From an uncultured Acetobacteraceae bacterium (GTDB lineage: Bacteria; Pseudomonadota; Alphaproteobacteria; Acetobacterales; Acetobacteraceae), in contig CAXTOB010000002.1 of NCBI GenBank assembly GCA_964245505.1, positions 1 through 55,633 of the forward strand: 55,633 nucleotides of DNA. Reading direction: 5' to 3'. How positions within the stretch are numbered: the first letter of the stretch is position 1; every line of letters begins with the position of its first letter. Of the stretch, positions 1 to 55,633 are shown in pieces. The position numbers and the translations under genes are program-made. The notes under the pieces are model-generated. The model made no database searches and was not told the DNA's origin. It was given only the letters and a program-made list of their open reading frames with translations.

Positions 1-44
1 GAAACTCAGGATACGTCTCCACTTGAACCGGACGTGCTCTAGGC
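1..44 (-). repeat. Window-truncated partial copy of the ~104-bp F2 intergenic repeat, reverse orientation
   Basis: Reverse complement of 1-44 (gcctagagcacgtccggttcaagtgg...) aligns with the 5' end of the copies at 46988 and 55404 (ctagagcatgttcggatcaaacgg...). Confidence 0.4.
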
Positions 45-117
45 CTGCCGCCGCGGTCGCATGGATGTAGGCGCCGGCTTGGACCTTATCTGCCTGCGAA
101 TCTTTCTTGTGGAATCT

Positions 118-282
118 TACCAAGGGCCCTTCACACTGACCCAGACGTGCCGAGCCGTCATTGCGAGCCGCGCTTGCGGCGCGGCAATCCAGAACCGCCG
201 GTACAGTCCTTGCCGCCGGGGGTTGCCGCGTCGCTGCGCTCCTTGCAATGACGAAAACGGTCAGAGCGAAGGGCATTTGATG
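118..282. repeat. Nested-palindrome intergenic element E1 (type I outer arms plus inner cattgcgag/ggcaatccag palindrome)
   Basis: Left arm taccaagggcccttcacactgaccc. Inner inverted repeat gtcattgcgag...ggcaatccag / gggttgcc...ccttgcaatgac. Right arm gaaaacggtcagagcgaagggcatttgatg. Related copies at 34952, 44339 and 55532. Confidence 0.7.
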
Positions 283-453
283 TGAACAAACGGGCTTTGC
301 TCTCGGGAGGGACCCCGTTTGGCGCATGTTCTCACCCCAACCGCGGTGACCCGATTTCCACACCCGTACCAACGCCCGTCATTCGGCCAAACCGCGCCGC
401 ACGTCAGTCACCATCGTCTAGGCCAGGACCGGTCCAAGCCAATCCCTGCCTCG

Positions 454-1211
454 TCACCGTTTCAGTCGGTAGCCGGTCTTGAAGATCCACCATATGCCGA
501 GCAGGCACACCGCCATGAAGACGAACGTCATGGCAAGGCTGATGCCCGGGCTGATGTCCGATACGCCGAAGAAGCTCCAGCGGAAGCCGCTGACCAGGTA
601 AACCACCGGGTTGAACAGGGTGACGGTCTGCCAGAACGGCGGGAGCATGCTGACCGAGTAGAAGCTGCCGCCGAGGAAGGTCAGCGGCGTCACGATCAGC
701 AGCGGAACCAGGTTCAGCTTCTCGAAGCTGTCGGCCCAGACGCCGATGATGAAGCCGAACAAGCTGAAGGTGACCGAGGTCAGCACGAGGAACGCCAGCA
801 TCCAGACGGGATGGACGATGCCGAACGGCACGAACAGCCGGGCCGTGAGAAGGATGAGCAGGCCGAGGGCGACCGACTTGCTTGCTGCGGCGCCGACATA
901 GCCCAGCACGATCTCGAAGGCCGAGACCGGGGCCGACAGCAGCTCGTAGATCGTGCCTACGAACTTGGGGAAGTAGATGCCGAACGACGCGTTGGAGATG
1001 CTCTGCGTCAGGAGGGACAGCATGACCAGGCCAGGGACGATGAACGCGCCGTAGCCGACGCCATCAACCTGCGCCATGCGCGATCCGATCGCAGCGCCGA
1101 ACACGACGAAGTACAGGGATGTCGAGATCACGGGCGACACGACGCTTTGCAGCAGGGTGCGCCGGGTGCGGCTCATCTCGAACAGGTAGATGGCCTGGAC
1201 GGCGTGACGGT

Positions 1212-1215
<4 letters not shown>
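454..1215 (-). CDS. ABC-2 type transporter permease
   Basis: 253-aa ORF with multiple hydrophobic segments. 4-bp ATGA overlap with the upstream ATPase gene. YadH-like ABC-2 permease sequence. Confidence 0.85.
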
Positions 1216-2189
<974 letters not shown>

Positions 2190-2447
2190 GAAACTCGCAT
2201 TACAGTGACGGGGGAGGACGCCGGGCCGCGACGCCCGCAGCGCCCCGCCGTCCTATGCTAGCACATGCACGAGCCCGGCACAGTGCGACTGGCCACAGAA
2301 CGGCGTCACAGGCCTGTGCCGAGGCGCTTCCAGGCACTGGATGCGCAGGTGCCGCCGAGGTGCCGCCCCCACCAACGCCGCGTAGCTCTCAACCCGCAAA
2401 CCGTCCACCAAGCCGGGAAAACCCCAACGCCACTTACAATGCGCTGC

Positions 2448-3686
2448 TTATGAGTGGACGAGCGGGCAGCCTCCCTCCGCCATCGGACGGAATGCCTGTT
2501 CGGCGGGAATGGTGCTCTGCAGGTTATACAGGTCCCACTCTCCCTTGTTCTGGCCGGGCGCCTTGACCTCGAAAAGGTAGGCATTGTGGATCTTGCGCCC
2601 ATCCTCGCGGATGCGGCCAATGCCTAGCCCGTCATCGTCGGTCGGCATGGCCTTCATCTGGGCGACCAGCGCCCGTCCGGAGGCAAGCTTCTCAGCCCCA
2701 CCCATCGCCTGCACCGCCTTCAGGCAGTGCAGGGCGGCGGAGTAGGCGCCGGCGTGGTTGGTTGATGGATAAAGCCCGTTCGGCATGCGCGGCAGCACCT
2801 TGGCCGTAAAGCGCCGGGTACGGTCGTTCAGGTCCCAGTAGAATGGTTCGGTCAGCAGCATGCCTTGCGCCGCCTCCAGCCCGGCGCTGCGCACGTCGTT
2901 CAGCAACGCCAGCAACCCCGCCAGCCGCGTGCCGCCGCCAGGCCGCGTCAGGCCGAACTCGTGCGCCTGCTTGACCGAGTTGGTGATGTCTGTCCCGGCG
3001 TTGGCCAACCCGACGACCTTTGCGCCGCTCGCCTGCGCCTGCACCAGGAAGGAGGAAAAGTCGGTGGTGGCCGGGAATGGATAGCTTACCGCGCCCAGCA
3101 CAGTCCCACCGGCGCGCAGGACCGCGGCCGAGGTGTCGCGCTGCAGCGCCTGACCAAACGTGTAGTTGGGCGTGAGGAAGAACCAGCTTGTCCCACCGGC
3201 CTTGACGCCCGCGGTGCCGGTGCCGTTCGCCAGCATCCAGGTATCATACGTCCAGTGGATCATGTTGGCGTTGCAGCGCGGCCCGGTCAGGTCGGCGCTG
3301 GCTGGGCCGGTCGCCAGGAACACGCGGTCGCTTTGCTCGGCGAGGGTTGCGACGGCCAGGGCTATGGCTGAGTTGTTGACCTCCAGGATGACGTCCGCCT
3401 CGCCGCTGTCGAACCATTGCCGGGCGATGGCGCTGCCCACGTCCGCCTTGTGCTGGTGGTCGGCCTGGATGACCGTTGTGGGCACGCTCCCCCCGGCAGC
3501 GGCAAAGTCGGCGATGGCCTGGTTGACGCAGACCAGCGTCCCTGGTCCGGACAGGTCCCGGTAAGGCCCGGACAGGTCACCGAGAATGCCGAAACGCAGC
3601 GGCCGCAGCGCCTGCGCCCCGGTCGCCGCTGGCAAGATGAACGGGGCAGCAAGCGCCGCAAGCGCTGTTCGGCGACCCAAGGACAT
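2448..3686 (-). CDS. ABC transporter substrate-binding protein (Leu/Ile/Val-binding-protein-like family), orphan
   Basis: ORF runs 2448-3719. Start set at ATG 3686 after GGGGAGA. Signal peptide MSLGRRTALAALAAPFILPAATGAQA. No cognate permease or ATPase genes are adjacent. Confidence 0.8.
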   Translation of the reverse strand: MSLGRRTALAALAAPFILPAATGAQALRPLRFGILGDLSGPYRDLSGPGTLVCVNQAIADFAAAGGSVPTTVIQADHQHKADVGSAIARQWFDSGEADVILEVNNSAIALAVATLAEQSDRVFLATGPASADLTGPRCNANMIHWTYDTWMLANGTGTAGVKAGGTSWFFLTPNYTFGQALQRDTSAAVLRAGGTVLGAVSYPFPATTDFSSFLVQAQASGAKVVGLANAGTDITNSVKQAHEFGLTRPGGGTRLAGLLALLNDVRSAGLEAAQGMLLTEPFYWDLNDRTRRFTAKVLPRMPNGLYPSTNHAGAYSAALHCLKAVQAMGGAEKLASGRALVAQMKAMPTDDDGLGIGRIREDGRKIHNAYLFEVKAPGQNKGEWDLYNLQSTIPAEQAFRPMAEGGCPLVHS

Positions 3687-3786
3687 GGACGTCTCCCCAC
3701 GCGCCGTTCGGGCGCTCACGGCCAGCTTCCGTCTCCAGGCGGGACGACGTCAACAGGTCGCGCCATGCCGGTGACTTTGCGGCACT

Positions 3787-4980
3787 TCAGGCATCCACCT
3801 TCGCCGAACCCGCCCGATGGCCCTCATCAAGGGACTGGTCATAGCCCAGCCGGACCGGCCCCTGCCGATCCAGCAGCGACTCCGCCACCAGCACACGATG
3901 CTCCGGCGCCGTTCCGCAACGCAGGCTCCACGCCGCCACGCGGCGATACCAGAGCTGCTGGTCGAACTCGGCGATGAAGCCGATCCCGCCATGGATCTGC
4001 TGGGCCATGCGCACGGCGGCCAGGCACTTCTCGCTGGCGAACGCCTTGGCTTGCGCCACCTCCACCCGTGCCGACAGGCCATTGCTGATCCGGTAAGTCG
4101 CCTCCCGCACCAGCAGTTGCGCACCATCGACGCCGATGGTCATGTCCGCCGCCATGTGCTGGATCGCCTGAAACGACCCGATGGGCTGGCCGAACGCGAT
4201 CCTCTGCTTGGCGTATTCCACCGCTCGGTGCGTGGCCTCGCCGGCCGCGCCCACCATCAGCGCCGTGGTGAAGGCGGCAGCCAAGTCCATGAGTTCGAGC
4301 ACGATGGACCGGCCAAACTCAGGAGCGCCGACCATGTCGGCCACCGGCACCCGAACGCCCTCGAAGCACACCGTCGCCTGGGCATCCCCGGCCGTGGTCA
4401 CCAGGTCCGTGACCGAGATGCCCGAAGCCTTGGTGTCCACCAAGGCCAGCCCCAGGCCGCTCCCATCCAGCATCCGGAACACCACCAGGCATCGCCCGGC
4501 ACTCCGGAAATTATCGACGAAAGTCTTCTCGCCGGTCAGGACAAGCTCATCCCCCTCGATCCTGCCGCCCAGCGACACGGCATCCGGTGACCACCGGCAA
4601 TCCCGCTCCTGCACCGCATAAGTGAGGATCAGCTTGCCCTCGACCACCTGATGCAGCATGTCGCGCTGGGCCGCGCTGCCATGCCGGGCCAAGATAAGGG
4701 CAGTGACCATGGTGCCAAGCATAGGCACCGGCGTAATCTGCCGCCCCAACTCCTCGAACAGCAGTCCCAGATAGGACAGCGGAAGCTCCTGCCCACCGCA
4801 CGCTTCCGGCAGGCTGATACCGAGCCAGCCCAACTCCGCCACCTTGGCCCAGAGCGCCCGGGATATCCGGTCGGGGTCACGTTCGGCCTGGCGGGCCAGG
4901 GCTGCAGTTGACTCCGTTGCCAGGAATTCAGCCGCCGCCCGCTGCACCGTCAGCTCGTCCGCAGTCAGCAGGACGTCCAT
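3787..4980 (-). CDS. Acyl-CoA dehydrogenase family protein
   Basis: 397-aa ORF with ACAD-like N-terminal, middle and C-terminal regions (LTGEKTFV, QIHGGIGFIAEFD). Starts 3 bp after the stop of the preceding ACAD gene. Confidence 0.85.
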   Translation of the reverse strand: MDVLLTADELTVQRAAAEFLATESTAALARQAERDPDRISRALWAKVAELGWLGISLPEACGGQELPLSYLGLLFEELGRQITPVPMLGTMVTALILARHGSAAQRDMLHQVVEGKLILTYAVQERDCRWSPDAVSLGGRIEGDELVLTGEKTFVDNFRSAGRCLVVFRMLDGSGLGLALVDTKASGISVTDLVTTAGDAQATVCFEGVRVPVADMVGAPEFGRSIVLELMDLAAAFTTALMVGAAGEATHRAVEYAKQRIAFGQPIGSFQAIQHMAADMTIGVDGAQLLVREATYRISNGLSARVEVAQAKAFASEKCLAAVRMAQQIHGGIGFIAEFDQQLWYRRVAAWSLRCGTAPEHRVLVAESLLDRQGPVRLGYDQSLDEGHRAGSAKVDA

Positions 4981-4983
4981 GCC

Positions 4984-6225
4984 TCAGCCCTCCTTCCGCC
5001 GCTCGGTGGCCAGGGCGCCAACCCGCGCCCGGGGCATGCCAAGCCCGTTGCGGGCGATCTGGTCGCGCATGACCTGGACGCTGCCGTGATTGACGGTGGA
5101 CTGGAACGCACCCAGCAAATTATGTGCGAACAGCCCGTCCTCGATCGCATCGGGCGAGCCATTCAGCAGTTGCGCCGACGGGCCGAGGATCTGGCTGATC
5201 GCCTCCGTCGCGCGCACGCCATGCTCAGGCGCCCAAACCTTCTCGGCCGAACCCTCATAGGAAAAAGGCTGCCCACGCTGGGCGATGGACATGCTTCGCA
5301 TCGTCATCAGCCGGGCTACCTGGCCCTCGATCCACAGCTCCGCCACCTTGTCGCGTACCCTTGGGTCGGCGCGCAGGCTGGCATTGCGCGGCTCGTTCGT
5401 CTTCAACCAGTTCACGATGTCCTCGTCGCGCATGACCGAGATCAAGTAGCGCCACGCACCCACCCGATCGAGGTTGAGCCCCCGCCTGGCCACCGCCCAG
5501 CCATCGCCCTCTTCGCCGAGCAGGCAGGACGCAGGAACCACCACATTGTCCAGGAACACCTCGTTGGTGCGCGGCTCGCCATAGGTCGTCAGCGTCGGCG
5601 CACGCGGCTCGTTCTGGATCGTCCACAGCGGGCGCACGGTGATGCCAGGCGTGTCGATCGGCACCAGCAGGATGGACAACCCAGCCTGCCGTTTGCTCTG
5701 CGGATCCGTACGCACCATCAGGAAAATGTGGGTGCAGGCATGGGCGGAGGTCGTATAGATCTTCTGCCCGTTGATGACATAGGTGTCGCCCTGGCGCAGC
5801 GCCCGGCACTGGATGCCGGCCAGGTCGGTGCCGCAGCCAGGCTCGCTATAACCCTGGGAGAACGAGATCTCCCCCTTGATCGTCGCGGGGACAAAGGTGC
5901 GCTTCTGCTCCTCCGTGCCCGAGGCCAGGATGGCAGGAGCACCCGTGCCGCCGCCGCCGATGCGCTTGTAGCCAATGCGCTGGAACTCCTCCTCGATGAT
6001 GAACTGGTCCATCGGACTGCCGCCCTGGCCGCCATACTCCTTGGGCCAACTGACCGCGGTCCAGCCGCGGGCCATGATCTTCTCGAAAAAGGCGTCACCC
6101 TCCGGACCAGACCCGCGGGCATCGTCCTTCAGCTCCGCCCGCAGCGTGTCCGTCATGTTCTCTGCAATGAAGGCTTGGACATCGCGGCGCAGTTGCTTCT
6201 GCTGCGGTGTAAACTCGAATTCCAT
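4984..6225 (-). CDS. Acyl-CoA dehydrogenase family protein
   Basis: ORF runs 4984-6267. Start chosen at MEFEFTPQQ (ATG 6225) after GGGAGG. Contains WPKEYGGQGG, YSEPGCGTDLA and INGQKIYTT, typical of ACADs. Confidence 0.85.
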   Translation of the reverse strand: MEFEFTPQQKQLRRDVQAFIAENMTDTLRAELKDDARGSGPEGDAFFEKIMARGWTAVSWPKEYGGQGGSPMDQFIIEEEFQRIGYKRIGGGGTGAPAILASGTEEQKRTFVPATIKGEISFSQGYSEPGCGTDLAGIQCRALRQGDTYVINGQKIYTTSAHACTHIFLMVRTDPQSKRQAGLSILLVPIDTPGITVRPLWTIQNEPRAPTLTTYGEPRTNEVFLDNVVVPASCLLGEEGDGWAVARRGLNLDRVGAWRYLISVMRDEDIVNWLKTNEPRNASLRADPRVRDKVAELWIEGQVARLMTMRSMSIAQRGQPFSYEGSAEKVWAPEHGVRATEAISQILGPSAQLLNGSPDAIEDGLFAHNLLGAFQSTVNHGSVQVMRDQIARNGLGMPRARVGALATERRKEG

Positions 6226-6245
6226 GCTGGCCTCCCGACTCTTCC

Positions 6246-7202
6246 TTACGCCCGCTGCTCTTTCCAACGGGTGAGCGTGCCGCCCTTCATGACCTTCCCC
6301 GGCAGCACGTGCCCAACCATGTCCTCGGTCAGCTTCGCCGCTTCCACCAGGGCATCCAGGTCAATGCCGGTCTCGACGCCCATCTCGCCGCAGGCGAAGA
6401 CCAGGTCCTCCGTACACACGTTGCCAGCCGCACCCTTATGCCCGGCGAAGGGACATCCCCCCAGCCCGCCAACCGACGAGTCGAACTCCGCGACCCCCAT
6501 CTCCATCGCCGCCACCGCATTGGCGACCGCGCAGCCCCTGGTGTCGTGCAAGTGCAGCTTCAGTTGCAATTCCGGCCACTTGTCGCGCACCTTGCCCACC
6601 ATGCTCTTCATCTGGCCCGGCGTGCCCCAGCCCATCGTGTCGGCCAGCGACAGGTTCTTCAGCGTGCAGCCATTGTCCTCCATGATCTGCATCGCCCGGC
6701 CAACCAGGCCGATCACCTTCTCCTCCGGAATATAACCCTCGAAGTTGCAGCCAAAGGCCGCCATCACACCAAGCGAGTCCGCGGCGATCCCAGCCTTGCG
6801 ATAACTCTCGATCCAGTCCGGCATCTGCTCGAAGGTCTCATCGATGCTGCGGTTGGTGTTGCGCTTAACGAAGGTCTCGCTGGCCGTCAGCGTCAGCTTG
6901 CCATCCATATCGACATGGCCGTTGGCCAGTGCCCGCTCCAGCCCCTTCGGGTTCAGCCACAACGCGCGGTAGCGAATGCCCGGCCGCTTATCGAGCTGGT
7001 CGAACAGCTCGTTGGTATCCGCCATCTGCGGCACCGCCTTCGGATTGACGAACGAGCCGACCTCGATCTGCTTGATGCCGCTGTCGGCCAAGGCGTCAAC
7101 CATCCGGACCTTCTCGTCGGTGGTCAGGATACGCGGTTCGATCTGCAGGCCGTCCCTCGGGCCCACTTCGATCATCTCCACACGTTTCGGCAGGTCGGAC
7201 AT
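6246..7202 (-). CDS. Hydroxymethylglutaryl-CoA lyase-like (HMGL/DRE-TIM) acyl-CoA lyase
   Basis: EVGPRDGLQ and HLHDTRG motifs. Start at MSDLPK (ATG 7202) after GGAGGAGAG. The ORF track extends to 7451, but that extension looks non-coding. Confidence 0.85.
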   Translation of the reverse strand: MSDLPKRVEMIEVGPRDGLQIEPRILTTDEKVRMVDALADSGIKQIEVGSFVNPKAVPQMADTNELFDQLDKRPGIRYRALWLNPKGLERALANGHVDMDGKLTLTASETFVKRNTNRSIDETFEQMPDWIESYRKAGIAADSLGVMAAFGCNFEGYIPEEKVIGLVGRAMQIMEDNGCTLKNLSLADTMGWGTPGQMKSMVGKVRDKWPELQLKLHLHDTRGCAVANAVAAMEMGVAEFDSSVGGLGGCPFAGHKGAAGNVCTEDLVFACGEMGVETGIDLDALVEAAKLTEDMVGHVLPGKVMKGGTLTRWKEQRA

Positions 7203-7371
7203 CGTCTCTCTCCTCCGTCGCTGGCCATCTGGTAGGCCATTTCCGTCCATCAAGATGTTTGCGAATAAGCTATCCACATCTTCAAATCCACCCCCGAAGC
7301 GTGTCAGTTCGCCGCGACCAAAAAGACTTGCGCGAAGCTTTGGCGCGAAGATCGGACACGAGGAACCGGCC

Positions 7372-7596
7372 ATGGACACCATGCTGTTCACACCCATGCG
7401 CATCCGCGGAGTGAACCTCAAGAACCGCATCATGCTGTCGCCGATGCTCACCTACTCCGCGGTGGATGGGCATGTCGGCGATTGGCACTTCATGCACCTG
7501 GGCAAGTATGCCGCGGGCGGCTGCGGCCTGGTGTTCACTGAATCGACCAAGGTTGACCCGCGCGGCTGCACCGCCCCGGCCAGGAGTATCGTCTGA
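7372..7596 (+). pseudogene. 5' remnant (74 codons) of an NADH:flavin oxidoreductase (Old Yellow Enzyme family) gene
   Basis: MDTMLFTPMRIRGVNLKNRIMLSPMLTYSAVDGHVGDWHFMHLGKYAAGGCGLVFTESTKVDPRG matches the OYE N-terminus, then stops. About 300 expected residues are missing and the stop overlaps the next gene's ATG. Confidence 0.6.
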
Positions 7597-8471
7597 TGCA
7601 GCACCCGATGTCGCAAATCCCTGGCGTCTATCACCGTCGCCTTGGCGACCTGCTGGTCACCGCCGTCAGCGACGGCTACGTGGACCCGCCGCTGGACGCG
7701 GTGCGCGGCATGAGCACCGCCGAGGCAGACCGGATGGTGGAGGACGCCACCGGCCGGCCGAAGGTGCGCATCGGCGTCAACATGTTCGCCATCCGTGGCG
7801 CCGGGCGGACCGTGCTGGTGGATGCGGGGTCCGGCACCACCATGGGCCCGACCTGCGGCCACCTGCCTGCAAGCCTGCGCGCCGCCGGGATCGAGCCCGG
7901 CGACATCGACACGATCCTGCTGACCCACATCCACCCCGACCACTCCAACGGACTGACGGACGATGACGGTGTCGCCGTGTTCCCGCGGGCCGAGGTCGTG
8001 GTGCACGCCACCGAACTGGCGCACTGGTTCGACGATGCCGCGATGGCGAAGGCCGACGAGCGCAGCCGCACCCGCTACTTCGCCTCCGCCCGCTTCCGCC
8101 TGCCGCCCTACCGGGACCGCACCCGCACCTTCCAATCGGGCGAGGTGTTGCCGGGCATCGTCGGCATACCCAGCCCGGGGCACACGCCTGGCCATTGCGC
8201 CTACCGGATCCGCTCGGGTGAGGAGGAGATGATCATCTGGGGCGACACCGTGCACGTGCCGGAGCTGCAGGTGCCGCGCCCGGATGTCACGATGCTGTAC
8301 GACTACGACGGCCCGATGGCCGCCGCATCCCGCAAGCAGATCTTCGAGATGGCCGTCCGGGATCGCCTGGTCATCGGCGGCATGCACCTGCACTTCCCCG
8401 GGTTCGCCCGCCTGGCCCAGGACGGGTCCGCCTACCGGCTGCAAACGGAGCCCTGGGCCTACGAGATCTGA
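7596..8471 (+). CDS. MBL-fold metallo-hydrolase
   Basis: 291-aa ORF with the HxHxDH motif (THIHPDHSNG) and downstream His/Asp ligands (SPGHTPGH). Confidence 0.85.
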   Translation: MQHPMSQIPGVYHRRLGDLLVTAVSDGYVDPPLDAVRGMSTAEADRMVEDATGRPKVRIGVNMFAIRGAGRTVLVDAGSGTTMGPTCGHLPASLRAAGIEPGDIDTILLTHIHPDHSNGLTDDDGVAVFPRAEVVVHATELAHWFDDAAMAKADERSRTRYFASARFRLPPYRDRTRTFQSGEVLPGIVGIPSPGHTPGHCAYRIRSGEEEMIIWGDTVHVPELQVPRPDVTMLYDYDGPMAAASRKQIFEMAVRDRLVIGGMHLHFPGFARLAQDGSAYRLQTEPWAYEI

Positions 8472-9334
8472 CCCGGCATCCGTTCCAAGTCGCGCGCAAC
8501 CGCCAGCAGCACGGGCGCCACCTCATTCCGCAGGAAGTCGGCCGAATGCGTCGTTGCCGACCCGGCGCAGGTCAGACCAAACATCGCCCGGCCATCGGAC
8601 CCGCGCACCGGAACCGCCACCGCGTTGTAGCCGGGATGGAACACGCCGATATTTAGGATGAAGCCGGCCTCAGCCGCCTCCTGCAACGCCGCCCGAAAAA
8701 ACGGCTGCACGGTCGGCCAACGCGGATCGTTGGGACCGTGCTCAGCCAACAGCGCTTCCCGCTCGTCCGGTTCCAGACCCGCCAGCAAGCCCCAGCCCAC
8801 GGCTGAGCTGAGCAGGGGCAGCCGGGCGCCGACGCGCAGGTTCATCACCAGGGTTGCCTCGCTGATGCAGCGCTGCACGAACACCATCCGGCCGCCGTCC
8901 CGGGCGCCCAGGCCGCTGGCGGAGCCGAACCGGTCCACCATCGCCTGCATCGGCGCCCGGGCTGCCTCCGCCAGCGGGATCGAGGCAAGGGCAGATCGCC
9001 CCAGCTTCAGCACGGGAATACCGGGCCGCAGCTTGTCGCCGCTGACCGGCACCAGGTAGCCCAGCTGTATCATGGTGTGGCACAGCCGCCAGACCGTCGG
9101 CTGCGGCAGCCCGGTCATTGCGGCAAGCTGCGTCCCGCCGATCTCCGGCCGGGAGGAGCTGAAGCAACTGAGGATATCCAGCCCCCGGGCCAGAGCCGTG
9201 ACGAAGGGCCGCTCTCCGTCCTGTGCAGCGGGGTCATGTGCAGCGGGGTCATTCGCACCGGGATCATCCACGGCGCGGTCATTTGCAACGGGCGCCGGCC
9301 CGGTGGCGTCCCGCCGGGCCTTCTGGCCGGTCAC
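8459..9334 (-). CDS. IclR family transcriptional regulator (copy 1)
   Basis: wHTH (LAAMTGLPQPTVWRLCHTMIQLGYL) plus an IclR effector domain. The ORF track fuses it to upstream sequence (to 9940). Start proposed at GTG 9334, forming a GTGA overlap with the stop of copy 2. The start is uncertain. Confidence 0.75.
   Translation of the reverse strand: MTGQKARRDATGPAPVANDRAVDDPGANDPAAHDPAAQDGERPFVTALARGLDILSCFSSSRPEIGGTQLAAMTGLPQPTVWRLCHTMIQLGYLVPVSGDKLRPGIPVLKLGRSALASIPLAEAARAPMQAMVDRFGSASGLGARDGGRMVFVQRCISEATLVMNLRVGARLPLLSSAVGWGLLAGLEPDEREALLAEHGPNDPRWPTVQPFFRAALQEAAEAGFILNIGVFHPGYNAVAVPVRGSDGRAMFGLTCAGSATTHSADFLRNEVAPVLLAVARDLERMPGQIS
9222..9296 (-). repeat. 5 x 15-bp in-frame tandem repeat in the 5' part of IclR copy 1
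   Basis: tgtgcagcggggtca occurs twice exactly (9222-9251), followed by three degenerate units. Encodes DPGANDPAAHDPAAQD. Confidence 0.8.
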
Positions 9335-10143
9335 GTCGATGCCGCGATCAAGGCGGCCAGGGCGCGCAGCCGCGGCCCGACTTCCTCCCGCAGCCGCGCG
9401 CCGGACAGCACGGAGGCAGCGCCGCCGCAGTTCAGCGTGAACGACGGCAGGCCATCGGCGCCCATCACCGGAACGGCGGCGGTGGTGTAGCCGGGATGCA
9501 GCACGCCCGGGTTGATGATGAAGCCCTCGGCCTGGAACTCCGCGAGGGCAGCCCGAAAAGCCGGCTTCGCAGCAGCCCAGGCCACGGGGGCGCCGGCGGC
9601 CTCGTCCCAGGCGGTTTCCGGCAGCCCCGCCAGGTAGGCCCAGCCCATGGCGGAGGTCGCGACCGGCACGCGGGAACCGATGCGAAGGTTCAGCACGAGC
9701 TGGGAAGCGCTCTCGCACCGCTGCACGAAACGCATGTCGTGACCGTCCCGCACCGCCATGCCGGCCGCACCCCCCACTTCGTCGGCCAACTCCTGCAAGT
9801 AGGGGCGGGCCAGCTCGGCCAAGGGCAGTTCCGAAAGCGTGACATAGCCGAGGCGCAGGACAGCCAGGGCCGGCCGCAACCGGCCGCCGTCCCCCGCCGC
9901 CAGGTAACCGAGGGACAGCATGGTCTGGCACAGGCGCCAAACCGTCGGCTGCGGCAGGTTGAGCTCCGCCGCGATTTCCGTCACGCTGAGGCTGGGCCGC
10001 GCCGGATGGAAGCAGCCGAGGATCCTGAGCCCGCGGGCCAGGGCAGTGACGAACTGACGGTCCGGCGGCGCCTCACGCCCAGCCCTATTCGCGCCAGGCC
10101 TATTCACGCCAGCCCTGTTCGAGCCTGTTGCCGTTTGAACCAA
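9331..10143 (-). CDS. IclR family transcriptional regulator (copy 2)
   Basis: 270-aa ORF. wHTH (IAAELNLPQPTVWRLCQTMLSLGYL) plus effector domain. TTG start preceded by GGAGGA. Paralogous to copy 1. Confidence 0.8.
   Translation of the reverse strand: MVQTATGSNRAGVNRPGANRAGREAPPDRQFVTALARGLRILGCFHPARPSLSVTEIAAELNLPQPTVWRLCQTMLSLGYLAAGDGGRLRPALAVLRLGYVTLSELPLAELARPYLQELADEVGGAAGMAVRDGHDMRFVQRCESASQLVLNLRIGSRVPVATSAMGWAYLAGLPETAWDEAAGAPVAWAAAKPAFRAALAEFQAEGFIINPGVLHPGYTTAAVPVMGADGLPSFTLNCGGAASVLSGARLREEVGPRLRALAALIAAST
10081..10125 (-). repeat. 3 x 15-bp in-frame tandem repeat in the 5' end of IclR copy 2
   Basis: agccctattcgcgcc / aggcctattcacgcc / agccctgttcgagcc. Encodes NRAGVNRPGANRAG. Confidence 0.8.
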
Positions 10144-10310
10144 GCATCCTCCGTGTCGGCGTCCAAACGGTCAGCGAGCCGGCGTTTACAAGCACGGGAA
10201 GACCGGGTAGCCTGACCCCAAGCGAGTGAATAACTCGCATAGTGAATACAACACGTCAAGACTTGGTACGTAAGCCGACAAAGATCGGCATCTCCGGGAA
10301 GCGTTCAATC

Positions 10311-10370
10311 GATGACCAGTCCCCCGATGACCAGCCCCCAAACGACTAGTCCTCCGATGCCCACTCCGCT
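10311..10370 (+). repeat. 4 x 15-bp in-frame tandem repeat at the CoA-transferase 5' end
   Basis: gatgaccagtccccc / gatgaccagccccca / aacgactagtcctcc / gatgcccactccgct. Encodes MTSPPMTSPQTTSPPMPTP. Confidence 0.8.
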
Positions 10371-11592
10371 GAGCCACATCAAGGTTGTCGAGATCAGCGT
10401 GGCGATGGCCGGACCATTCTGCGGCATGATGCTGGCAGACTACGGCGCCGATGTCGTCAAGATCGAACGCGTCGGCCACGGCGACGACAGCCGGGCCTGG
10501 CCGCCGCACTTCCATGGCGGCATGTCCCACTATTACGCCTCCGCCAACCGCAACAAGCGCAGTATCGCGCTCGACCTCAAGGACGCGGCAGGCGTGGCGG
10601 TCGCGCGCCGGCTGATCGAGGACGCCGACGTGCTGATCGACAACTACCGCTTCGGCGCCCTGGCCCGGGCCGGGCTGGACTACGAGTCCCTCGCGGCTGC
10701 CAATCCCCGGCTGATCTACTGCTCCATCAGCGGCTTCGGCGCCAGCGGCCCGCGCCGTGACGACCCGGCGAACGACCTGTTCATGCAAGCCTTTAGCGGC
10801 GGCATGAGCATCACCGGCGAGATCGGCGGCGGCCCCATGAAGATGGGACTTTCGGTCGCCGACGTCGGCGCCGGGCTGATGGGCACGATCGGCATCATGA
10901 TGGCGCTGGAAGCCCGGCACACCACCGGCCGCGGCCAGCGCGTGGACACCTCCCTGCTTGAAGGGCAGGTCTCGATGCTGTCCTACCACCTGTGCCGGTT
11001 CTTCTCGACCGGGAAAGTGCCGGAGCCTTCCGGCAGCGGCAGCTCGACCCAGATTCCCTACCAGGCGTTCAAGGCCGCAGATGACTGGATCGTCATCGCC
11101 GCCTTCAATCAGCGCATGTGGGGCGGCTTCTGCGGCGGCGTCGGCTGCCCGGAGTGGGAGCGCGATCCCCGCTTCACCGACGCAAACGCCAGGGCCCGGC
11201 ATCGCGACGCCCTGCTGACCCTGATCGGCGAGACCCTGGCCCGGCAACCCGCCCAGCACTGGATCAGCAGGCTCGATGCCGCCGGCGTGCCCTGCACCCG
11301 CGTCAATCGCATCGACCAGATGGTGGAGGAGGACCAGGTTATCGCCCGCGAGATGATCCGGGAGATCGACGTCCCCGACCTCGGCCGCATCAAGGTCGCG
11401 GGCCTACCGATCAAGCTGTCGGACACGCCGGGCCGGATCGAACGGCACCCGCCGCACCTGGGCGAGCAAACGGAGGAGGTGCTGCGGGCGCTGGGCTACG
11501 GCGCGGAGCAGGTGGCAACCCTGGCCGAGGCTGGCGCCATAGGCCTGCACCGCACGCCAGGCCAGCCCGTATCCGAGACGACCGCAGCATGA
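10312..11592 (+). CDS. Family III CoA-transferase (CaiB/BaiF type)
   Basis: 426-aa ORF. IKVVEISVAMAGPFCGMMLADYGADVVKIE is a typical N-terminus. Three candidate ATG starts lie inside a 15-bp repeat tract. Confidence 0.85.
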   Translation: MTSPPMTSPQTTSPPMPTPLSHIKVVEISVAMAGPFCGMMLADYGADVVKIERVGHGDDSRAWPPHFHGGMSHYYASANRNKRSIALDLKDAAGVAVARRLIEDADVLIDNYRFGALARAGLDYESLAAANPRLIYCSISGFGASGPRRDDPANDLFMQAFSGGMSITGEIGGGPMKMGLSVADVGAGLMGTIGIMMALEARHTTGRGQRVDTSLLEGQVSMLSYHLCRFFSTGKVPEPSGSGSSTQIPYQAFKAADDWIVIAAFNQRMWGGFCGGVGCPEWERDPRFTDANARARHRDALLTLIGETLARQPAQHWISRLDAAGVPCTRVNRIDQMVEEDQVIAREMIREIDVPDLGRIKVAGLPIKLSDTPGRIERHPPHLGEQTEEVLRALGYGAEQVATLAEAGAIGLHRTPGQPVSETTAA

Positions 11593-12128
11593 CGGGAGCC
11601 GAACCGATGACCATCATCCTGACCGACGAGATCCGGTCCTACATCGGACGGCAGAGCGACACCGTCACCGCCTGCGACGCGGTCGAGCCCGGGGCTGTCC
11701 GCCGTTACGCCCAGGCGGTCATGGCCGACGATGACCGCGACTATGCACCGGACGCGGCCCCTGCGCGGTTCGGCGGCCCGGTGGCCCCGCCCATCTACCC
11801 CGCCTTCATGTTCCGCCGCCCGCTCGGCACGCCGGACGTGCTGAGCGAACGGGCCGGGGACCCGGACTTCGACGGCCTGGTGTCCGCCGCCAGCGACGGC
11901 CTGCCCGAACTGCCGTTGCCTGGCCGCGCCCTGCTGAACGGCGGGTCGGAGATCGAGTTCCTCCGCTACGCCCGGCACGGCGAGCGAGTCAGCCAGCACT
12001 CCCGCTACGCCGACATCTACGAGCGGCAGTCGAAGACCGGGCCGATGCTGTTCGTGGTCGTAGAGACCGAATACGCCGTGGGCACGGAGGTGCTGCTGCG
12101 CGTCCGCAAGACCATCATCCGCCGGTGA
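11589..12128 (+). CDS. MaoC-like hot-dog hydratase subunit (N-terminal-half type)
   Basis: 179-aa ORF in the frame of ORF 11118-12128. ATG 11589 forms an ATGA overlap with the CoA-transferase stop. Sequence resembles the N-terminal-half MaoC / FAS1-like dehydratase domain. Confidence 0.65.
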   Translation: MTGAEPMTIILTDEIRSYIGRQSDTVTACDAVEPGAVRRYAQAVMADDDRDYAPDAAPARFGGPVAPPIYPAFMFRRPLGTPDVLSERAGDPDFDGLVSAASDGLPELPLPGRALLNGGSEIEFLRYARHGERVSQHSRYADIYERQSKTGPMLFVVVETEYAVGTEVLLRVRKTIIRR

Positions 12129-12135
12129 TGCTCCA

Positions 12136-13047
12136 ATGAACGGCAGCGAAGCGGCGAGCGGCAGCGCATCAGCAAGCAGCAGCGCATCGGCAAGCGGCAG
12201 CGACCCGGCGCCGTGGTCCGCGATTGAGCGGGACGCACGGGTGCTGCGGACCCCGTGCGGCGCCGGCGAGATGGTCTGGCGCGTCTGGGGCACCGGGGCG
12301 CCCCTAGTGCTCCTGCACGGCGGCGCCGGGTCATGGCGGCACTGGCTCAGGACGATCGAGGCATTCCGCGGCGAGCGCATGGTGGTCGCACCGGACCTGC
12401 CCGGCCTGGGTGAGTCCGCCGACGTGCCGGATGCCGCAACGGACGGCGGCGCCGGGATCGTCGCGGCCGGGCTCGCCGAGGTGTTGGGAGACACGGCAGC
12501 CGCGGACTTGGTCGGCTTCTCCTTCGGCGGCGCCATCGGCGGTTTGGTCGCGGCGCAGCTTCCGGTCCGCTCCCTCATCCTTGTCGGCGCCGGCGGGCTG
12601 GGCGTGATCCCCGGCGGCGCCAAGCTGGAACGGGTGCGGGACAAGGAAGGCACTGCGCGTGCCGCCGCGCACCGCACCAACCTGCACCGCTGGATGATCG
12701 CCGATCCCGCCCGCATCGATGCCGACGCGGTCGCGATCCAGGACTGGAACAGCCGCCACGCCCGGTTCGACAGCCGCGCCATCGGCACCAGCGACACCCT
12801 GGTGCACGTGCTCCCCTCCCTGTCATGCCCGATCGCCGGGATCTGGGGCCAGCACGACCACTCGGTGAGGGGCGAAACCAACCGGCCCCGCGCCGTGCTG
12901 CAATCGGTCCAGCCCAACTCCCGCTTCGTGGTCGTGCCCGGCGCCGGCCACTGGGTCGCATACGAGGCGCCCGATGCCTTCGCCGCCACCTTACGCGATC
13001 TGCTCGCCCCATCTTCCGCAGAGAACCGCACGCATGAACCAGCCTGA
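12136..13047 (+). CDS. Alpha/beta hydrolase
   Basis: 303 aa. Oxyanion region LLHGGAGSWRHW and nucleophile elbow GFSFGG. The N-terminus is a Ser/Ala repeat. Confidence 0.8.
   Translation: MNGSEAASGSASASSSASASGSDPAPWSAIERDARVLRTPCGAGEMVWRVWGTGAPLVLLHGGAGSWRHWLRTIEAFRGERMVVAPDLPGLGESADVPDAATDGGAGIVAAGLAEVLGDTAAADLVGFSFGGAIGGLVAAQLPVRSLILVGAGGLGVIPGGAKLERVRDKEGTARAAAHRTNLHRWMIADPARIDADAVAIQDWNSRHARFDSRAIGTSDTLVHVLPSLSCPIAGIWGQHDHSVRGETNRPRAVLQSVQPNSRFVVVPGAGHWVAYEAPDAFAATLRDLLAPSSAENRTHEPA
12160..12204 (+). repeat. About 2.5 x 18-bp in-frame tandem repeat at the hydrolase 5' end
   Basis: ggcagcgcatcagcaagc / agcagcgcatcggcaagc / ggcagcgac. Encodes GSASASSSASASGS. Confidence 0.75.
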
Positions 13048-13528
13048 CCCGATGACGCCGGCGCTGGCCTTCGAGGACGTCGCGGTGGGGCAGGAGGCCG
13101 GCCCCATGCACAAGGGGCCTTTCACCACCGCCCACCTGATGCGCTGGTCCGCCGCGATGGAGAACTGGCACAAGATCCATTACGACCTGCCCTTCGCCAC
13201 CGGCCACGACAAGCTGCCGGGCCTGCTGATCAACGGCTCCCTGAAGCAGCAGCTGATCGCGCAACTGCTGAAGGACTGGGCTGGCCCAACCGGCTGGGTA
13301 TGGAAGGTCCGGTTCCAGTTTCGCGCCATGAACCTGGCCGGCGAACGGCTGGACATCTGGGCCCGCATCACTGGGACCGAGCGCTATGCGGACTACGGCC
13401 TGGTCGAGATGGAGCTGGGCATCCGCAACGAGAACGGCGTGGAGTCAACACCCGGCAGCGCCACGGTCGCCCTGCCGTTCCGCGGCGGCAAGCCGGTGCC
13501 CTACCCTTTCGTCCCGCCCACAGCATAG
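13034..13528 (+). CDS. MaoC-like dehydratase subunit (C-terminal-half type)
   Basis: Start at MNQPDP (ATG 13034), overlapping the hydrolase 3' end by 14 bp. Hot-dog hydratase-like sequence (HKIHYDLPFATGHDKLPGLLINGSL). Confidence 0.7.
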   Translation: MNQPDPMTPALAFEDVAVGQEAGPMHKGPFTTAHLMRWSAAMENWHKIHYDLPFATGHDKLPGLLINGSLKQQLIAQLLKDWAGPTGWVWKVRFQFRAMNLAGERLDIWARITGTERYADYGLVEMELGIRNENGVESTPGSATVALPFRGGKPVPYPFVPPTA

Positions 13529-13537
13529 GAGGTTCCC

Positions 13538-14885
13538 ATGGCGCTGACCCGTGACCTCGGCCAGTTCGTTTCCGATCTATCGCCCAACCGCGTGCCGGAG
13601 GCAGCCGCTTCCATCGCCCGCACCGGCTTCATCGACTGTATCGGCGTAATGTTCGCCGGGCGCGAGGAGGAGCCGACCCGGCTGCTGCAAGACGTGCTGC
13701 ATCCCGCACCAGGCCCGGCGACGCTGTATTTCAGCGAGCAGACCGCCGGCGCTCCCCGAAGCCGCCTGGATCAACGGCACCGCCGCCCACGCGCTGGACT
13801 ACGACGACGTGGCCCTGCGCGGCCATCCCAGCACCGTGCTGGTGCCTGCCATTCTGGCCGAGGCGGAAACGCTGGACGCCTCCGGCCGCGATATGGTGGT
13901 GGCCTTCGTCGCGGGATACGAGGTTTGGGCGGAGTTGGGTCGGCGGGAAAGCGGCTACCACCACGGCAAGGGCTGGCACCCCACCGGCATCTTCGGCGCG
14001 ATTGCCGCCGCTGCCGCCTGCGCCCACCTGCGCCGGCTGGACCCGGTGCAGACTGCCCAGGCCATTGCGCTCGGCGCCTCGCAGAGCGCCGGGCTGATGG
14101 CGAACTTCGGCACCATGACGAAGCCGTTCCACGCCGGGAAGTCCGCCCATGCCGGCGTGATGGCCGCGCGGCTGGCCTCCGCCGGGTTCACCGCCTCCAT
14201 GGACGCGCTGGAGCATCCGCAGGGCTTCCTGGCCGCGGTGTCGCCGGAGGGCAAGGTTGACCGCGAGAGCAAGGCCGAGGGGCTTGGCGAGACGTGGCGC
14301 ATCATGAAGTCCGGCCTGGCGGTGAAGAAGTATCCCACCTGCTACTGCACGCACCGTGCGATTGACGGCATGCTCGACCTGGTGCGGGAACGGGACGTCA
14401 AGCCTGGCGACGTGGCCGCGGTGACCGTCACCCTCAGCGAGAACTTCGCCACCATCCTACGCAACCACCTGCCGCAGACGGGTCTGGAGGCAAAATTCAG
14501 CATAGAGTTCGCCATGGCGTGCGCCCTGGTCGCGCGTCGAGTTGGCCTGGGTGAGCTGACCGACGCGTTCGTGCACCGGGCGGACGTGCAGGCGCTGATG
14601 CCCCTGGTGTCCGTGCAGATCAGCACGGAGCCGGACCCCGGCTATCCCGGTGCCGCGCTGAATGACCAGGTGACGATCCGCCTGGTCTCCGGCGACACAC
14701 TGATGGGCACCCCTGTGCACCGTGCCCGCGGCCACATCGACAATCCGCTGACAGAACAGGACCTGTTCACCAAATTCGAGGACTGCCTGACGGTCGGCCG
14801 ATCCGCCGTGCCGTCTCAGGTGATGTTCGACCGGCTGAAAGGCATGGAGCACGCGTCGGCCCGCTCCCTGGCCGCCGTGCACTGA
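13538..14885 (+). pseudogene. MmgE/PrpD family protein with a +1 frameshift
   Basis: ORF 13538-14260 carries the family N-terminus. The frame of ORF 13809-14885 carries PEAAWINGTAAHALDYDDVALRGHPS onward. The two join if one C is removed from the cccc run at 13754-13757. Confidence 0.8.
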
Positions 14886-14942
14886 CAGGCATGGGCCAGG
14901 GCAGCGCCCTCTAACCGCCGGACGCAAACCACCAAGCCAGGA

Positions 14943-16135
14943 TCAAAACGACCGCGGCAGCCCCAGCACATGCTGCGCCAGGTAGGACAGCACCATGTTG
15001 GTCGAGATCGGCGCCACCTGATACAGCCGCGACTCCCGCCACTTCCGCTCGATGTCATATTCCCGCGCGAAGGCGAACCCACCATAGGTCTGGATCGCCG
15101 CCTCCGCCGCCTTCCACGTGGCTTCCGAGGCCAGCAGCTTGGCAATGTTCGCGTCCGCCCCACAGTCCCGCCCGGCGGTAAAGGTCGCGGCGGCCCGGCG
15201 GCACATCATGTCCGCCGCCTCCAACTCCGCGAAGGCGCGGGCCAACGGGAACTGCACGCCCTGGTTCTGCCCGATCTCGCGGTCGAATACCCGGCGTTCC
15301 CTGGCATAGCTCACGGCGCGGTCCAGCAGCCAGCGGCCATCGCCGATGCACTCGGACGCCACCAGCACCCGCTCCGCGTTCATGCCGTCCAGGATGTAGC
15401 GAAATCCGCGCCCCTCCTCGCCGATCAGGTTGGCGGCCGGCACCTCCAGCCCGTCCATGAAGATCTCGGTGGGTTGTGGTTGATCATCGCCTTGATCGGC
15501 CGGATGTCCAGCCGGCCGCCATGATCCCCGCGCAGGTCCACCAGGAACACCGAAAGCCCGTCGGTCTTCTTCTTCACCTGGTCCAGCGGCGTAGTACGGG
15601 CCAGCAGCAGCATCATGTCCGAATGCAGCGCACGCGAGGTCCAGACCTTCTGTCCCGTGACCACGTAGGTGTCGCCCCGTTTCTCCGCCCGCGTCTTCAG
15701 CTTGGTGGTATCGGAGCCCGAGGTCGGCTCCGTCACCCCAAACGCCTGCAAGCGCAACGCGCCGGAGGCGATCTGCGGCAGGTACCGCTGCTTCTGCGCC
15801 TCGCTGCCGTGGCGCAGCAGCGTGCCCATAATATACATCTGCGCATGCGCCGGCGAAGCGGTGCAGCCGCTGGCGTTGATCGTCTCCAGGATCACCGCGG
15901 CAGCGCGCAGCGGCAGCCCGGTGCCGCCATACTCCTCGGGGATCAACGCGCCAAGGAACCCAGCATCCGTCAGCTCCTTGACGAACTCCGTAGGATAGCC
16001 CGACTGCTCGTCCAGGTCCCGCCAATACTTGCCGGGATAGTTCTCGCACAGGCGCCGGACCGCCTCCCGCAGCTCCGGATAATCCTCGCCGAGTTCGACG
16101 GTCACGGGGAGGTCGGTCGTTTGATGCATGTCCAT
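14943..16135 (-). pseudogene. Acyl-CoA dehydrogenase with a frameshift
   Basis: The N-terminal two-thirds lie in the frame of ORF 15425-16375 (start MDMHQ at 16135). The C-terminal third lies in the frame of ORF 14943-16049. The join IKAMINHN / TEIFMDGLEVP needs 1 bp restored near 15468-15475, at a ggg/ccc run. Confidence 0.8.
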
Positions 16136-16137
16136 CT

Positions 16138-16932
16138 TTAGCGTCCTTTGAACACCGGCTTGCGCTTTTCGCTGAACGACAATACGCCCTCGCGGCGGTC
16201 CTCGGTCGGCACCATGCGGTTGTAGGCCTCGATCTCGAACAGCATCCCGTCCTCTAGGCTCATGGACAGGCCGTGGTGCATGGACCGCTTGGCCTGCCGG
16301 ATGGAGATCGGCGCGTTGCCGGCGATCACGGCCGCCGACGCCAGCGCCTCGTCCAGCAGCGCGCCGGGTTCGCACACCCGGTTGACCATACCCCAGCGCT
16401 CCGCATCCTCGGCCGACCAGGGCCGCCCACTCAGCAGCAGCTCCTTGGCCCGGCGCTCACCCACGGCGCGCGGCAGGGTCTGGGTGCCGCCCGCGCCGGG
16501 CATGATGCCGATGGTCACTTCCGGCAGGGCGAAGCGCACGGTGCCGGCGGCGTAGATGAAGTCGCAGGCCAAGGCCATCTCACACCCTCCGCCATAGGCC
16601 GCACCGTTCACCGCGGCGATCACCGGCACCGGGCAGGCAATCAGGGCCGCGGCCTTGCGCTCGAAGATGTGGTGCTGCGCCTGCCACTCCGCATCCGTCA
16701 TGCCGCGCCGCTGCTTCAGGTCGCCGCCAGCGCAGAACGCCCGGTCGCCCGCGCCCGTCAGCACCACGGCGCGGCAGGTGTCCGGATGGGCGCCGAGGGT
16801 CCCGAACACGTCGAGCATGTCCAGCCCCATCTGCGTGTTCATGGCATTCATCGCCGCCGGACGGTTCATCGTGACCAGCAGCACGTCCGGATGCGGCCGG
16901 GTCACCAGGAGGGTCTCGTACTCTGCCTGCAT
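16138..16932 (-). CDS. Enoyl-CoA hydratase/isomerase (crotonase family)
   Basis: Start at MQAEYETLLV (ATG 16932), 1 bp after the upstream stop. Crotonase signature AAVNGAAYGGGCEMALACDF. Confidence 0.9.
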   Translation of the reverse strand: MQAEYETLLVTRPHPDVLLVTMNRPAAMNAMNTQMGLDMLDVFGTLGAHPDTCRAVVLTGAGDRAFCAGGDLKQRRGMTDAEWQAQHHIFERKAAALIACPVPVIAAVNGAAYGGGCEMALACDFIYAAGTVRFALPEVTIGIMPGAGGTQTLPRAVGERRAKELLLSGRPWSAEDAERWGMVNRVCEPGALLDEALASAAVIAGNAPISIRQAKRSMHHGLSMSLEDGMLFEIEAYNRMVPTEDRREGVLSFSEKRKPVFKGR

Positions 16933-16933
16933 G

Positions 16934-18076
16934 CTACTGCGCCTTGTCCAGGAGGTCGTTGTGCTCGCCCAGGCGCGGCACCGGCCACTGCATCTCTGGC
17001 CGCGTCCCATCGAAGCTGACGGGAAGGCCGACCATGCGCAGCCCATCCGCCCGTTGCGCCTGCAATATGCCCAGCGCTTCCGTCTGGGGATGGGCCGCGA
17101 CCTGGGCGACATCCTGCAGCGGCGCGTTCGGGATGCCCAATGCGTCCAGCCGCGCCGCGAGCGCGTCCAGCACCTGGTGCCTCGTGGCCTCCTCGATCAT
17201 CGGCAGCAGCACCTCCCGGTGCGCCACCCGCCCGGCATTGGTGGTGAACCGCTCATCCGCCGCCCATTCCGGATGATCCAGCACCGTGCAGAGCTTGCGA
17301 TACAGCCCGTCATTGCCGGCCGCGATCATCAGCCAGCCATCCCGCGTTGGGAAGCACTGGTAAGGCACGATCTCCGCCACGCCGGAGCCGTAGGGCCGCC
17401 GCGTCTCGCCCGAGGCTCCATAGCTCGCCATGGGCAGGGTCAGCCAGCTCAGCGCCGTCTCATACAGGGAGGTGCTGATGCAGCCGCCGCGCTTGGTCTT
17501 CGCCCGTTCGATCAGGCTCGCCAGGATGCCGATGGTCGCCCACATGCCCGCACCCATGTCCACCAGCGAGGCGCCGGTGCGCACGGGCGGACGCCCGCCA
17601 CCCTCGCCGGTGATGCTCATCAGCCCGGCAAAGGCCTGCATCAATGGGTCATAACCGGGCTTGCTGGTCAGCGGCCCGGCCTCGCCGAAGGCGCCGATGT
17701 TGCAGACGATCAGCTCCGGCTTCTCCGCCAGCAGCCCGGCCGCACCCAACCCGGCCGCCTCGAACACCCCGGCCCGCAGGTTTTGAATGACGACGTCCGC
17801 CCGCTGCAGGATCAACTCCCGCAATGCCGCAACGGCGGCCGGGTCGCCGAAATCAACCGTCAGCCCCTTCTTGCCGCGATTATAGGCGTGGAAGGCGGAC
17901 GCCGTGCCCTCCCAGAATGGCGGCCCCCAGCTACGCGCGTGGTCGCCACCCCTGGGGTTCTCCACCTTCAACACTTCGGCGCCAAGTTCCGAGAAGATCA
18001 GGCCCGCAAACGGCGCGGCGATACTATGCCCAATCTCGATTACTAAGATTCCGCTGAGAGGCTTGGCGCTAGACAT
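16934..18076 (-). CDS. Family III CoA-transferase (CaiB/BaiF type)
   Basis: 380-aa ORF. ILVIEIGHSIAAPFAGLIFSELGAEVLKVE is a typical N-terminus. Paralogous to 10312-11592. Confidence 0.9.
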   Translation of the reverse strand: MSSAKPLSGILVIEIGHSIAAPFAGLIFSELGAEVLKVENPRGGDHARSWGPPFWEGTASAFHAYNRGKKGLTVDFGDPAAVAALRELILQRADVVIQNLRAGVFEAAGLGAAGLLAEKPELIVCNIGAFGEAGPLTSKPGYDPLMQAFAGLMSITGEGGGRPPVRTGASLVDMGAGMWATIGILASLIERAKTKRGGCISTSLYETALSWLTLPMASYGASGETRRPYGSGVAEIVPYQCFPTRDGWLMIAAGNDGLYRKLCTVLDHPEWAADERFTTNAGRVAHREVLLPMIEEATRHQVLDALAARLDALGIPNAPLQDVAQVAAHPQTEALGILQAQRADGLRMVGLPVSFDGTRPEMQWPVPRLGEHNDLLDKAQ

Positions 18077-18164
18077 GACTTTCTTTCTGCATATGATGCC
18101 TTATACTATGTAGATAGTTAGCCGGGGCAAGCAACGTTCCCTTTGCAGCAACGGAGGTCGTCCC

Positions 18165-19688
18165 ATGCCTGAACTGCTCCCCCGGGCCACGGCCCTTGCC
18201 GTCGTTGCCAGGCGCTTCGCGGACCGCATCGCAGTCACCGACCGTAGCGGCGCCGTCAGCTACGACGCCCTGTTCCGCCAAGCGGCCGGCCTGGCGCATG
18301 ACCTGGTCGCGGCCGGCGTGAAGCCCGGCGAGCCCGTCGCCAGCGTGGTGCGCAACAGCATCGCCGCCGTTTGGGCGGGCTATGGCATCGCACTGTCCGG
18401 GGCCGCGGACCTGGCGCTGAACCCGAACCTGAACGAGGCGGACCGTCGCCACTGCCTCGGCCTGGGTCGGGTCCGCCATGTCGTCACCACGAATGAGGAG
18501 GCCGGGTTCTTCGAGGGGCTCGGGCTCACGGTGCACCGGGTCGAGCAGGTCGAGGAGCGCCCGCTGGTCGCCGATGAGCTGCCGGCCACCAGCATGGAGG
18601 ATTGGGCCAGGGTCGGCTTCACCTCCGGCACCACGGGCCTGCCGAAGGGCATCGTCACCACGCAGCGCGGCCGCTGGATGGGCAACCTGCTGCAGCGCGC
18701 CACCATGCCGCACCGGCCGGGTCCCGATAGCCGGCTGCTGCTGATGACGCCGTTCTCCCACGGGGCAAGCCTGCTGACCTTCGCCTACATGGACGTCGGC
18801 GGCTCCGTGGTCCTGCTGGACGGAGTGGACACTGACCACGTCATCGGCCTGATCCGCCGGGGCGAGGTGGACGAGATGTTCGCGCCCCCCACCGTGCTGG
18901 CCAAGATCGTCGCCGCCGCAGAAGGAACTAGCTTGCCGGAGCTGAAGACGATCTACTGCGGCACCGCCGTGCTGTCGCCGCGCCTGTATGCCCGCGCCCG
19001 CGCCATCTTCGGCCCGGTCATCCGCATCACCTACGGCAAAACCGAGGTGGTCAATCCCATCACCGTGCTCGAAGCGCCGGAAACCGAAGCCTGGTACGCC
19101 GAGGGCGGCGAGCACGCCGATGCCTGCGTCGGCTGGCCCGCCAGCGGCGTGGAAATCACCATTGATGGACTGTCCGGCGCCGCGCCCGGCACGGTGGGAG
19201 AGGTCGGCATCCGTGCCCAGCAGATGATGGCAGGCACCATCCGGCCCGAGGGCTACGAACCGCTCCCGCCCGGCGGATTCCATGAGACCGGCGATCTCGG
19301 CTACTTCGACGACCGGGGCCGGCTGCACCTGACCGGGCGTGCCGCCGACGTCATCAAGTCCGGCGGCTACAAGGTCGCGCCCGAGGAGGTCGAGCGCGTG
19401 CTCAGCGCGGCGCTGGGCCAAGGCGAAGTGGCGGTGTTCGGGATCGACTCCGAATACTGGGGCCAGGTGATCGTCGCAGTGGCCGAGAACCCGGCGCCAG
19501 GTTGGGAAGCAGTGATCCGCGCCGCGATGGCCGGCATGACGCAGTACAAGCGGCCCCGCGCCCTGCTCGCGCTGCCGGAGCTGCCACGCAACGCCATGCT
19601 CAAGATCAGCCGCAAGGCCGTACGGGACCACGTGCTGGCCGGGCACCGCCTGGTTGACGGACCGCGGCCAGTGCTCGAACCGATATAG
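18165..19688 (+). CDS. AMP-dependent acyl-CoA synthetase/ligase
   Basis: 507 aa. AMP-binding motif FTSGTTGLPKG. Later motifs GDLGYFDDRGRL and SGGYKV. Confidence 0.85.
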   Translation: MPELLPRATALAVVARRFADRIAVTDRSGAVSYDALFRQAAGLAHDLVAAGVKPGEPVASVVRNSIAAVWAGYGIALSGAADLALNPNLNEADRRHCLGLGRVRHVVTTNEEAGFFEGLGLTVHRVEQVEERPLVADELPATSMEDWARVGFTSGTTGLPKGIVTTQRGRWMGNLLQRATMPHRPGPDSRLLLMTPFSHGASLLTFAYMDVGGSVVLLDGVDTDHVIGLIRRGEVDEMFAPPTVLAKIVAAAEGTSLPELKTIYCGTAVLSPRLYARARAIFGPVIRITYGKTEVVNPITVLEAPETEAWYAEGGEHADACVGWPASGVEITIDGLSGAAPGTVGEVGIRAQQMMAGTIRPEGYEPLPPGGFHETGDLGYFDDRGRLHLTGRAADVIKSGGYKVAPEEVERVLSAALGQGEVAVFGIDSEYWGQVIVAVAENPAPGWEAVIRAAMAGMTQYKRPRALLALPELPRNAMLKISRKAVRDHVLAGHRLVDGPRPVLEPI

Positions 19689-19692
19689 CGGT

Positions 19693-20976
19693 TCAGCCCG
19701 GCCCATAGACCAGGTTCGGCAGCCAGAGCGACAGTTCCGGCACGTAGGTGATGATCCCCAAGCAGATCAGCAGCAGCAGCAGAAAGGGGAAGATGCCCCG
19801 CACCACCTCCATGATCGGCGCGGCGGACACGGTGGCGAGCACGTAAAGGTTCAGGCCCACCGGTGGATGGATCAGCGCGATCTCCATGTTGTGGGTGAAC
19901 ACGATCGCGAAGTGCACGGGATCGACCCCCAGCGGATGCAGCGCAGGCGCCAGTATCGGCATCACCACCAGCAGGGTCGCCGCAACCTCCAGGAAGCAGC
20001 CCAGCACCAGCAGCAGCACGTTGATGGTCAGCAGGAACTGCCAGGGCCGCAGGTGGTGGTCCAGGGTGAACTGCACCAGCCTGCCCGGCACGCCGGAGTC
20101 CGTCATCCAGTGGCCGAAGGCGAGCGCGGTGGCGACGATGATCATGATGGTGGCGGCGCTCTTGATGGCGTCGGCAATCACGCCCAGCGTTTCCGACAGT
20201 CGGAAGCCCCGGTAGAACACCAGGCTGACCAGCAAGGCCGTTGTCGCGGCAACCGCCGCCGACTCCGTAACGGTCATCAACCCGCCGTAGATGCCCACCA
20301 TGACGATGATCGGCACGCATAGGGCCGGCAGCGCATGCAGCGTGTTGCGCAGGGTCTGGCCGTGCGGCACCGCGGGCTCCCGCGGCAGCTTGTAGCGATA
20401 GGCGTAGAACAGCACCCAGGCGAAGAAGGTGGTGGCCTGCAGCAAACCCGGCAGGATCCCGGCCAGGAACAGCCGCGGCACCGACTGCTCCGCGATCAGC
20501 CCATACAGGATCAACGACAGGCTGGGCGGGATGACGATGCCGATGGTGCCGGAGGCGCCGACCACGCCCAGGGCGAAGTGCCGGGGATAGCCGCGCTCGA
20601 TCATCGCCGGCACCAGGATCGTGCCCATCGCCAGCGCGGTCGCCACCGACGAGCCGCAGATCGCCGCGAACACGGTGCAGGACACCACCGTGACCAGGCC
20701 AAGCGCCCCGCGCATCTGCCCGAACCAGCCCGTGGCCACGTCCACCAGCGCCTTGGCCACCCCGCCCCGGCGCATGAACGCCGCCGCCATCACGAACAGC
20801 GGCAGCGCCATCAGCGTGCTGGAATTCAGCTCGTCAACGATCTTCTGCGCGATGGAAACCAGCGGCTGTCCCGTGGCCGCGAACAGCCCGGCGGCGCTGA
20901 TGCCAAGCACCAGGAAGATCGGCATCCCGGCCGCGAGCAGGCCGAAGAACGCCACCAGGAAAATGATGATGAGCAT
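19693..20976 (-). CDS. dctM: TRAP transporter large permease subunit
   Basis: Start at MLIIIFLVAFFG (ATG 20976). 427-aa polytopic membrane protein of the DctM family. Convergent with the ligase gene, with a 4-bp gap. Confidence 0.9.
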   Translation of the reverse strand: MLIIIFLVAFFGLLAAGMPIFLVLGISAAGLFAATGQPLVSIAQKIVDELNSSTLMALPLFVMAAAFMRRGGVAKALVDVATGWFGQMRGALGLVTVVSCTVFAAICGSSVATALAMGTILVPAMIERGYPRHFALGVVGASGTIGIVIPPSLSLILYGLIAEQSVPRLFLAGILPGLLQATTFFAWVLFYAYRYKLPREPAVPHGQTLRNTLHALPALCVPIIVMVGIYGGLMTVTESAAVAATTALLVSLVFYRGFRLSETLGVIADAIKSAATIMIIVATALAFGHWMTDSGVPGRLVQFTLDHHLRPWQFLLTINVLLLVLGCFLEVAATLLVVMPILAPALHPLGVDPVHFAIVFTHNMEIALIHPPVGLNLYVLATVSAAPIMEVVRGIFPFLLLLLICLGIITYVPELSLWLPNLVYGPG

Positions 20977-20987
20977 GCCGGGAGCCG

Positions 20988-21503
20988 TCAGTGGTCTGGT
21001 GTCGCGATGACCATGGTCGCCGGGTCGAAGCGGAAAACATAGCGGTAAAGGCGGATCACGTAGCGGACCAGCATCAGGAACCCGCCGGCCAGCACGGAGG
21101 CGTAATACAGCCACATCGGGAACTCGAGGCCGGTGATGCTGCGCTCATCGAGATCGAAGGAACTCTGCGCCACCTCGAAGCCGCAATAGACCAGCCCGGC
21201 ACAGAACAGGATCGCAACGCAGCAATTGAACGCCTCCACCCAACGCTGGGCCTGAGGAGACAGCAGACGCAGCACGATGTCCGGCCGCACGTGACCATCG
21301 GTCCGCACCAGCTGGCTGCTGGCGAGGAACACTGCCCAGACGGTGAGATAGACCACCACCTCGTCACCGTACTGGAAGGCGATCCGCTGATCGACGTAGC
21401 GTCCGATGACCTGGTAGGTGCCGATCGCGAGGGCCATGGCACCGAGAACGCCGATAAGGGCGCGCTCGGTGAAGTTCCACACGCGCATCAATGCCGCACC
21501 CAC
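20988..21503 (-). CDS. dctQ: TRAP transporter small permease subunit
   Basis: 171-aa ORF with four hydrophobic segments, located between the dctP and dctM genes. Start is either GTG 21503 or ATG 21488. Confidence 0.8.
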   Translation of the reverse strand: MGAALMRVWNFTERALIGVLGAMALAIGTYQVIGRYVDQRIAFQYGDEVVVYLTVWAVFLASSQLVRTDGHVRPDIVLRLLSPQAQRWVEAFNCCVAILFCAGLVYCGFEVAQSSFDLDERSITGLEFPMWLYYASVLAGGFLMLVRYVIRLYRYVFRFDPATMVIATPDH

Positions 21504-21516
21504 GGAAGCGAACCGC

Positions 21517-22530
21517 TCAACTGCCGTTGAGCGACTTGTCGCCGTTCACCTGCTTCAACAGGTCCGGGGTGATACGCAGCTCCTTGGCGGTGGCATCCTG
21601 CATCGGCATCATCTTGGTGCGGATGTCGGCAAGCTCGTTGGGCGGCGGCGAGTAGAAGGCGATCCCGTTCGCCTCCAGCGTCTTGCGCGCCTGGGTCTGC
21701 GCCGCTTCCATTCCGTTGCGGTAGGCGCCGATGTTGTCCGTCCACACCTTAACGACCAGCGCCTGCAGGTCCGGCGGCAGCTTATTGTAGAAGCTGTCGC
21801 TGATCATCGGGATGTAGAAGCCGATGAACTCGTGGTCCTCGAACCCGTACTTCACCCCGGAATCCCAAAGCTTGGCGCTGGCCAGGCTTTCATCCGTCGA
21901 GCTCAGCCCGTCGAACGTGCCCTGCGACAGGGCGAGGGGGACATCCGGCCAGGCCGTCATGTTCGGCTGGGCATTGAAGAACTTGGCCCGGATCGCCTGT
22001 CCGGCGCCGCCCGAGTTGCGTATCTTCATGCCCGCCATATCCCCAAAGCCGCGGATCGGCTTGCTGGTGCTGTAGGTGTTCTGGTAGCCGAGCGGCAACC
22101 AGGGGCCGAGCAGCTTGACCGAAAGCTTGGCCTGCAACTCGTCATCGATCGCCTTGCCGATGCCGCCGTCCACCGCGGCATAGACGACTTGCGCCGGCTG
22201 ACCGAAGAAGGTCGGCAGCTGGAACACATCGGTGTCCGGCACGAAGCCGGTCAGCACCCAGCTGCCGGGCACGGCCATCTCGATCCCACCCTGCCGCAGG
22301 GCCTTGACCACGTCCCGGTCGCGGAACAGCTGGCCGCTGCTGAACAGCTCGGTCTGGATGCGTCCACCCGACAGGTCCTGCAGCTTCTTCAGATAGTCCG
22401 CCACCGCGACGGTGCGGGCATGGCTGGGGGACGTATCGACGGAGGCCCGCAGCTTGAACGTGGTCTGCGCCGGGCTGGCTTGGCTGAACAAGAGGCATAC
22501 CGCGGCGACCACCGCAAAGGTCCATCGCAT
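21517..22530 (-). CDS. dctP: TRAP transporter substrate-binding protein
   Basis: Start at MRWTFAVVAAVCLLF (ATG 22530) after GAGGGAGGG. Signal peptide plus a DctP-type binding-protein sequence. Confidence 0.9.
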   Translation of the reverse strand: MRWTFAVVAAVCLLFSQASPAQTTFKLRASVDTSPSHARTVAVADYLKKLQDLSGGRIQTELFSSGQLFRDRDVVKALRQGGIEMAVPGSWVLTGFVPDTDVFQLPTFFGQPAQVVYAAVDGGIGKAIDDELQAKLSVKLLGPWLPLGYQNTYSTSKPIRGFGDMAGMKIRNSGGAGQAIRAKFFNAQPNMTAWPDVPLALSQGTFDGLSSTDESLASAKLWDSGVKYGFEDHEFIGFYIPMISDSFYNKLPPDLQALVVKVWTDNIGAYRNGMEAAQTQARKTLEANGIAFYSPPPNELADIRTKMMPMQDATAKELRITPDLLKQVNGDKSLNGS

Positions 22531-22916
22531 GGTCAAATCCCTCCCTCTTGCCGGTTCGTTGACCGAACATGGCGCACATACAGTTCTGGACCGCAGTCCG
22601 GCCAGGCATCTTGCCGTTCTGCGAATAAGCAATTCAATATCAGGAATGCCGTTCGCGTCAACGTTGATGGTCCCTCCATGGTGCATGGGTAGGGCCAGGC
22701 GCCCTGCCCGTCCGGCACCGGTGCGGGATCTCACCCCTGGTCGGGAAGAATAGCCGGACTCGCCGCGGATCATGCCGGGCTGCCCGGCCGATGTCGGCCG
22801 GACCGCAATCGAGGCCGGCGAACCCTACAAAGAGCCGCAGAACCTGATCGCCCCCAAGCTCGGCGTGCCCTAGCTTTCCAGGATGGTGAACATGGACCTT
22901 GAAAGGTGAGCCGGCG

Positions 22917-23864
22917 ATGTCCCCTCCATACGGACGCGTCCTGGTGCTCGGCAACGCCGGTATCGACCTGTCCATCCCCCTCCCCCGCCTGCCGCAGCCC
23001 GGCGAAACGCTTGTAGGCGGCGCCCTGCGGCGCGCGCCCGGCGGCAAGGGGCTGAACCAGGCGGTCATGGCCGCGCGTACCGGGATGGAGGTGCGGTTCT
23101 GCGCACCTCTCGGCAACGACGCTGACGGCCGCTATGTGGAGGACCGGCTGCGCGCCGAGCCATTCGCGGCGCTGTGCCTGCCGCGCCCTGGCCCGCCCAC
23201 TGACGTATCCCTGCTCCTGGTGGCAGCCGACAGCGAGAACTGCATCGTCACCTCCGGCGCCTGCGCCGACGCGCTGCCGGTCGCGGAGGCCGAAAGCTTC
23301 GCCGCGGGATGCCGGCCCGGCGATGTCCTGCTGCTGCAAGGCAACCTGAGCCAGGCTGCGACGGTCGCCGCAGCCCGCATGGGCCGGCTAGGTGGGGCAC
23401 GGGTGCTGCTGAACACCGCACCTTTGCGCTGGCCGGTACAGCCGCTCCTGACGGAGTGCTGGGGCGTGGTCGCCAATGCCGTCGAAGCCAGGGAGATCAC
23501 CGGCCAGCAGGGGAACGAGGCCGCTGCCAGCTTGGCCGCATTGGGACCACGGCTTGCGGTGGTGACGTTGGGAGCGGGAGGATGCGTAGCCGCACCAGGC
23601 GGCCACTACCCGGCCCCAGCCTTACGGCCGGGGGACGACACCGGCGAGCCGATGGACAACACCGGCGAGCCGGTGGGCAGCACCGCCGAGCCAGTGGACA
23701 GCACCGGCGCTGGCGACGCGTTCTGCGGCGTGCTGGCATCGGCACTGGCCCGCGGACTGGAGCCGCAGGACGCCATCGCAGCCGCGCAGCGTGCAGCAGC
23801 CCAGACCGTCCGCCGCCACGGCGCCTTCGAGGCGTTGCCCGCACGGTTCCACCTGGTGGGCTAA
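22917..23864 (+). CDS. PfkB/ribokinase family carbohydrate kinase
   Basis: N-terminal GNAGIDL...GGKGLNQA. C-terminal DSTGAGDAF anion-hole motif. ATG 22917 lies 7 nt after AGGTGA. The ORF track begins at TTG 22899. Confidence 0.8.
   Translation: MSPPYGRVLVLGNAGIDLSIPLPRLPQPGETLVGGALRRAPGGKGLNQAVMAARTGMEVRFCAPLGNDADGRYVEDRLRAEPFAALCLPRPGPPTDVSLLLVAADSENCIVTSGACADALPVAEAESFAAGCRPGDVLLLQGNLSQAATVAAARMGRLGGARVLLNTAPLRWPVQPLLTECWGVVANAVEAREITGQQGNEAAASLAALGPRLAVVTLGAGGCVAAPGGHYPAPALRPGDDTGEPMDNTGEPVGSTAEPVDSTGAGDAFCGVLASALARGLEPQDAIAAAQRAAAQTVRRHGAFEALPARFHLVG
23634..23717 (+). repeat. 4 x 21-bp in-frame tandem repeat ending in the PfkB GAGD motif
   Basis: gacgacaccggcgagccgatg / gacaacaccggcgagccggtg / ggcagcaccgccgagccagtg / gacagcaccggcgctggcgac. 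Encodes DDTGEPM-DNTGEPV-GSTAEPV-DSTGAGD. Confidence 0.85.
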
Positions 23865-24012
23865 CCCATCTCCCATCCCGGCCAGCGCCGCAGTTTCGCG
23901 GTCGCCGTTCGGCGCCTGGTCCCGATGTGCAAAGACAGGAGCAGATTGCCGCCGGGTCCGGACGCATCGCAACCGGACCTGACACTGCAAGTCCCTGCTT
24001 GCAAACAAAAAC

Positions 24013-24072
24013 CCAAGCAGCCTTGCGCGGCCTTTCACACAGATGGCCGGTGACCGTGCAAGCCTGCTTAGC
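24013..24072. repeat. F3 palindromic intergenic repeat, copy A
   Basis: ccaagcagccttgcgcgg...gtgcaagcctgcttagc. Arms are complementary, and a related copy lies at 48134-48193. Located between the convergent kinase genes. Confidence 0.5.
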
Positions 24073-24154
24073 TTTTTATCGGTGTGCAGAACCTCCAAAG
24101 GTTCGCCTCGACCTATTTACGTCCACTCAGGACGTAAGCAGGTCTAGTCCTAGC

Positions 24155-25222
24155 CTACTCCTCCTTGGAGGTCCGATTGGTGAAGCGGGCGTTGCCCAGC
24201 CCAGTGCCGATGGTCATCACGCCCCAGTGCTCCACGTCCCGCATGAACGGCGCCTCGCTCAAGCCCTGTACGACCGCGTCGTTATGCATCAGCACCACCG
24301 TCTCATGTCCGGCGATGGTGGGGATTGCCCGATGCAGAAGCTGCGGCACGTTGAAGCTTTCATGCTCCCAGTCGCCGGGCAGGTTCTGGCCGCCCTTGCA
24401 GATCGACCCATCCTCCCGGATCAAGCCCGGGCAGCCAACCCCGATGAACGGAGCCAGGCGCAAGCCCTGCTTATCAGCGCGCTTGATCGCCGACCGCAGC
24501 ATGCCGGCCATCCGTCCGACCGCGTCCTCCCGATCGGGATCATCATCTGCGTGACGCCACAGCTCGGACGCCGAGACCGTGCTCCGCGACAGGTCGGGCG
24601 CCTTGCGCAGATTGAGCTCGACAATCCCAACCCGGATGTTCGAGCCGCCGATGTCCACCGCCAGGATGCCGTCATGACCCGAAAACGCCCAGGACGGCAC
24701 CAGGTGGATGCACCCGATCAGGCCCGCCTCGTCCGGGTCGTGCCGGATCGGCGTCAACTGGATATCGTGCCCGGTGCCTTTCAAAATCACGGACGTCCGG
24801 CCGATGGCAAGCTCGCCGATGCGGCTATCCCGCAACCCTCCGCCGACAACGATCCGCTGGGTGCCCTGCCAGTCGTCCAGCCGCAGGAAACGGCTGATCA
24901 CGGTCGCGAACTCCTGGGCAAACTCCTCGATCGCGCCGAGAAGCACCCCGGCCGCCTCCGGGTCGCCGTCCAGCAGCAGGCGGTCGAGCTTCTTCTTGCT
25001 GATGTCCTTGCTGGGCACGTCCCCAACCGGATCGTCATCAATTTGGCTCACGCGCTCCCGCATGTCGTCCAGGATGGAGCGAAACGCCCGCCCGCTCGCA
25101 CGGTCGCCGATAAAGCCGGCTTCATCGCGCAGCTCGGCATTGTAGGTGTCGATGTGCACGGCGGCCAAACGCCCGGCGCCATGGCCGGCGAGGCTGGATA
25201 CCAATGGTTCAGCTTGGGTCAA
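24155..25222 (-). CDS. ROK/ASKHA-type sugar-kinase-like protein with an apparently permuted domain order
   Basis: AVDIGGSNIRVG (phosphate-1), GVGCPG, NDAVVQG and TIGTGLG lie in the C-terminal half. IVVGGGL and DEAGLIGC, normally C-terminal in this family, lie in the N-terminal half. The start (TTG 25222) is uncertain. Confidence 0.7.
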   Translation of the reverse strand: MTQAEPLVSSLAGHGAGRLAAVHIDTYNAELRDEAGFIGDRASGRAFRSILDDMRERVSQIDDDPVGDVPSKDISKKKLDRLLLDGDPEAAGVLLGAIEEFAQEFATVISRFLRLDDWQGTQRIVVGGGLRDSRIGELAIGRTSVILKGTGHDIQLTPIRHDPDEAGLIGCIHLVPSWAFSGHDGILAVDIGGSNIRVGIVELNLRKAPDLSRSTVSASELWRHADDDPDREDAVGRMAGMLRSAIKRADKQGLRLAPFIGVGCPGLIREDGSICKGGQNLPGDWEHESFNVPQLLHRAIPTIAGHETVVLMHNDAVVQGLSEAPFMRDVEHWGVMTIGTGLGNARFTNRTSKEE

Positions 25223-25458
25223 AAGGGTGCAACCATCTGCAAGGTGTTTCGGGGGGACTAGTCAGGTAGGCCGGTCAGTGGGCAACACTCCCTGGGCGGT
25301 CCAATGCGCCCGCGGGCTTCGCCGTATAGGATGACGAAGATTCGTGGGCCAAACCGGCGGGTTCCGCGATGTTGGATGGGAGCCCGGCTGGTCGCGGGTC
25401 CGGCGCGGTGGGCTTCATGCATCGCCCGCCACGTCCTTCACCGGAGCCGGTCCAGCCA

Positions 25459-26025
25459 TCATCCGGACTTGCACTGGCGTTGGCCGCATGTCGCAAGCTT
25501 CCAGACGCAGTTAAGTGCGGCGCGTGCCACGTCCGCGGCACGGCGCGGGAAGCAGGGCTCGGACCGCGTCAGGATGTCCGGCAAACCAGCGATGCAAGGC
25601 GGCCTGGCGCCATGGAGCAGCTCTCCCCTGCGCGGCCCCGGTATCGGCGCCATTACCAGCAGCGCGTCAAGCAGCGTGGGAAAACGCATCGTCAAGCCCA
25701 CGCAATCGATCAACTGGACTGCCGCGTCCAGGGCCTGGATCGCAAAGGCAGGCAACTGCTGCCCCGGCAGGTGGACCAGGATCAGCTCCCCGCCATGATC
25801 CCCATCCATGGCCACGGACACCCGGTATCCCCCTGGCCGTGCCAGGCTGGCCCAGCGCAGCGCAAGCTCGTGGTCCCCAATGGGAAAGGCACAGGCCTCG
25901 CGGCACGCCGCGCCGTAGCGCAGCGCCTTGCGGTAGCCGTCATGGGCATTGGGCTGCGTTATGGACAAGGGCTGCGTCACCAAAAGGCCAGGCCGGATCC
26001 GTGCAGTAGGACACCTCGGCCCCAT
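25459..26025 (-). CDS. Hypothetical protein (weak call)
   Basis: 188-aa ATG-initiated ORF with non-repetitive composition. No recognisable motif. Third-position GC does not clearly separate it from the other frames. Confidence 0.25.
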   Translation of the reverse strand: MGPRCPTARIRPGLLVTQPLSITQPNAHDGYRKALRYGAACREACAFPIGDHELALRWASLARPGGYRVSVAMDGDHGGELILVHLPGQQLPAFAIQALDAAVQLIDCVGLTMRFPTLLDALLVMAPIPGPRRGELLHGARPPCIAGLPDILTRSEPCFPRRAADVARAALNCVWKLATCGQRQCKSG

Positions 26026-26734
26026 ACCCGTCCAGGGCGCAGCGGACCGGCTGCGGCCAACACCGCCGGCCGGGTTCGCTCGGCCGGTTTCCTCTGCCGC
26101 GCTGTCATCAGGCGTCTTGGATCAAGGCCCGGCATCCCGTCACAGTCCCATGTGATAGTCGGAAGCATGCCCTCTCCGCGGGTGGCAGGCAAAGCTTCCG
26201 CCATGCCGGAGCCAGTATTCGGGTTGTCGCTTCGGAGCAGCGTTGCTGCCGGCACATCAGCGAGGTGGTCGTTAAGGGACAAGGGCAGCTCCTGATGCGG
26301 ACAGGGTCTTACGGCGTTGCTGGCCCGGCATGCGGGCAAGCCATGGCGCAGTGCGGCGCCAAGGGGAACCAGACGCGGCAGCGTGCCTGCCCACCGCCCT
26401 GATCCCACGAAAAGTTAAGGAAGCGCGAGTAAGCGTTCGATGTGCGGAGAAGCTTCGCGGCATAAACCCGTCATATACTCAAGCCGTGAAAACAGGGCCG
26501 CCCCCTGTGGCGCTGACCATCGTGGCGGTGACCGCAACGCCTCGCCGCGGTTCAGATTGCGCCGCAGGCACGCAAGACAGGTCAGCCCGGCCTCCCGAAA
26601 AGCACACAATCTCGATGCGTGTTGGAACGGACGCACTCGGCCCCATTCTCCTGAGATGTCAACCAGTCCCAGACAGGCCCGATCAACTGTTGAAGTTGGC
26701 ACGGGATCAGCCTGCTCCCAGCCGTCCTAGCGTG

Positions 26735-27925
26735 ATGATCCAATCCCTCGCCGTCATTCTCGCGCTGATCCTGCTGGCCGTCACCCTGCAAGACGCCTTC
26801 GAGGTCATGCTGCTGCCGCGCCGGATCAACCGGCGGTTCCGGTTCATGCGGGTGTACTTCAGAGCATGCTGGGCGGTATGGGGCGCCCTTGCCCGGCATA
26901 TCAAGAATCCCCCGCGGCAGGAGCATGTGCTGAGCCTGTTCGGCCCCCTATCCATGCTGCTGCTGTTCGCGCTCTGGGCCGGCACGCTGATCGGCGGCTT
27001 CGGCCTGCTGGAATGGGCGCTGCAGGGTTCCAACGCCTCCCCGCTGATGGAACAGGCCTACATGAGCGGCGTGACCTTCTTCACCTTGGGCTATGGCGAC
27101 GTGGTCCCGCACACCGGCGCCGCCCGGCTCATGGCGGTGCTGGAGGCGGGGACCGGCATCGGCTTCATCGCCGTCGTGATCGGCTACCTGCCGGTGCTCT
27201 ACCAGCTATTCTCCCGGCGCGAGGCGCACGTGATCCAGTTGGACGCACGCGCCGGGTCGCCGCCCACAGCCGTTGCCATGCTGTGCCGCCATGCCGACGG
27301 CGGCGGCATGGACAAGGTGGACCCGCTGCTGCGCGAATGGGAGGTGTGGGGGTCGGAGCTGCTGGAAAGCCACCTGTCCTACCCGATGCTGGCCTACTAC
27401 CGGTCCCAGCACGACAACCAGAGTTGGCTGGCCGCCCTGGCGGTGATGATGGACGTTTGCGCAATGATTTTGGTGGGGATGGAGACGATCCCGCCCTTCC
27501 AGGCCCGCATGACCTTCAGCATGACCCGGCAGGTCCTGGTCGAGATGGCGGGATCCTTCCTGATCGAGCCTAGCCGCTACGACAACAAGGACCGGCTGCC
27601 GCTCGAAGTCTGGCACCGCATAATGGTGGAGTTCGCTGAGGCGGGCGTCGCTTGGACCGACAACCCCAGCACCCGTGACACCCTGGCCGCATTGCGCGCG
27701 ACCTACGAGCCGCTGTTGGACGGCTTGTCCCGCCGGCTGCTGCTGCCCCTGCCGGGCTGGATGCCCGAAGACAGGGTGGTGGATCATTGGGCGCGGGGCC
27801 ATCGCGGCCTGATCGCGTCCCGGCTGATAGAGGGGCTGACCGACCGGTCCGACCCCAAGCTGGTCCCGGCGGGACGGAGTGGGCCACTGTGGCGGCGGCT
27901 GCGGCAGAGCCTGCGAGAGGACTGA
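26735..27925 (+). CDS. Potassium channel family protein (2TM/P-loop) with a ~250-aa uncharacterised C-terminal region
   Basis: Selectivity filter TLGYGD flanked by hydrophobic helices. Start set at MIQSLAVILAL (ATG 26735). The ORF track begins at 26330. Confidence 0.8.
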   Translation: MIQSLAVILALILLAVTLQDAFEVMLLPRRINRRFRFMRVYFRACWAVWGALARHIKNPPRQEHVLSLFGPLSMLLLFALWAGTLIGGFGLLEWALQGSNASPLMEQAYMSGVTFFTLGYGDVVPHTGAARLMAVLEAGTGIGFIAVVIGYLPVLYQLFSRREAHVIQLDARAGSPPTAVAMLCRHADGGGMDKVDPLLREWEVWGSELLESHLSYPMLAYYRSQHDNQSWLAALAVMMDVCAMILVGMETIPPFQARMTFSMTRQVLVEMAGSFLIEPSRYDNKDRLPLEVWHRIMVEFAEAGVAWTDNPSTRDTLAALRATYEPLLDGLSRRLLLPLPGWMPEDRVVDHWARGHRGLIASRLIEGLTDRSDPKLVPAGRSGPLWRRLRQSLRED

Positions 27926-28046
27926 CCCGCTCGGCACGGCATAACTTGGGGTCTTCGAGTGCCGTACCTGGGCGGCCTCTACCGTCACGGACGGGATCAC
28001 ACCATCGATCCGCAGGACCGCTTGTCACCCCACCTCAACCAGTCCA

Positions 28047-29411
28047 ATGTCGCTCGCCATGAATGACAGCGTAGTCCGCGGTACCGTCGTAACCCCGGCG
28101 GCAACCCTCCGGGATGGCTGGGTCGCCATCGCCAACGAGCGGATCACGGCGGTCGGCACGGGCCAGGCGCCCCCGGCGTCCACAGTACTGGACTACGGCG
28201 AGAACCTGGTGCTCCCCGGCCTGGTGGACGGCCACATGCACACCAGCTCCGCCATCGGCTGGCCCGGCATCGAGGGCGCCACCCGCTCGGCCGCCGCCGG
28301 AGGCATCACGACCTGCGTGGACATGCCCTACGACGTGCCGCAGGCAGTGACCGACGCCGCCGTGCTGACCGACAAGATCGGCTGGGTGAACCGGACCGCC
28401 CACGTGGACGTCGCGCTATACGGCACCATCGCCAAGCAGGGCGGCGTCGGCGCCATCGAGGGCCTCGCCGCAGCCGGCGCCTGCTCGTTCAAGCTTTCGA
28501 CCTATGAATACGACCCCGTCCGCTTCCCGCGCATCGACCACCCCACCATGGTCGAGGCATTCGGCGCCATCGCGCGGACCTGCGTGCCGGTATCGGTCCA
28601 CAACGAGGACCAGGAACTGGTCGAGCGGTTGACAGCCGAGGCCCGCGCCGCCGGCCAAACCAGCGCGATCATGCACTGCCGCACCCGCCCGCCCTTGGCC
28701 GAGACCCTGGCCGACAACGCGATCTTCGAGATCGGGCTGCAGACCGGCGCGCACGTCCACATCGCGCATTCCTCTGTCGCCCGCGGCTTCGAGATCGCCG
28801 CGGCGTTCCGCGCCATGGGCGGCCAAGCCACGGGAGAAACCTGCATCCAATACCTGTGCATGACGGAGGACGACCTCGTCCGCCTGGGCGGCCGCGGCAA
28901 GTGCAACCCGCCCGTCCGCACGTCAGCGGAGCTGGAACGGATGTGGGCGGCCCTGGCCGCGGATCAGGTCGCCTACATCTCCACCGACCACGCGCCCTGG
29001 CCTGCCGACCGCAAGGGCTTTGCCGACATTTTTGCTTGTGGCGCCGGGCTGGTGGGTTTGCAGAGCTTCGCGCCGTTGATGTATACCCTGCTGGATGAGC
29101 GCGGCCTGCCGCCCAGCGTCATGGCGACATATTGCGCCGAGCGCCCGGCGCTGCACCACGGGCTCCATGGGCGCAAGGGGACGATCGCTCCGGGCAAAGA
29201 CGCAGACCTGCTGGTCCTTGAACCCGGGCGTTTCACCTTCGACGAAGCACAGATCCAGGACCGCCCGGAACTGCGCTGGTCGCCCTACCACGGCCGCCCG
29301 ATGCGCGCCCGGGTTGCGGCCACCCTGTTGCGCGGCCAGGTGGTGTGGGATGGCCAAGCCGTGCTGGCCAAACCCGGCGACGGCCGCTTCATCCCCCGTG
29401 GGACCGCCTAG
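28047..29411 (+). CDS. Cyclic amidohydrolase (allantoinase/hydantoinase/dihydroorotase superfamily)
   Basis: 454 aa. Metal ligands DGHMH, FKLS (carbamylated-Lys position), VHNED, HIAHSS and STDHAPW. Confidence 0.85.
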   Translation: MSLAMNDSVVRGTVVTPAATLRDGWVAIANERITAVGTGQAPPASTVLDYGENLVLPGLVDGHMHTSSAIGWPGIEGATRSAAAGGITTCVDMPYDVPQAVTDAAVLTDKIGWVNRTAHVDVALYGTIAKQGGVGAIEGLAAAGACSFKLSTYEYDPVRFPRIDHPTMVEAFGAIARTCVPVSVHNEDQELVERLTAEARAAGQTSAIMHCRTRPPLAETLADNAIFEIGLQTGAHVHIAHSSVARGFEIAAAFRAMGGQATGETCIQYLCMTEDDLVRLGGRGKCNPPVRTSAELERMWAALAADQVAYISTDHAPWPADRKGFADIFACGAGLVGLQSFAPLMYTLLDERGLPPSVMATYCAERPALHHGLHGRKGTIAPGKDADLLVLEPGRFTFDEAQIQDRPELRWSPYHGRPMRARVAATLLRGQVVWDGQAVLAKPGDGRFIPRGTA

Positions 29412-29412
29412 C

Positions 29413-30381
29413 ATGGCGCGGACCATCACCGTCGCCGCGGCCCAGCTCGGTCCCATCCAGCGGGCCGAGCCCCGTTCCGCCGCAGTCGGGCGCATGGTGC
29501 GCCTGATGGAGCGCGCCCACGCCCGCGGCGTCCAGGTCGTGGTGTTCCCCGAACTGGCGCTGACGACGTTCTTCCCCAGGCATTACCTGGCGGACCGCGC
29601 CGAGGCGGACCCCTGGTTCGAGACCGCGATGCCCTCGGCCGAGACGGCGCCGTTGTTCGAGGCGGCGCGGCGCCACGGCATCGCCTTCCACCTGGGCTAC
29701 GCCGAGCGCACGCCGGAGGGCCGCCACTTCAACACCGCCATCCTGGTCAACCCGGCCGGCGAGATCATGCTGAAGTATCGCAAGGTCCACCTGCCCGGCC
29801 ATGCCGAGCACGACCCCACGCGCCAGGTGCAGCACCTGGAGAAGCGCTACTTCGAGGTCGGCAACCTAGGCTTTCCCGTGGTCCGCGCCCCCTTGGGCGG
29901 GATACCGGTGAACGCCGGGCTGATGATCTGCAACGACCGCCGCTGGCCGGAGGCATGGCGCGTGCTCGGCCTGCAATCGGTCGAGCTGGTCATGCTGGGC
30001 TACAACACGCCAAGCCTCAACCAGAGCGCACGCGGCTTCGAGGCGCCGCATCTCCGGGTGTTCCACAGCCACCTGACGGTCCAGGCCGGCGCGTATCAGA
30101 ACGCCACCTATGCCGTAGCGACGGCCAAGGCGGGAGTTGAGGACGGCTGCGAGCTGTTCGGCCACTCGATCATCGTGAACCCGCAGGGCGAAATCCTGGC
30201 GCAGGCCACCAGTTGGGACGACGAGCTAATAACGGCGGATTGCGACCTGGACCGCTGCACCCTGGGCCGCACGACCATCTTCGCCTTCGACCAGCACCGC
30301 CGCCCCGAGGCCTATGGCCGCATCACCGGGCAGGCTGGCGCGGCAACGCCACCAGAGTGGCCCGGCGATACGGGGCGGTGA
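29413..30381 (+). CDS. N-carbamoyl-amino-acid amidohydrolase-like, nitrilase superfamily
   Basis: Start MARTITVAAAQLG, 1 bp after the upstream stop. Glu-Lys-Cys triad context: FPELAL, YRKVHL, MICNDRRWPE. Confidence 0.85.
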   Translation: MARTITVAAAQLGPIQRAEPRSAAVGRMVRLMERAHARGVQVVVFPELALTTFFPRHYLADRAEADPWFETAMPSAETAPLFEAARRHGIAFHLGYAERTPEGRHFNTAILVNPAGEIMLKYRKVHLPGHAEHDPTRQVQHLEKRYFEVGNLGFPVVRAPLGGIPVNAGLMICNDRRWPEAWRVLGLQSVELVMLGYNTPSLNQSARGFEAPHLRVFHSHLTVQAGAYQNATYAVATAKAGVEDGCELFGHSIIVNPQGEILAQATSWDDELITADCDLDRCTLGRTTIFAFDQHRRPEAYGRITGQAGAATPPEWPGDTGR

Positions 30382-30415
30382 CAAGCAGGGCGGTGACAAG
30401 CGAGGCGGTGACAAG
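30374..30415 (+). repeat. Three direct copies of ggcggtgacaag with 15-bp period
   Basis: Copies at 30374-30385, 30389-30400 and 30404-30415. They span the carbamoylase stop codon, about 70 bp upstream of the binding-protein ATG. Confidence 0.8.
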
Positions 30416-30485
30416 AACACACGGGTTGGGCATCGTTCTTGCAGGTCCCGCGTCCGCCAGCCAACCCAGCAGGAGCCGACACCCC

Positions 30486-31355
30486 ATGCAGGCACTCCGC
30501 CGCGCCGCCCTCGTCCTGTCCTTCTGGGCCGGACTGGCCCATGCCCAGGACGCCCAAGCCCAAGATGCCGCTGTCCAAGCTGGGCCGCCGCTGCACACGG
30601 CCGTTGACGGCACCTTCGCGCCGTTTGCCTTCCCCAGCCTATCCGGCGGCGTCCAGGGCTTCAGCGTTGACCTGTTCACCGAGGTCGCGCGCCGGCTGCA
30701 CCGCCCCATCACCTTCGACAGCACAAGCTATTCCGGCCTGATCCCGGCGCTGGATGCCGGGCGCTACGACTTCCTGGCAGCGCCCACCACCGTCACCAAG
30801 GAGCGTGCCGAAAACCTGCTGTTCGCCGACGGCTACATGTGGACCGCCTTCCAGTTCGGCATCAAGAAAGGCACGGCGCCCATCACCTCCTTGCAGGACC
30901 TGCGCGGCAAGGTCATCACCGTGAACAAGGGCAGTGCCTACGACGCCTGGGCCACGGCCAACGCCGCGACCTACGGCTTCGTCAGTCAAGCCTACGATTC
31001 GCAATCCGACGCAGTGCAGGCGGTGCTGGCCGGACGGGCGGCGGCGAACCTGGGTGGCAACGCCGTCATCCGCTACGCCGCGACCAAGCTGCCGCAGTTC
31101 CAGCCGGATTTCGTCATCAGGGAAACCCGGGCGCAATGGGCCGCGCCGTTCCGCAAGGACGAGGCCGCCCTGCGCAACCAGGTCCAGGACGCGATGTCCT
31201 GCATGAAGCGGGACGGCAGCCTGGCAAAGCTGAGCGAGAAGTGGTTCGGCATCCCCCCAGCCGCCGACGACCTGGAGCGTGTGGTGGACCCCGGCTACGG
31301 CGTACCAGGAATGCCTGGCTACGACCCGGCGCCGCACGAGCTGAACTGCACCTAG
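30486..31355 (+). CDS. Polar amino-acid ABC transporter substrate-binding protein (family 3)
   Basis: Start MQALRRAALVLSFWAGLAHA (signal peptide) after AGGAG. SBP_bac_3-like sequence (GFSVDLFTEVA..., SGLIPALDAGRYDF). Confidence 0.85.
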   Translation: MQALRRAALVLSFWAGLAHAQDAQAQDAAVQAGPPLHTAVDGTFAPFAFPSLSGGVQGFSVDLFTEVARRLHRPITFDSTSYSGLIPALDAGRYDFLAAPTTVTKERAENLLFADGYMWTAFQFGIKKGTAPITSLQDLRGKVITVNKGSAYDAWATANAATYGFVSQAYDSQSDAVQAVLAGRAAANLGGNAVIRYAATKLPQFQPDFVIRETRAQWAAPFRKDEAALRNQVQDAMSCMKRDGSLAKLSEKWFGIPPAADDLERVVDPGYGVPGMPGYDPAPHELNCT

Positions 31356-31361
31356 CCCCGC

Positions 31362-32090
31362 ATGATCGCGGCCCACGGCATCCACAAGCACTTCGGGCCG
31401 CTGCACGTACTGCGCGGCGTCGATCTGCAGGTGGCAGCGGGGGAGATGGTGTTCATCATCGGCCCCTCCGGCTCCGGCAAGTCAACGCTGCTGCGCTGCC
31501 TGAACCGCCTGGAAACCCCCGACAGCGGCGCCATCACGGTGGACGGCACCGACCTGATGGACCGACGCACCGACCTGAACCGGTTGCGGCGGCGCATCGG
31601 CATGGTGTTCCAGTCGTTCAACCTGTATCCGCACATGACGGCGCTGGGCAACGTGACCCTGGCGCTGCGAAAGGTGGCCGGCATGGGCCGGGCGCAGGCC
31701 GACGCGGCTGGACGCGCGGCCCTGGCCCAGGTGGGCTTGGCGGACCGCGGGGACCACAGGCCGGCGCAGCTTTCCGGCGGTCAGCAGCAGCGCGTCGCCA
31801 TCGCCCGGTCCCTGGCGCTCGAACCCCGGGTGATGCTGTTCGACGAACCTACCAGCGCGCTCGACCCCGAGCTGGTCGGCGAGGTCCTAGGCGTGATGCG
31901 CGGCCTGCGGGAGGCCGGGATGACCATGGTGGTGGTCAGCCACGAGATGGGCTTCGCCCGTGCCGCCGCCGACCGGGTAGTTTTCATGGTGGATGGCGCC
32001 GTGCTCGAAGCCGGCCCACCAGCGCAGGTGTTCACGGCACCGGCGCATGAGCGCACCCGAGCCTTCATCAGCCGGATCGGTGGGCACTGA
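31362..32090 (+). CDS. Amino-acid ABC transporter ATP-binding protein
   Basis: Walker A GPSGSGKST, signature LSGGQQQRVAIAR, Walker B MLFDEPTSALD. Confidence 0.9.
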   Translation: MIAAHGIHKHFGPLHVLRGVDLQVAAGEMVFIIGPSGSGKSTLLRCLNRLETPDSGAITVDGTDLMDRRTDLNRLRRRIGMVFQSFNLYPHMTALGNVTLALRKVAGMGRAQADAAGRAALAQVGLADRGDHRPAQLSGGQQQRVAIARSLALEPRVMLFDEPTSALDPELVGEVLGVMRGLREAGMTMVVVSHEMGFARAAADRVVFMVDGAVLEAGPPAQVFTAPAHERTRAFISRIGGH

Positions 32091-32099
32091 CCCGCTGGC

Positions 32100-32777
32100 A
32101 TGACAGGTTTCGCCGACACCTTCCTGAATGTGCCGGTCATCGTGCGCAGCCTGCCCGCCGTCGCGAGCGGCTTTGTGCTGACGGTGGAGCTTGCCGTGCT
32201 GGTCGTGGCGACGGGGCTTGCGGCTGGCCTGCTGCTGGCTGTCGTTCGCACCTTCGGCATCCGCCCGCTGAACTGGATGATCATCTTCGTGGTGGACCTG
32301 TTCCGCGCCCTGCCCCCGTTGGTGATCATCCTGCTGATCTACTTCGGGGCGCCTGCCTTCGACGCCACGCCATCGGGTTTCCTGTGCACCTGGATCAGCC
32401 TGTCCCTGGTGCTGATGGCATTTGCCGAGGAAATCTACTGGGCCGGGATAACCGCGGTTCCGCGCGGCCAGTGGGAAGCGGCGCGGTCCACCGGGTTGGG
32501 CTTCACCGCGGCGCTGCGTCACGTCGTGCTGCCGCAGGCGCTGCGCATCACGGTACCGCCATTGACCAACCGTACCATCGCCATCACCAAGGGCACGGCG
32601 CTCGGCTCCGTGGTTGCCGTCAGCGAGATCCTGTCGCAGGCGTCCTCCGCCATGTCGTTCAGCGGCAACCCATCGCCGTTGCTGCTGGGTGCCGCGGCAT
32701 ACCTGGTGCTGTTCCTGCCTATGGTGGCGGCCGGCCGCTGGGTGGAACGGCGCTGGCGGCAGCACCCGGCCAGATGA
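32100..32777 (+). CDS. Amino-acid ABC transporter permease
   Basis: 225-aa polytopic protein with the EAA-type loop (EAARSTGLGFTAALRHVVLPQA). Confidence 0.85.
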   Translation: MTGFADTFLNVPVIVRSLPAVASGFVLTVELAVLVVATGLAAGLLLAVVRTFGIRPLNWMIIFVVDLFRALPPLVIILLIYFGAPAFDATPSGFLCTWISLSLVLMAFAEEIYWAGITAVPRGQWEAARSTGLGFTAALRHVVLPQALRITVPPLTNRTIAITKGTALGSVVAVSEILSQASSAMSFSGNPSPLLLGAAAYLVLFLPMVAAGRWVERRWRQHPAR

Positions 32778-32802
32778 CCACCGGCCCAATGATCGCCCTC
32801 CT

Positions 32803-33480
32803 GTGATAGCCGATACGTTCTTCAACCTGGACATCCTGGTCGCTGCCTGGCCGATCCTATGGCGCGGGCTGCTGGTCACCGTGGGGCTGTCGGTTGTCGT
32901 GGTGCCGCTGGGCTTTGCCGGTGGGCTGGCGCTGGCGCTGCTGTCAACGGTGCGCAGCCGATGGGTCCAGGCGCTGGTGGTCGCGTGGGTGGACTTCTTC
33001 CGCGCTTTCCCGCCGCTGGTGCTGCTGATCCTGCTGTATGCCGGGCTGCCATTCGCCGGGCTGCACCTGAATGCGTTCACCTGCGTGGCAGTCGGCTTCT
33101 TCCTGAACACCGGAGCCTACTATGCCGAGGTGCTGCGCGCCGGGCTGCTGTCGGTGCCGCAAGGCTTGGCCGAGGCTGGCCGATCCACCGGGCTGACGGC
33201 CCTGCAGACCCTGCACCACGTCGTGCTGCCGCCGGCGGTGCGGAATGTGCTGCCGGACCTGCTGTCCAACACGCTGGAGGTGGTGAAGCTGACATCGCTG
33301 GCCTCGGTGGTGGCGCTGCCGGAGCTGCTGTTCCAGGCCCGGCAGGCGCAGAGCGTCACCTACAACGCAACCCCGATCATGGCCGCGGCAGCGATCTACT
33401 TCCTGCTGCTATGGCCATTCGTACGGCTGATGAGCCGGCTGGAGAATCAGGCGACCTGGCGGACGGCGGGAACCTCGTAA
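32803..33480 (+). CDS. Amino-acid ABC transporter permease
   Basis: In the frame of ORF 32614-33480. GTG 32803 is the first plausible start (VIADTFFNLD). EAA-type loop EAGRSTGLTALQTLHHVVLPPA. Confidence 0.8.
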   Translation: MIADTFFNLDILVAAWPILWRGLLVTVGLSVVVVPLGFAGGLALALLSTVRSRWVQALVVAWVDFFRAFPPLVLLILLYAGLPFAGLHLNAFTCVAVGFFLNTGAYYAEVLRAGLLSVPQGLAEAGRSTGLTALQTLHHVVLPPAVRNVLPDLLSNTLEVVKLTSLASVVALPELLFQARQAQSVTYNATPIMAAAAIYFLLLWPFVRLMSRLENQATWRTAGTS

Positions 33481-33514
33481 GCCCACCATCAGCCCAACCT
33501 TGCCCGTTTCGGGC

Positions 33515-33624
33515 TGGGTAAAGCACCTTCGGTTCAGGTGGAAACACCAGACACGCTCCAACCTTGTGATCCCGTGAGCGTTTGCCCGGCCCAACTGGAG
33601 CCGTTTGGGCCGGACACGCTCTAG
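33515..33624 (-). repeat. Diverged F2-like repeat, reverse orientation
   Basis: tggagccgtttgggccggacacgctctag aligns with the reverse complement of the F2 5' end (cgaagccgtttgatccgaacatgctctag). Contains the palindrome gagcgtttgcccggccca...tgggccggacacgctc. Confidence 0.35.
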
Positions 33625-33837
33625 CACGCGGCTTCGGTGAGGGTGCTGAGGAGCGCGCAGGGTTATTGCCCCGTCCTGGGCCTACGGCGACGTTGAAACA
33701 TCCTGCGCGGTGTGATCCCCCAACTTGGGAAACTGTCCAACGCCCGGGCGAGTTGAACGCCCGGCCGCATGCGGAGCGGCCCGGATGCGGGGCCGCAGGG
33801 CTCCAAAGGCCATAATGCATAGCCTGGAGAAAGTCTC

Positions 33838-34806
33838 GTGCTGGTTGACCACTGGATTGACGTTCACGCCCACTTCTACCCGCCAGAGTCGGACGAAGTG
33901 CGTAGGGACCGCTTGGATCAGATGCGCGAGGCATGCTGGTGCACCGTCGATCCGCCGACATGGAGCGCCGATCAGACGCTCGCCTACATGGACCGGACCG
34001 GCATCCAGATGCAGATGCTGAGCAACATCCCAAAGACGCTGGATCGCCTGCGCATGTCCAACGACCATGGCGCCTGGCTGATGCGTCAGCATCCATCGCG
34101 GTTCGGTTTCCTGGCCGCGCTGCCGACCGATGATCCCGCCGCGGCCCTGGCGGAGATCGCACGCGCCGCCGATACCCTCCAGCCCGACGGTTTTGCGGTC
34201 ACCTGCCGCTACAACGGCACTTACCTCAGCGACCCGCAGCTCGACCCGGTCTGGGCTGAGCTCGACCGCCGGCGCGCCGTCGTATTCTGCCACCCCGACG
34301 CCTATGCGCCGGGCTCGATGGGTCGTCCGTCCGCGTTGATCGAGGTTGCCTTCGAGACCGCGCGGACGTTCGTTGACATGCTCTACCAGGGCACGTTCCG
34401 GAAGTTCCCGAACGTTCGTTTCGTGGTCGCCCACTGCGGCGGCGCCCTGCCGGCGCTCTCGGGCCGGCTGCTGATCCTCGGTCACGAGAACTGGATAGCC
34501 AATCCCAACCACGTCACCCCGGTCGAGATGCGCGCACACCTCCGCCGGCTTTTCCTTGACACCGCCGCGACATCGCCGACCACCCTCGGAGCGGCGTTGC
34601 AGATGACCACTTCCCGGCAGATCGTTTACGGCTCGGACTGCGGCGTGCCCTGCACCACGGACGCCACGATGGATGCGAACATCGAGGCACTGCTGGCCTT
34701 CGAGGGCCTGACGCCGGACCAGATCCAGGCGATCGGCCGCAACGCGCTCACGCTGTTCCCAAATGCCGCCGCACGGATCGAAGCCGCTGTCGTCCAGGGT
34801 CAATGA
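33838..34806 (+). CDS. Amidohydrolase-2 family protein (ACMSD/LigW-type metal-dependent hydrolase or decarboxylase)
   Basis: GTG start after GGAGAA. N-terminal IDVHAHFYP motif, later FCHPD and VVAHCGG. Confidence 0.8.
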   Translation: MLVDHWIDVHAHFYPPESDEVRRDRLDQMREACWCTVDPPTWSADQTLAYMDRTGIQMQMLSNIPKTLDRLRMSNDHGAWLMRQHPSRFGFLAALPTDDPAAALAEIARAADTLQPDGFAVTCRYNGTYLSDPQLDPVWAELDRRRAVVFCHPDAYAPGSMGRPSALIEVAFETARTFVDMLYQGTFRKFPNVRFVVAHCGGALPALSGRLLILGHENWIANPNHVTPVEMRAHLRRLFLDTAATSPTTLGAALQMTTSRQIVYGSDCGVPCTTDATMDANIEALLAFEGLTPDQIQAIGRNALTLFPNAAARIEAAVVQGQ

Positions 34807-34951
34807 CCTGGAACGCCGTGCGGTCGTCAGCCCGATGCTCGCGCGAGCAGTCGTCGCAATCCCCGTGGATCACGACGGAACAGCACTCCGGGCTCGAATG
34901 CATCAGCCGACACAAGGCAGGCCCGGACCGACGCAGCGATCAACCGGTGTT

Positions 34952-35045
34952 ATACCAACGGCGCTCCGCTTTGACCGTTCTTGCCGGCACGTTTCAGAGC
35001 GTGGTGTGAGCGCAGAAACGGTCAAAGCGGAAGGCCGTTGGTATC
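34952..35045. repeat. Element E2: type I outer arms only (long palindrome)
   Basis: ataccaacggcgctccgctttgaccgttct ...(33 nt)... agaaacggtcaaagcggaaggccgttggtat. The arms match the outer arms of E1, E3b and E5. Confidence 0.7.
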
Positions 35046-35217
35046 AGTAGGTGATCGGCGACGGGCAGAGCCAGCCCTGAAACAGCCCGACAAGACATCC
35101 GTGGAACCGGTGGCCCTCCTCGTAATAACCCGGACCGTGCTGCCGGACCCGGCGTGGCGGCAGGCAGCACTATCATGTAAATATGCCAGCCAAGCCGCAG
35201 GTAACCTGATCCGCCCC

Positions 35218-38200
35218 ATGACCGTCCTTCGCAAACACCCGTCCGAAGCCGATCTCTGGCACCGCTACACAAACTTGCCTGCCAGCTCCAAGCAGGTTCT
35301 GCGGCTGAAAAGCCTGGTATTCCTGCCCACGAACAAGACCGTGTTCCTGGACTGCCTGACGAAGTCCGGGCTGCGCGCACCCGACGGCAAGGCATGGGCG
35401 TCCCGTTCCCTCAATGTTATCTTGGAGGAACTGCTGGACCAGGGCCTGCTGACCGAGGACCTGTCCTGCCCTCCAGCGCTGCTGCACCCCGTGGCGATAG
35501 ATGCCGCCGCTTCGACCGAGGGCGAGGCGCTGGTTGCCGCGGTCCTCCGGGCATTCCCAGCCCGGCGCAACATGTCCTACTACTCGTTTGGCGAGCAGCT
35601 CGACTGCGACGCGGTGCGACGTCTGATCCGCCTGGCGATCTACGCGAACGATGCAGCCGGGTTCAGCACGAACTTGGACCTCCATCACAAGAAATGCGAC
35701 GCATCGCGTGCGACCGACCTGTTGGGCCGGTCGTTTGCCACGGTGCCGCTCGCCCTCGGCTGGCTGGCCAGCCGGCACCCGGTGATCCAGCTCGCCCTGT
35801 TGGACGTCAAGCTATCTGCCTTCCTGCACTCCGGCGTGCCCGGCCCCGATTTGCCGCCGCTGCTCGACCATTACCGGGCACAGCAGGACAAGGAGGACTT
35901 TGCCGCCGGCCGGCCGGCGCTGCTGCTGCTCGACCTGCTCGCCGGCAAGCTGGATGACGTGCAACGCGGGATCGCAGCGGTCGAGGACCCCGTCGGAACC
36001 ATCCGGCAAGCGTTTGAGGGAACGGTCGCATTCCTCCACGGCCGCAACGACGCGGCGCTGCAGCATTACCGGGACGCCCTGAAGCTGCACCGGAAGCACG
36101 TCGGCAAGCGCAAGGTGTTCCTGGACGGGGTGCACGGCCTATTCTTCTTGATGGCCCTGCTGCGCGCCAACGATGCGGCGTTGCAGGCGGAGGCGCAGGC
36201 CGGGCTTGATGCGGAGTTGTCCAGCCCGTCCGCCTATGCCGGCGGGTTCCGGGCGTTGCAGGCGCTGCTGTGGCTGGCCCAGGGGCTTGAGCCGAAGGCA
36301 CGGGAGATGTTGGGGCAGTTGCGCGCGGCGATGCCGGCCGAGCCGCTGTCGGCCGCCTGCGTGGTGCTGGCGGAGCACGCCGTGGACGCCCGCCTCACGC
36401 ACGTGCACCAAGCCGACCTCGATGCCCGCTTCAAGCGGCTGCAAGTCCCGCTGCCGCTGGTCGCCCGCATCTACGCCGAAATCCTGGCCAGCGTGGCAAC
36501 GTCGCCTGGGCCGTACACGGCCTACCTGTCCGAGGCTGGCCAGGGGGTGGAGATCGCGTTCACCCAGATCATCCAGGTGCGCCAGCCCTGGGAGCGCGCG
36601 CTGGAAAGCCTGGACGCCTTTCTCGGCGCAGGCACATCGAAGGCCGCATCAGGGCCAGCGCCGCAGAAGGCCAAGCGCCTGGCCTGGTTCCTGGACCCGA
36701 ACACGCAGGAGGTCGAGGTGGCCGAGCAGTCGGCCAAGGGCCGGGACGGCTGGACCGACGGCCGCCCGGTCGCGATGAAGCGGCTGCATGAGCGGGACCC
36801 CCGGCTCGACTACCTGACGGAGCAGGACCGCACGGCGCTGCGCTCGATCCGCAAGGAAACAACGGGATGGTATGGGGACGAGAGCTACTACTTCGACACG
36901 CTACGTACCATCCCGGCCCTGGTCGGTCACCCCGCGGTGTTCGACGCCCGCCACCGCTCGCGCCCGATCGAGCTGGTGCGCTACCCCTTGGAGCTGGTCG
37001 TCACCGAACGGCGTGGCGGCTATCACGTCGCGCTGTCGCATACCGCCACGGCGCCGACGGTGTTCCTGGAAGCCGAGACGCCGACGCGCTACCGCGTCGT
37101 CGAGTTCCCGGAACGGATGCTGACGGTGCAGGACATCCTGGGCCAGCGCGGGCTGACCGTGCCGAACAGCGCGCGGGACCAGTTGGTCGCCCTGGTGCGC
37201 CGGGACAACCCGGCGCTGCCGGTCCGCGACGAGATCGGGGCGACCGAGCAAACGGCGTTGCCGGGGCAGCCCGCGCCGGTGGTGCAGCTGATACGGCACG
37301 AAGGCGGGCTGCGCCTCACCCTGGTCGTGCGGCCGTTCGGCGCCGAGGGGCCAGCCTACGTTGCCGGGCTAGGCGGCCGGTCGGTGCTGGCAAGCGTCGA
37401 GGGCCAGCAGCTCCGGGCCAACCGCGACCTCCCGCGCGAGCTGGCCGAGCGGGCCGCCTTGATCGAAGCCTGCCCAACGCTCCGCGACCGCGCCGGTGCA
37501 AACGCGCAGGAGACGGAGATCGCCGACCTTGAAGGTTGCCTCGACCTGCTGCTGGAGCTGCAGGCCTACGCCGGCCCGGTCTCGGTTGAGTGGCCGGAAG
37601 GGCAGACGCTGCGGGTTGCCCCGCTCACGCCCGATAAGCTGCGGCTGCGGGTCCACCAGGACCGCGACTGGTTCAGCGTGGACGGCACCGTCGAGGTCGA
37701 TGAGGACCAGGTGCTCGACATGCGTTTCCTGCTGGATCGGCTTGGCCGTGCCCAGGGTCGCTTCGTGCCGTTGGACGATGGCCGCTTCGTCGCCCTGACC
37801 CGGCAGATGCAGGCCCAACTGGGCCGCCTCGCCGCGGTGTCGGAGCCGCACCGGGCCGGGCGCCGCGTCCATGGGCTGGGCGCCCCCGCGCTCGACGCGG
37901 TGCTGGAGGAGGCCGGCGAGGTCAAGGCGGACGCGGCCTGGACCCGGCACATGGCGCGCATCCGCGCCGCCGAGGGCTGGACGCCAAAGCTGCCGCCCAC
38001 GTTGCAGGCGGAGCTGCGCGACTACCAGGTGGAGGGCTTCACCTGGATGTCGCGGCTGGCGCGTTGGGGGGCGGGCGCCTGCCTGGCCGACGACATGGGC
38101 CTAGGCAAGACGGTGCAGGCCATCGCGGTGTTGCTGGACCATGCGGAGGCAGGACCCAGCCTTGTGGTGGCGCCAACCTCCGTGTGCCCGAACTGGCAGG

Positions 38201-39384
38201 CAGAGATTGCGCGCTTCGCCCCGACGCTCACGACCCACCGGCTGTCCGCGGCCGGTGACCGTGCGGCGCTGGTCGCCGGCCTGGGACCTCGCGACGTCCT
38301 GGTGTGCAGCTATGGCCTGCTGCACGGAAACGCGGAGCTGCTGGGCGGGCGACCCTGGCAGGTTGCGGTGCTGGACGAAGCGCAGGCGATCAAGAACGCC
38401 GACAGCAAGCGGGCGCAGGCCAGCCTGGCGTTGCAGGCCGGCTTCCGCCTGGCGCTGAGCGGCACCCCCGTGGAGAACGACCTCGACGAGCTGTGGAGCC
38501 TGTTCAACTTCGTGAACCCGGGCCTGCTCGGCTCGCGTGAGGGGTTCGGCAAGCGCTTCGCCACGCCCATTGAGCGGGACCGCGACGCCCAGGCGCGTCA
38601 GGCGCTGCGCTCGCTGATCCGGCCCTTCCTGCTGCGCCGGACCAAGACAGCCGTGCTGAGCGAGTTGCCGCCGCGCACCGAGCAGACCATGCAGGTCGAG
38701 ATGGGCGACGCGGAACGCGCCTTCTACGAGGCCATGCGGCAGCGGGCGCTGGAGAACATCGCGGCACTCGACGCGCCCCAGGGCAAGCGCAAGATACACA
38801 TCCTCGCCGAGATCACCCGGTTGCGCCGGGCCTGCTGCAACCCCGCCCTGATCGACCCTGCGGCCGGCCTGCCGAGCGGCAAGCTGGATGCCTTCCTCGA
38901 CCTGGTGGACGACCTGCTGCGCAACCGGCACCGTGCACTGGTGTTCAGCCAGTTCGTCGGCCACTTCGGGCTGATGCGCGCGGCGCTGGACGCCCGCGGC
39001 ATCCGGTATGAGTACCTGGACGGCAGCACCCCATCGGCGGAGCGCGAGCGCCGGGTCGCGGCCTTCCAGGCAGGCGGGGCGGAGCTGTTCCTCATCAGCC
39101 TGCGCGCCGGCGGCACCGGGCTGAACCTGACCGCGGCGGACTACGTGATCCACCTCGACCCGTGGTGGAACCCGGCGGTCGAGGACCAGGCCTCGGACCG
39201 GGCGCACCGCATCGGCCAAGAGCGTCCGGTGACGATCTACCGCCTGATCATGCAGGACAGCATCGAGGAGCGGATCGTGCGCCTGCATCGCGACAAGCGC
39301 GACCTGGCCTCCGACCTGCTGGAAGGGGCGGAAACCAGCGCGCGGCTGAGCGAGGAGGAGCTGCTCGACCTGATCCGCGCGTGA
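35218..39384 (+). CDS. SNF2 family helicase (1388 aa)
   Basis: Motif I LADDMGLGKT, motif II DEAQAIKN, then LSGTPVEN. Helicase-C region SLRAGGTGLNLTAADYVIHLDPWWNPAVEDQASDRAHRIGQ. Start set at ATG 35218, downstream of repeat E2. The ORF track begins at 34981. Confidence 0.85.
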   Translation: MTVLRKHPSEADLWHRYTNLPASSKQVLRLKSLVFLPTNKTVFLDCLTKSGLRAPDGKAWASRSLNVILEELLDQGLLTEDLSCPPALLHPVAIDAAASTEGEALVAAVLRAFPARRNMSYYSFGEQLDCDAVRRLIRLAIYANDAAGFSTNLDLHHKKCDASRATDLLGRSFATVPLALGWLASRHPVIQLALLDVKLSAFLHSGVPGPDLPPLLDHYRAQQDKEDFAAGRPALLLLDLLAGKLDDVQRGIAAVEDPVGTIRQAFEGTVAFLHGRNDAALQHYRDALKLHRKHVGKRKVFLDGVHGLFFLMALLRANDAALQAEAQAGLDAELSSPSAYAGGFRALQALLWLAQGLEPKAREMLGQLRAAMPAEPLSAACVVLAEHAVDARLTHVHQADLDARFKRLQVPLPLVARIYAEILASVATSPGPYTAYLSEAGQGVEIAFTQIIQVRQPWERALESLDAFLGAGTSKAASGPAPQKAKRLAWFLDPNTQEVEVAEQSAKGRDGWTDGRPVAMKRLHERDPRLDYLTEQDRTALRSIRKETTGWYGDESYYFDTLRTIPALVGHPAVFDARHRSRPIELVRYPLELVVTERRGGYHVALSHTATAPTVFLEAETPTRYRVVEFPERMLTVQDILGQRGLTVPNSARDQLVALVRRDNPALPVRDEIGATEQTALPGQPAPVVQLIRHEGGLRLTLVVRPFGAEGPAYVAGLGGRSVLASVEGQQLRANRDLPRELAERAALIEACPTLRDRAGANAQETEIADLEGCLDLLLELQAYAGPVSVEWPEGQTLRVAPLTPDKLRLRVHQDRDWFSVDGTVEVDEDQVLDMRFLLDRLGRAQGRFVPLDDGRFVALTRQMQAQLGRLAAVSEPHRAGRRVHGLGAPALDAVLEEAGEVKADAAWTRHMARIRAAEGWTPKLPPTLQAELRDYQVEGFTWMSRLARWGAGACLADDMGLGKTVQAIAVLLDHAEAGPSLVVAPTSVCPNWQAEIARFAPTLTTHRLSAAGDRAALVAGLGPRDVLVCSYGLLHGNAELLGGRPWQVAVLDEAQAIKNADSKRAQASLALQAGFRLALSGTPVENDLDELWSLFNFVNPGLLGSREGFGKRFATPIERDRDAQARQALRSLIRPFLLRRTKTAVLSELPPRTEQTMQVEMGDAERAFYEAMRQRALENIAALDAPQGKRKIHILAEITRLRRACCNPALIDPAAGLPSGKLDAFLDLVDDLLRNRHRALVFSQFVGHFGLMRAALDARGIRYEYLDGSTPSAERERRVAAFQAGGAELFLISLRAGGTGLNLTAADYVIHLDPWWNPAVEDQASDRAHRIGQERPVTIYRLIMQDSIEERIVRLHRDKRDLASDLLEGAETSARLSEEELLDLIRA

Positions 39385-39876
39385 GCGCGGGGCATCAGTG
39401 GTTTGGGTTGTCATCCCGTAATGGCGCAGCCGTTCGGGAAACTGCGATGCTGGTTCTTCCAATGCAGCACGCCATTTTCCAGCGAACACGCCGCCATCGT
39501 CACCCATCCCAAGCCTGCTTCCGCATGATCCATGCCGTCGTGAACTCGACGAAGACCCGATCCGCGCAAAGGCAACCCCATTCCTGAACCGAGAATACGG
39601 AAGGGACCGGTTCCTGACGTCGCTCGGCAAGGGTTGGTTGCCGCCGTCATGCCATCCAAGCTGCCACGGTCCAACGAGAGCCCGCCAACCTGTTAAGGCT
39701 CCTTGAGATCCAGGTACGCAGCCCGGCGCCGGCCATCTCCCGCCGGCCTCACGGCCAAGAGGCCAGCCGGTCATGAGTAGTTTCCGAACCCTCCCAGACG
39801 CTGGCCTTTGCTGTATCCACAGTCGATGGGACGGGCCTGGATAGGTCCGGCGGCGACGCGCGTGGGAGAGTCTGGA

Positions 39877-40080
39877 ATGAGCAACAGCCAGAACGACGAC
39901 CAAGCCGGGACGTCCATCGCCCAAAGCCAGCAAGCCTACGCGCTCGGCCGCATCGAGGACCTGCAATCCCTGAAAGCCTGGGAGCATGGCCTTGTCCCCC
40001 TGGTCGGCGCAGCGGTGCGGGTCCGCCAAATCCGCCGCGTTCTTGCCGCGCCGCCCCAGGCCAGCTCGCAGTCACAGTAG
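39877..40080 (+). CDS. Small hypothetical protein (67 aa)
   Basis: ATG follows GGGAGAG by 7 nt. Third codon positions are strongly G/C-rich by eye. No recognisable family. Confidence 0.35.
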   Translation: MSNSQNDDQAGTSIAQSQQAYALGRIEDLQSLKAWEHGLVPLVGAAVRVRQIRRVLAAPPQASSQSQ

Positions 40081-40088
40081 GCCATGCC

Positions 40089-40235
40089 ATGCCCGTTCAC
40101 CCCGCCGCAGAGCGGGCCGCGTTCGAGGCGCGGTTCACCGCCCGGCGAATCGCAAAGGATTCTATGGCGATCTACCAGGACCCCGCAGCCCGGCAGGTTG
40201 TACCGCGCGCCCTTCTCGCGAACGCCGCGGAATGA
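40089..40235 (+). CDS. Small hypothetical protein (48 aa), not in the ORF track
   Basis: Hand translation gives MPVHPAAERAAFEARFTARRIAKDSMAIYQDPAARQVVPRALLANAAE. Starts 8 bp after the previous stop. G/C-rich third positions, but no clear RBS. Confidence 0.2.
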   Translation: MPVHPAAERAAFEARFTARRIAKDSMAIYQDPAARQVVPRALLANAAE

Positions 40236-40271
40236 GCGGCGCGCATTGACCCGGCATTGGGTTTCCTGCCC

Positions 40272-42452
40272 ATGACCCAGCTTGGGACCATGCCAGGCGA
40301 GTTCCACATCCCTGCCGCCGCGTCGCTGCACTCCCACCGCACCCGCACGCTGAAAAGCGGCGACGCGTTCGGGGTGTTCGACACGGACGGCGACGTGCCC
40401 GGCATCCTCGGCAGCACGGACGGGCTGTATTTCCGCGACACCCGCCACCCGTCCAAGCTCGTGCTGCTCATCGGCAGCCGGCGGCCGGTGCTGCTCAGCT
40501 CCACCTTGCGCGACGACAATGCCGAGTTGACCTGCGATCTCGCCAACCCAGACCTTTACCTGGACGGCCATGGAAACGGACCGCTTGTCATTGAGCAGGA
40601 CATGCTGCACCTGCGGCGCTCCCGCTTCCTATGGCAGGCCGCCCTATATGAGCGCCTGTCGGTGCACTGCTTCGCCCAGCACGCGGTGCAGGTTAGGATC
40701 GAGCTGCACTTCGCCGCAGACTTCGCCGACCTGTTCGAGGCCCGTGGCCTGACGCGCCCCAGCCACGGCCCGCACCTCCCGCCGGAGTGCAGCGGGGACA
40801 GCGTGACCCTGGCCTATGACGGCCTGGACGGGCACTGCCGCACCACCCGACTTCGGTTCAGCCCCGTGCCGGCGTCGCTCAGCGGCCACCGCGCCGTGTT
40901 CGAATGCACCATCGCGCCCGGCGAAACCCAGCTCGTGTTCATCGAGGCCACCTGCAATGCCGCCTCAGCCACCGAGCCGCCCCCCCGCGCCTTCAAGCGG
41001 GCGCTCTATGAATCCCGCCGCCGCCTGCGCCGGGAAAGTGCCCGCGCCGCGGCGGTCGTGACCTCCAATGAGGTGTTCAACGAGGCCATGCGCCGCTCGG
41101 TCGGCGACCTTTATATGCTCGTTACCGACAAGGACACCGGCCCCTATCCCTATGCCGGCGTGCCCTGGTTCTGTGCCGCCTTCGGGCGGGACGCGCTGGT
41201 GACGGCGCTGCAAACCCTGTGGATCGACCCTTCCATCACCTGCGGCGTACTGGCCTACCTGGCCAAGAACCAGGCGACCGCTACCGATCCGGCTGCCGAC
41301 GCCGAACCCGGCAAGATCCTGCACGAGGTACGCCACGGCGAGATGGCGGAACTGGGCGAGGTGCCGTTCCGCCGCTATTACGGCAGCGTGGACAGCACGC
41401 CGCTGTTCATCATGCTGGCCGGCGCCTACCTCGACCGTACTGGCGACCTGGCGACGGTCGCCGGACTTTGACCCAACATCCTGGCCGCGCTGGCGTGGCT
41501 TGATGGGCCGGGCGACCGCGACGGCGACGGCTTCGTCGAGTATCACCGGCAGACGCCGGAGGGCCTGGCCAACCAGGGCTGGAAAGACAGCCACGACTCC
41601 ATCTTCCATGCCGATGGTGCCCTGGCGACGGGCGCCATCGCGCTCGCGGAGGTGCAGGGTTATGCCTATGCCGCGCGCCGGGCAGCAGCCGGCATCGCCC
41701 GCAAAATGGGCCATGCAGCGGAGGCAGACGCCCTGGATGCCTGCGCTGCCGCCCTGCAGGTGGCGTTCGAGGCGGCATTCTGGTGCGAGGACATCGGCAC
41801 CTATGCCATTGCCCTGGATGGCGCGAAGCGGCCCTGCCGGGTGCGCGCGTCCAACGCCGGGCACCTGTTGCTGACCGGCATCGCCGCGCCGGAGCATGGC
41901 CTGCTGGTTGCGGCGCAACTGCTGTCCCGGCCTTTCTTAAGCGGCTGGGGCGTGCGGACGCTGGCGGCAGGCGAGCCGCGCTACAATCCCATGAGCTACC
42001 ACAACGGCTCCGTTTGGCCGCACGACAACGCGCTGATCACGCTGGGCCTGGCGCGCTACGGCTGCCGGGAAGAGGCCGCACGGCTGTTCGGCGCCATGTT
42101 CGACGCCTGCCAGGCCACCGAGCTGCGGCGCCTGCCGGAGCTGTTCTGCGGCTTCCCCCGCCGCCGGGCGCAGGCGCCGGTGGACTACCCGGTCGCGTGT
42201 TCCCCGCAGGCCTGGTCCGCGACGGCGCTGCTGGCGATGCTGCAGGCCTGCCTGGGTCTAAGCTTCGACCCGGGCAGCCGAACGGTGCGCTTCACCCGGC
42301 CGATCCTGCCCGCGTGCCTGGACGAGGTGTCCCTGCTGAACCTGGAGGTCGGGGGTGCCCACATCAGCGTCAGGCTGCGCCGGGCCGGCAACGAGGTGGC
42401 GATGAACGTGACCAGCCGCACCGGAGGCATCCAAGCCGTGCTGGTGAGCTGA
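40272..42452 (+). pseudogene. Amylo-alpha-1,6-glucosidase / glycogen-debranching-type enzyme interrupted by an in-frame TGA
   Basis: ORFs 40257-41471 and 41652-42452 are in the same frame. The intervening sequence translates as PNILAALAWLDGPGDRDGDGFVEYHRQTPEGLANQGWKDSHDS. The only break is TGA 41469-41471. Confidence 0.8.
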
Positions 42453-42697
42453 CAGCGTCGGGTATGCACTCACCTGGCGCCAGCGCTCTCATCAGGCCGT
42501 ATCGTCCGTGGCCAAGCCAGTTCTCGGTGGAAGCAAAGCCTTCTAGGCAACCGTCATGCCGCAGCGAACGTTGCCGCAAGCCAGATGAAGCCGGGTCGGA
42601 ACAACATACAATCGCTGCTTGGGTTCACACAGCGTTTACCAACAGGCACACTCGACTCGGTGCTGCGGGCTGGCCGGCGCTACTGCCCTCGGCTGGC

Positions 42698-42900
42698 GGA
42701 GGTCCCTTGCGAACGGGTAAGAAGTGAACGCCACGGTCCCGCGGAAAGGTATATCCGGGAGCAGGTCGGCGCCTGCCCCCACAACTGCCAACAGCAAGTC
42801 GTCAGTCCGTCGGCCCTATTGGGGCAGTTACCAGACAAGGCAGGTTCGGGAAAGCAGGACTGTGGTGTTGAGCCGTGAGCCAGAGGACCTGCCTTCCTCG
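42698..42900 (+). promoter_or_regulatory. Cobalamin (B12) riboswitch candidate
   Basis: B12-box-like agccagaggacctgcc (42878-42893). Core-like cctgcccccacaactgcc (42772-42789). Upstream ggtccc...gaacgggtaagaagtgaa. Sits directly 5' of the NiCoT gene. Confidence 0.6.
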
Positions 42901-42938
42901 CGCGAGCCAACGCCGCCGGGCGGGGGTCAATCGGAGGT

Positions 42939-44015
42939 ATGAAGACGACGATGCGGACGTTGATGCGCCTCACCTTCGATGACCAGGCGCAGAGCCTGCG
43001 CAGCCGGCTGATCCCGCTCTATACGCTGCTGATCTTATCCAACGTCGCTGTCTGGGTATGGGCGCTCTACATCTTCCGCCATCAGCCGGTGCTGCTCGGC
43101 ACCGCGCTGCTTGCTTACAGTTTTGGCTTGCGGCATGCCGTCGATGCGGACCACATCGCCGCAATCGACAACGTCACCCGCAAGCTGATGCAGGAAGGCA
43201 AGCGACCGATTACCGTCGGTTTCTGGTTCTCGATCGGCCACTCCACCGTGGTGGTGCTTGCGGCGCTGGCCATCGCGGTGACGACGACCCAGCTCGCCGA
43301 CCATTTCGTGGCATGGAAGGACATCGGCGGCATCATCGGCACATCCGTCTCGACGCTGTTCCTGTTCGCGGTCGCCGCCATGAACATCGTCATCCTGCTC
43401 AGCGTCTGGAAGACCTTCCGCCATGTGAAACGCGGCGGGGTGTTCGAGGAGCAGGACTTCGACGTTCTGCTCAACAGCCGCGGCCTGCTGGCCCGCCTGT
43501 TCCGGCCCGTGTTCCGCCTCGTCAGTCAGAGTTGGCACATGCTGCCGCTGGGCTTCCTGTTCGGCCTAGGCTTCGACACTGCCACCGAGGTCGCCCTGCT
43601 CGGCATCTCGGCCACCCAGGCCGGCGAGGGCATGTCGGTCTGGTCGATCATGGTCTTCCCGGCGCTATTTGCTGCCGGAATGTCTCTCATCGACACGACG
43701 GACGGCGTGCTTATGCTCGGCGCCTACAACTGGGCCTTCATCAAGCCGATGCGGAAGCTCTACTACAACCTGGTCATCACTACGGTGTCGGTGGTCGTGG
43801 CAGTGCTGATCGGCGGCATTGAGGGCCTGGGCCTTCTTGGCGACCAGCTCGGCCTCACTGGCTGGTTCTGGAACGGCATCGGCACGCTGAACGACAACTT
43901 CAACGGGCTGGGATTCGTGATTATCGGCGTGTTCATCTTTGCCTGGGTAGCCTCGCTTGTCATCTACCGTTACTCGCGCCTCGATGACTTCGAGGTTGCA
44001 CCGACCAAGGGTTGA
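42939..44015 (+). CDS. HoxN/HupN/NixA (NiCoT) family nickel/cobalt transporter
   Basis: 358 aa. Signature RHAVDADHIAAIDN and LGFLFGLGFDTATEV. GGAGG RBS. Confidence 0.9.
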   Translation: MKTTMRTLMRLTFDDQAQSLRSRLIPLYTLLILSNVAVWVWALYIFRHQPVLLGTALLAYSFGLRHAVDADHIAAIDNVTRKLMQEGKRPITVGFWFSIGHSTVVVLAALAIAVTTTQLADHFVAWKDIGGIIGTSVSTLFLFAVAAMNIVILLSVWKTFRHVKRGGVFEEQDFDVLLNSRGLLARLFRPVFRLVSQSWHMLPLGFLFGLGFDTATEVALLGISATQAGEGMSVWSIMVFPALFAAGMSLIDTTDGVLMLGAYNWAFIKPMRKLYYNLVITTVSVVVAVLIGGIEGLGLLGDQLGLTGWFWNGIGTLNDNFNGLGFVIIGVFIFAWVASLVIYRYSRLDDFEVAPTKG

Positions 44016-44157
44016 CGAGGCAGCGGCTGACGAGGGTTGAGCCAGCATCCCACTGCGGCTCAGATGCAGCCGGATATGACGATCTACAATGGCGTGTTTC
44101 TTTCACGCCGATGCTGATCGTCGAATTCGTCCTGGAACTGGTCATTCGTTACGATTT

Positions 44158-44337
44158 ACAATCCTCCGAAAGTCCCGGCCGCTCACAAGCGGCATCGTCG
44201 TTGCAAGCCGCCCGTGCGGCGTGGCAATCCAGGAATGCACGCCCAGGTCTTGCTGTCCTGGATCGCCGCGCCGAAGCCGGCTCCCAATGACCATGGCCAG
44301 CTAGGATCGCCAAGTCAGAACGTCCAGCGGCTGGTAC
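44158..44337. repeat. Nested-palindrome element E3a (type II outer arms)
   Basis: Arms caatcctccgaaagtcccggccgc / gtcagaacgtccagcggctggtac flank the inner palindrome gtcgttgcaag...ggcaatccagga / tcctggatcgcc...ctcccaatgac. The arms resemble those of E4. Confidence 0.6.
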
Positions 44338-44338
44338 A

Positions 44339-44507
44339 ATACCAACGGCCATTCGCACTGCCCCCTGCGTTGCCGAGCCATCATGACGAGCCGCATCTGC
44401 AACGCGGCAATCATGGGCCGCCAGCACGGTCCTTGCCACCACGGATTGCCGCGTCGCTTCCGCTCCTCGCAATAACGGAAACGGTCAGAGCGAAGGGCCT
44501 TGGGTAT
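44339..44507. repeat. Nested-palindrome element E3b (type I outer arms)
   Basis: Left arm ataccaacggccattcgcactgcccc. Inner catcatgacgag...ggcaatcatgg / acggattgcc...ctcgcaataacg. Right arm gaaacggtcagagcgaagggccttgggtat. Confidence 0.65.
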
Positions 44508-44628
44508 AAGTCACGCCCCCAAGGAGATCTCCGACCCGCGTAGCCCGCTGCCAAGCTGGCGATGCTGCATCAGAAAACTCCAGGAACCGGCCAATACTTG
44601 AACCGCCGGTCCAAGCGCAAGCCACCGG

Positions 44629-46710
44629 CTACTCCGCGGCCAGCATGGCGGCGCCGGCTGCCTCAACCCGCATCCACACCGCAGTGTCATGGAACACCGC
44701 ACCGCCCGCGGGAAGCGCCGGTTCGTCGCTGGTCAGCACGTTGATGCCGTGCTGCGCGCCGCCGAACGCCTCGGCAGGCCAGATGCTCTCCACCACCACT
44801 GTCCCCCGTGTCTGCCCCGGCACGTGGCGCGCGTGCAGCACCACCTCGCCGCGCGTGTTGCCCAGCCGCATCAGGGCGCCGTCCGCAATGCCGAACTCCA
44901 CGGCGTCCTCCGGGCAGATCAACGCCTGCGGCCGGCCCTCCCGCTTCCGGGCGGTCGGCGTCTCGGTGAAGGTGGAATTCAGGAACTGCCGGGCGGGCGC
45001 GGCCACAAGGCGCATCGGCCGCTCCCTGGTCGCCCCGTCCGTCAGCGGCGCATAATCCGGTAGCGCCGGCAGCTTGCCCTCCATGTCGCCCAGCGCCCGC
45101 CAGTCCGCGCGGAAATGAAACTTGCCGTCCTTGTGCCCGAAGCCGTCCAGGAAGTGCGCCTTCTGAAACGGGAGCTGCACATCTACCCAGCGCCGGGCCG
45201 CAAGCTCGGCAGCGGACGGGTAGCCGGAGGCGCGCAGGGTCGCGTCCGCCAGCTCCAGCTCGGTCATGACGAAGGTCGGGTGCTCCAAACCGAAGCGCCC
45301 CGCCAATGCGCAGACCAGGTCGTGGTTGGACCGCGCCTCGCCGGGTGGGTCTATGACGCGCAGGCCGATCTGGATGTGGCTGTGCCCGCCGGCCTGGTAG
45401 ATGTCGTCGTGCTCCAGGAAGGTCGTCGCCGGCAGCACGATGTCCGCATAGCGCGCGGTCTCGGTCATGAACTGCTCGTGCACGACGGTGAACAGGTCGT
45501 CCCGCATCAGCCCCTGCCGCACCCGGTTGCTATCGGGGCAGACGGAGGCCGGATTGCCGCTTTGCACCAGCAGGGCGTGGACCGGCCCGCCACCCATCAG
45601 CGCGTCCGGGTCGCCGGTCAGAATGCTGGCAATCCGGCTCATGTCCAGCTCGCGGATCAACAGGTCGCGCAGCGCCGTGCCCTCGATCAGCGACTTGTCC
45701 CAGGTATAGATGCCCTTGTTGTTCCACAGAGCACCCCCGCCCTCATGCCGCCACTTGCCGGTGACGGTTGGCAGGCAGGTGACGGCGTGCATGGACGCCG
45801 CCCCGTTGCGCCCGCGGGTGAAGCCGAAGCCGGCGCGGATGTAGGCGCGGGGCGTCGGGTTATACAGCGCCGCGAACGCCTCGATCTGCCCGACCGACAG
45901 GCCGGTGATGGCTGCTGCCCAGGCCGGCCCGCGGGTGCGGAGGTGGGCCTCCACCGCCGCCGGGTCGTCGGCATATTCGGCCATGTAGGCCCGGTCGGCA
46001 TACCCGTCGCGGAAGGCGCAGTGCATGACGGCGCAGGCCAGCGCCGCGTCCGTGCCGGGACGGACGGCGAGGTGCAAATCGGCAGCAGCCGCCGTGCCGG
46101 TGCGGTAGGGGTCCACCACCACCAGCTTCGCGCCACGCTCCTTGCGGGCGCGGGTGACGTGCGACATGACGTTGACCTGGGTGGACACCGGGTTGGTGCC
46201 CCACAGCACGTTCAGGTCCGCCACCGCCATCTCCCGCGAGTCCGAGCCGCTGACCCGGCCGCAGCCCGCCATCCAACCGGCCGTCGCGATGGTGCTGCAG
46301 ATCGTGCCCTTGCGCCCGGACCAGCGCATGGCGTGGCGCAGCCGGAAGATGCCGTCCCGGTTCACCAAGCCCATCGTGCCGGCGGAACTGTAGGGCCACA
46401 CCGCCTCGGTGCCATGCCGGGCCGCAGCCTCTGTGAACCCGGCCACGATGCGGTCGAGCGCCTCATCCCAGGTAATGCGGCGGAACTGCCCGGCGCCCTT
46501 CGGCCCCGTCCGCAGCAGGGGATGCAGCAGCCGTTCGGGATGATGCACGCGCTCCGCATAGCGGGCGACCTTGTTGCAGACGACGCCGGCCGTATAGGGG
46601 TTGTCCGCCCCGCGCACCATGCCGATGGTGCGCCGGTCCAGCACCTCCACGTCCAGGGCGCAGGTGCTGGGGCAATCGTGCGGGCAAACGGAGGGGCGGG
46701 TCTCGGGCAT
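44629..46710 (-). CDS. Molybdopterin-dependent oxidoreductase (DMSO reductase superfamily)
   Basis: Start MPETRPSVCPHDCPSTCAL (ATG 46710) after AGGAA. N-terminal Cys cluster for a 4Fe-4S centre. Molybdopterin-binding body and C-terminal dinucleotide-binding barrel. Confidence 0.85.
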   Translation of the reverse strand: MPETRPSVCPHDCPSTCALDVEVLDRRTIGMVRGADNPYTAGVVCNKVARYAERVHHPERLLHPLLRTGPKGAGQFRRITWDEALDRIVAGFTEAAARHGTEAVWPYSSAGTMGLVNRDGIFRLRHAMRWSGRKGTICSTIATAGWMAGCGRVSGSDSREMAVADLNVLWGTNPVSTQVNVMSHVTRARKERGAKLVVVDPYRTGTAAAADLHLAVRPGTDAALACAVMHCAFRDGYADRAYMAEYADDPAAVEAHLRTRGPAWAAAITGLSVGQIEAFAALYNPTPRAYIRAGFGFTRGRNGAASMHAVTCLPTVTGKWRHEGGGALWNNKGIYTWDKSLIEGTALRDLLIRELDMSRIASILTGDPDALMGGGPVHALLVQSGNPASVCPDSNRVRQGLMRDDLFTVVHEQFMTETARYADIVLPATTFLEHDDIYQAGGHSHIQIGLRVIDPPGEARSNHDLVCALAGRFGLEHPTFVMTELELADATLRASGYPSAAELAARRWVDVQLPFQKAHFLDGFGHKDGKFHFRADWRALGDMEGKLPALPDYAPLTDGATRERPMRLVAAPARQFLNSTFTETPTARKREGRPQALICPEDAVEFGIADGALMRLGNTRGEVVLHARHVPGQTRGTVVVESIWPAEAFGGAQHGINVLTSDEPALPAGGAVFHDTAVWMRVEAAGAAMLAAE

Positions 46711-46987
46711 GGATCGTGGTTCCTGTCGCTTGCTTGGATGAGACGCCTTGGTCAAACCCGACTGCCTGGATGGCTCCATCCAGGACCGGAAGCATGGCGA
46801 TGATGTCGCAAGCTCAGCGTTCAGCACCAGGGTGCCGGAAGGTCAGCGATGCTGCCAGTCTAATTTTACACCATGACCAGTTGTCCACGACTTATGCATC
46901 GAGGCGTTGCACGAAGCGGGCGTGCCCAAGGATTTCGGCCTGGAGGAGTTCTTCGAGACCAAGGCGGTGATCGGCTACGCCGCCGCG

Positions 46988-47091
46988 TAGAGCATGTTCG
47001 GATCAAACGGCTTCGTTTGACCGCATAGATGCCCGCAAAAACAATAGCTGGAGCGAGCTTGGTGCTTCTATCTGCACCAAGCCCGCCCTAG
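46988..47091 (+). repeat. F2 intergenic repeat, copy A (104 bp)
   Basis: About 90% identical by eye to 55404-55507. Hairpins tcaaacg-gctt-cgtttga and cttggtgc-ttctatct-gcaccaag. Termini tagagc...ctag. Confidence 0.75.
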
Positions 47092-47244
47092 GCAGACGGA
47101 ACCATACGGCAGACTACACGTCTAACGGATAACAGGGCGGCATCGGCACGGTATTGCCCCGTCTTTGAAGCGGCGCCGCAATCCAAGCGGCGCCCGGACA
47201 CAGCCGGCGCCGCCCATGCGCGCTGCAACAGTCAGGATATCCCC

Positions 47245-48099
47245 ATGTCTCAATCAAGCTCGCCGGTCTGGTTCATCACCGGCTGCTCCACCGGCTTCGG
47301 GCGCGAGTTGGCGCGCCTGGTGCTGGACCGCCGCTGGCGCGCCGTCGTCACCGCGCGCAACCCGGCCCAGGTTGCCGACCTTGTGCAAGGCCATGAGGAC
47401 AACGCGCTAGCCCTCAAGCTCGACGTGACCGACGACAGCCAGATCGAGGCGGCGGTCAAGGCGACCCAGGAGCGCTTCGGTCAGATCGACGTGCTGGTGA
47501 ACAACGCCGGCTACGGCTACCTGGCCGCCGTCGAGGAGGGCGAGGACCAGGAGATCCGGGCCATGTTCGAAGCCAACTTCTTTGGCCTGGCCACGATGAC
47601 CCGCGCCGTGCTTCCCGGCATGCGTGCCCGGCGGAGCGGCTGCATCGTCAACATCTCGTCCATCGGTGGCCTCGCGAGCTTCCCCGCGACCGGCTACTAT
47701 CACGCCACCAAGTACGCGGTCGAAGGCCTGTCCGAGTCGCTGGCGCTGGAAGTCGCTCCGCTCGGCATCAAGGTCGTCATCGTCGAGCCGGGGCCGTTCC
47801 GCACCAACTGGGCGGGTCCGTCCATCAAGCAGTCCGGCACACGTCTTGAGGACTATGAGGCAACCGCGGGTGTTCGCCGCGCCCAGACCGAGGCACGCAG
47901 CGGCAAGCAGCAAGGCGACCCGGTGCGGGCCGCCGAGGCGATCATCACCGCGGTGCAATCTCCCGAACCCCCGCTGCACCTCGTACTGGGCAAGCCAGCG
48001 CTTGAGATCGGCCGCAAGAAGCTCGTGGCATTGAAAGAGAACTTCGACACCTGGGAAGCAACGACGCTCGGCGCCGACTTCCCCGAAGCAAGCGCCTAA
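47245..48099 (+). CDS. SDR family oxidoreductase
   Basis: TGCSTGFGRELA (TGxxxGxG), NNAG, catalytic YHATK. Confidence 0.9.
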   Translation: MSQSSSPVWFITGCSTGFGRELARLVLDRRWRAVVTARNPAQVADLVQGHEDNALALKLDVTDDSQIEAAVKATQERFGQIDVLVNNAGYGYLAAVEEGEDQEIRAMFEANFFGLATMTRAVLPGMRARRSGCIVNISSIGGLASFPATGYYHATKYAVEGLSESLALEVAPLGIKVVIVEPGPFRTNWAGPSIKQSGTRLEDYEATAGVRRAQTEARSGKQQGDPVRAAEAIITAVQSPEPPLHLVLGKPALEIGRKKLVALKENFDTWEATTLGADFPEASA

Positions 48100-48133
48100 G
48101 CGAACCTCTGGGGGTTTGCCCGCTGATAGAAAG

Positions 48134-48193
48134 CCAAGCAGGCTTGCATGGTCACAGGCCACCTATGTGACAAACCGCGCAAGCCTGCTTAGC
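48134..48193. repeat. F3 palindromic intergenic repeat, copy B
   Basis: ccaagcaggcttgc...gcgcaagcctgcttagc with an inner palindrome gtcacaggccacctatgtgac. Lies between the SDR and AKR genes. Confidence 0.5.
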
Positions 48194-48218
48194 CAAGACG
48201 CGCCGAGGAGTCCGAACG

Positions 48219-49205
<987 letters not shown>

Positions 49206-49238
49206 ACGGCACCATCCACCACCGCGTTTGGAGCAATC

Positions 49239-50234
49239 ATGCAGCACACTCCCTTCGGCCGGACCGGATTGCAGGTTTCGAAGCTCTGCCTCGGGACCAT
49301 GACCTTCGGCTTGCAATGCGACGAGGCCCAGAGCCACTCCATCCTGGATACCGCATCAGCGGGCGGGATCGATTTCCTGGATGCAGCCGACGTTTATCCG
49401 CTGGGCGGCGGCCACAACACCGCCGGGCGGACGGAGGAGATCGTCGGCGGTTGGCTGAAGGGTAAGCGCCACGACTTCGTCCTGGCAACGAAGTGCGTCG
49501 GCTCCATGGGTCCCAAGCCTTGGGACCAAGGCATGTCGCGCAAGCACATACTGAGTGCCGTCGAGGCGTCGCTCCGCAGGCTCGGCACCGACTACATCGA
49601 TCTCTACCAGCTCCACAGCTACGATCCGCATACGCCGATCGACGAAGCGCTCGAGGCGCTCGACACCGTCGTGCGCCACGGCAAGGCGCGCTATGTCGGC
49701 GTGTCGAACTGGCCGGCCTACAAGGTTGCCCGCGCAATCGGGCGCAGCGAGGTGAAATCCCTCATGCGGATCGAATCCGTCCAGCCGCGCTACAACCTGC
49801 TGTTCCGCAGCTTCGAGCGCGACCTGCTGCCGCTCTGCGCGGAAGAGTCCGTTGCCGTCATTCCCTACAACCCGCTGGCTGGGGGTTTGCTGACGGGCAA
49901 GCACAACAGCAAGGAAGCCCCTCCCGAGGGCTCACGCTTCCAGCTCGGCACTGCCGGTGCGCGTTATCAGGAACGCTACTGGCACGGACAGCAATTCGAC
50001 GCCATCGAGGCGCTACGCAAGATTGCCAAGGACGCAGCGATGAGCATGACAACCATGGCGATGCGGTGGGTCATCTCAAATCCCGCGATCACGGCCCCGA
50101 TCGTCGGCGCGAGCCGCCCGGAACAACTGGCTGACAGCCTCGCCGCAGCGGAACAGGGACCACTGCCGGAGGACCTCAAGAGCAAGCTCGACAATGCCAC
50201 CGTAAGTTGGCGAATGGTTGACGCAGACCGCTAG
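49239..50234 (+). CDS. Aldo/keto reductase
   Basis: 331 aa. AKR fold sequence (LGTMTFG, FLDAADVYP, DLYQLHSYD, GVSNW). Confidence 0.9.
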   Translation: MQHTPFGRTGLQVSKLCLGTMTFGLQCDEAQSHSILDTASAGGIDFLDAADVYPLGGGHNTAGRTEEIVGGWLKGKRHDFVLATKCVGSMGPKPWDQGMSRKHILSAVEASLRRLGTDYIDLYQLHSYDPHTPIDEALEALDTVVRHGKARYVGVSNWPAYKVARAIGRSEVKSLMRIESVQPRYNLLFRSFERDLLPLCAEESVAVIPYNPLAGGLLTGKHNSKEAPPEGSRFQLGTAGARYQERYWHGQQFDAIEALRKIAKDAAMSMTTMAMRWVISNPAITAPIVGASRPEQLADSLAAAEQGPLPEDLKSKLDNATVSWRMVDADR

Positions 50235-50251
50235 GCTCTGACGAGTGCTTA

Positions 50252-50432
50252 ATACCAGCCGCCAGAAGTTCTGACCTGCCGGTCTCAACTAGCCCATGTC
50301 ATTGCGAGCCGGCTTCGGCGCGGCAATCTAGGACGGCAAGACCTATGCGTGCAGTCTTGGATTGCCACGCAGCTCGCGCGGCTCGCAATGACAATGCTCT
50401 TCTCAGCGGTCAGAACTTTCGGCGGTTGGCAT
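50252..50432. repeat. Nested-palindrome element E4 (type II outer arms)
   Basis: Arms ataccagccgccagaagttctgacc / ggtcagaactttcggcggttggcat flank gtcattgcgagccggcttcggcgcggcaatctagg ... cttggattgccacgcagctcgcgcggctcgcaatgac. Confidence 0.7.
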
Positions 50433-50573
50433 AAGCCGTGCCGAGCTAAAATCGCAGCGACTCAAATATTGCCCGGCCAGGTGGACCTTTCTGACGAGAT
50501 CGCGAGATATCATCCCCGCTGCCTGCAGCTTGTTCGCCACCCGGCACCGCACTGACGATGCAGTGGGCGTAAA

Positions 50574-51215
50574 TTAAGGCGTGACGGTATCGAGCACCTT
50601 CCTATCTACCACCTGCGCCTCGGCAGCCTGCACCGGCACAGCCAAGGCCGCCGCCTGAGCATCGGCAACCGTCCGCGACAGCATCGCGGCGACCCGGCCC
50701 GCATCGGCAAGGGCAAGCAGCATCGGCTCCGGCCGGCGCACCTGCCAAGGACGCGCGTGCGGCCACAGCCTGGCAAACGCGACGACATGGCCAGGCTTCA
50801 GCCGGATCGGCACATTCCCCAAAGGCCCCTCGGAAACCGCCACCGCCCCGATCACCCGCATCGGCAGAGCCAGCTTCGCGGTCAAGGCGACGCCATACTG
50901 CATCAGCACCCGCTGGTTGGTGATCGTATAAAGCGTGGTCTGCCCCGTCGCCCAAGCGGACGCCGCCACACCAGCCAGCACCAGGCCGCCCATCACCAGT
51001 AGCGGCGCGATGTCTCGCACCGCCTCCCGGGGCGGCAGATGCTCAGCCCGGGCCGCGACGGCATTCACGAACACCAGGGCGCACACCCACAGCACGACCC
51101 CACGGATGTGGAACGCCCCCACCGCCAACCCGCGCCAGCTCGGCTGGCCCTGCCAGACCAGGACCTCCCCCGGCCGCAGCACCGGCGCCGCCGGACGCCC
51201 GAGCAGGCCGCTCAT
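50574..51215 (-). CDS. puhB: Photosynthetic complex assembly protein PuhB
   Basis: 213 aa. LRPGEVLVWQGQPSWRGLAVGAFHIRGV, two TM segments, then a PH-like domain. ATGA overlap with the puhA stop. This is the canonical position after puhA. Confidence 0.75.
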   Translation of the reverse strand: MSGLLGRPAAPVLRPGEVLVWQGQPSWRGLAVGAFHIRGVVLWVCALVFVNAVAARAEHLPPREAVRDIAPLLVMGGLVLAGVAASAWATGQTTLYTITNQRVLMQYGVALTAKLALPMRVIGAVAVSEGPLGNVPIRLKPGHVVAFARLWPHARPWQVRRPEPMLLALADAGRVAAMLSRTVADAQAAALAVPVQAAEAQVVDRKVLDTVTP

Positions 51216-51970
51216 AGCGCGATGCCATCCGAGTGGAACCGCCCGCCTGCATAGTAGGAATTCACCATGTCTTCCTCCCGTCCAGTGATGATGTCCGGCG
51301 CCTTCAGGCGCGGCACATCGTTGAATTGACCCTGGTGCAGGGCGGTCACCCGGATGTCGCGCTCCTGCTCATCCACGTCGCAGTGGTAGATCGGCAGCAG
51401 CACCCGGCCGGTGCCCTGCCCCTCATCAAGGCTGATCTCCAGGTAGCGCAGGACCTTCACGCCACGGTCCACCCAAAGCTCCTCGACCCGGCCGACCGGC
51501 AGGAAGCGTATGTCCAGCACCCGCATTCCGCGCAGGTCGGTTTCGCCAGGCATCACCTTCCAGCCCTTGGCGGCGCGCAGCGGCTGCACCTGGGGTTCAC
51601 CGTCCAGCATCAGGAACGGCTTATCCCGGCGCATGGTGTAGGTGCCCGGCCCCACTGCCGCCGTCAGCGGGTTGCCGTCCGGCTCTAGCGGGCCACCGGC
51701 GAAGCGGAACAGCGGATGGGCGCGTACCGGGGGCGCCGGGTCATGGTGCGGCTGGGCCGTCGCGCTGCCGTCCAGTCGCAGCATCGGGCGGGATGACGGC
51801 TGCAGTTGCGGCCCCGCCAGCGGCTCCAGGCCCAGGTTGTCCTTTGGGTAGCCTTCCCGCCGGTCTTCGCGCACCAGCAGCGCCACAATGCCGATGAACG
51901 CCAGGAAGAACAGCCACCACGCGGCCTGCGCCACGTCTATGTAGTCGGTGATCGCGCCTGCTTGCCGCAT
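51212..51970 (-). CDS. puhA: Photosynthetic reaction centre H subunit
   Basis: 252 aa. N-terminal TM helix followed by REDRREGYP. C-terminal PRC-barrel-like region. GAGGAGG RBS lies in the 11-bp gap after pufC. Confidence 0.9.
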   Translation of the reverse strand: MRQAGAITDYIDVAQAAWWLFFLAFIGIVALLVREDRREGYPKDNLGLEPLAGPQLQPSSRPMLRLDGSATAQPHHDPAPPVRAHPLFRFAGGPLEPDGNPLTAAVGPGTYTMRRDKPFLMLDGEPQVQPLRAAKGWKVMPGETDLRGMRVLDIRFLPVGRVEELWVDRGVKVLRYLEISLDEGQGTGRVLLPIYHCDVDEQERDIRVTALHQGQFNDVPRLKAPDIITGREEDMVNSYYAGGRFHSDGIAL

Positions 51971-51981
51971 GGGTATCCTCC

Positions 51982-53037
51982 TCAGCGTTCAGCTGTTTTG
52001 CTGCTGGCCGGCCCGAGGGCGGGGTAGTCACGCACCATGTTGGCGCCATTCAGCGGCTGTGGGACGCCCTGGTGGCAGGTGGCGCAGACCACCAGCCCGC
52101 TGCCCTGCTGCACCCCGCGCTGCTGTGCCGGGATCACCGGCAGGTCGTTCTCGTGCACCAGCTGCCGGGTTTCCGGAATGGCGGCGGCGACCTGCAGCAG
52201 GAAGTTGTTGTTCAGGTCACGCACCAGGCGCAGGGCGTTGTAGCCGGTCCAGCGCTGCGGCGTGCTCTCGTTCCAATCCCAGAAGGCGCGCGAGTTATGG
52301 CAGTAGCCGCAGTTGACCCCGATGCCATCGGAATACTGCATCATCATCTCATAGACCCGCTTGGCGACCACCTGGTCCGAAACGTGATTGGTCGGCAGCG
52401 CCGTGTCGGACTGCACCCAGATCGGCTCGTCGCCAACATACCACTCGTCCCAGCCGGCGTCCGGGAAGAACTTGCGTACCGTGTCAGCCGACTCCTGCCA
52501 GTTGTCCCGCTTGGCGACGTAGCTGCGATGCGGCATCGGCGCCTGCGGGAACCAGGTCTCCGCCGGCACCGGCTGCCCACGGTGACAAGAATAGCAGGTG
52601 ACGCCGCTGGGCTGGACGTGCTCCTGCCAGTCGGCGTTCAGGTGCCGGGTCATCTTCATCATGATGCGTGCGGCGGCCTTCGCAGGCTTGGCATCGGACG
52701 CCCAGTCATTCCCGGCGTGGCAGAACGCGCAGCCCTCCTGCGGGGACACCCACTGGGTGATGGCATACTGCGTCCGCATGAACTCGGCGGCGCTCACGTC
52801 GGTCAGGACCTGGACGTTCTTATAAACCGCCGTCGCCATGGGGCCGCCGGTTTCGGCAGCCGGCAATGGGACCGGCGCCTTGTTGGAGGCGAGCCAGGTC
52901 TTCACCGGCTCGAACTGGATGCCCTGGGGGAAGCTCATCTCGGTCCCCTTGGCCACGTGCTCCCAAGTCGGCACGAACAGGATGAAGGCGGCGCCGGCCA
53001 GCAGGGCCGCACCTGCGACGAGGGTGAGAGATTTCAT
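51982..53037 (-). CDS. pufC: Reaction-centre tetrahaem cytochrome c subunit
   Basis: 351 aa. N-terminal membrane anchor. Four CxxCH motifs (CAFCH, CYSCH, CGYCH, CATCH). ATGA overlap with the pufM stop. Confidence 0.9.
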
Positions 53038-54050
53038 TGCGGCGCCTCCGGCTGACGCACCTCAAGCTGCGGCAGGCGCGGCATGATCCCCGCTGGCAAG
53101 CTGTCCGGGATCGGCTGCAGCCGGGCATACTGCGGCGCGATGCCGTGCTTCACGCCCCACAGATACCAGTTGTCCACCACGGTGCCGGTCATCAGGATGC
53201 CGATGCCGCCGGTCAGCGTCGTCAGCGTCGAGAAGACGAAAAGCCAGCGGTGCACCGAGTCGAAGTTGGCGTTGAACCCCATCGTCCAGCGCCAGAACAG
53301 CGAACCGCGCTCCATCGCCGTGCCGGGATCGGTGATCTCATGCGTTTCCCGCTCGCCGCCGAACTTGGTGACCGCCAGGATGGTGCCGGCGTGCATGGTG
53401 AACAGCATCGTCGAGCCATACAGGAACACGATGCTCAACATGTGGAACGGGTTGTAGAAGATGTTGCCGTAACGAACCGAGAACGTTGCCGTCCAGTTTA
53501 GGTGCTCGATGATCCCGAACGGCACCGCCTCCGACCACGACCCCATCAGGATCGGCCGGATGAAGCCCAGCACGAGATACAGCCAGATGGCCGAGGCGAA
53601 CGCCCAGCATACATGCATTCCCATCTTCAGCGCCCTGGCCCGGCGATACATCCGCAGCCACCACAGCAGGATGCTTGCCGTCAGGAAGAACCCGGCCATC
53701 AGCCACCAGCCGCCATCCTCCAGCGGCGGGAAGATGGACAGGCCCTGCTTGGCCGACGGCGGCTCCAGCGCCAGAAACGGCAGCATCTTGATGAAGCGGA
53801 TGACGTTCCAATCCACCGACGCCCACATGTTGAGGCCGATGATCTCGAACGCGATGAAGCCGCAGATGATCGAGGCTAGGCCCAACCCGCCCAGGTAGGT
53901 CGGCCCAACCTGGTTCTCGCCGATGCGGCCGAGCCAGCGGGAGCGGAACGGACGCAGCAGCCGGGGCGAGCTGCCGCGCGGCAGCGCAATGCCCAGTTCG
54001 TCGGGACCTTGCAGCTCGAACGATGTGTAGAGGGTGTGGTAGCGGGCCAT
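53034..54050 (-). CDS. pufM: Photosynthetic reaction centre M subunit
   Basis: 338 aa. [47 protein letters not shown] and HRW are conserved. AGGAGGAG RBS. Confidence 0.95.
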
Positions 54051-54075
54051 GGCGGCTCCTCCTGGACAAGCGGCG

Positions 54076-54915
54076 TCAGTTGAAACCCGTGGCGCTCCAG
54101 ATCGGGATATGCAGATACCAATCCCACCAATAGGGCCAGCCGCGGGTCCAGACCGTGCCGGAAATCAGGATGCAGATGGCGCTCCAAACCCCGGCGTTGA
54201 TCGCCAAGAAAAAGCCCAGCCGGTGAATGCCCAGCTCGCCGATGGAATAGGCGATGGTGTCGCGGAAATAGACGCTCTCATGCTCGGAGGATTTGACGCG
54301 CCCGCCCGGCGGTGGATGCGCCGATGAAAGGATTTCCGCGCTATGCAGCGCCAGCGCAAAAGTGGTGGTGAAAAAGAACGTCACAGCCAGCATGTGCGCC
54401 GGGTTGTAATGGAAATGTAAATATTGATAGCCGGTGTTGCTGACCCAATCGAGGTGGCTCATGATCCCATATGGGAAACCGTAGCCCCAAGCGCCCATCA
54501 GAACCGGCCGTATCACGACCAGGCTGACGTAGGCGAAAATAGCGGCGGAGAAGCCGATCGGCACATGCAGGCCCATGCCCAGCTTGCGGGCGATCTCCAC
54601 CTGGCGCAGCGCCCAGCTCACGAAAGCGATGATGGCGAACAAGGTAATCCATTGCCAAAGCCCGCCGTCCTGCAAGGGGGCAAAGGCAAGGCCCCGGCTG
54701 ATAGGTGGCGGGTTGATGGTAATGGCAAATGGAGCCCAAGTCGGACCGGTTGCAGCACCATAAAAGATTAAAAGCGTGCCAAGCAGCGCGGAAGCAACAG
54801 CAGTTACGCCAAAGAATCCGACGTAAAATGGCCCGACCCAGAAGTCGAACAGGTCGCCGCCGACCAAGGTGCCGCCACGGATGCGATACTTTGCTTCGAA
54901 CGATAGAAGGGCCAT
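54076..54915 (-). CDS. pufL: Photosynthetic reaction centre L subunit
   Basis: Start [36 protein letters not shown] (ATG 54915) after [37 protein letters not shown] and GIHRLG are conserved. Confidence 0.95.
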
Positions 54916-54942
54916 TGCACTCTCCGGGAAACCCCTTGTATC

Positions 54943-54960
54943 TGTCAATAAAATCTGACA
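54943..54960. promoter_or_regulatory. TGT-N12-ACA palindrome 1 (PpsR/CrtJ-type operator candidate)
   Basis: tgtcaataaaatctgaca, 28 bp upstream of the pufL ATG. Confidence 0.5.
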
Positions 54961-54963
54961 AAC

Positions 54964-54993
54964 CATGTGTCAACCTAACATGTGTCAACCTAA
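54964..54993. repeat. Exact 2 x 15-bp tandem duplication (catgtgtcaacctaa)
   Basis: 54964-54978 and 54979-54993 are identical. Each copy carries TGTCAA, which reads TTGACA on the pufL strand. Confidence 0.9.
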
Positions 54994-55000
54994 GATGACA
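54983..55000. promoter_or_regulatory. TGT-N12-ACA palindrome 2 (PpsR/CrtJ-type operator candidate)
   Basis: tgtcaacctaagatgaca, 22 bp from palindrome 1, in the pufL / SH3-gene divergent spacer. Confidence 0.45.
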
Positions 55001-55018
55001 TGACAGGAGATGCAATCG

Positions 55019-55366
55019 ATGAACGCTCTTCAATCCGTGATCGCGGTTGCCGCAGCCGTCCTGGCCATCACCGCGCCAGCCCACGCGTGGACTGGCCATG
55101 CGACCCGCGCGACCTTCCTGCGCGCCGGGCCAGGGCTCGAATATTCGGTGACGGACGAGGTGGACCACGAGGCCGCCCTGGACGTGCTGAAGTGCACCGG
55201 CGACTGGTGCGAGGTCCGGTTTGAGGGGTCTATCGGCTGGGTCATGGCGAGCACGGTGACGCAGGCAACGCCAGCACCCGTGCCGCCACATGAAGCGCAG
55301 GCATGCTTCGTGGATCGGCAGGCAGGTTACGGCAAGGGGGAGCAGACCCGATTCTGTCCGCGGTAA
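55019..55366 (+). CDS. Secreted bacterial SH3 domain protein
   Basis: Signal peptide MNALQSVIAVAAAVLAITAPAHA. SH3b-like LRAGPGLEYSVTDEVDHEAALDVLKCTGDWCEVRFEGSIGWV. ATG 55019 lies 8 nt after AGGAGA. The ORF track begins at 55010. Confidence 0.7.
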   Translation: MNALQSVIAVAAAVLAITAPAHAWTGHATRATFLRAGPGLEYSVTDEVDHEAALDVLKCTGDWCEVRFEGSIGWVMASTVTQATPAPVPPHEAQACFVDRQAGYGKGEQTRFCPR

Positions 55367-55403
55367 GCAGCCGGCCATCCACCTGAAGCGCCTGGATGCG
55401 CCC

Positions 55404-55507
55404 TAGAGCATGTTCGGATCAAACGGCTTCGTTTGACCGAACAAATGCTCGCAAAAACAACAGCTAGAGTGGGCTTGGTGCTTCTATCTGCACCAAACCC
55501 GCTCTAG
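55404..55507 (+). repeat. F2 intergenic repeat, copy B (104 bp)
   Basis: Aligns end to end with 46988-47091 with a handful of substitutions and the same two hairpins. Confidence 0.75.
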
Positions 55508-55531
55508 TGCCCCATCATTCCTGATTTGATA

Positions 55532-55633
55532 ATACCAAACGCCTTTCGCTCTGACCGTTTTCGTCATTGCGAGGAGCACAGCGACGCGGCAATCCAGAGC
55601 GGCAAGCACAGTGCTGGCGGCCCTGGATTGCCG
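55532..55633. repeat. Nested-palindrome element E5 (type I), truncated by the window end
   Basis: ataccaaacgcctttcgctctgaccgttttc followed by gtcattgcgaggagcacagcgacgcggcaatccag...ccctggattgccg. The tail orientation is opposite to E1. Confidence 0.7.

Follow-up and report, generated by a model that had tools for sequence, protein, structure and literature searches.

A bacterial protein family with a probable circular permutation of the ROK/ASKHA kinase fold

The window analysed here, a 55,633-nucleotide stretch of contig CAXTOB010000002.1 from an uncultured Acetobacteraceae bacterium, contains an open reading frame (ORF) whose 355-aa product is best explained as a permuted ROK/ASKHA protein that would work like a ROK kinase and stem from a single permutation event. 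We hold this account to be clearly probable, and the circular permutation itself is very likely real. The ASKHA fold, shared by hexokinase, actin, Hsp70 and ROK proteins, is among the best-studied enzyme folds, and its catalysis needs hinge closure of two domains linked in a fixed order: domain I leads into domain II, from which a C-terminal helix returns to domain I. In canonical ROK proteins the small domain, with phosphate-1 and the sugar-binding Asn-Asp pair, is followed by the large domain, with phosphate-2, GEiGH and the zinc site, the adenosine motif and the last helix. The window protein departs from the canonical ASKHA order, its chain running through domain II from beta3 to its end, a linker, domain I, and then beta1 and beta2 of domain II (Table 1). 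Such a permutation had been proposed in the initial annotation of this DNA from the order of motifs, and it is now supported by non-collinear profile matches, a compact structural model and a motif order conserved among homologues.

An ORF scan places the gene, with a TTG start, on the minus strand, which the initial annotation left unstated. Two TTG codons, 1 and 7, are candidates for the true start. All seven motifs previously singled out were recovered at the residues first reported for them, and the protein does end 12 residues past the last one. The cysteine zinc motif of ROK proteins (CxCGxxGC), described earlier as missing, is indeed absent from the 355-aa protein, and none of 152 family members has it (0/152). 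Promoter, terminator and Rfam scans of window positions 23800-26400 gave nothing informative.

Table 1. Segments, motifs, conserved residues and flanking genes of the putatively permuted protein. Conservation is over 152 family sequences; nucleotide positions are those of the window.
Feature	Residues	Window position	Strand	Remarks
Whole ORF, putative circularly permuted ROK-like ASKHA protein	355 aa + stop	24155..25222	(-)	Full-length homologues ~355 aa
N-terminal tail (new N-terminus)	1-12	25187..25222	(-)	Variable in alignment; mean pLDDT 46 for residues 1-10
Equivalent of ROK large (C-terminal) domain, beta3 to last helix	13-173	24704..25186	(-)	Evidence: hhalign, 5nck_A, P0138, secondary structure
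HGA	13-16			Equivalent of ROK GEiGH
GFIGDRAS	36-43			Equivalent of ROK GC[LI]E..S, without Cys
GDPEAAG helix	86-113			
GDPEAAGVLLGAIEEFAQEF	86-105			Motif, native N-half
IVVGGGL	124-130			Motif, native N-half; adenosine motif
DEAGLIGC	164-171			Motif, native N-half
Linker LVPSWAFSGHD	174-184	24671..24703	(-)	Between H163-173 and E185-191; outside both hhalign half-alignments
Small domain	185-321	24260..24670	(-)	Evidence: Pfam ROK, NCBIfam, hhalign E 2.4e-10, secondary structure, 95-100% conservation; further motifs NLPGDWE (280-286) and HNDAVVQGLSE (313-323)
AVDIGGSNIRVG	188-199			Motif, native C-half; phosphate-1
GVGCPG	261-266			Motif, native C-half
NDAVVQG	314-320			Motif, native C-half
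Connector and large-domain beta1, beta2	322-349	24176..24259	(-)	E332-338, E342-349; holds phosphate-2 MTIGTGLGN (336-344)
TIGTGLG	337-343			Motif, native C-half; phosphate-2
C-terminal tail RTSKEE (new C-terminus)	350-355 + stop	24155..24175	(-)	Short, variable; pLDDT about 55
D190, G192, G193				Phosphate-1; conservation 97%, 97%, 95%
R197				Conserved Arg in NIRVG; conservation 100%
N314, D315				Putative sugar-binding pair with catalytic base, by ROK alignment; conservation 97%, 95%
E323				Putative sugar-binding Glu, by ROK alignment; conservation 92%
G339, G341, G343				Phosphate-2; conservation 97%, 94%, 98%
G127-G129				Adenosine motif; conservation 97-99%
D40, H14				N-half residues aligned to ROK sugar ligands; conservation 93%, 90%
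PfkB-family kinase gene		22899..23864		Neighbour, convergent
Ion-channel-like gene		26330..27925		Neighbour, divergent

Searches with the single sequence pick up only part of the ROK profile. Pfam ROK (PF00480) aligns with residues 187-349 through profile positions 2-141 out of 294, scoring 25.0 bits (E 1.6e-5), just above its gathering score of 22.9 bits, and is matched at E <=0.01 by 23 of 35 diverse family members. The polyphosphate glucokinase-type (PPGK), ROK glucokinase and allose kinase models of NCBIfam match the 355-aa protein by their N-terminal halves only. When the halves were swapped in silico, with the cut after residue 180, the Pfam ROK stretch widened to profile 2-248, at 25.3 versus 25.0 bits. 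Using a family profile, HMMER aligned 4htl_A in three non-collinear pieces, in which profile positions 185-205, 260-350 and 123-173 fall on chain positions 5-25, 60-143 and 240-287, respectively; the C-half also matches hMNK, BglK and PPGMK in the PDB. For 5nck_A (NanK) the E-value went from 0.0054 with the native profile to 6.8e-7 with the re-permuted profile, in two collinear stretches, a comparison that is imperfectly controlled for alignment depth (35 sequences in A1, 27 in A2). In the re-permuted alignment the native N-half covers 5nck_A chain positions 181-286, with the GD..A helix, ivlGGG and AGliGA aligned.

The two orders were also compared by hhalign, with the same 35 family rows throughout and a ROK reference profile built from six E. 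coli K-12 ROK proteins (NagK, NanK, Mak, AlsK, NagC and Mlc). In the native order the best match spans ROK columns 87-242 (154 aligned columns, E 1.7e-9, score 75.6); in the re-permuted order it spans columns 86-383 (289 aligned columns, E 6.4e-13, score 99.1). The C-half alone aligns to columns 86-242 (152 aligned columns, score 74.9; E-value in Table 1) and the N-half alone to columns 261-383 (119 aligned columns, E 1.7e-4, score 36.5), while a column-reversed N-half, serving as control, reaches only columns 117-135 (19 aligned columns, E 0.46, score 13.5). The match to known families is therefore non-collinear as the protein stands and becomes collinear only once the halves are swapped. With a Pfam ROK match above the gathering score and an N-half well separated from its reversed control, the motif pattern exceeds chance.

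The hhalign residue map locates the break. The native C-terminus lies just past large-domain beta2, where ROK GtGiGgGii.nG aligns with the family's GTGLGNARFTNR, and the native N-terminus lies just ahead of the ROK GEiGH equivalent, which in the family reads HGAxxLP. We compared these ends with ROK signature 1, which we take to be the PROSITE pattern [LIVM]-x2-G-[LIVMFCT]-G-x-[GA]-[LIVMFA]-x8-G-x3-5-[GATP]-x2-G-[RKH]; in this form it matches five of the six E. coli ROK proteins and 0/152 family members. In 144 of the 152 members the opening portion of the signature (MTIGTGLG, 336-343) lies close to the C-terminus, at a median distance of 12 residues, and for HG (H14-G15, equivalent to the G-H of the signature) the median distance to the N-terminus is 15 residues. 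Since the two parts occupy opposite chain ends, the permutation cuts the ROK signature, and the cut falls in the large-domain beta2/beta3 hairpin. An 11-residue linker, 174-184, connects the old termini. Beyond the new N-terminus the family has GF(I/V)GDRAS where ROK proteins have GC(L/I)E..S, and has thereby lost the zinc ligands; the median cysteine count over the first 60 residues of the 152 members is 0.

AlphaFold2, run on the 35-sequence alignment, predicts a single compact two-domain unit with a mean pLDDT of 92.9 and a pTM of 0.91, and so a complete ASKHA fold rather than the partial one that would have spoken against the initial proposal. Starting at residue 185, the predicted secondary structure reads bbbababa (185-321), bb, the chain end and start, b, helices, and b-a-b-a; read circularly in this way, it matches the ASKHA pattern. 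Residues 13-173 contribute E22-27, H44-59, H76-85, H88-113, E123-128 (IVVGGG), H134-149, E155-158 and H163-173, and in the model these N-terminal elements appear as the exact remainder of the ASKHA large domain. The second sheet would combine E332-338 and E342-349 with E22-27, E123-128 and E155-158, plus helices. A Foldseek search of the PDB returned ASKHA proteins only, the top matches with probability 1.00. The ROK kinases 2yhy, 2yhw, 4htl, 5nck and 3vov superpose at 2.1-4.4 Å over ~166-169 columns (TMq 0.29-0.38), and alignments of at least 300 columns (the Ppx protein 3cer, the glucokinase 3id8) have an rmsd of 9-12 Å. Half-length fits of this kind are to be expected of a sequential aligner faced with a permutant. 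The best TMq in the PDB is 0.38, which together with the half fits implies that no solved structure has the same chain topology. AlphaFold2 confidence, the order of secondary structure and the Foldseek half-matches thus lend support to a permutation in three dimensions, as far as a predicted model can.

We turn to what such a protein may do. Phosphate-1, phosphate-2 (including T340) and adenosine residues are 91-99% conserved across the 152 sequences, and H313-N314-D315, 95-97% conserved, aligns with E323 to the NDAN...E segment of ROK kinases. With ATP-binding and catalytic residues conserved at 90-100%, the protein is probably an active kinase. As judged from this pattern, we lean towards an active phosphotransferase that would work by the ROK mechanism and have a changed specificity loop. 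One subfamily offers a hint to the substrate: P0239 has an N-terminal inositol-monophosphatase-like domain (Pfam Inositol_P, E 2e-32), to which the N-terminus of P0147 is homologous (E 7e-14). Given this recurrent fusion, the family substrate could be of an inositol or polyol type.

The same fusion could instead be read as pointing away from kinase activity, to a protein with the permuted fold that acts as a ligand sensor or regulatory partner, or as a Ppx/GppA-type phosphatase or nucleotidase. Non-catalytic members do exist in the ROK family, where ROK repressors sense sugars, and Foldseek also returns the Ppx/GppA phosphatases 3cer and 6pbz. Moreover, one distant member of the family lies downstream of a canonical glucokinase, at a distance of 14 bp, where a second glucokinase would be redundant; this closeness argues against plain glucokinase redundancy. 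However, the protein has no wHTH or other DNA-binding domain, so it is not a repressor-type ROK protein. The Ppx alignments are long with a high rmsd (~9 Å), and it is the ROK kinases that give the best sequence matches. Conservation of Asp315, R197 and the three nucleotide-binding loops stays at 94-100% down to 37% identity, as one would expect of an active phosphotransferase. On balance a non-kinase role seems unlikely.

An alternative that does away with the permutation is that a ROK small domain (185-349) was fused to an unrelated N-terminal alpha/beta domain whose likeness to the ROK C-terminal half would be confined to short glycine-rich motifs. As a single sequence, the N-half (residues 1-185) matches no Pfam family, its hhalign probability is only 49.5% (moderate homology), and its HMMER stretches are non-significant one by one (i-Evalues of 9 to 500). 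Against this, the 119 N-half columns that clearly outscore their reversed control carry GD..A, ivlGGG and AGliGA in the correct order, and adding the N-half collinearly lifts the hhalign score from 75 to 99. One family member, P0138, matches Pfam ROK positions 178-292 directly (E 4e-4). The C-half possesses two of the five large-domain strands, and the N-half supplies beta3, beta4 and beta5 in the order beta, helices, beta, alpha, beta, alpha; the high pTM describes one compact unit. We therefore regard a fusion to an unrelated domain as quite improbable and retain the permuted ROK/ASKHA protein as our reading.

The family is large. With homologues clustered at 90% identity, a word-indexed search gave at least 8000 clusters; the top 120 are all ~355 aa with 69-94% identity and 91-100% query coverage. 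HMMER, run against 1.84 billion representatives, found 1317 clusters (50% identity) at E <=1e-3, including 212 at E <=1e-30, and when one genome per species was scanned, at least 595 species had a relative. These species belong to several phyla, several of the species being represented by complete chromosomes, and include Acetobacteraceae, other Rhodospirillales, Hyphomicrobiales (Rhodoplanes, Methylobacterium, Alsobacter), Steroidobacteraceae, Myxococcota, Gemmatimonas and Bryobacteraceae; a homologue from an Acetobacteraceae MAG has 95% protein identity to the window protein. Throughout a 35-member alignment reaching down to 37% identity the order is the same, and the proteins end right after GTGLGNAxFxNR. 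Among 270 homologues retrieved, all 212 proteins that contain both halves (212/212) have the N-half followed by the C-half, so the permuted order that the initial annotation suggested surveying is conserved. An artefactual ORF (a pseudogene, a misassembly, a local rearrangement or a pair of truncated gene fragments), as the unusual motif order and the frameshift-like, low-complexity tails of a few homologues might suggest, is effectively ruled out by the homologue clusters, by an identical 355-aa architecture with identical breakpoints in at least 595 species representatives, complete chromosomes among them, by the agreement of every two-half protein, and by strong residue conservation and a confident single fold. 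The homologues in question, P0165, P0204 and P0146, seemingly have the C-half first and were rejected as examples of that order, their tails being junk.

Gene context is of little help. The window gene is flanked by the two genes given in Table 1. Clustering of 3747 ORFs from 81 loci revealed lineage-specific synteny only, with a 2-hydroxyacid dehydrogenase upstream in 18 of the 81 loci and CoxLMS-like genes downstream in 13. The PfkB neighbour is common only to the window and one other locus (L001), and a glucokinase neighbour occurs only in L088. No canonical ROK gene is present in the 80 homologue loci or the window. Six further contigs with distant members have unrelated contexts. A conserved neighbourhood was thus not found in the 81 loci and six contigs, and context gives no functional inference.

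Comparison with known systems places the family nearest to the ROK kinases (PF00480), its best matches in both sequence and structure. These include the N-acetylmannosamine kinases 2yhw, 2yhy and 5nck, BglK (4htl) and E. coli NagK, NanK, Mak and AlsK, all with the same two-domain ASKHA fold. Both groups have DxGG(T/S)N.R, GxxxPG, the N-D pair, the Glu that follows in NDA..gl.E, GTGxG, the GD..A helix, the ivlGGG adenosine motif and the terminal AGl.GA helix. Unlike ROK kinases, the permuted family has its chain order rearranged and its signature split between the ends, lacks CxCGxxGC and matches only half of the Pfam ROK profile collinearly. PPGK (NF045942; 1woq), a ROK-related lineage, is the top NCBIfam match (E 2.3e-5; 1woq E 2e-5), at 24.3 bits against an equivalog cutoff of 250 and over positions 3-142 of 242 only. 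PPGK proteins differ in having the canonical N-to-C order and about 250-270 aa; their members, too, are not known to carry the cysteine zinc motif. Hexokinases and eukaryotic glucokinases (PF00349; 1ig8, 3id8), likewise ASKHA sugar kinases, have a nearly identical phosphate-1 hairpin, LA(V/I)D(I/L)GG(S/T)N(I/F)RV, but are much larger and canonical in order; their matches cover about 30-60 residues, and full-length Foldseek superpositions have an rmsd of 8-12 Å. We infer that the permuted family is an offshoot of the ROK lineage and acts in the manner of a ROK sugar kinase.

We postulate the following arrangement for the permuted protein. The chain would begin at large-domain beta3 and continue to the last helix of that domain, from which the 11-residue linker would connect to small-domain beta1; it would then traverse the small domain and finish with large-domain beta1-beta2 bearing phosphate-2. 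As the large-domain strands are split between the start and the end of the chain, their five-stranded sheet would be built from both ends. The interdomain cleft would accommodate a substrate with a hydroxyl group, in all likelihood a sugar or polyol, bound through N314, D315, E323, D40 and H14, with Asp315 as the base; the phosphate-1, phosphate-2 and adenosine loops would bind ATP (possibly polyphosphate). Next to the new termini, a hairpin free of cysteines would take the place of the zinc-stabilised specificity loop of ROK proteins and would probably alter substrate specificity.

As to origin, a single event is the most likely, in which a ROK gene was duplicated in tandem or fused and the product then trimmed at either end; the uniform breakpoint argues for such a single origin. 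Duplication, fusion and trimming had been put forward at the outset; the route is plausible, but among the 270 homologues we found no duplication intermediate, whether tandem or a close relative of canonical order. The earlier remark that no description of such a permutation was known for this fold agrees with our search of the full-text literature (coverage incomplete), in which no account of a ROK or ASKHA protein with permuted order turned up, though such a statement is not provable; no such protein is known to have been described before. The fuller proposal, that this is the first natural permutation in the ASKHA/ROK fold, produced by one ancient event in which the zinc site was replaced and the chain ends came to lie next to the sugar-specificity loop, and that the widespread family is catalytically active on a substrate outside the known ROK repertoire, is tentative, and we would rate it slightly short of an even chance.

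The family matters first for annotation. Its members are publicly named 'ROK family protein', 'predicted NBD/HSP70 family sugar kinase' or 'hypothetical protein', and thousands of entries labelled 'ROK family protein' or 'hypothetical' take their label from a half-length HMM match. Neither Pfam-A (2025) nor NCBIfam r20 holds a dedicated model for the permuted family; domain-based pipelines will mis-model it, so a dedicated family model is warranted. The wider interest lies in structural and evolutionary enzymology and implies no change of paradigm. A permutant present in hundreds of species indicates that the ASKHA fold tolerates rewiring through its large-domain sheet, and it offers a natural experiment on chain connectivity versus domain closure, folding and specificity. 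Both the zinc specificity loop and a conserved operon partner are absent from the family, and soil Alpha- and Gammaproteobacteria, Myxococcota and other groups may here possess a kinase activity that is new.

Among the metagenomic homologues of the permuted kinase are several entries, P0165, P0204 and P0146 included, with an apparent start at the C-half (the half matching the N-terminal half of ROK proteins) or with extensions of 150-280 aa. These extensions are low-complexity and frameshift-like sequence rather than real domains; entries of this type could be mistaken for canonical-order intermediates.

The gene neighbourhood was compared over 80 genome loci and the window (see table). The PfkB-family kinase gene adjoins a TRAP transporter (DctP, DctM), followed by a CoA-transferase and an enoyl-CoA hydratase. 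The region 16138-22773 is an ordinary cluster for organic-acid catabolism, and its position beside the permuted kinase is not kept in the other genomes compared. The PfkB kinase itself carries a short imperfect peptide repeat, DDTGEPMDNTGEPVGSTAEPVDST, inserted directly before its GAGDAF catalytic motif, apparently the product of a small tandem expansion that kept the reading frame. On the other side of the permuted-ROK gene, a segment of ~880 bp is found in the window and in the closest relative (L001, 85% identity); it is missing from L002, where the permuted-ROK and ion-channel-like genes directly adjoin. No Pfam matches were obtained for ORFs within this segment, nor any Rfam matches for the segment. 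It could represent either an insertion or a small gene restricted to the lineage.

Coordinates of features in the window and at homologue loci
Feature	Locus	Coordinates	Strand	Remark
Enoyl-CoA hydratase	window	16138-17112		
Family III CoA-transferase	window	16934-18076		
DctM (TRAP transporter)	window	19693-21114		
DctP (TRAP transporter)	window	21517-22773		
PfkB-family kinase gene	window	22899-23864		neighbour of permuted-ROK gene
Repeated-peptide insert in PfkB gene	window	23634-23711	+	
~880-bp segment	window	~25290-26170		between permuted-ROK gene start and ion-channel-like gene
Gene pair of glucokinase and P0143	L088	655-1599 and 1613-2719	same strand	
P0239	L087	1012-2820		divergent member of permuted-kinase family
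P0147	L089	6001-7749		divergent member of permuted-kinase family

One distant member of the family, P0143, shares about 40% identity and has a canonical glucokinase gene (PF02685) 14 bp upstream of it; this adjacency occurs in 0 of the 80 genome loci and not in the window. Two divergent members, P0239 and P0147, harbour an inositol-monophosphatase-family domain at the N-terminus (Pfam Inositol_P, E 2e-32 for P0239), and the two domains are mutually homologous (BLASTP E 7e-14). In P0239 the permuted-kinase N-half is truncated. Proteins of the P0239/P0147 type are possible bifunctional kinase/phosphatases.

Follow-up and report, generated by a model that had tools for sequence, protein, structure and literature searches.

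A contiguous pufLMC-puhAB reaction-centre operon with an inherited layout and putative PpsR-type sites in a member of the Acetobacteraceae

The 55,633-nt stretch of DNA analysed here (the window), from an uncultured Acetobacteraceae bacterium, contains a tightly packed minus-strand unit, pufL-pufM-pufC-puhA-puhB (50574-54915). Here we show that this gene order is conserved across related bacteria, and conclude that the unit is probably the functional core reaction-centre operon of a bacterium living by aerobic anoxygenic phototrophy, in which the photosynthesis genes are split, this part being putatively under PpsR-type control and laid out as it was inherited. The host would be a presumably phototrophic member of the Acetobacteraceae, closely related to the GTDB genus CAHJXG01, which is associated with lichens.

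All five genes were identified by profile searches with scores above the curated cut-offs. The L subunit gene pufL (54076-54915; 279 aa) scored 392 bits against TIGR01157 (cut-off 266), and its product gave a 450-bit alignment with L chains of known structure. An upstream ATG at 54966 was considered as the pufL start and rejected in favor of the ATG at 54915; the related proteins all begin with MALLS or MSMLS. The M subunit gene pufM (53034-54050; 338 aa; TIGR01115, 483 bits, cut-off 364) encodes the C-terminal extension that is typical of PufC-binding reaction centres. The tetrahaem cytochrome subunit is encoded by pufC (51982-53037; 351 aa; NF040706, 304 bits, cut-off 150; PF02276), and its N-terminus forms a hydrophobic helix without a lipobox Cys. 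The H subunit gene puhA (51212-51970; 252 aa; TIGR01150, 219.5 bits, cut-off 200) encodes both the N-terminal membrane helix and the PRC-barrel expected of this subunit (PF03967 and PF05239), and its product matched solved H chains at 154 bits. The last gene, puhB (50574-51215; 213 aa; NF040894, 141 bits, cut-off 110), encodes a putative reaction-centre assembly factor.

Alignment with solved structures confirmed that the ligand contexts predicted to be intact are indeed so: L His153, His173, His190 and His230, and M His182, His202, His219, His266 and Glu234 are all present, and the PufC translation contains four CxxCH motifs. These residues comprise the His ligands of the special-pair and accessory bacteriochlorophylls, as well as the four His and one Glu of the non-haem iron site, as in type II (purple-bacterial) reaction centres.

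The gene junctions, read directly from the sequence, overlap or span 11-25 nt, and ribosome-binding sites are present at them. The 25-nt gap between pufL and pufM contains AGGAGGAG; pufM and pufC, and likewise puhA and puhB, share ATGA overlaps; and the 11-nt gap between pufC and puhA is GGAGGATACCC, in which GAGGAGG overlaps the TGA stop. The ATGA overlaps and the 11-nt gap agree with the original prediction. A GC-rich hairpin (50538-50569; fold z-score -5.7) lies directly 3' of the puhB stop; a canonical intrinsic terminator was sought 3' of puhB and none was found. With this packing, a single promoter 5' of pufL would drive all five genes as one translationally coupled transcript, so that the four reaction-centre subunits (L, M, cytochrome and H) may be produced together with the assembly factor PuhB.

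The operon stands apart from other photosynthesis genes, as originally predicted. Pfam scans of all the other sizeable ORFs at 1-50 kb detected no bch, crt, puf, puh, lhaA or acsF genes, identifying instead transporters, acyl-CoA and CoA-transferase enzymes, an SNF2 helicase, aldo-keto reductases and a molybdopterin oxidoreductase. A crude motif search yielded no credible light-harvesting alpha or beta polypeptides in the window, nor any LH-like ORF in the 21 related loci described below, and tblastn with three PuhC proteins was negative for the window. The pufBA genes, which in the canonical puf operon immediately precede pufL in the same transcription unit, are ruled out upstream of pufL because they need about 350 bp and the spacer to the divergent gene is only 94-103 bp long.

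The missing genes can be placed with the help of a relative. One of the related loci, L007, comes from the metagenome-assembled genome (MAG) private_VT34_metawrap_bin.3; it carries the same operon, with a PufM 93% identical to that of the window, and no antenna or pigment genes within 7-10 kb of it. This MAG was scored 'full' for the photosystem (pufABCML-puhA), bacteriochlorophyll and carotenoids (supplement, PMC11542873), so that in this genome the genes missing from the vicinity of the operon must lie elsewhere. By extrapolation from relatives, pufBA, puhC and the pigment-synthesis genes, as well as ppsR, would also sit elsewhere in the genome of the window, and the photosynthesis genes of the host would be divided over several loci.

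The layout itself is not peculiar to this genome. A divergent gene for a small SH3-domain protein followed by pufL-pufM-pufC-puhA-puhB was found, in the same order, in all 21 related loci retrieved (L001-L021), which represent independent assemblies from about 12 uncultured Acetobacteraceae genomes of the lichen genus CAHJXG01, a 6.38-Mb Methylobacterium chromosome and several other lineages. The close relatives L004-L013, L017 and L018 share the order, the SH3 gene and operator-like palindromes, and an unselected set of PufM homologs showed the same gene order in each of the five contexts checked. In L020 and L021, the block lies beside bchI/bchD, tspO, a gene for a BLUF/AppA-type regulator and crtC, neighbors that tie it to photosynthesis gene clusters. 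All six genes, those of the operon and the SH3 gene, are under purifying selection, with dN/dS of 0.03-0.42 against several relatives (0.03-0.07 for pufL, 0.09-0.22 for pufM and 0.17-0.36 for puhB). In the Acetobacteraceae associated with lichens, as in Methylobacterium and other bacteria, pufLMC-puhAB is the ordinary layout and has been inherited. The arrangement is standard throughout an entire PufLM clade, local reshuffling being confined to the flanks.

The original prediction saw in this operon a relocated or horizontally acquired minimal module, and stated beforehand that finding the same order as the ordinary one in close relatives would speak against this; that is the order found in every close relative. 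A recent relocation or acquisition in this genome, mediated by the flanking repeats, is unlikely, although several features point in this direction. Homology to the nearest relatives, at 92-95% nucleotide identity, covers exactly the 4.8-kb block from the SH3 gene to puhB, ending some 30 bp beyond the stop codon of the SH3 gene in the comparison with L004 and L005, and the flanks differ among the window and these two loci. Dispersed repeats lie at both boundaries: an E-type palindromic (REP/MITE-like) repeat 3' of puhB (50253-50397), distinct from the hairpin, and, beyond the SH3 gene, an F-type repeat (55404-55507) and an E-type repeat (55525-55633) that is cut by the window end. Repeats of the E family also occur just downstream of puhB in L004 and L011. 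Furthermore, a comparison of the window with L005 shows the block turned around with respect to the orthologous glycogen-debranching gene (GDE; in the window, this gene is apparently disrupted by an in-frame TGA), and the presence of the same block in different bacterial families suggests that it was transferred at some earlier time.

Against a recent move, the GDE ortholog remains 4-10 kb from the block in both genomes, as expected of a local rearrangement, and the L006/L007/L010/L012 subgroup shows synteny on either side of the block. In the comparison of the window with L005, the dS of the operon genes (0.18-0.37) is similar to that of GDE (0.19), which indicates vertical inheritance with no recent transfer. 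GC3 is host-typical in most of the genes; pufL is lower (0.73 versus 0.84-0.90 in the other genes), with the same dip in L004 and L005. No integrase, transposase or conjugation genes or domains were detected in the 55-kb window. The repeats that were thought to bracket the cassette are real, but the bracketing is not specific to it because copies of the same families recur elsewhere in the window (148-290, 44188-44336, 44371-44507 and 46988-47091), and altogether, in the window and its relatives, they occupy at least five intergenic sites besides those at the block. They are a dispersed intergenic family that marks local rearrangement breakpoints rather than a mobile element, and the flanks were apparently reshuffled by recombination between them. 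What stands of the predicted relocation is the rearrangement of the flanks between the closest relatives; a recent acquisition is contradicted by the dS match and the lack of mobility genes, and it is plausible that the module passed from one bacterial family to another in the distant past.

Equally improbable is that the operon is a second, accessory reaction-centre set that coexists with a complete canonical photosynthesis gene cluster. The precedent is Citromicrobium sp. JL354 (Jiao et al. 2010; Zheng et al. 2012), the closest described case, which possesses, in addition to the full cluster, an 'incomplete PGC' of contiguous pufLMC-puhABC; this extra copy resides in an integrating conjugative element and has been attributed to horizontal transfer (PMC3338782). 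In both JL354 and the window, pufL, pufM and pufC are contiguous with puhA and puhB in the absence of pufBA, bch and crt, the JL354 set being located apart from the main cluster. Moreover, some Antarctic Acetobacteraceae MAGs appear to hold two photosynthetic gene clusters (PMC10715153), and the window represents only part of a genome. However, the window lacks both puhC and the conjugative-element genes found in JL354, its operon shows host-like divergence, and its arrangement, with the conserved divergent SH3 gene, is common to the whole lineage. A PuhA scan of species-representative genomes, which detects close relatives only, found one puhA locus per related MAG, with the exception of one MAG with two overlapping contigs. 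The two-cluster split of Methylobacterium is reported to be its sole photosynthesis gene set (PMC6798729). The strong purifying selection and the conserved operator sites also fit a sole, essential copy.

Still less probable is a decaying remnant of phototrophy from which the antenna and pigment genes have been lost. Such genes are indeed missing from the 55 kb, at least one gene in the window (GDE) appears disrupted, and loss of photosynthesis has been described within the Acetobacteraceae (PMC10715153), but none of the five ORFs is truncated, the ligands are intact, dN/dS is far below 1 against several relatives, and the operator palindromes are retained. An assembly artefact joining puf and puh regions at the pufC-puhA junction can be dismissed, since the junction lies inside unique coding sequence and recurs in some 20 assemblies made independently of one another, among them long contigs (0.2-6.4 Mb); nothing was found in favor of such an artefact, although the nearby repeats could in principle confuse an assembler.

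The sole-copy, inherited operon that we favor is preceded by a divergent control region (54916-55018). The distance from the pufL ATG to the ORF of the SH3 gene is 94 bp, or 103 bp should the latter in fact begin at 55019, where an ATG is better placed. This spacer contains two TGT-N12-ACA palindromes (54943-54960 and 54983-55000), out of only four such sites in the 55.6 kb, and palindromes occur at equivalent positions 5' of pufL in each of the 18 loci in which the 5' end of pufL is present. In Rhodobacter, photosynthesis promoters repressed by PpsR/CrtJ carry paired TGT-N12-ACA palindromes spanning the -35 and -10 elements. Similarly, the two palindromes here would overlap the -35 and -10 of a candidate minus-strand pufL promoter (TTGACA at 54973-54968, a 17-nt spacer and TATTGA at 54950-54945). 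The -10 hexamer is weak, and a consensus scanner called no promoter in this region; promoter activity and PpsR binding are both predicted from the arrangement of the motifs. The palindromes are 7 bp apart in the nearest relatives and 22 bp apart in the window, owing to a window-specific 15-bp tandem duplication (54964-54978 and 54979-54993), which could weaken cooperative repressor binding. Unlike the Rhodobacter sites, these putative operators are located in a divergent spacer that would also serve the SH3 gene. Through them, the operon may remain in the oxygen- and light-controlled photosynthesis regulon despite its physical separation from bch, crt and pufBA.

The divergent gene (55019-55366, plus strand; ORF open from 55010) encodes a small secreted SH3b-domain protein of 115 aa (PF08239/PF06347), with a signal peptide ending in AHA and four invariant Cys residues; its predicted model has a pLDDT of 82. 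The gene belongs to the conserved block and evolves with dN/dS of 0.21-0.40. A profile search of a collection of 5.8 billion proteins recovered only 61 members of the family (clusters at 90% identity), and the gene adjoins pufL in all 19 loci whose context was inspected, three of which represent members chosen for their distance. No chain of a solved RC-LH1 structure is matched by the protein, and we found no mention of SH3 together with pufL in the open-access literature searched. We tentatively suggest, with somewhat less than even confidence, that it is a partner, unrecognized until now and specific to photosynthesis, of reaction centres of this kind, co-regulated with the operon through the shared spacer with its PpsR-type palindromes. 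It could function as a periplasmic assembly or stabilizing factor, or as a loosely bound subunit.

Among the loci compared, that of Methylobacterium (L015) shows that the layout extends beyond the Acetobacteraceae. It has the SH3 gene followed by pufL-pufM-pufC-puhA-puhB and two upstream TGT-N12-ACA sites, but belongs to the Methylobacteriaceae, and its proteins are more distant (PufM 76% and PuhA 36% identical, with a longer PuhA of 307 aa). After puhB come an HPP-family gene and regulators in L015, and aldo-keto reductase genes in the window. The photosynthesis genes of Methylobacterium have been described as forming two clusters on the chromosome, with housekeeping genes at their flanks (Zervas et al. 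2019, PMC6798729), in a text that leaves the pufC-puhA linkage unstated.

The L, M, tetrahaem cytochrome, H and PuhB proteins, with the same cofactor ligands, are those of canonical purple bacteria, and it is the gene order that departs from the canonical units, as had been predicted. In Acidisoma sibiricum (PMC13583976) and Rhodobacter, for example, the layout is bchCXYZ-pufBALM(C/X) and bchFNBHLM-lhaA-puhABC-acsF-puhE. In the window, there is no bchZ upstream and no pufBA before pufL, no lhaA and bchM before puhA, and no puhC, acsF or puhE after puhB; instead, pufC is directly followed by puhA and puhB, which are encoded on the same strand with no bch or crt genes nearby. The statement in a review that puhA is located elsewhere, with bch genes (PMC6920907), does not hold for the clade carrying pufLMC-puhAB. 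The classical pufBALM operon sets the antenna to reaction-centre ratio by differential decay of one mRNA. Here, by contrast, with pufBA presumably located elsewhere in the genome, this ratio would have to be set by separate transcription units.

Five ORFs on the minus strand of 50574-54915 each scored above the cut-off of a curated equivalog model, namely, pufL (TIGR01157, 392 bits), pufM (TIGR01115, 483 bits), pufC (NF040706, 304 bits), puhA (TIGR01150, 219.5 bits), and puhB (NF040894, 141 bits). The genes are tightly packed: pufL and pufM are separated by a 25-nt gap containing AGGAGGAG, ATGA overlaps occur at both the pufM/pufC and puhA/puhB junctions, and the 11-nt gap between pufC and puhA reads GGAGGATACCC. 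The ORFs, the model scores and the junction sequences thus bear out the original prediction of a compact five-gene unit.

The ligand contexts that had been described as intact are indeed so. Aligned with reaction centres of solved structure, L and M retain every bacteriochlorophyll and iron ligand; PufC contains four CxxCH motifs and an N-terminal helix of the uncleaved type; and PuhA can be aligned with solved H subunits along its full length. Pairwise dN/dS values between the window and five relatives were 0.03-0.07 for pufL, 0.09-0.22 for pufM, 0.08-0.29 for pufC, 0.19-0.42 for puhA, 0.17-0.36 for puhB, and 0.21-0.40 for the gene encoding an SH3 protein divergent from pufL, a pattern that points to constrained, functional genes. 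Around the QB site, the PufL clade comprising the window and related loci L001-L016 has His190-(Ser/Gly)-(Ala/Gly)-Glu193, Ser at 213 and Glu or Ser at 226, where the best-matching solved L chain has His-Gly-Ala-Leu, Asp and Thr, respectively (Rhodobacter sphaeroides numbering). These unusual residues were not interpreted as a sign of decay because they are conserved clade-wide; they may mean that protons reach QB by a different route. The GC3 of pufL is 0.73 in the window, against 0.84-0.90 for pufM, pufC, puhA and puhB, and a similar dip is seen in the two nearest relatives, L004 and L005 (0.79 and 0.80), with values of 0.90-0.98 in other loci. The best structural match for PufM, 9m8m, was suspected to originate from Methylobacterium, a possibility rejected because the match is not close enough (~500 bits, many mismatches). 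Among the 334-aa PufM proteins in the cluster of P0003, one member, P0199, stands out with 619 aa; a fusion of L and M could account for this length, as could read-through or an artefact of assembly.

The arrangement is not peculiar to one genome. The nearest PufM homologues are metagenomic, with up to 94% identity (no exact match to the window PufM was found in the contig index), and in all five homologues for which the genomic context was analyzed, selected solely for the length of their contigs and including one on a 6.38-Mb Methylobacterium chromosome, a divergent SH3 gene is followed by pufL-pufM-pufC-puhA-puhB amid unrelated housekeeping genes. A search with the window PuhA against one genome per species retrieved 10 loci, all from uncultured Acetobacteraceae MAGs, with tblastn showing an identical block order in each; the majority of these MAGs originate from a worldwide survey of lichen metagenomes, in which they are assigned to the GTDB genus CAHJXG01 (PMC11542873). 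Using the SH3 protein as the route yielded five further loci, again with the block; when metagenomes were scanned with the alignment of this protein, only two loci were detected, both containing the block. Synteny comparison therefore places the same block in all relatives examined, in Methylobacterium and in other lineages.

The product of the SH3 gene (55019-55366, plus strand) is a small, secreted SH3b protein that carries a signal peptide and in which four Cys residues are invariant. Its structural model shows a confident SH3b barrel and a C-terminal hairpin (pLDDT 82). A profile search of the protein collection identified only 61 members of this family, as 90%-identity clusters, and in every context examined, including those of three deliberately distant members, the gene is divergent from and adjoins pufL; among the compared loci, this is the case in L001-L008 and L012-L021. 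Comparison with solved structures by sequence and fold retrieved only generic SH3 domains, with no match to any chain of the solved RC-LH1 complexes, and the searchable literature contains no mention of an SH3 domain together with pufL. The SH3 protein is likely to be functionally linked to the reaction centre.

The spacer between pufL and the divergent SH3 ORF is 94 bp long, or 103 bp with the better-placed ATG at 55019 taken as the start codon, and contains two TGT-N12-ACA palindromes, TGTCAATAAAATCTGACA and TGTCAACCTAAGATGACA. The whole window contains four such sites, overall no more than expected by chance, two of which fall within the 94-bp spacer. Nearly all loci of Acetobacteraceae and Methylobacterium have one palindrome at approximately -45 from the pufL ATG, usually with the second 7 bp upstream of it, and the more distant loci have one or two palindromes each. 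On the operon strand, the distal palindrome ends in TTGACA, followed 17 nt on by TATTGA inside the proximal palindrome. Rhodobacter promoters repressed by PpsR/CrtJ have the same layout of paired palindromes with -35 and -10 elements, and by this analogy the pufL operon is probably controlled by PpsR. In the window alone, a 15-bp tandem duplication at 54964-54993 (CATGTGTCAACCTAA twice, plus strand), absent in L004 and L005, has shifted the distal palindrome from 7 to 22 bp from the proximal one, leaving a half-site at the old position. A scan for consensus promoters and terminators gave nothing useful at the operon ends.

The predicted absence of pufBA, bch and crt genes nearby and of puhC was borne out. 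Pfam scans of all other sizeable window ORFs detected only genes for ordinary metabolism and transport, and none of the puf, puh, bch, crt, lhaA or acsF type; a search by motif gave no light-harvesting alpha/beta-like peptide in the window; tblastn with three PuhC proteins detected no puhC; and the small ORFs close to the block at other loci do not encode light-harvesting polypeptides. Among the remaining window genes, an MmgE/PrpD-family ORF (13809-14885, plus strand) starts at profile position 95 and may be N-terminally truncated; its region is flanked by paralogous family-III CoA-transferase genes (10246-11589 and 16934-18076), and several ORFs within 11.5-16.5 kb have no family match. The MAG private_VT34_metawrap_bin.3 (L007), with the same operon and a PufM 93% identical to that of the window, was scored 'full' for the photosystem (defined as pufABCML-puhA), bacteriochlorophyll synthesis and carotenoids (PMC11542873), and no such genes outside the operon lie within 7-10 kb of it. 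Extrapolation from this MAG would place pufBA and the pigment genes elsewhere in the genome of the window organism.

Neither the window nor the other Acetobacteraceae loci nor Methylobacterium have a puhC gene after puhB. In six more distant loci (L002, L003, L016, L019, L020 and L021), puhC is convergent with puhB, slightly overlapping it on the opposite strand, whereas puhABC are co-directional in canonical clusters; from its neighbouring genes, our guess is that L016 is of betaproteobacterial origin. The block adjoins hemE, tspO, a BLUF/AppA-type gene, bchI and bchD in L020, and crtC in L021. The block is therefore a recurring module in an alternative organization of photosynthesis clusters, at times embedded in such a cluster and at times isolated. 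The canonical order is present in Acidisoma sibiricum (PMC13583976), a review places puhA apart from pufLMC, with bch genes (PMC6920907), and the photosynthesis genes of Methylobacterium have been described as forming two clusters (PMC6798729). The searchable literature yielded one described case of contiguous pufLMC-puhABC, in Citromicrobium JL354 (PMC3338782; repeated in PMC12654162), where the set, contiguous as in the window, is, however, an extra copy with puhC in a conjugative element. Thus, the arrangement is already known, yet far more widespread than the few published descriptions suggest.

The original prediction also held that the block was relocated or horizontally acquired and bracketed by repeats. 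The window is 92-95% homologous at the nucleotide level to L004 and L005 from ~30 bp past the SH3 stop to the puhB stop; beyond these limits, the flanking sequences are different. Upstream of the block, L004 has efflux-pump genes; the L005 flank contains a gene for glycogen debranching (GDE) together with an E-type repeat, an MFS transporter and an amino-acid permease. This GDE is the ortholog of the window gene at 40272-42449 (91.7% identity) and lies on the SH3 side of the block in L005 but on the puhB side in the window, so the block is inverted inside one neighbourhood rather than imported. The window GDE (plus strand; GDE_N_bis and MGH1-like GH) has one in-frame TGA at 41469-41471, which aligns inside the uninterrupted 726-aa L005 ortholog; either the gene is a nonsense pseudogene or the stop results from an error in sequencing.

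The intergenic regions contain three dispersed repeat families, ~80-145 nt long and without an Rfam match (none was found across the whole window), that coincide with synteny breakpoints around the block: five E-type copies (148-290, 44188-44336, 44371-44507, 50253-50397 and 55525-55633), two F-type copies (46988-47091 and 55404-55507), and a third family at 24015-24093 and 48112-48190. Copies are also found in the related MAG contigs L004, L005 and L011, and the E-type repeat is strongly self-complementary, with nested hairpins. Hence the repeats at the block edges are real, but belong to dispersed families that look like REP/MITE-type elements, not mobile-cassette ends. The E-type copies at 44192-44507 and 55525-55633 are inverted relative to each other and could have mediated the block inversion.

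An ancient exchange of the block between families is plausible; in published trees, most Acetobacteraceae PufM are apart from Rhodopila, and likely transfers have been noted (PMC10715153). Recent horizontal acquisition is unsupported, given the inversion in place, the syntenic flanks on both sides in the L006/L007/L010/L012 subgroup of relatives (all-against-all tblastx of the flanks, filtered above 110 bits to remove GC-rich noise), and the dS between the window and L005, which ranges over 0.18-0.37 in the operon genes and is 0.19 in GDE, indicating co-divergence.

Accordingly, the observation behind the original prediction is confirmed and its interpretation partly supported: the locus is not an exotic acquisition but ordinary for its lineage, an inherited, apparently functional and probably PpsR-controlled reaction-centre operon belonging to a set of photosynthesis genes that is split. 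For the window, the result is mainly corrective, the operon being normal and functional-looking, in a locus that illustrates gene-neighbourhood reshuffling by dispersed palindromic repeats around a conserved block. As a candidate for a new accessory protein of the reaction centre, the SH3 gene, with its strict linkage, comes cheaply. On a wider scale, a PufLM clade of considerable size, from lichen Acetobacteraceae, Methylobacterium and others, violates the textbook rule that puhA resides with bch genes and pufLM follows pufBA. Under such a split layout, cluster-recognition tools relying on canonical synteny would fragment or miss these phototrophs, and the antenna-to-reaction-centre ratio must depend on separate promoters, not on the processing of a single puf mRNA.
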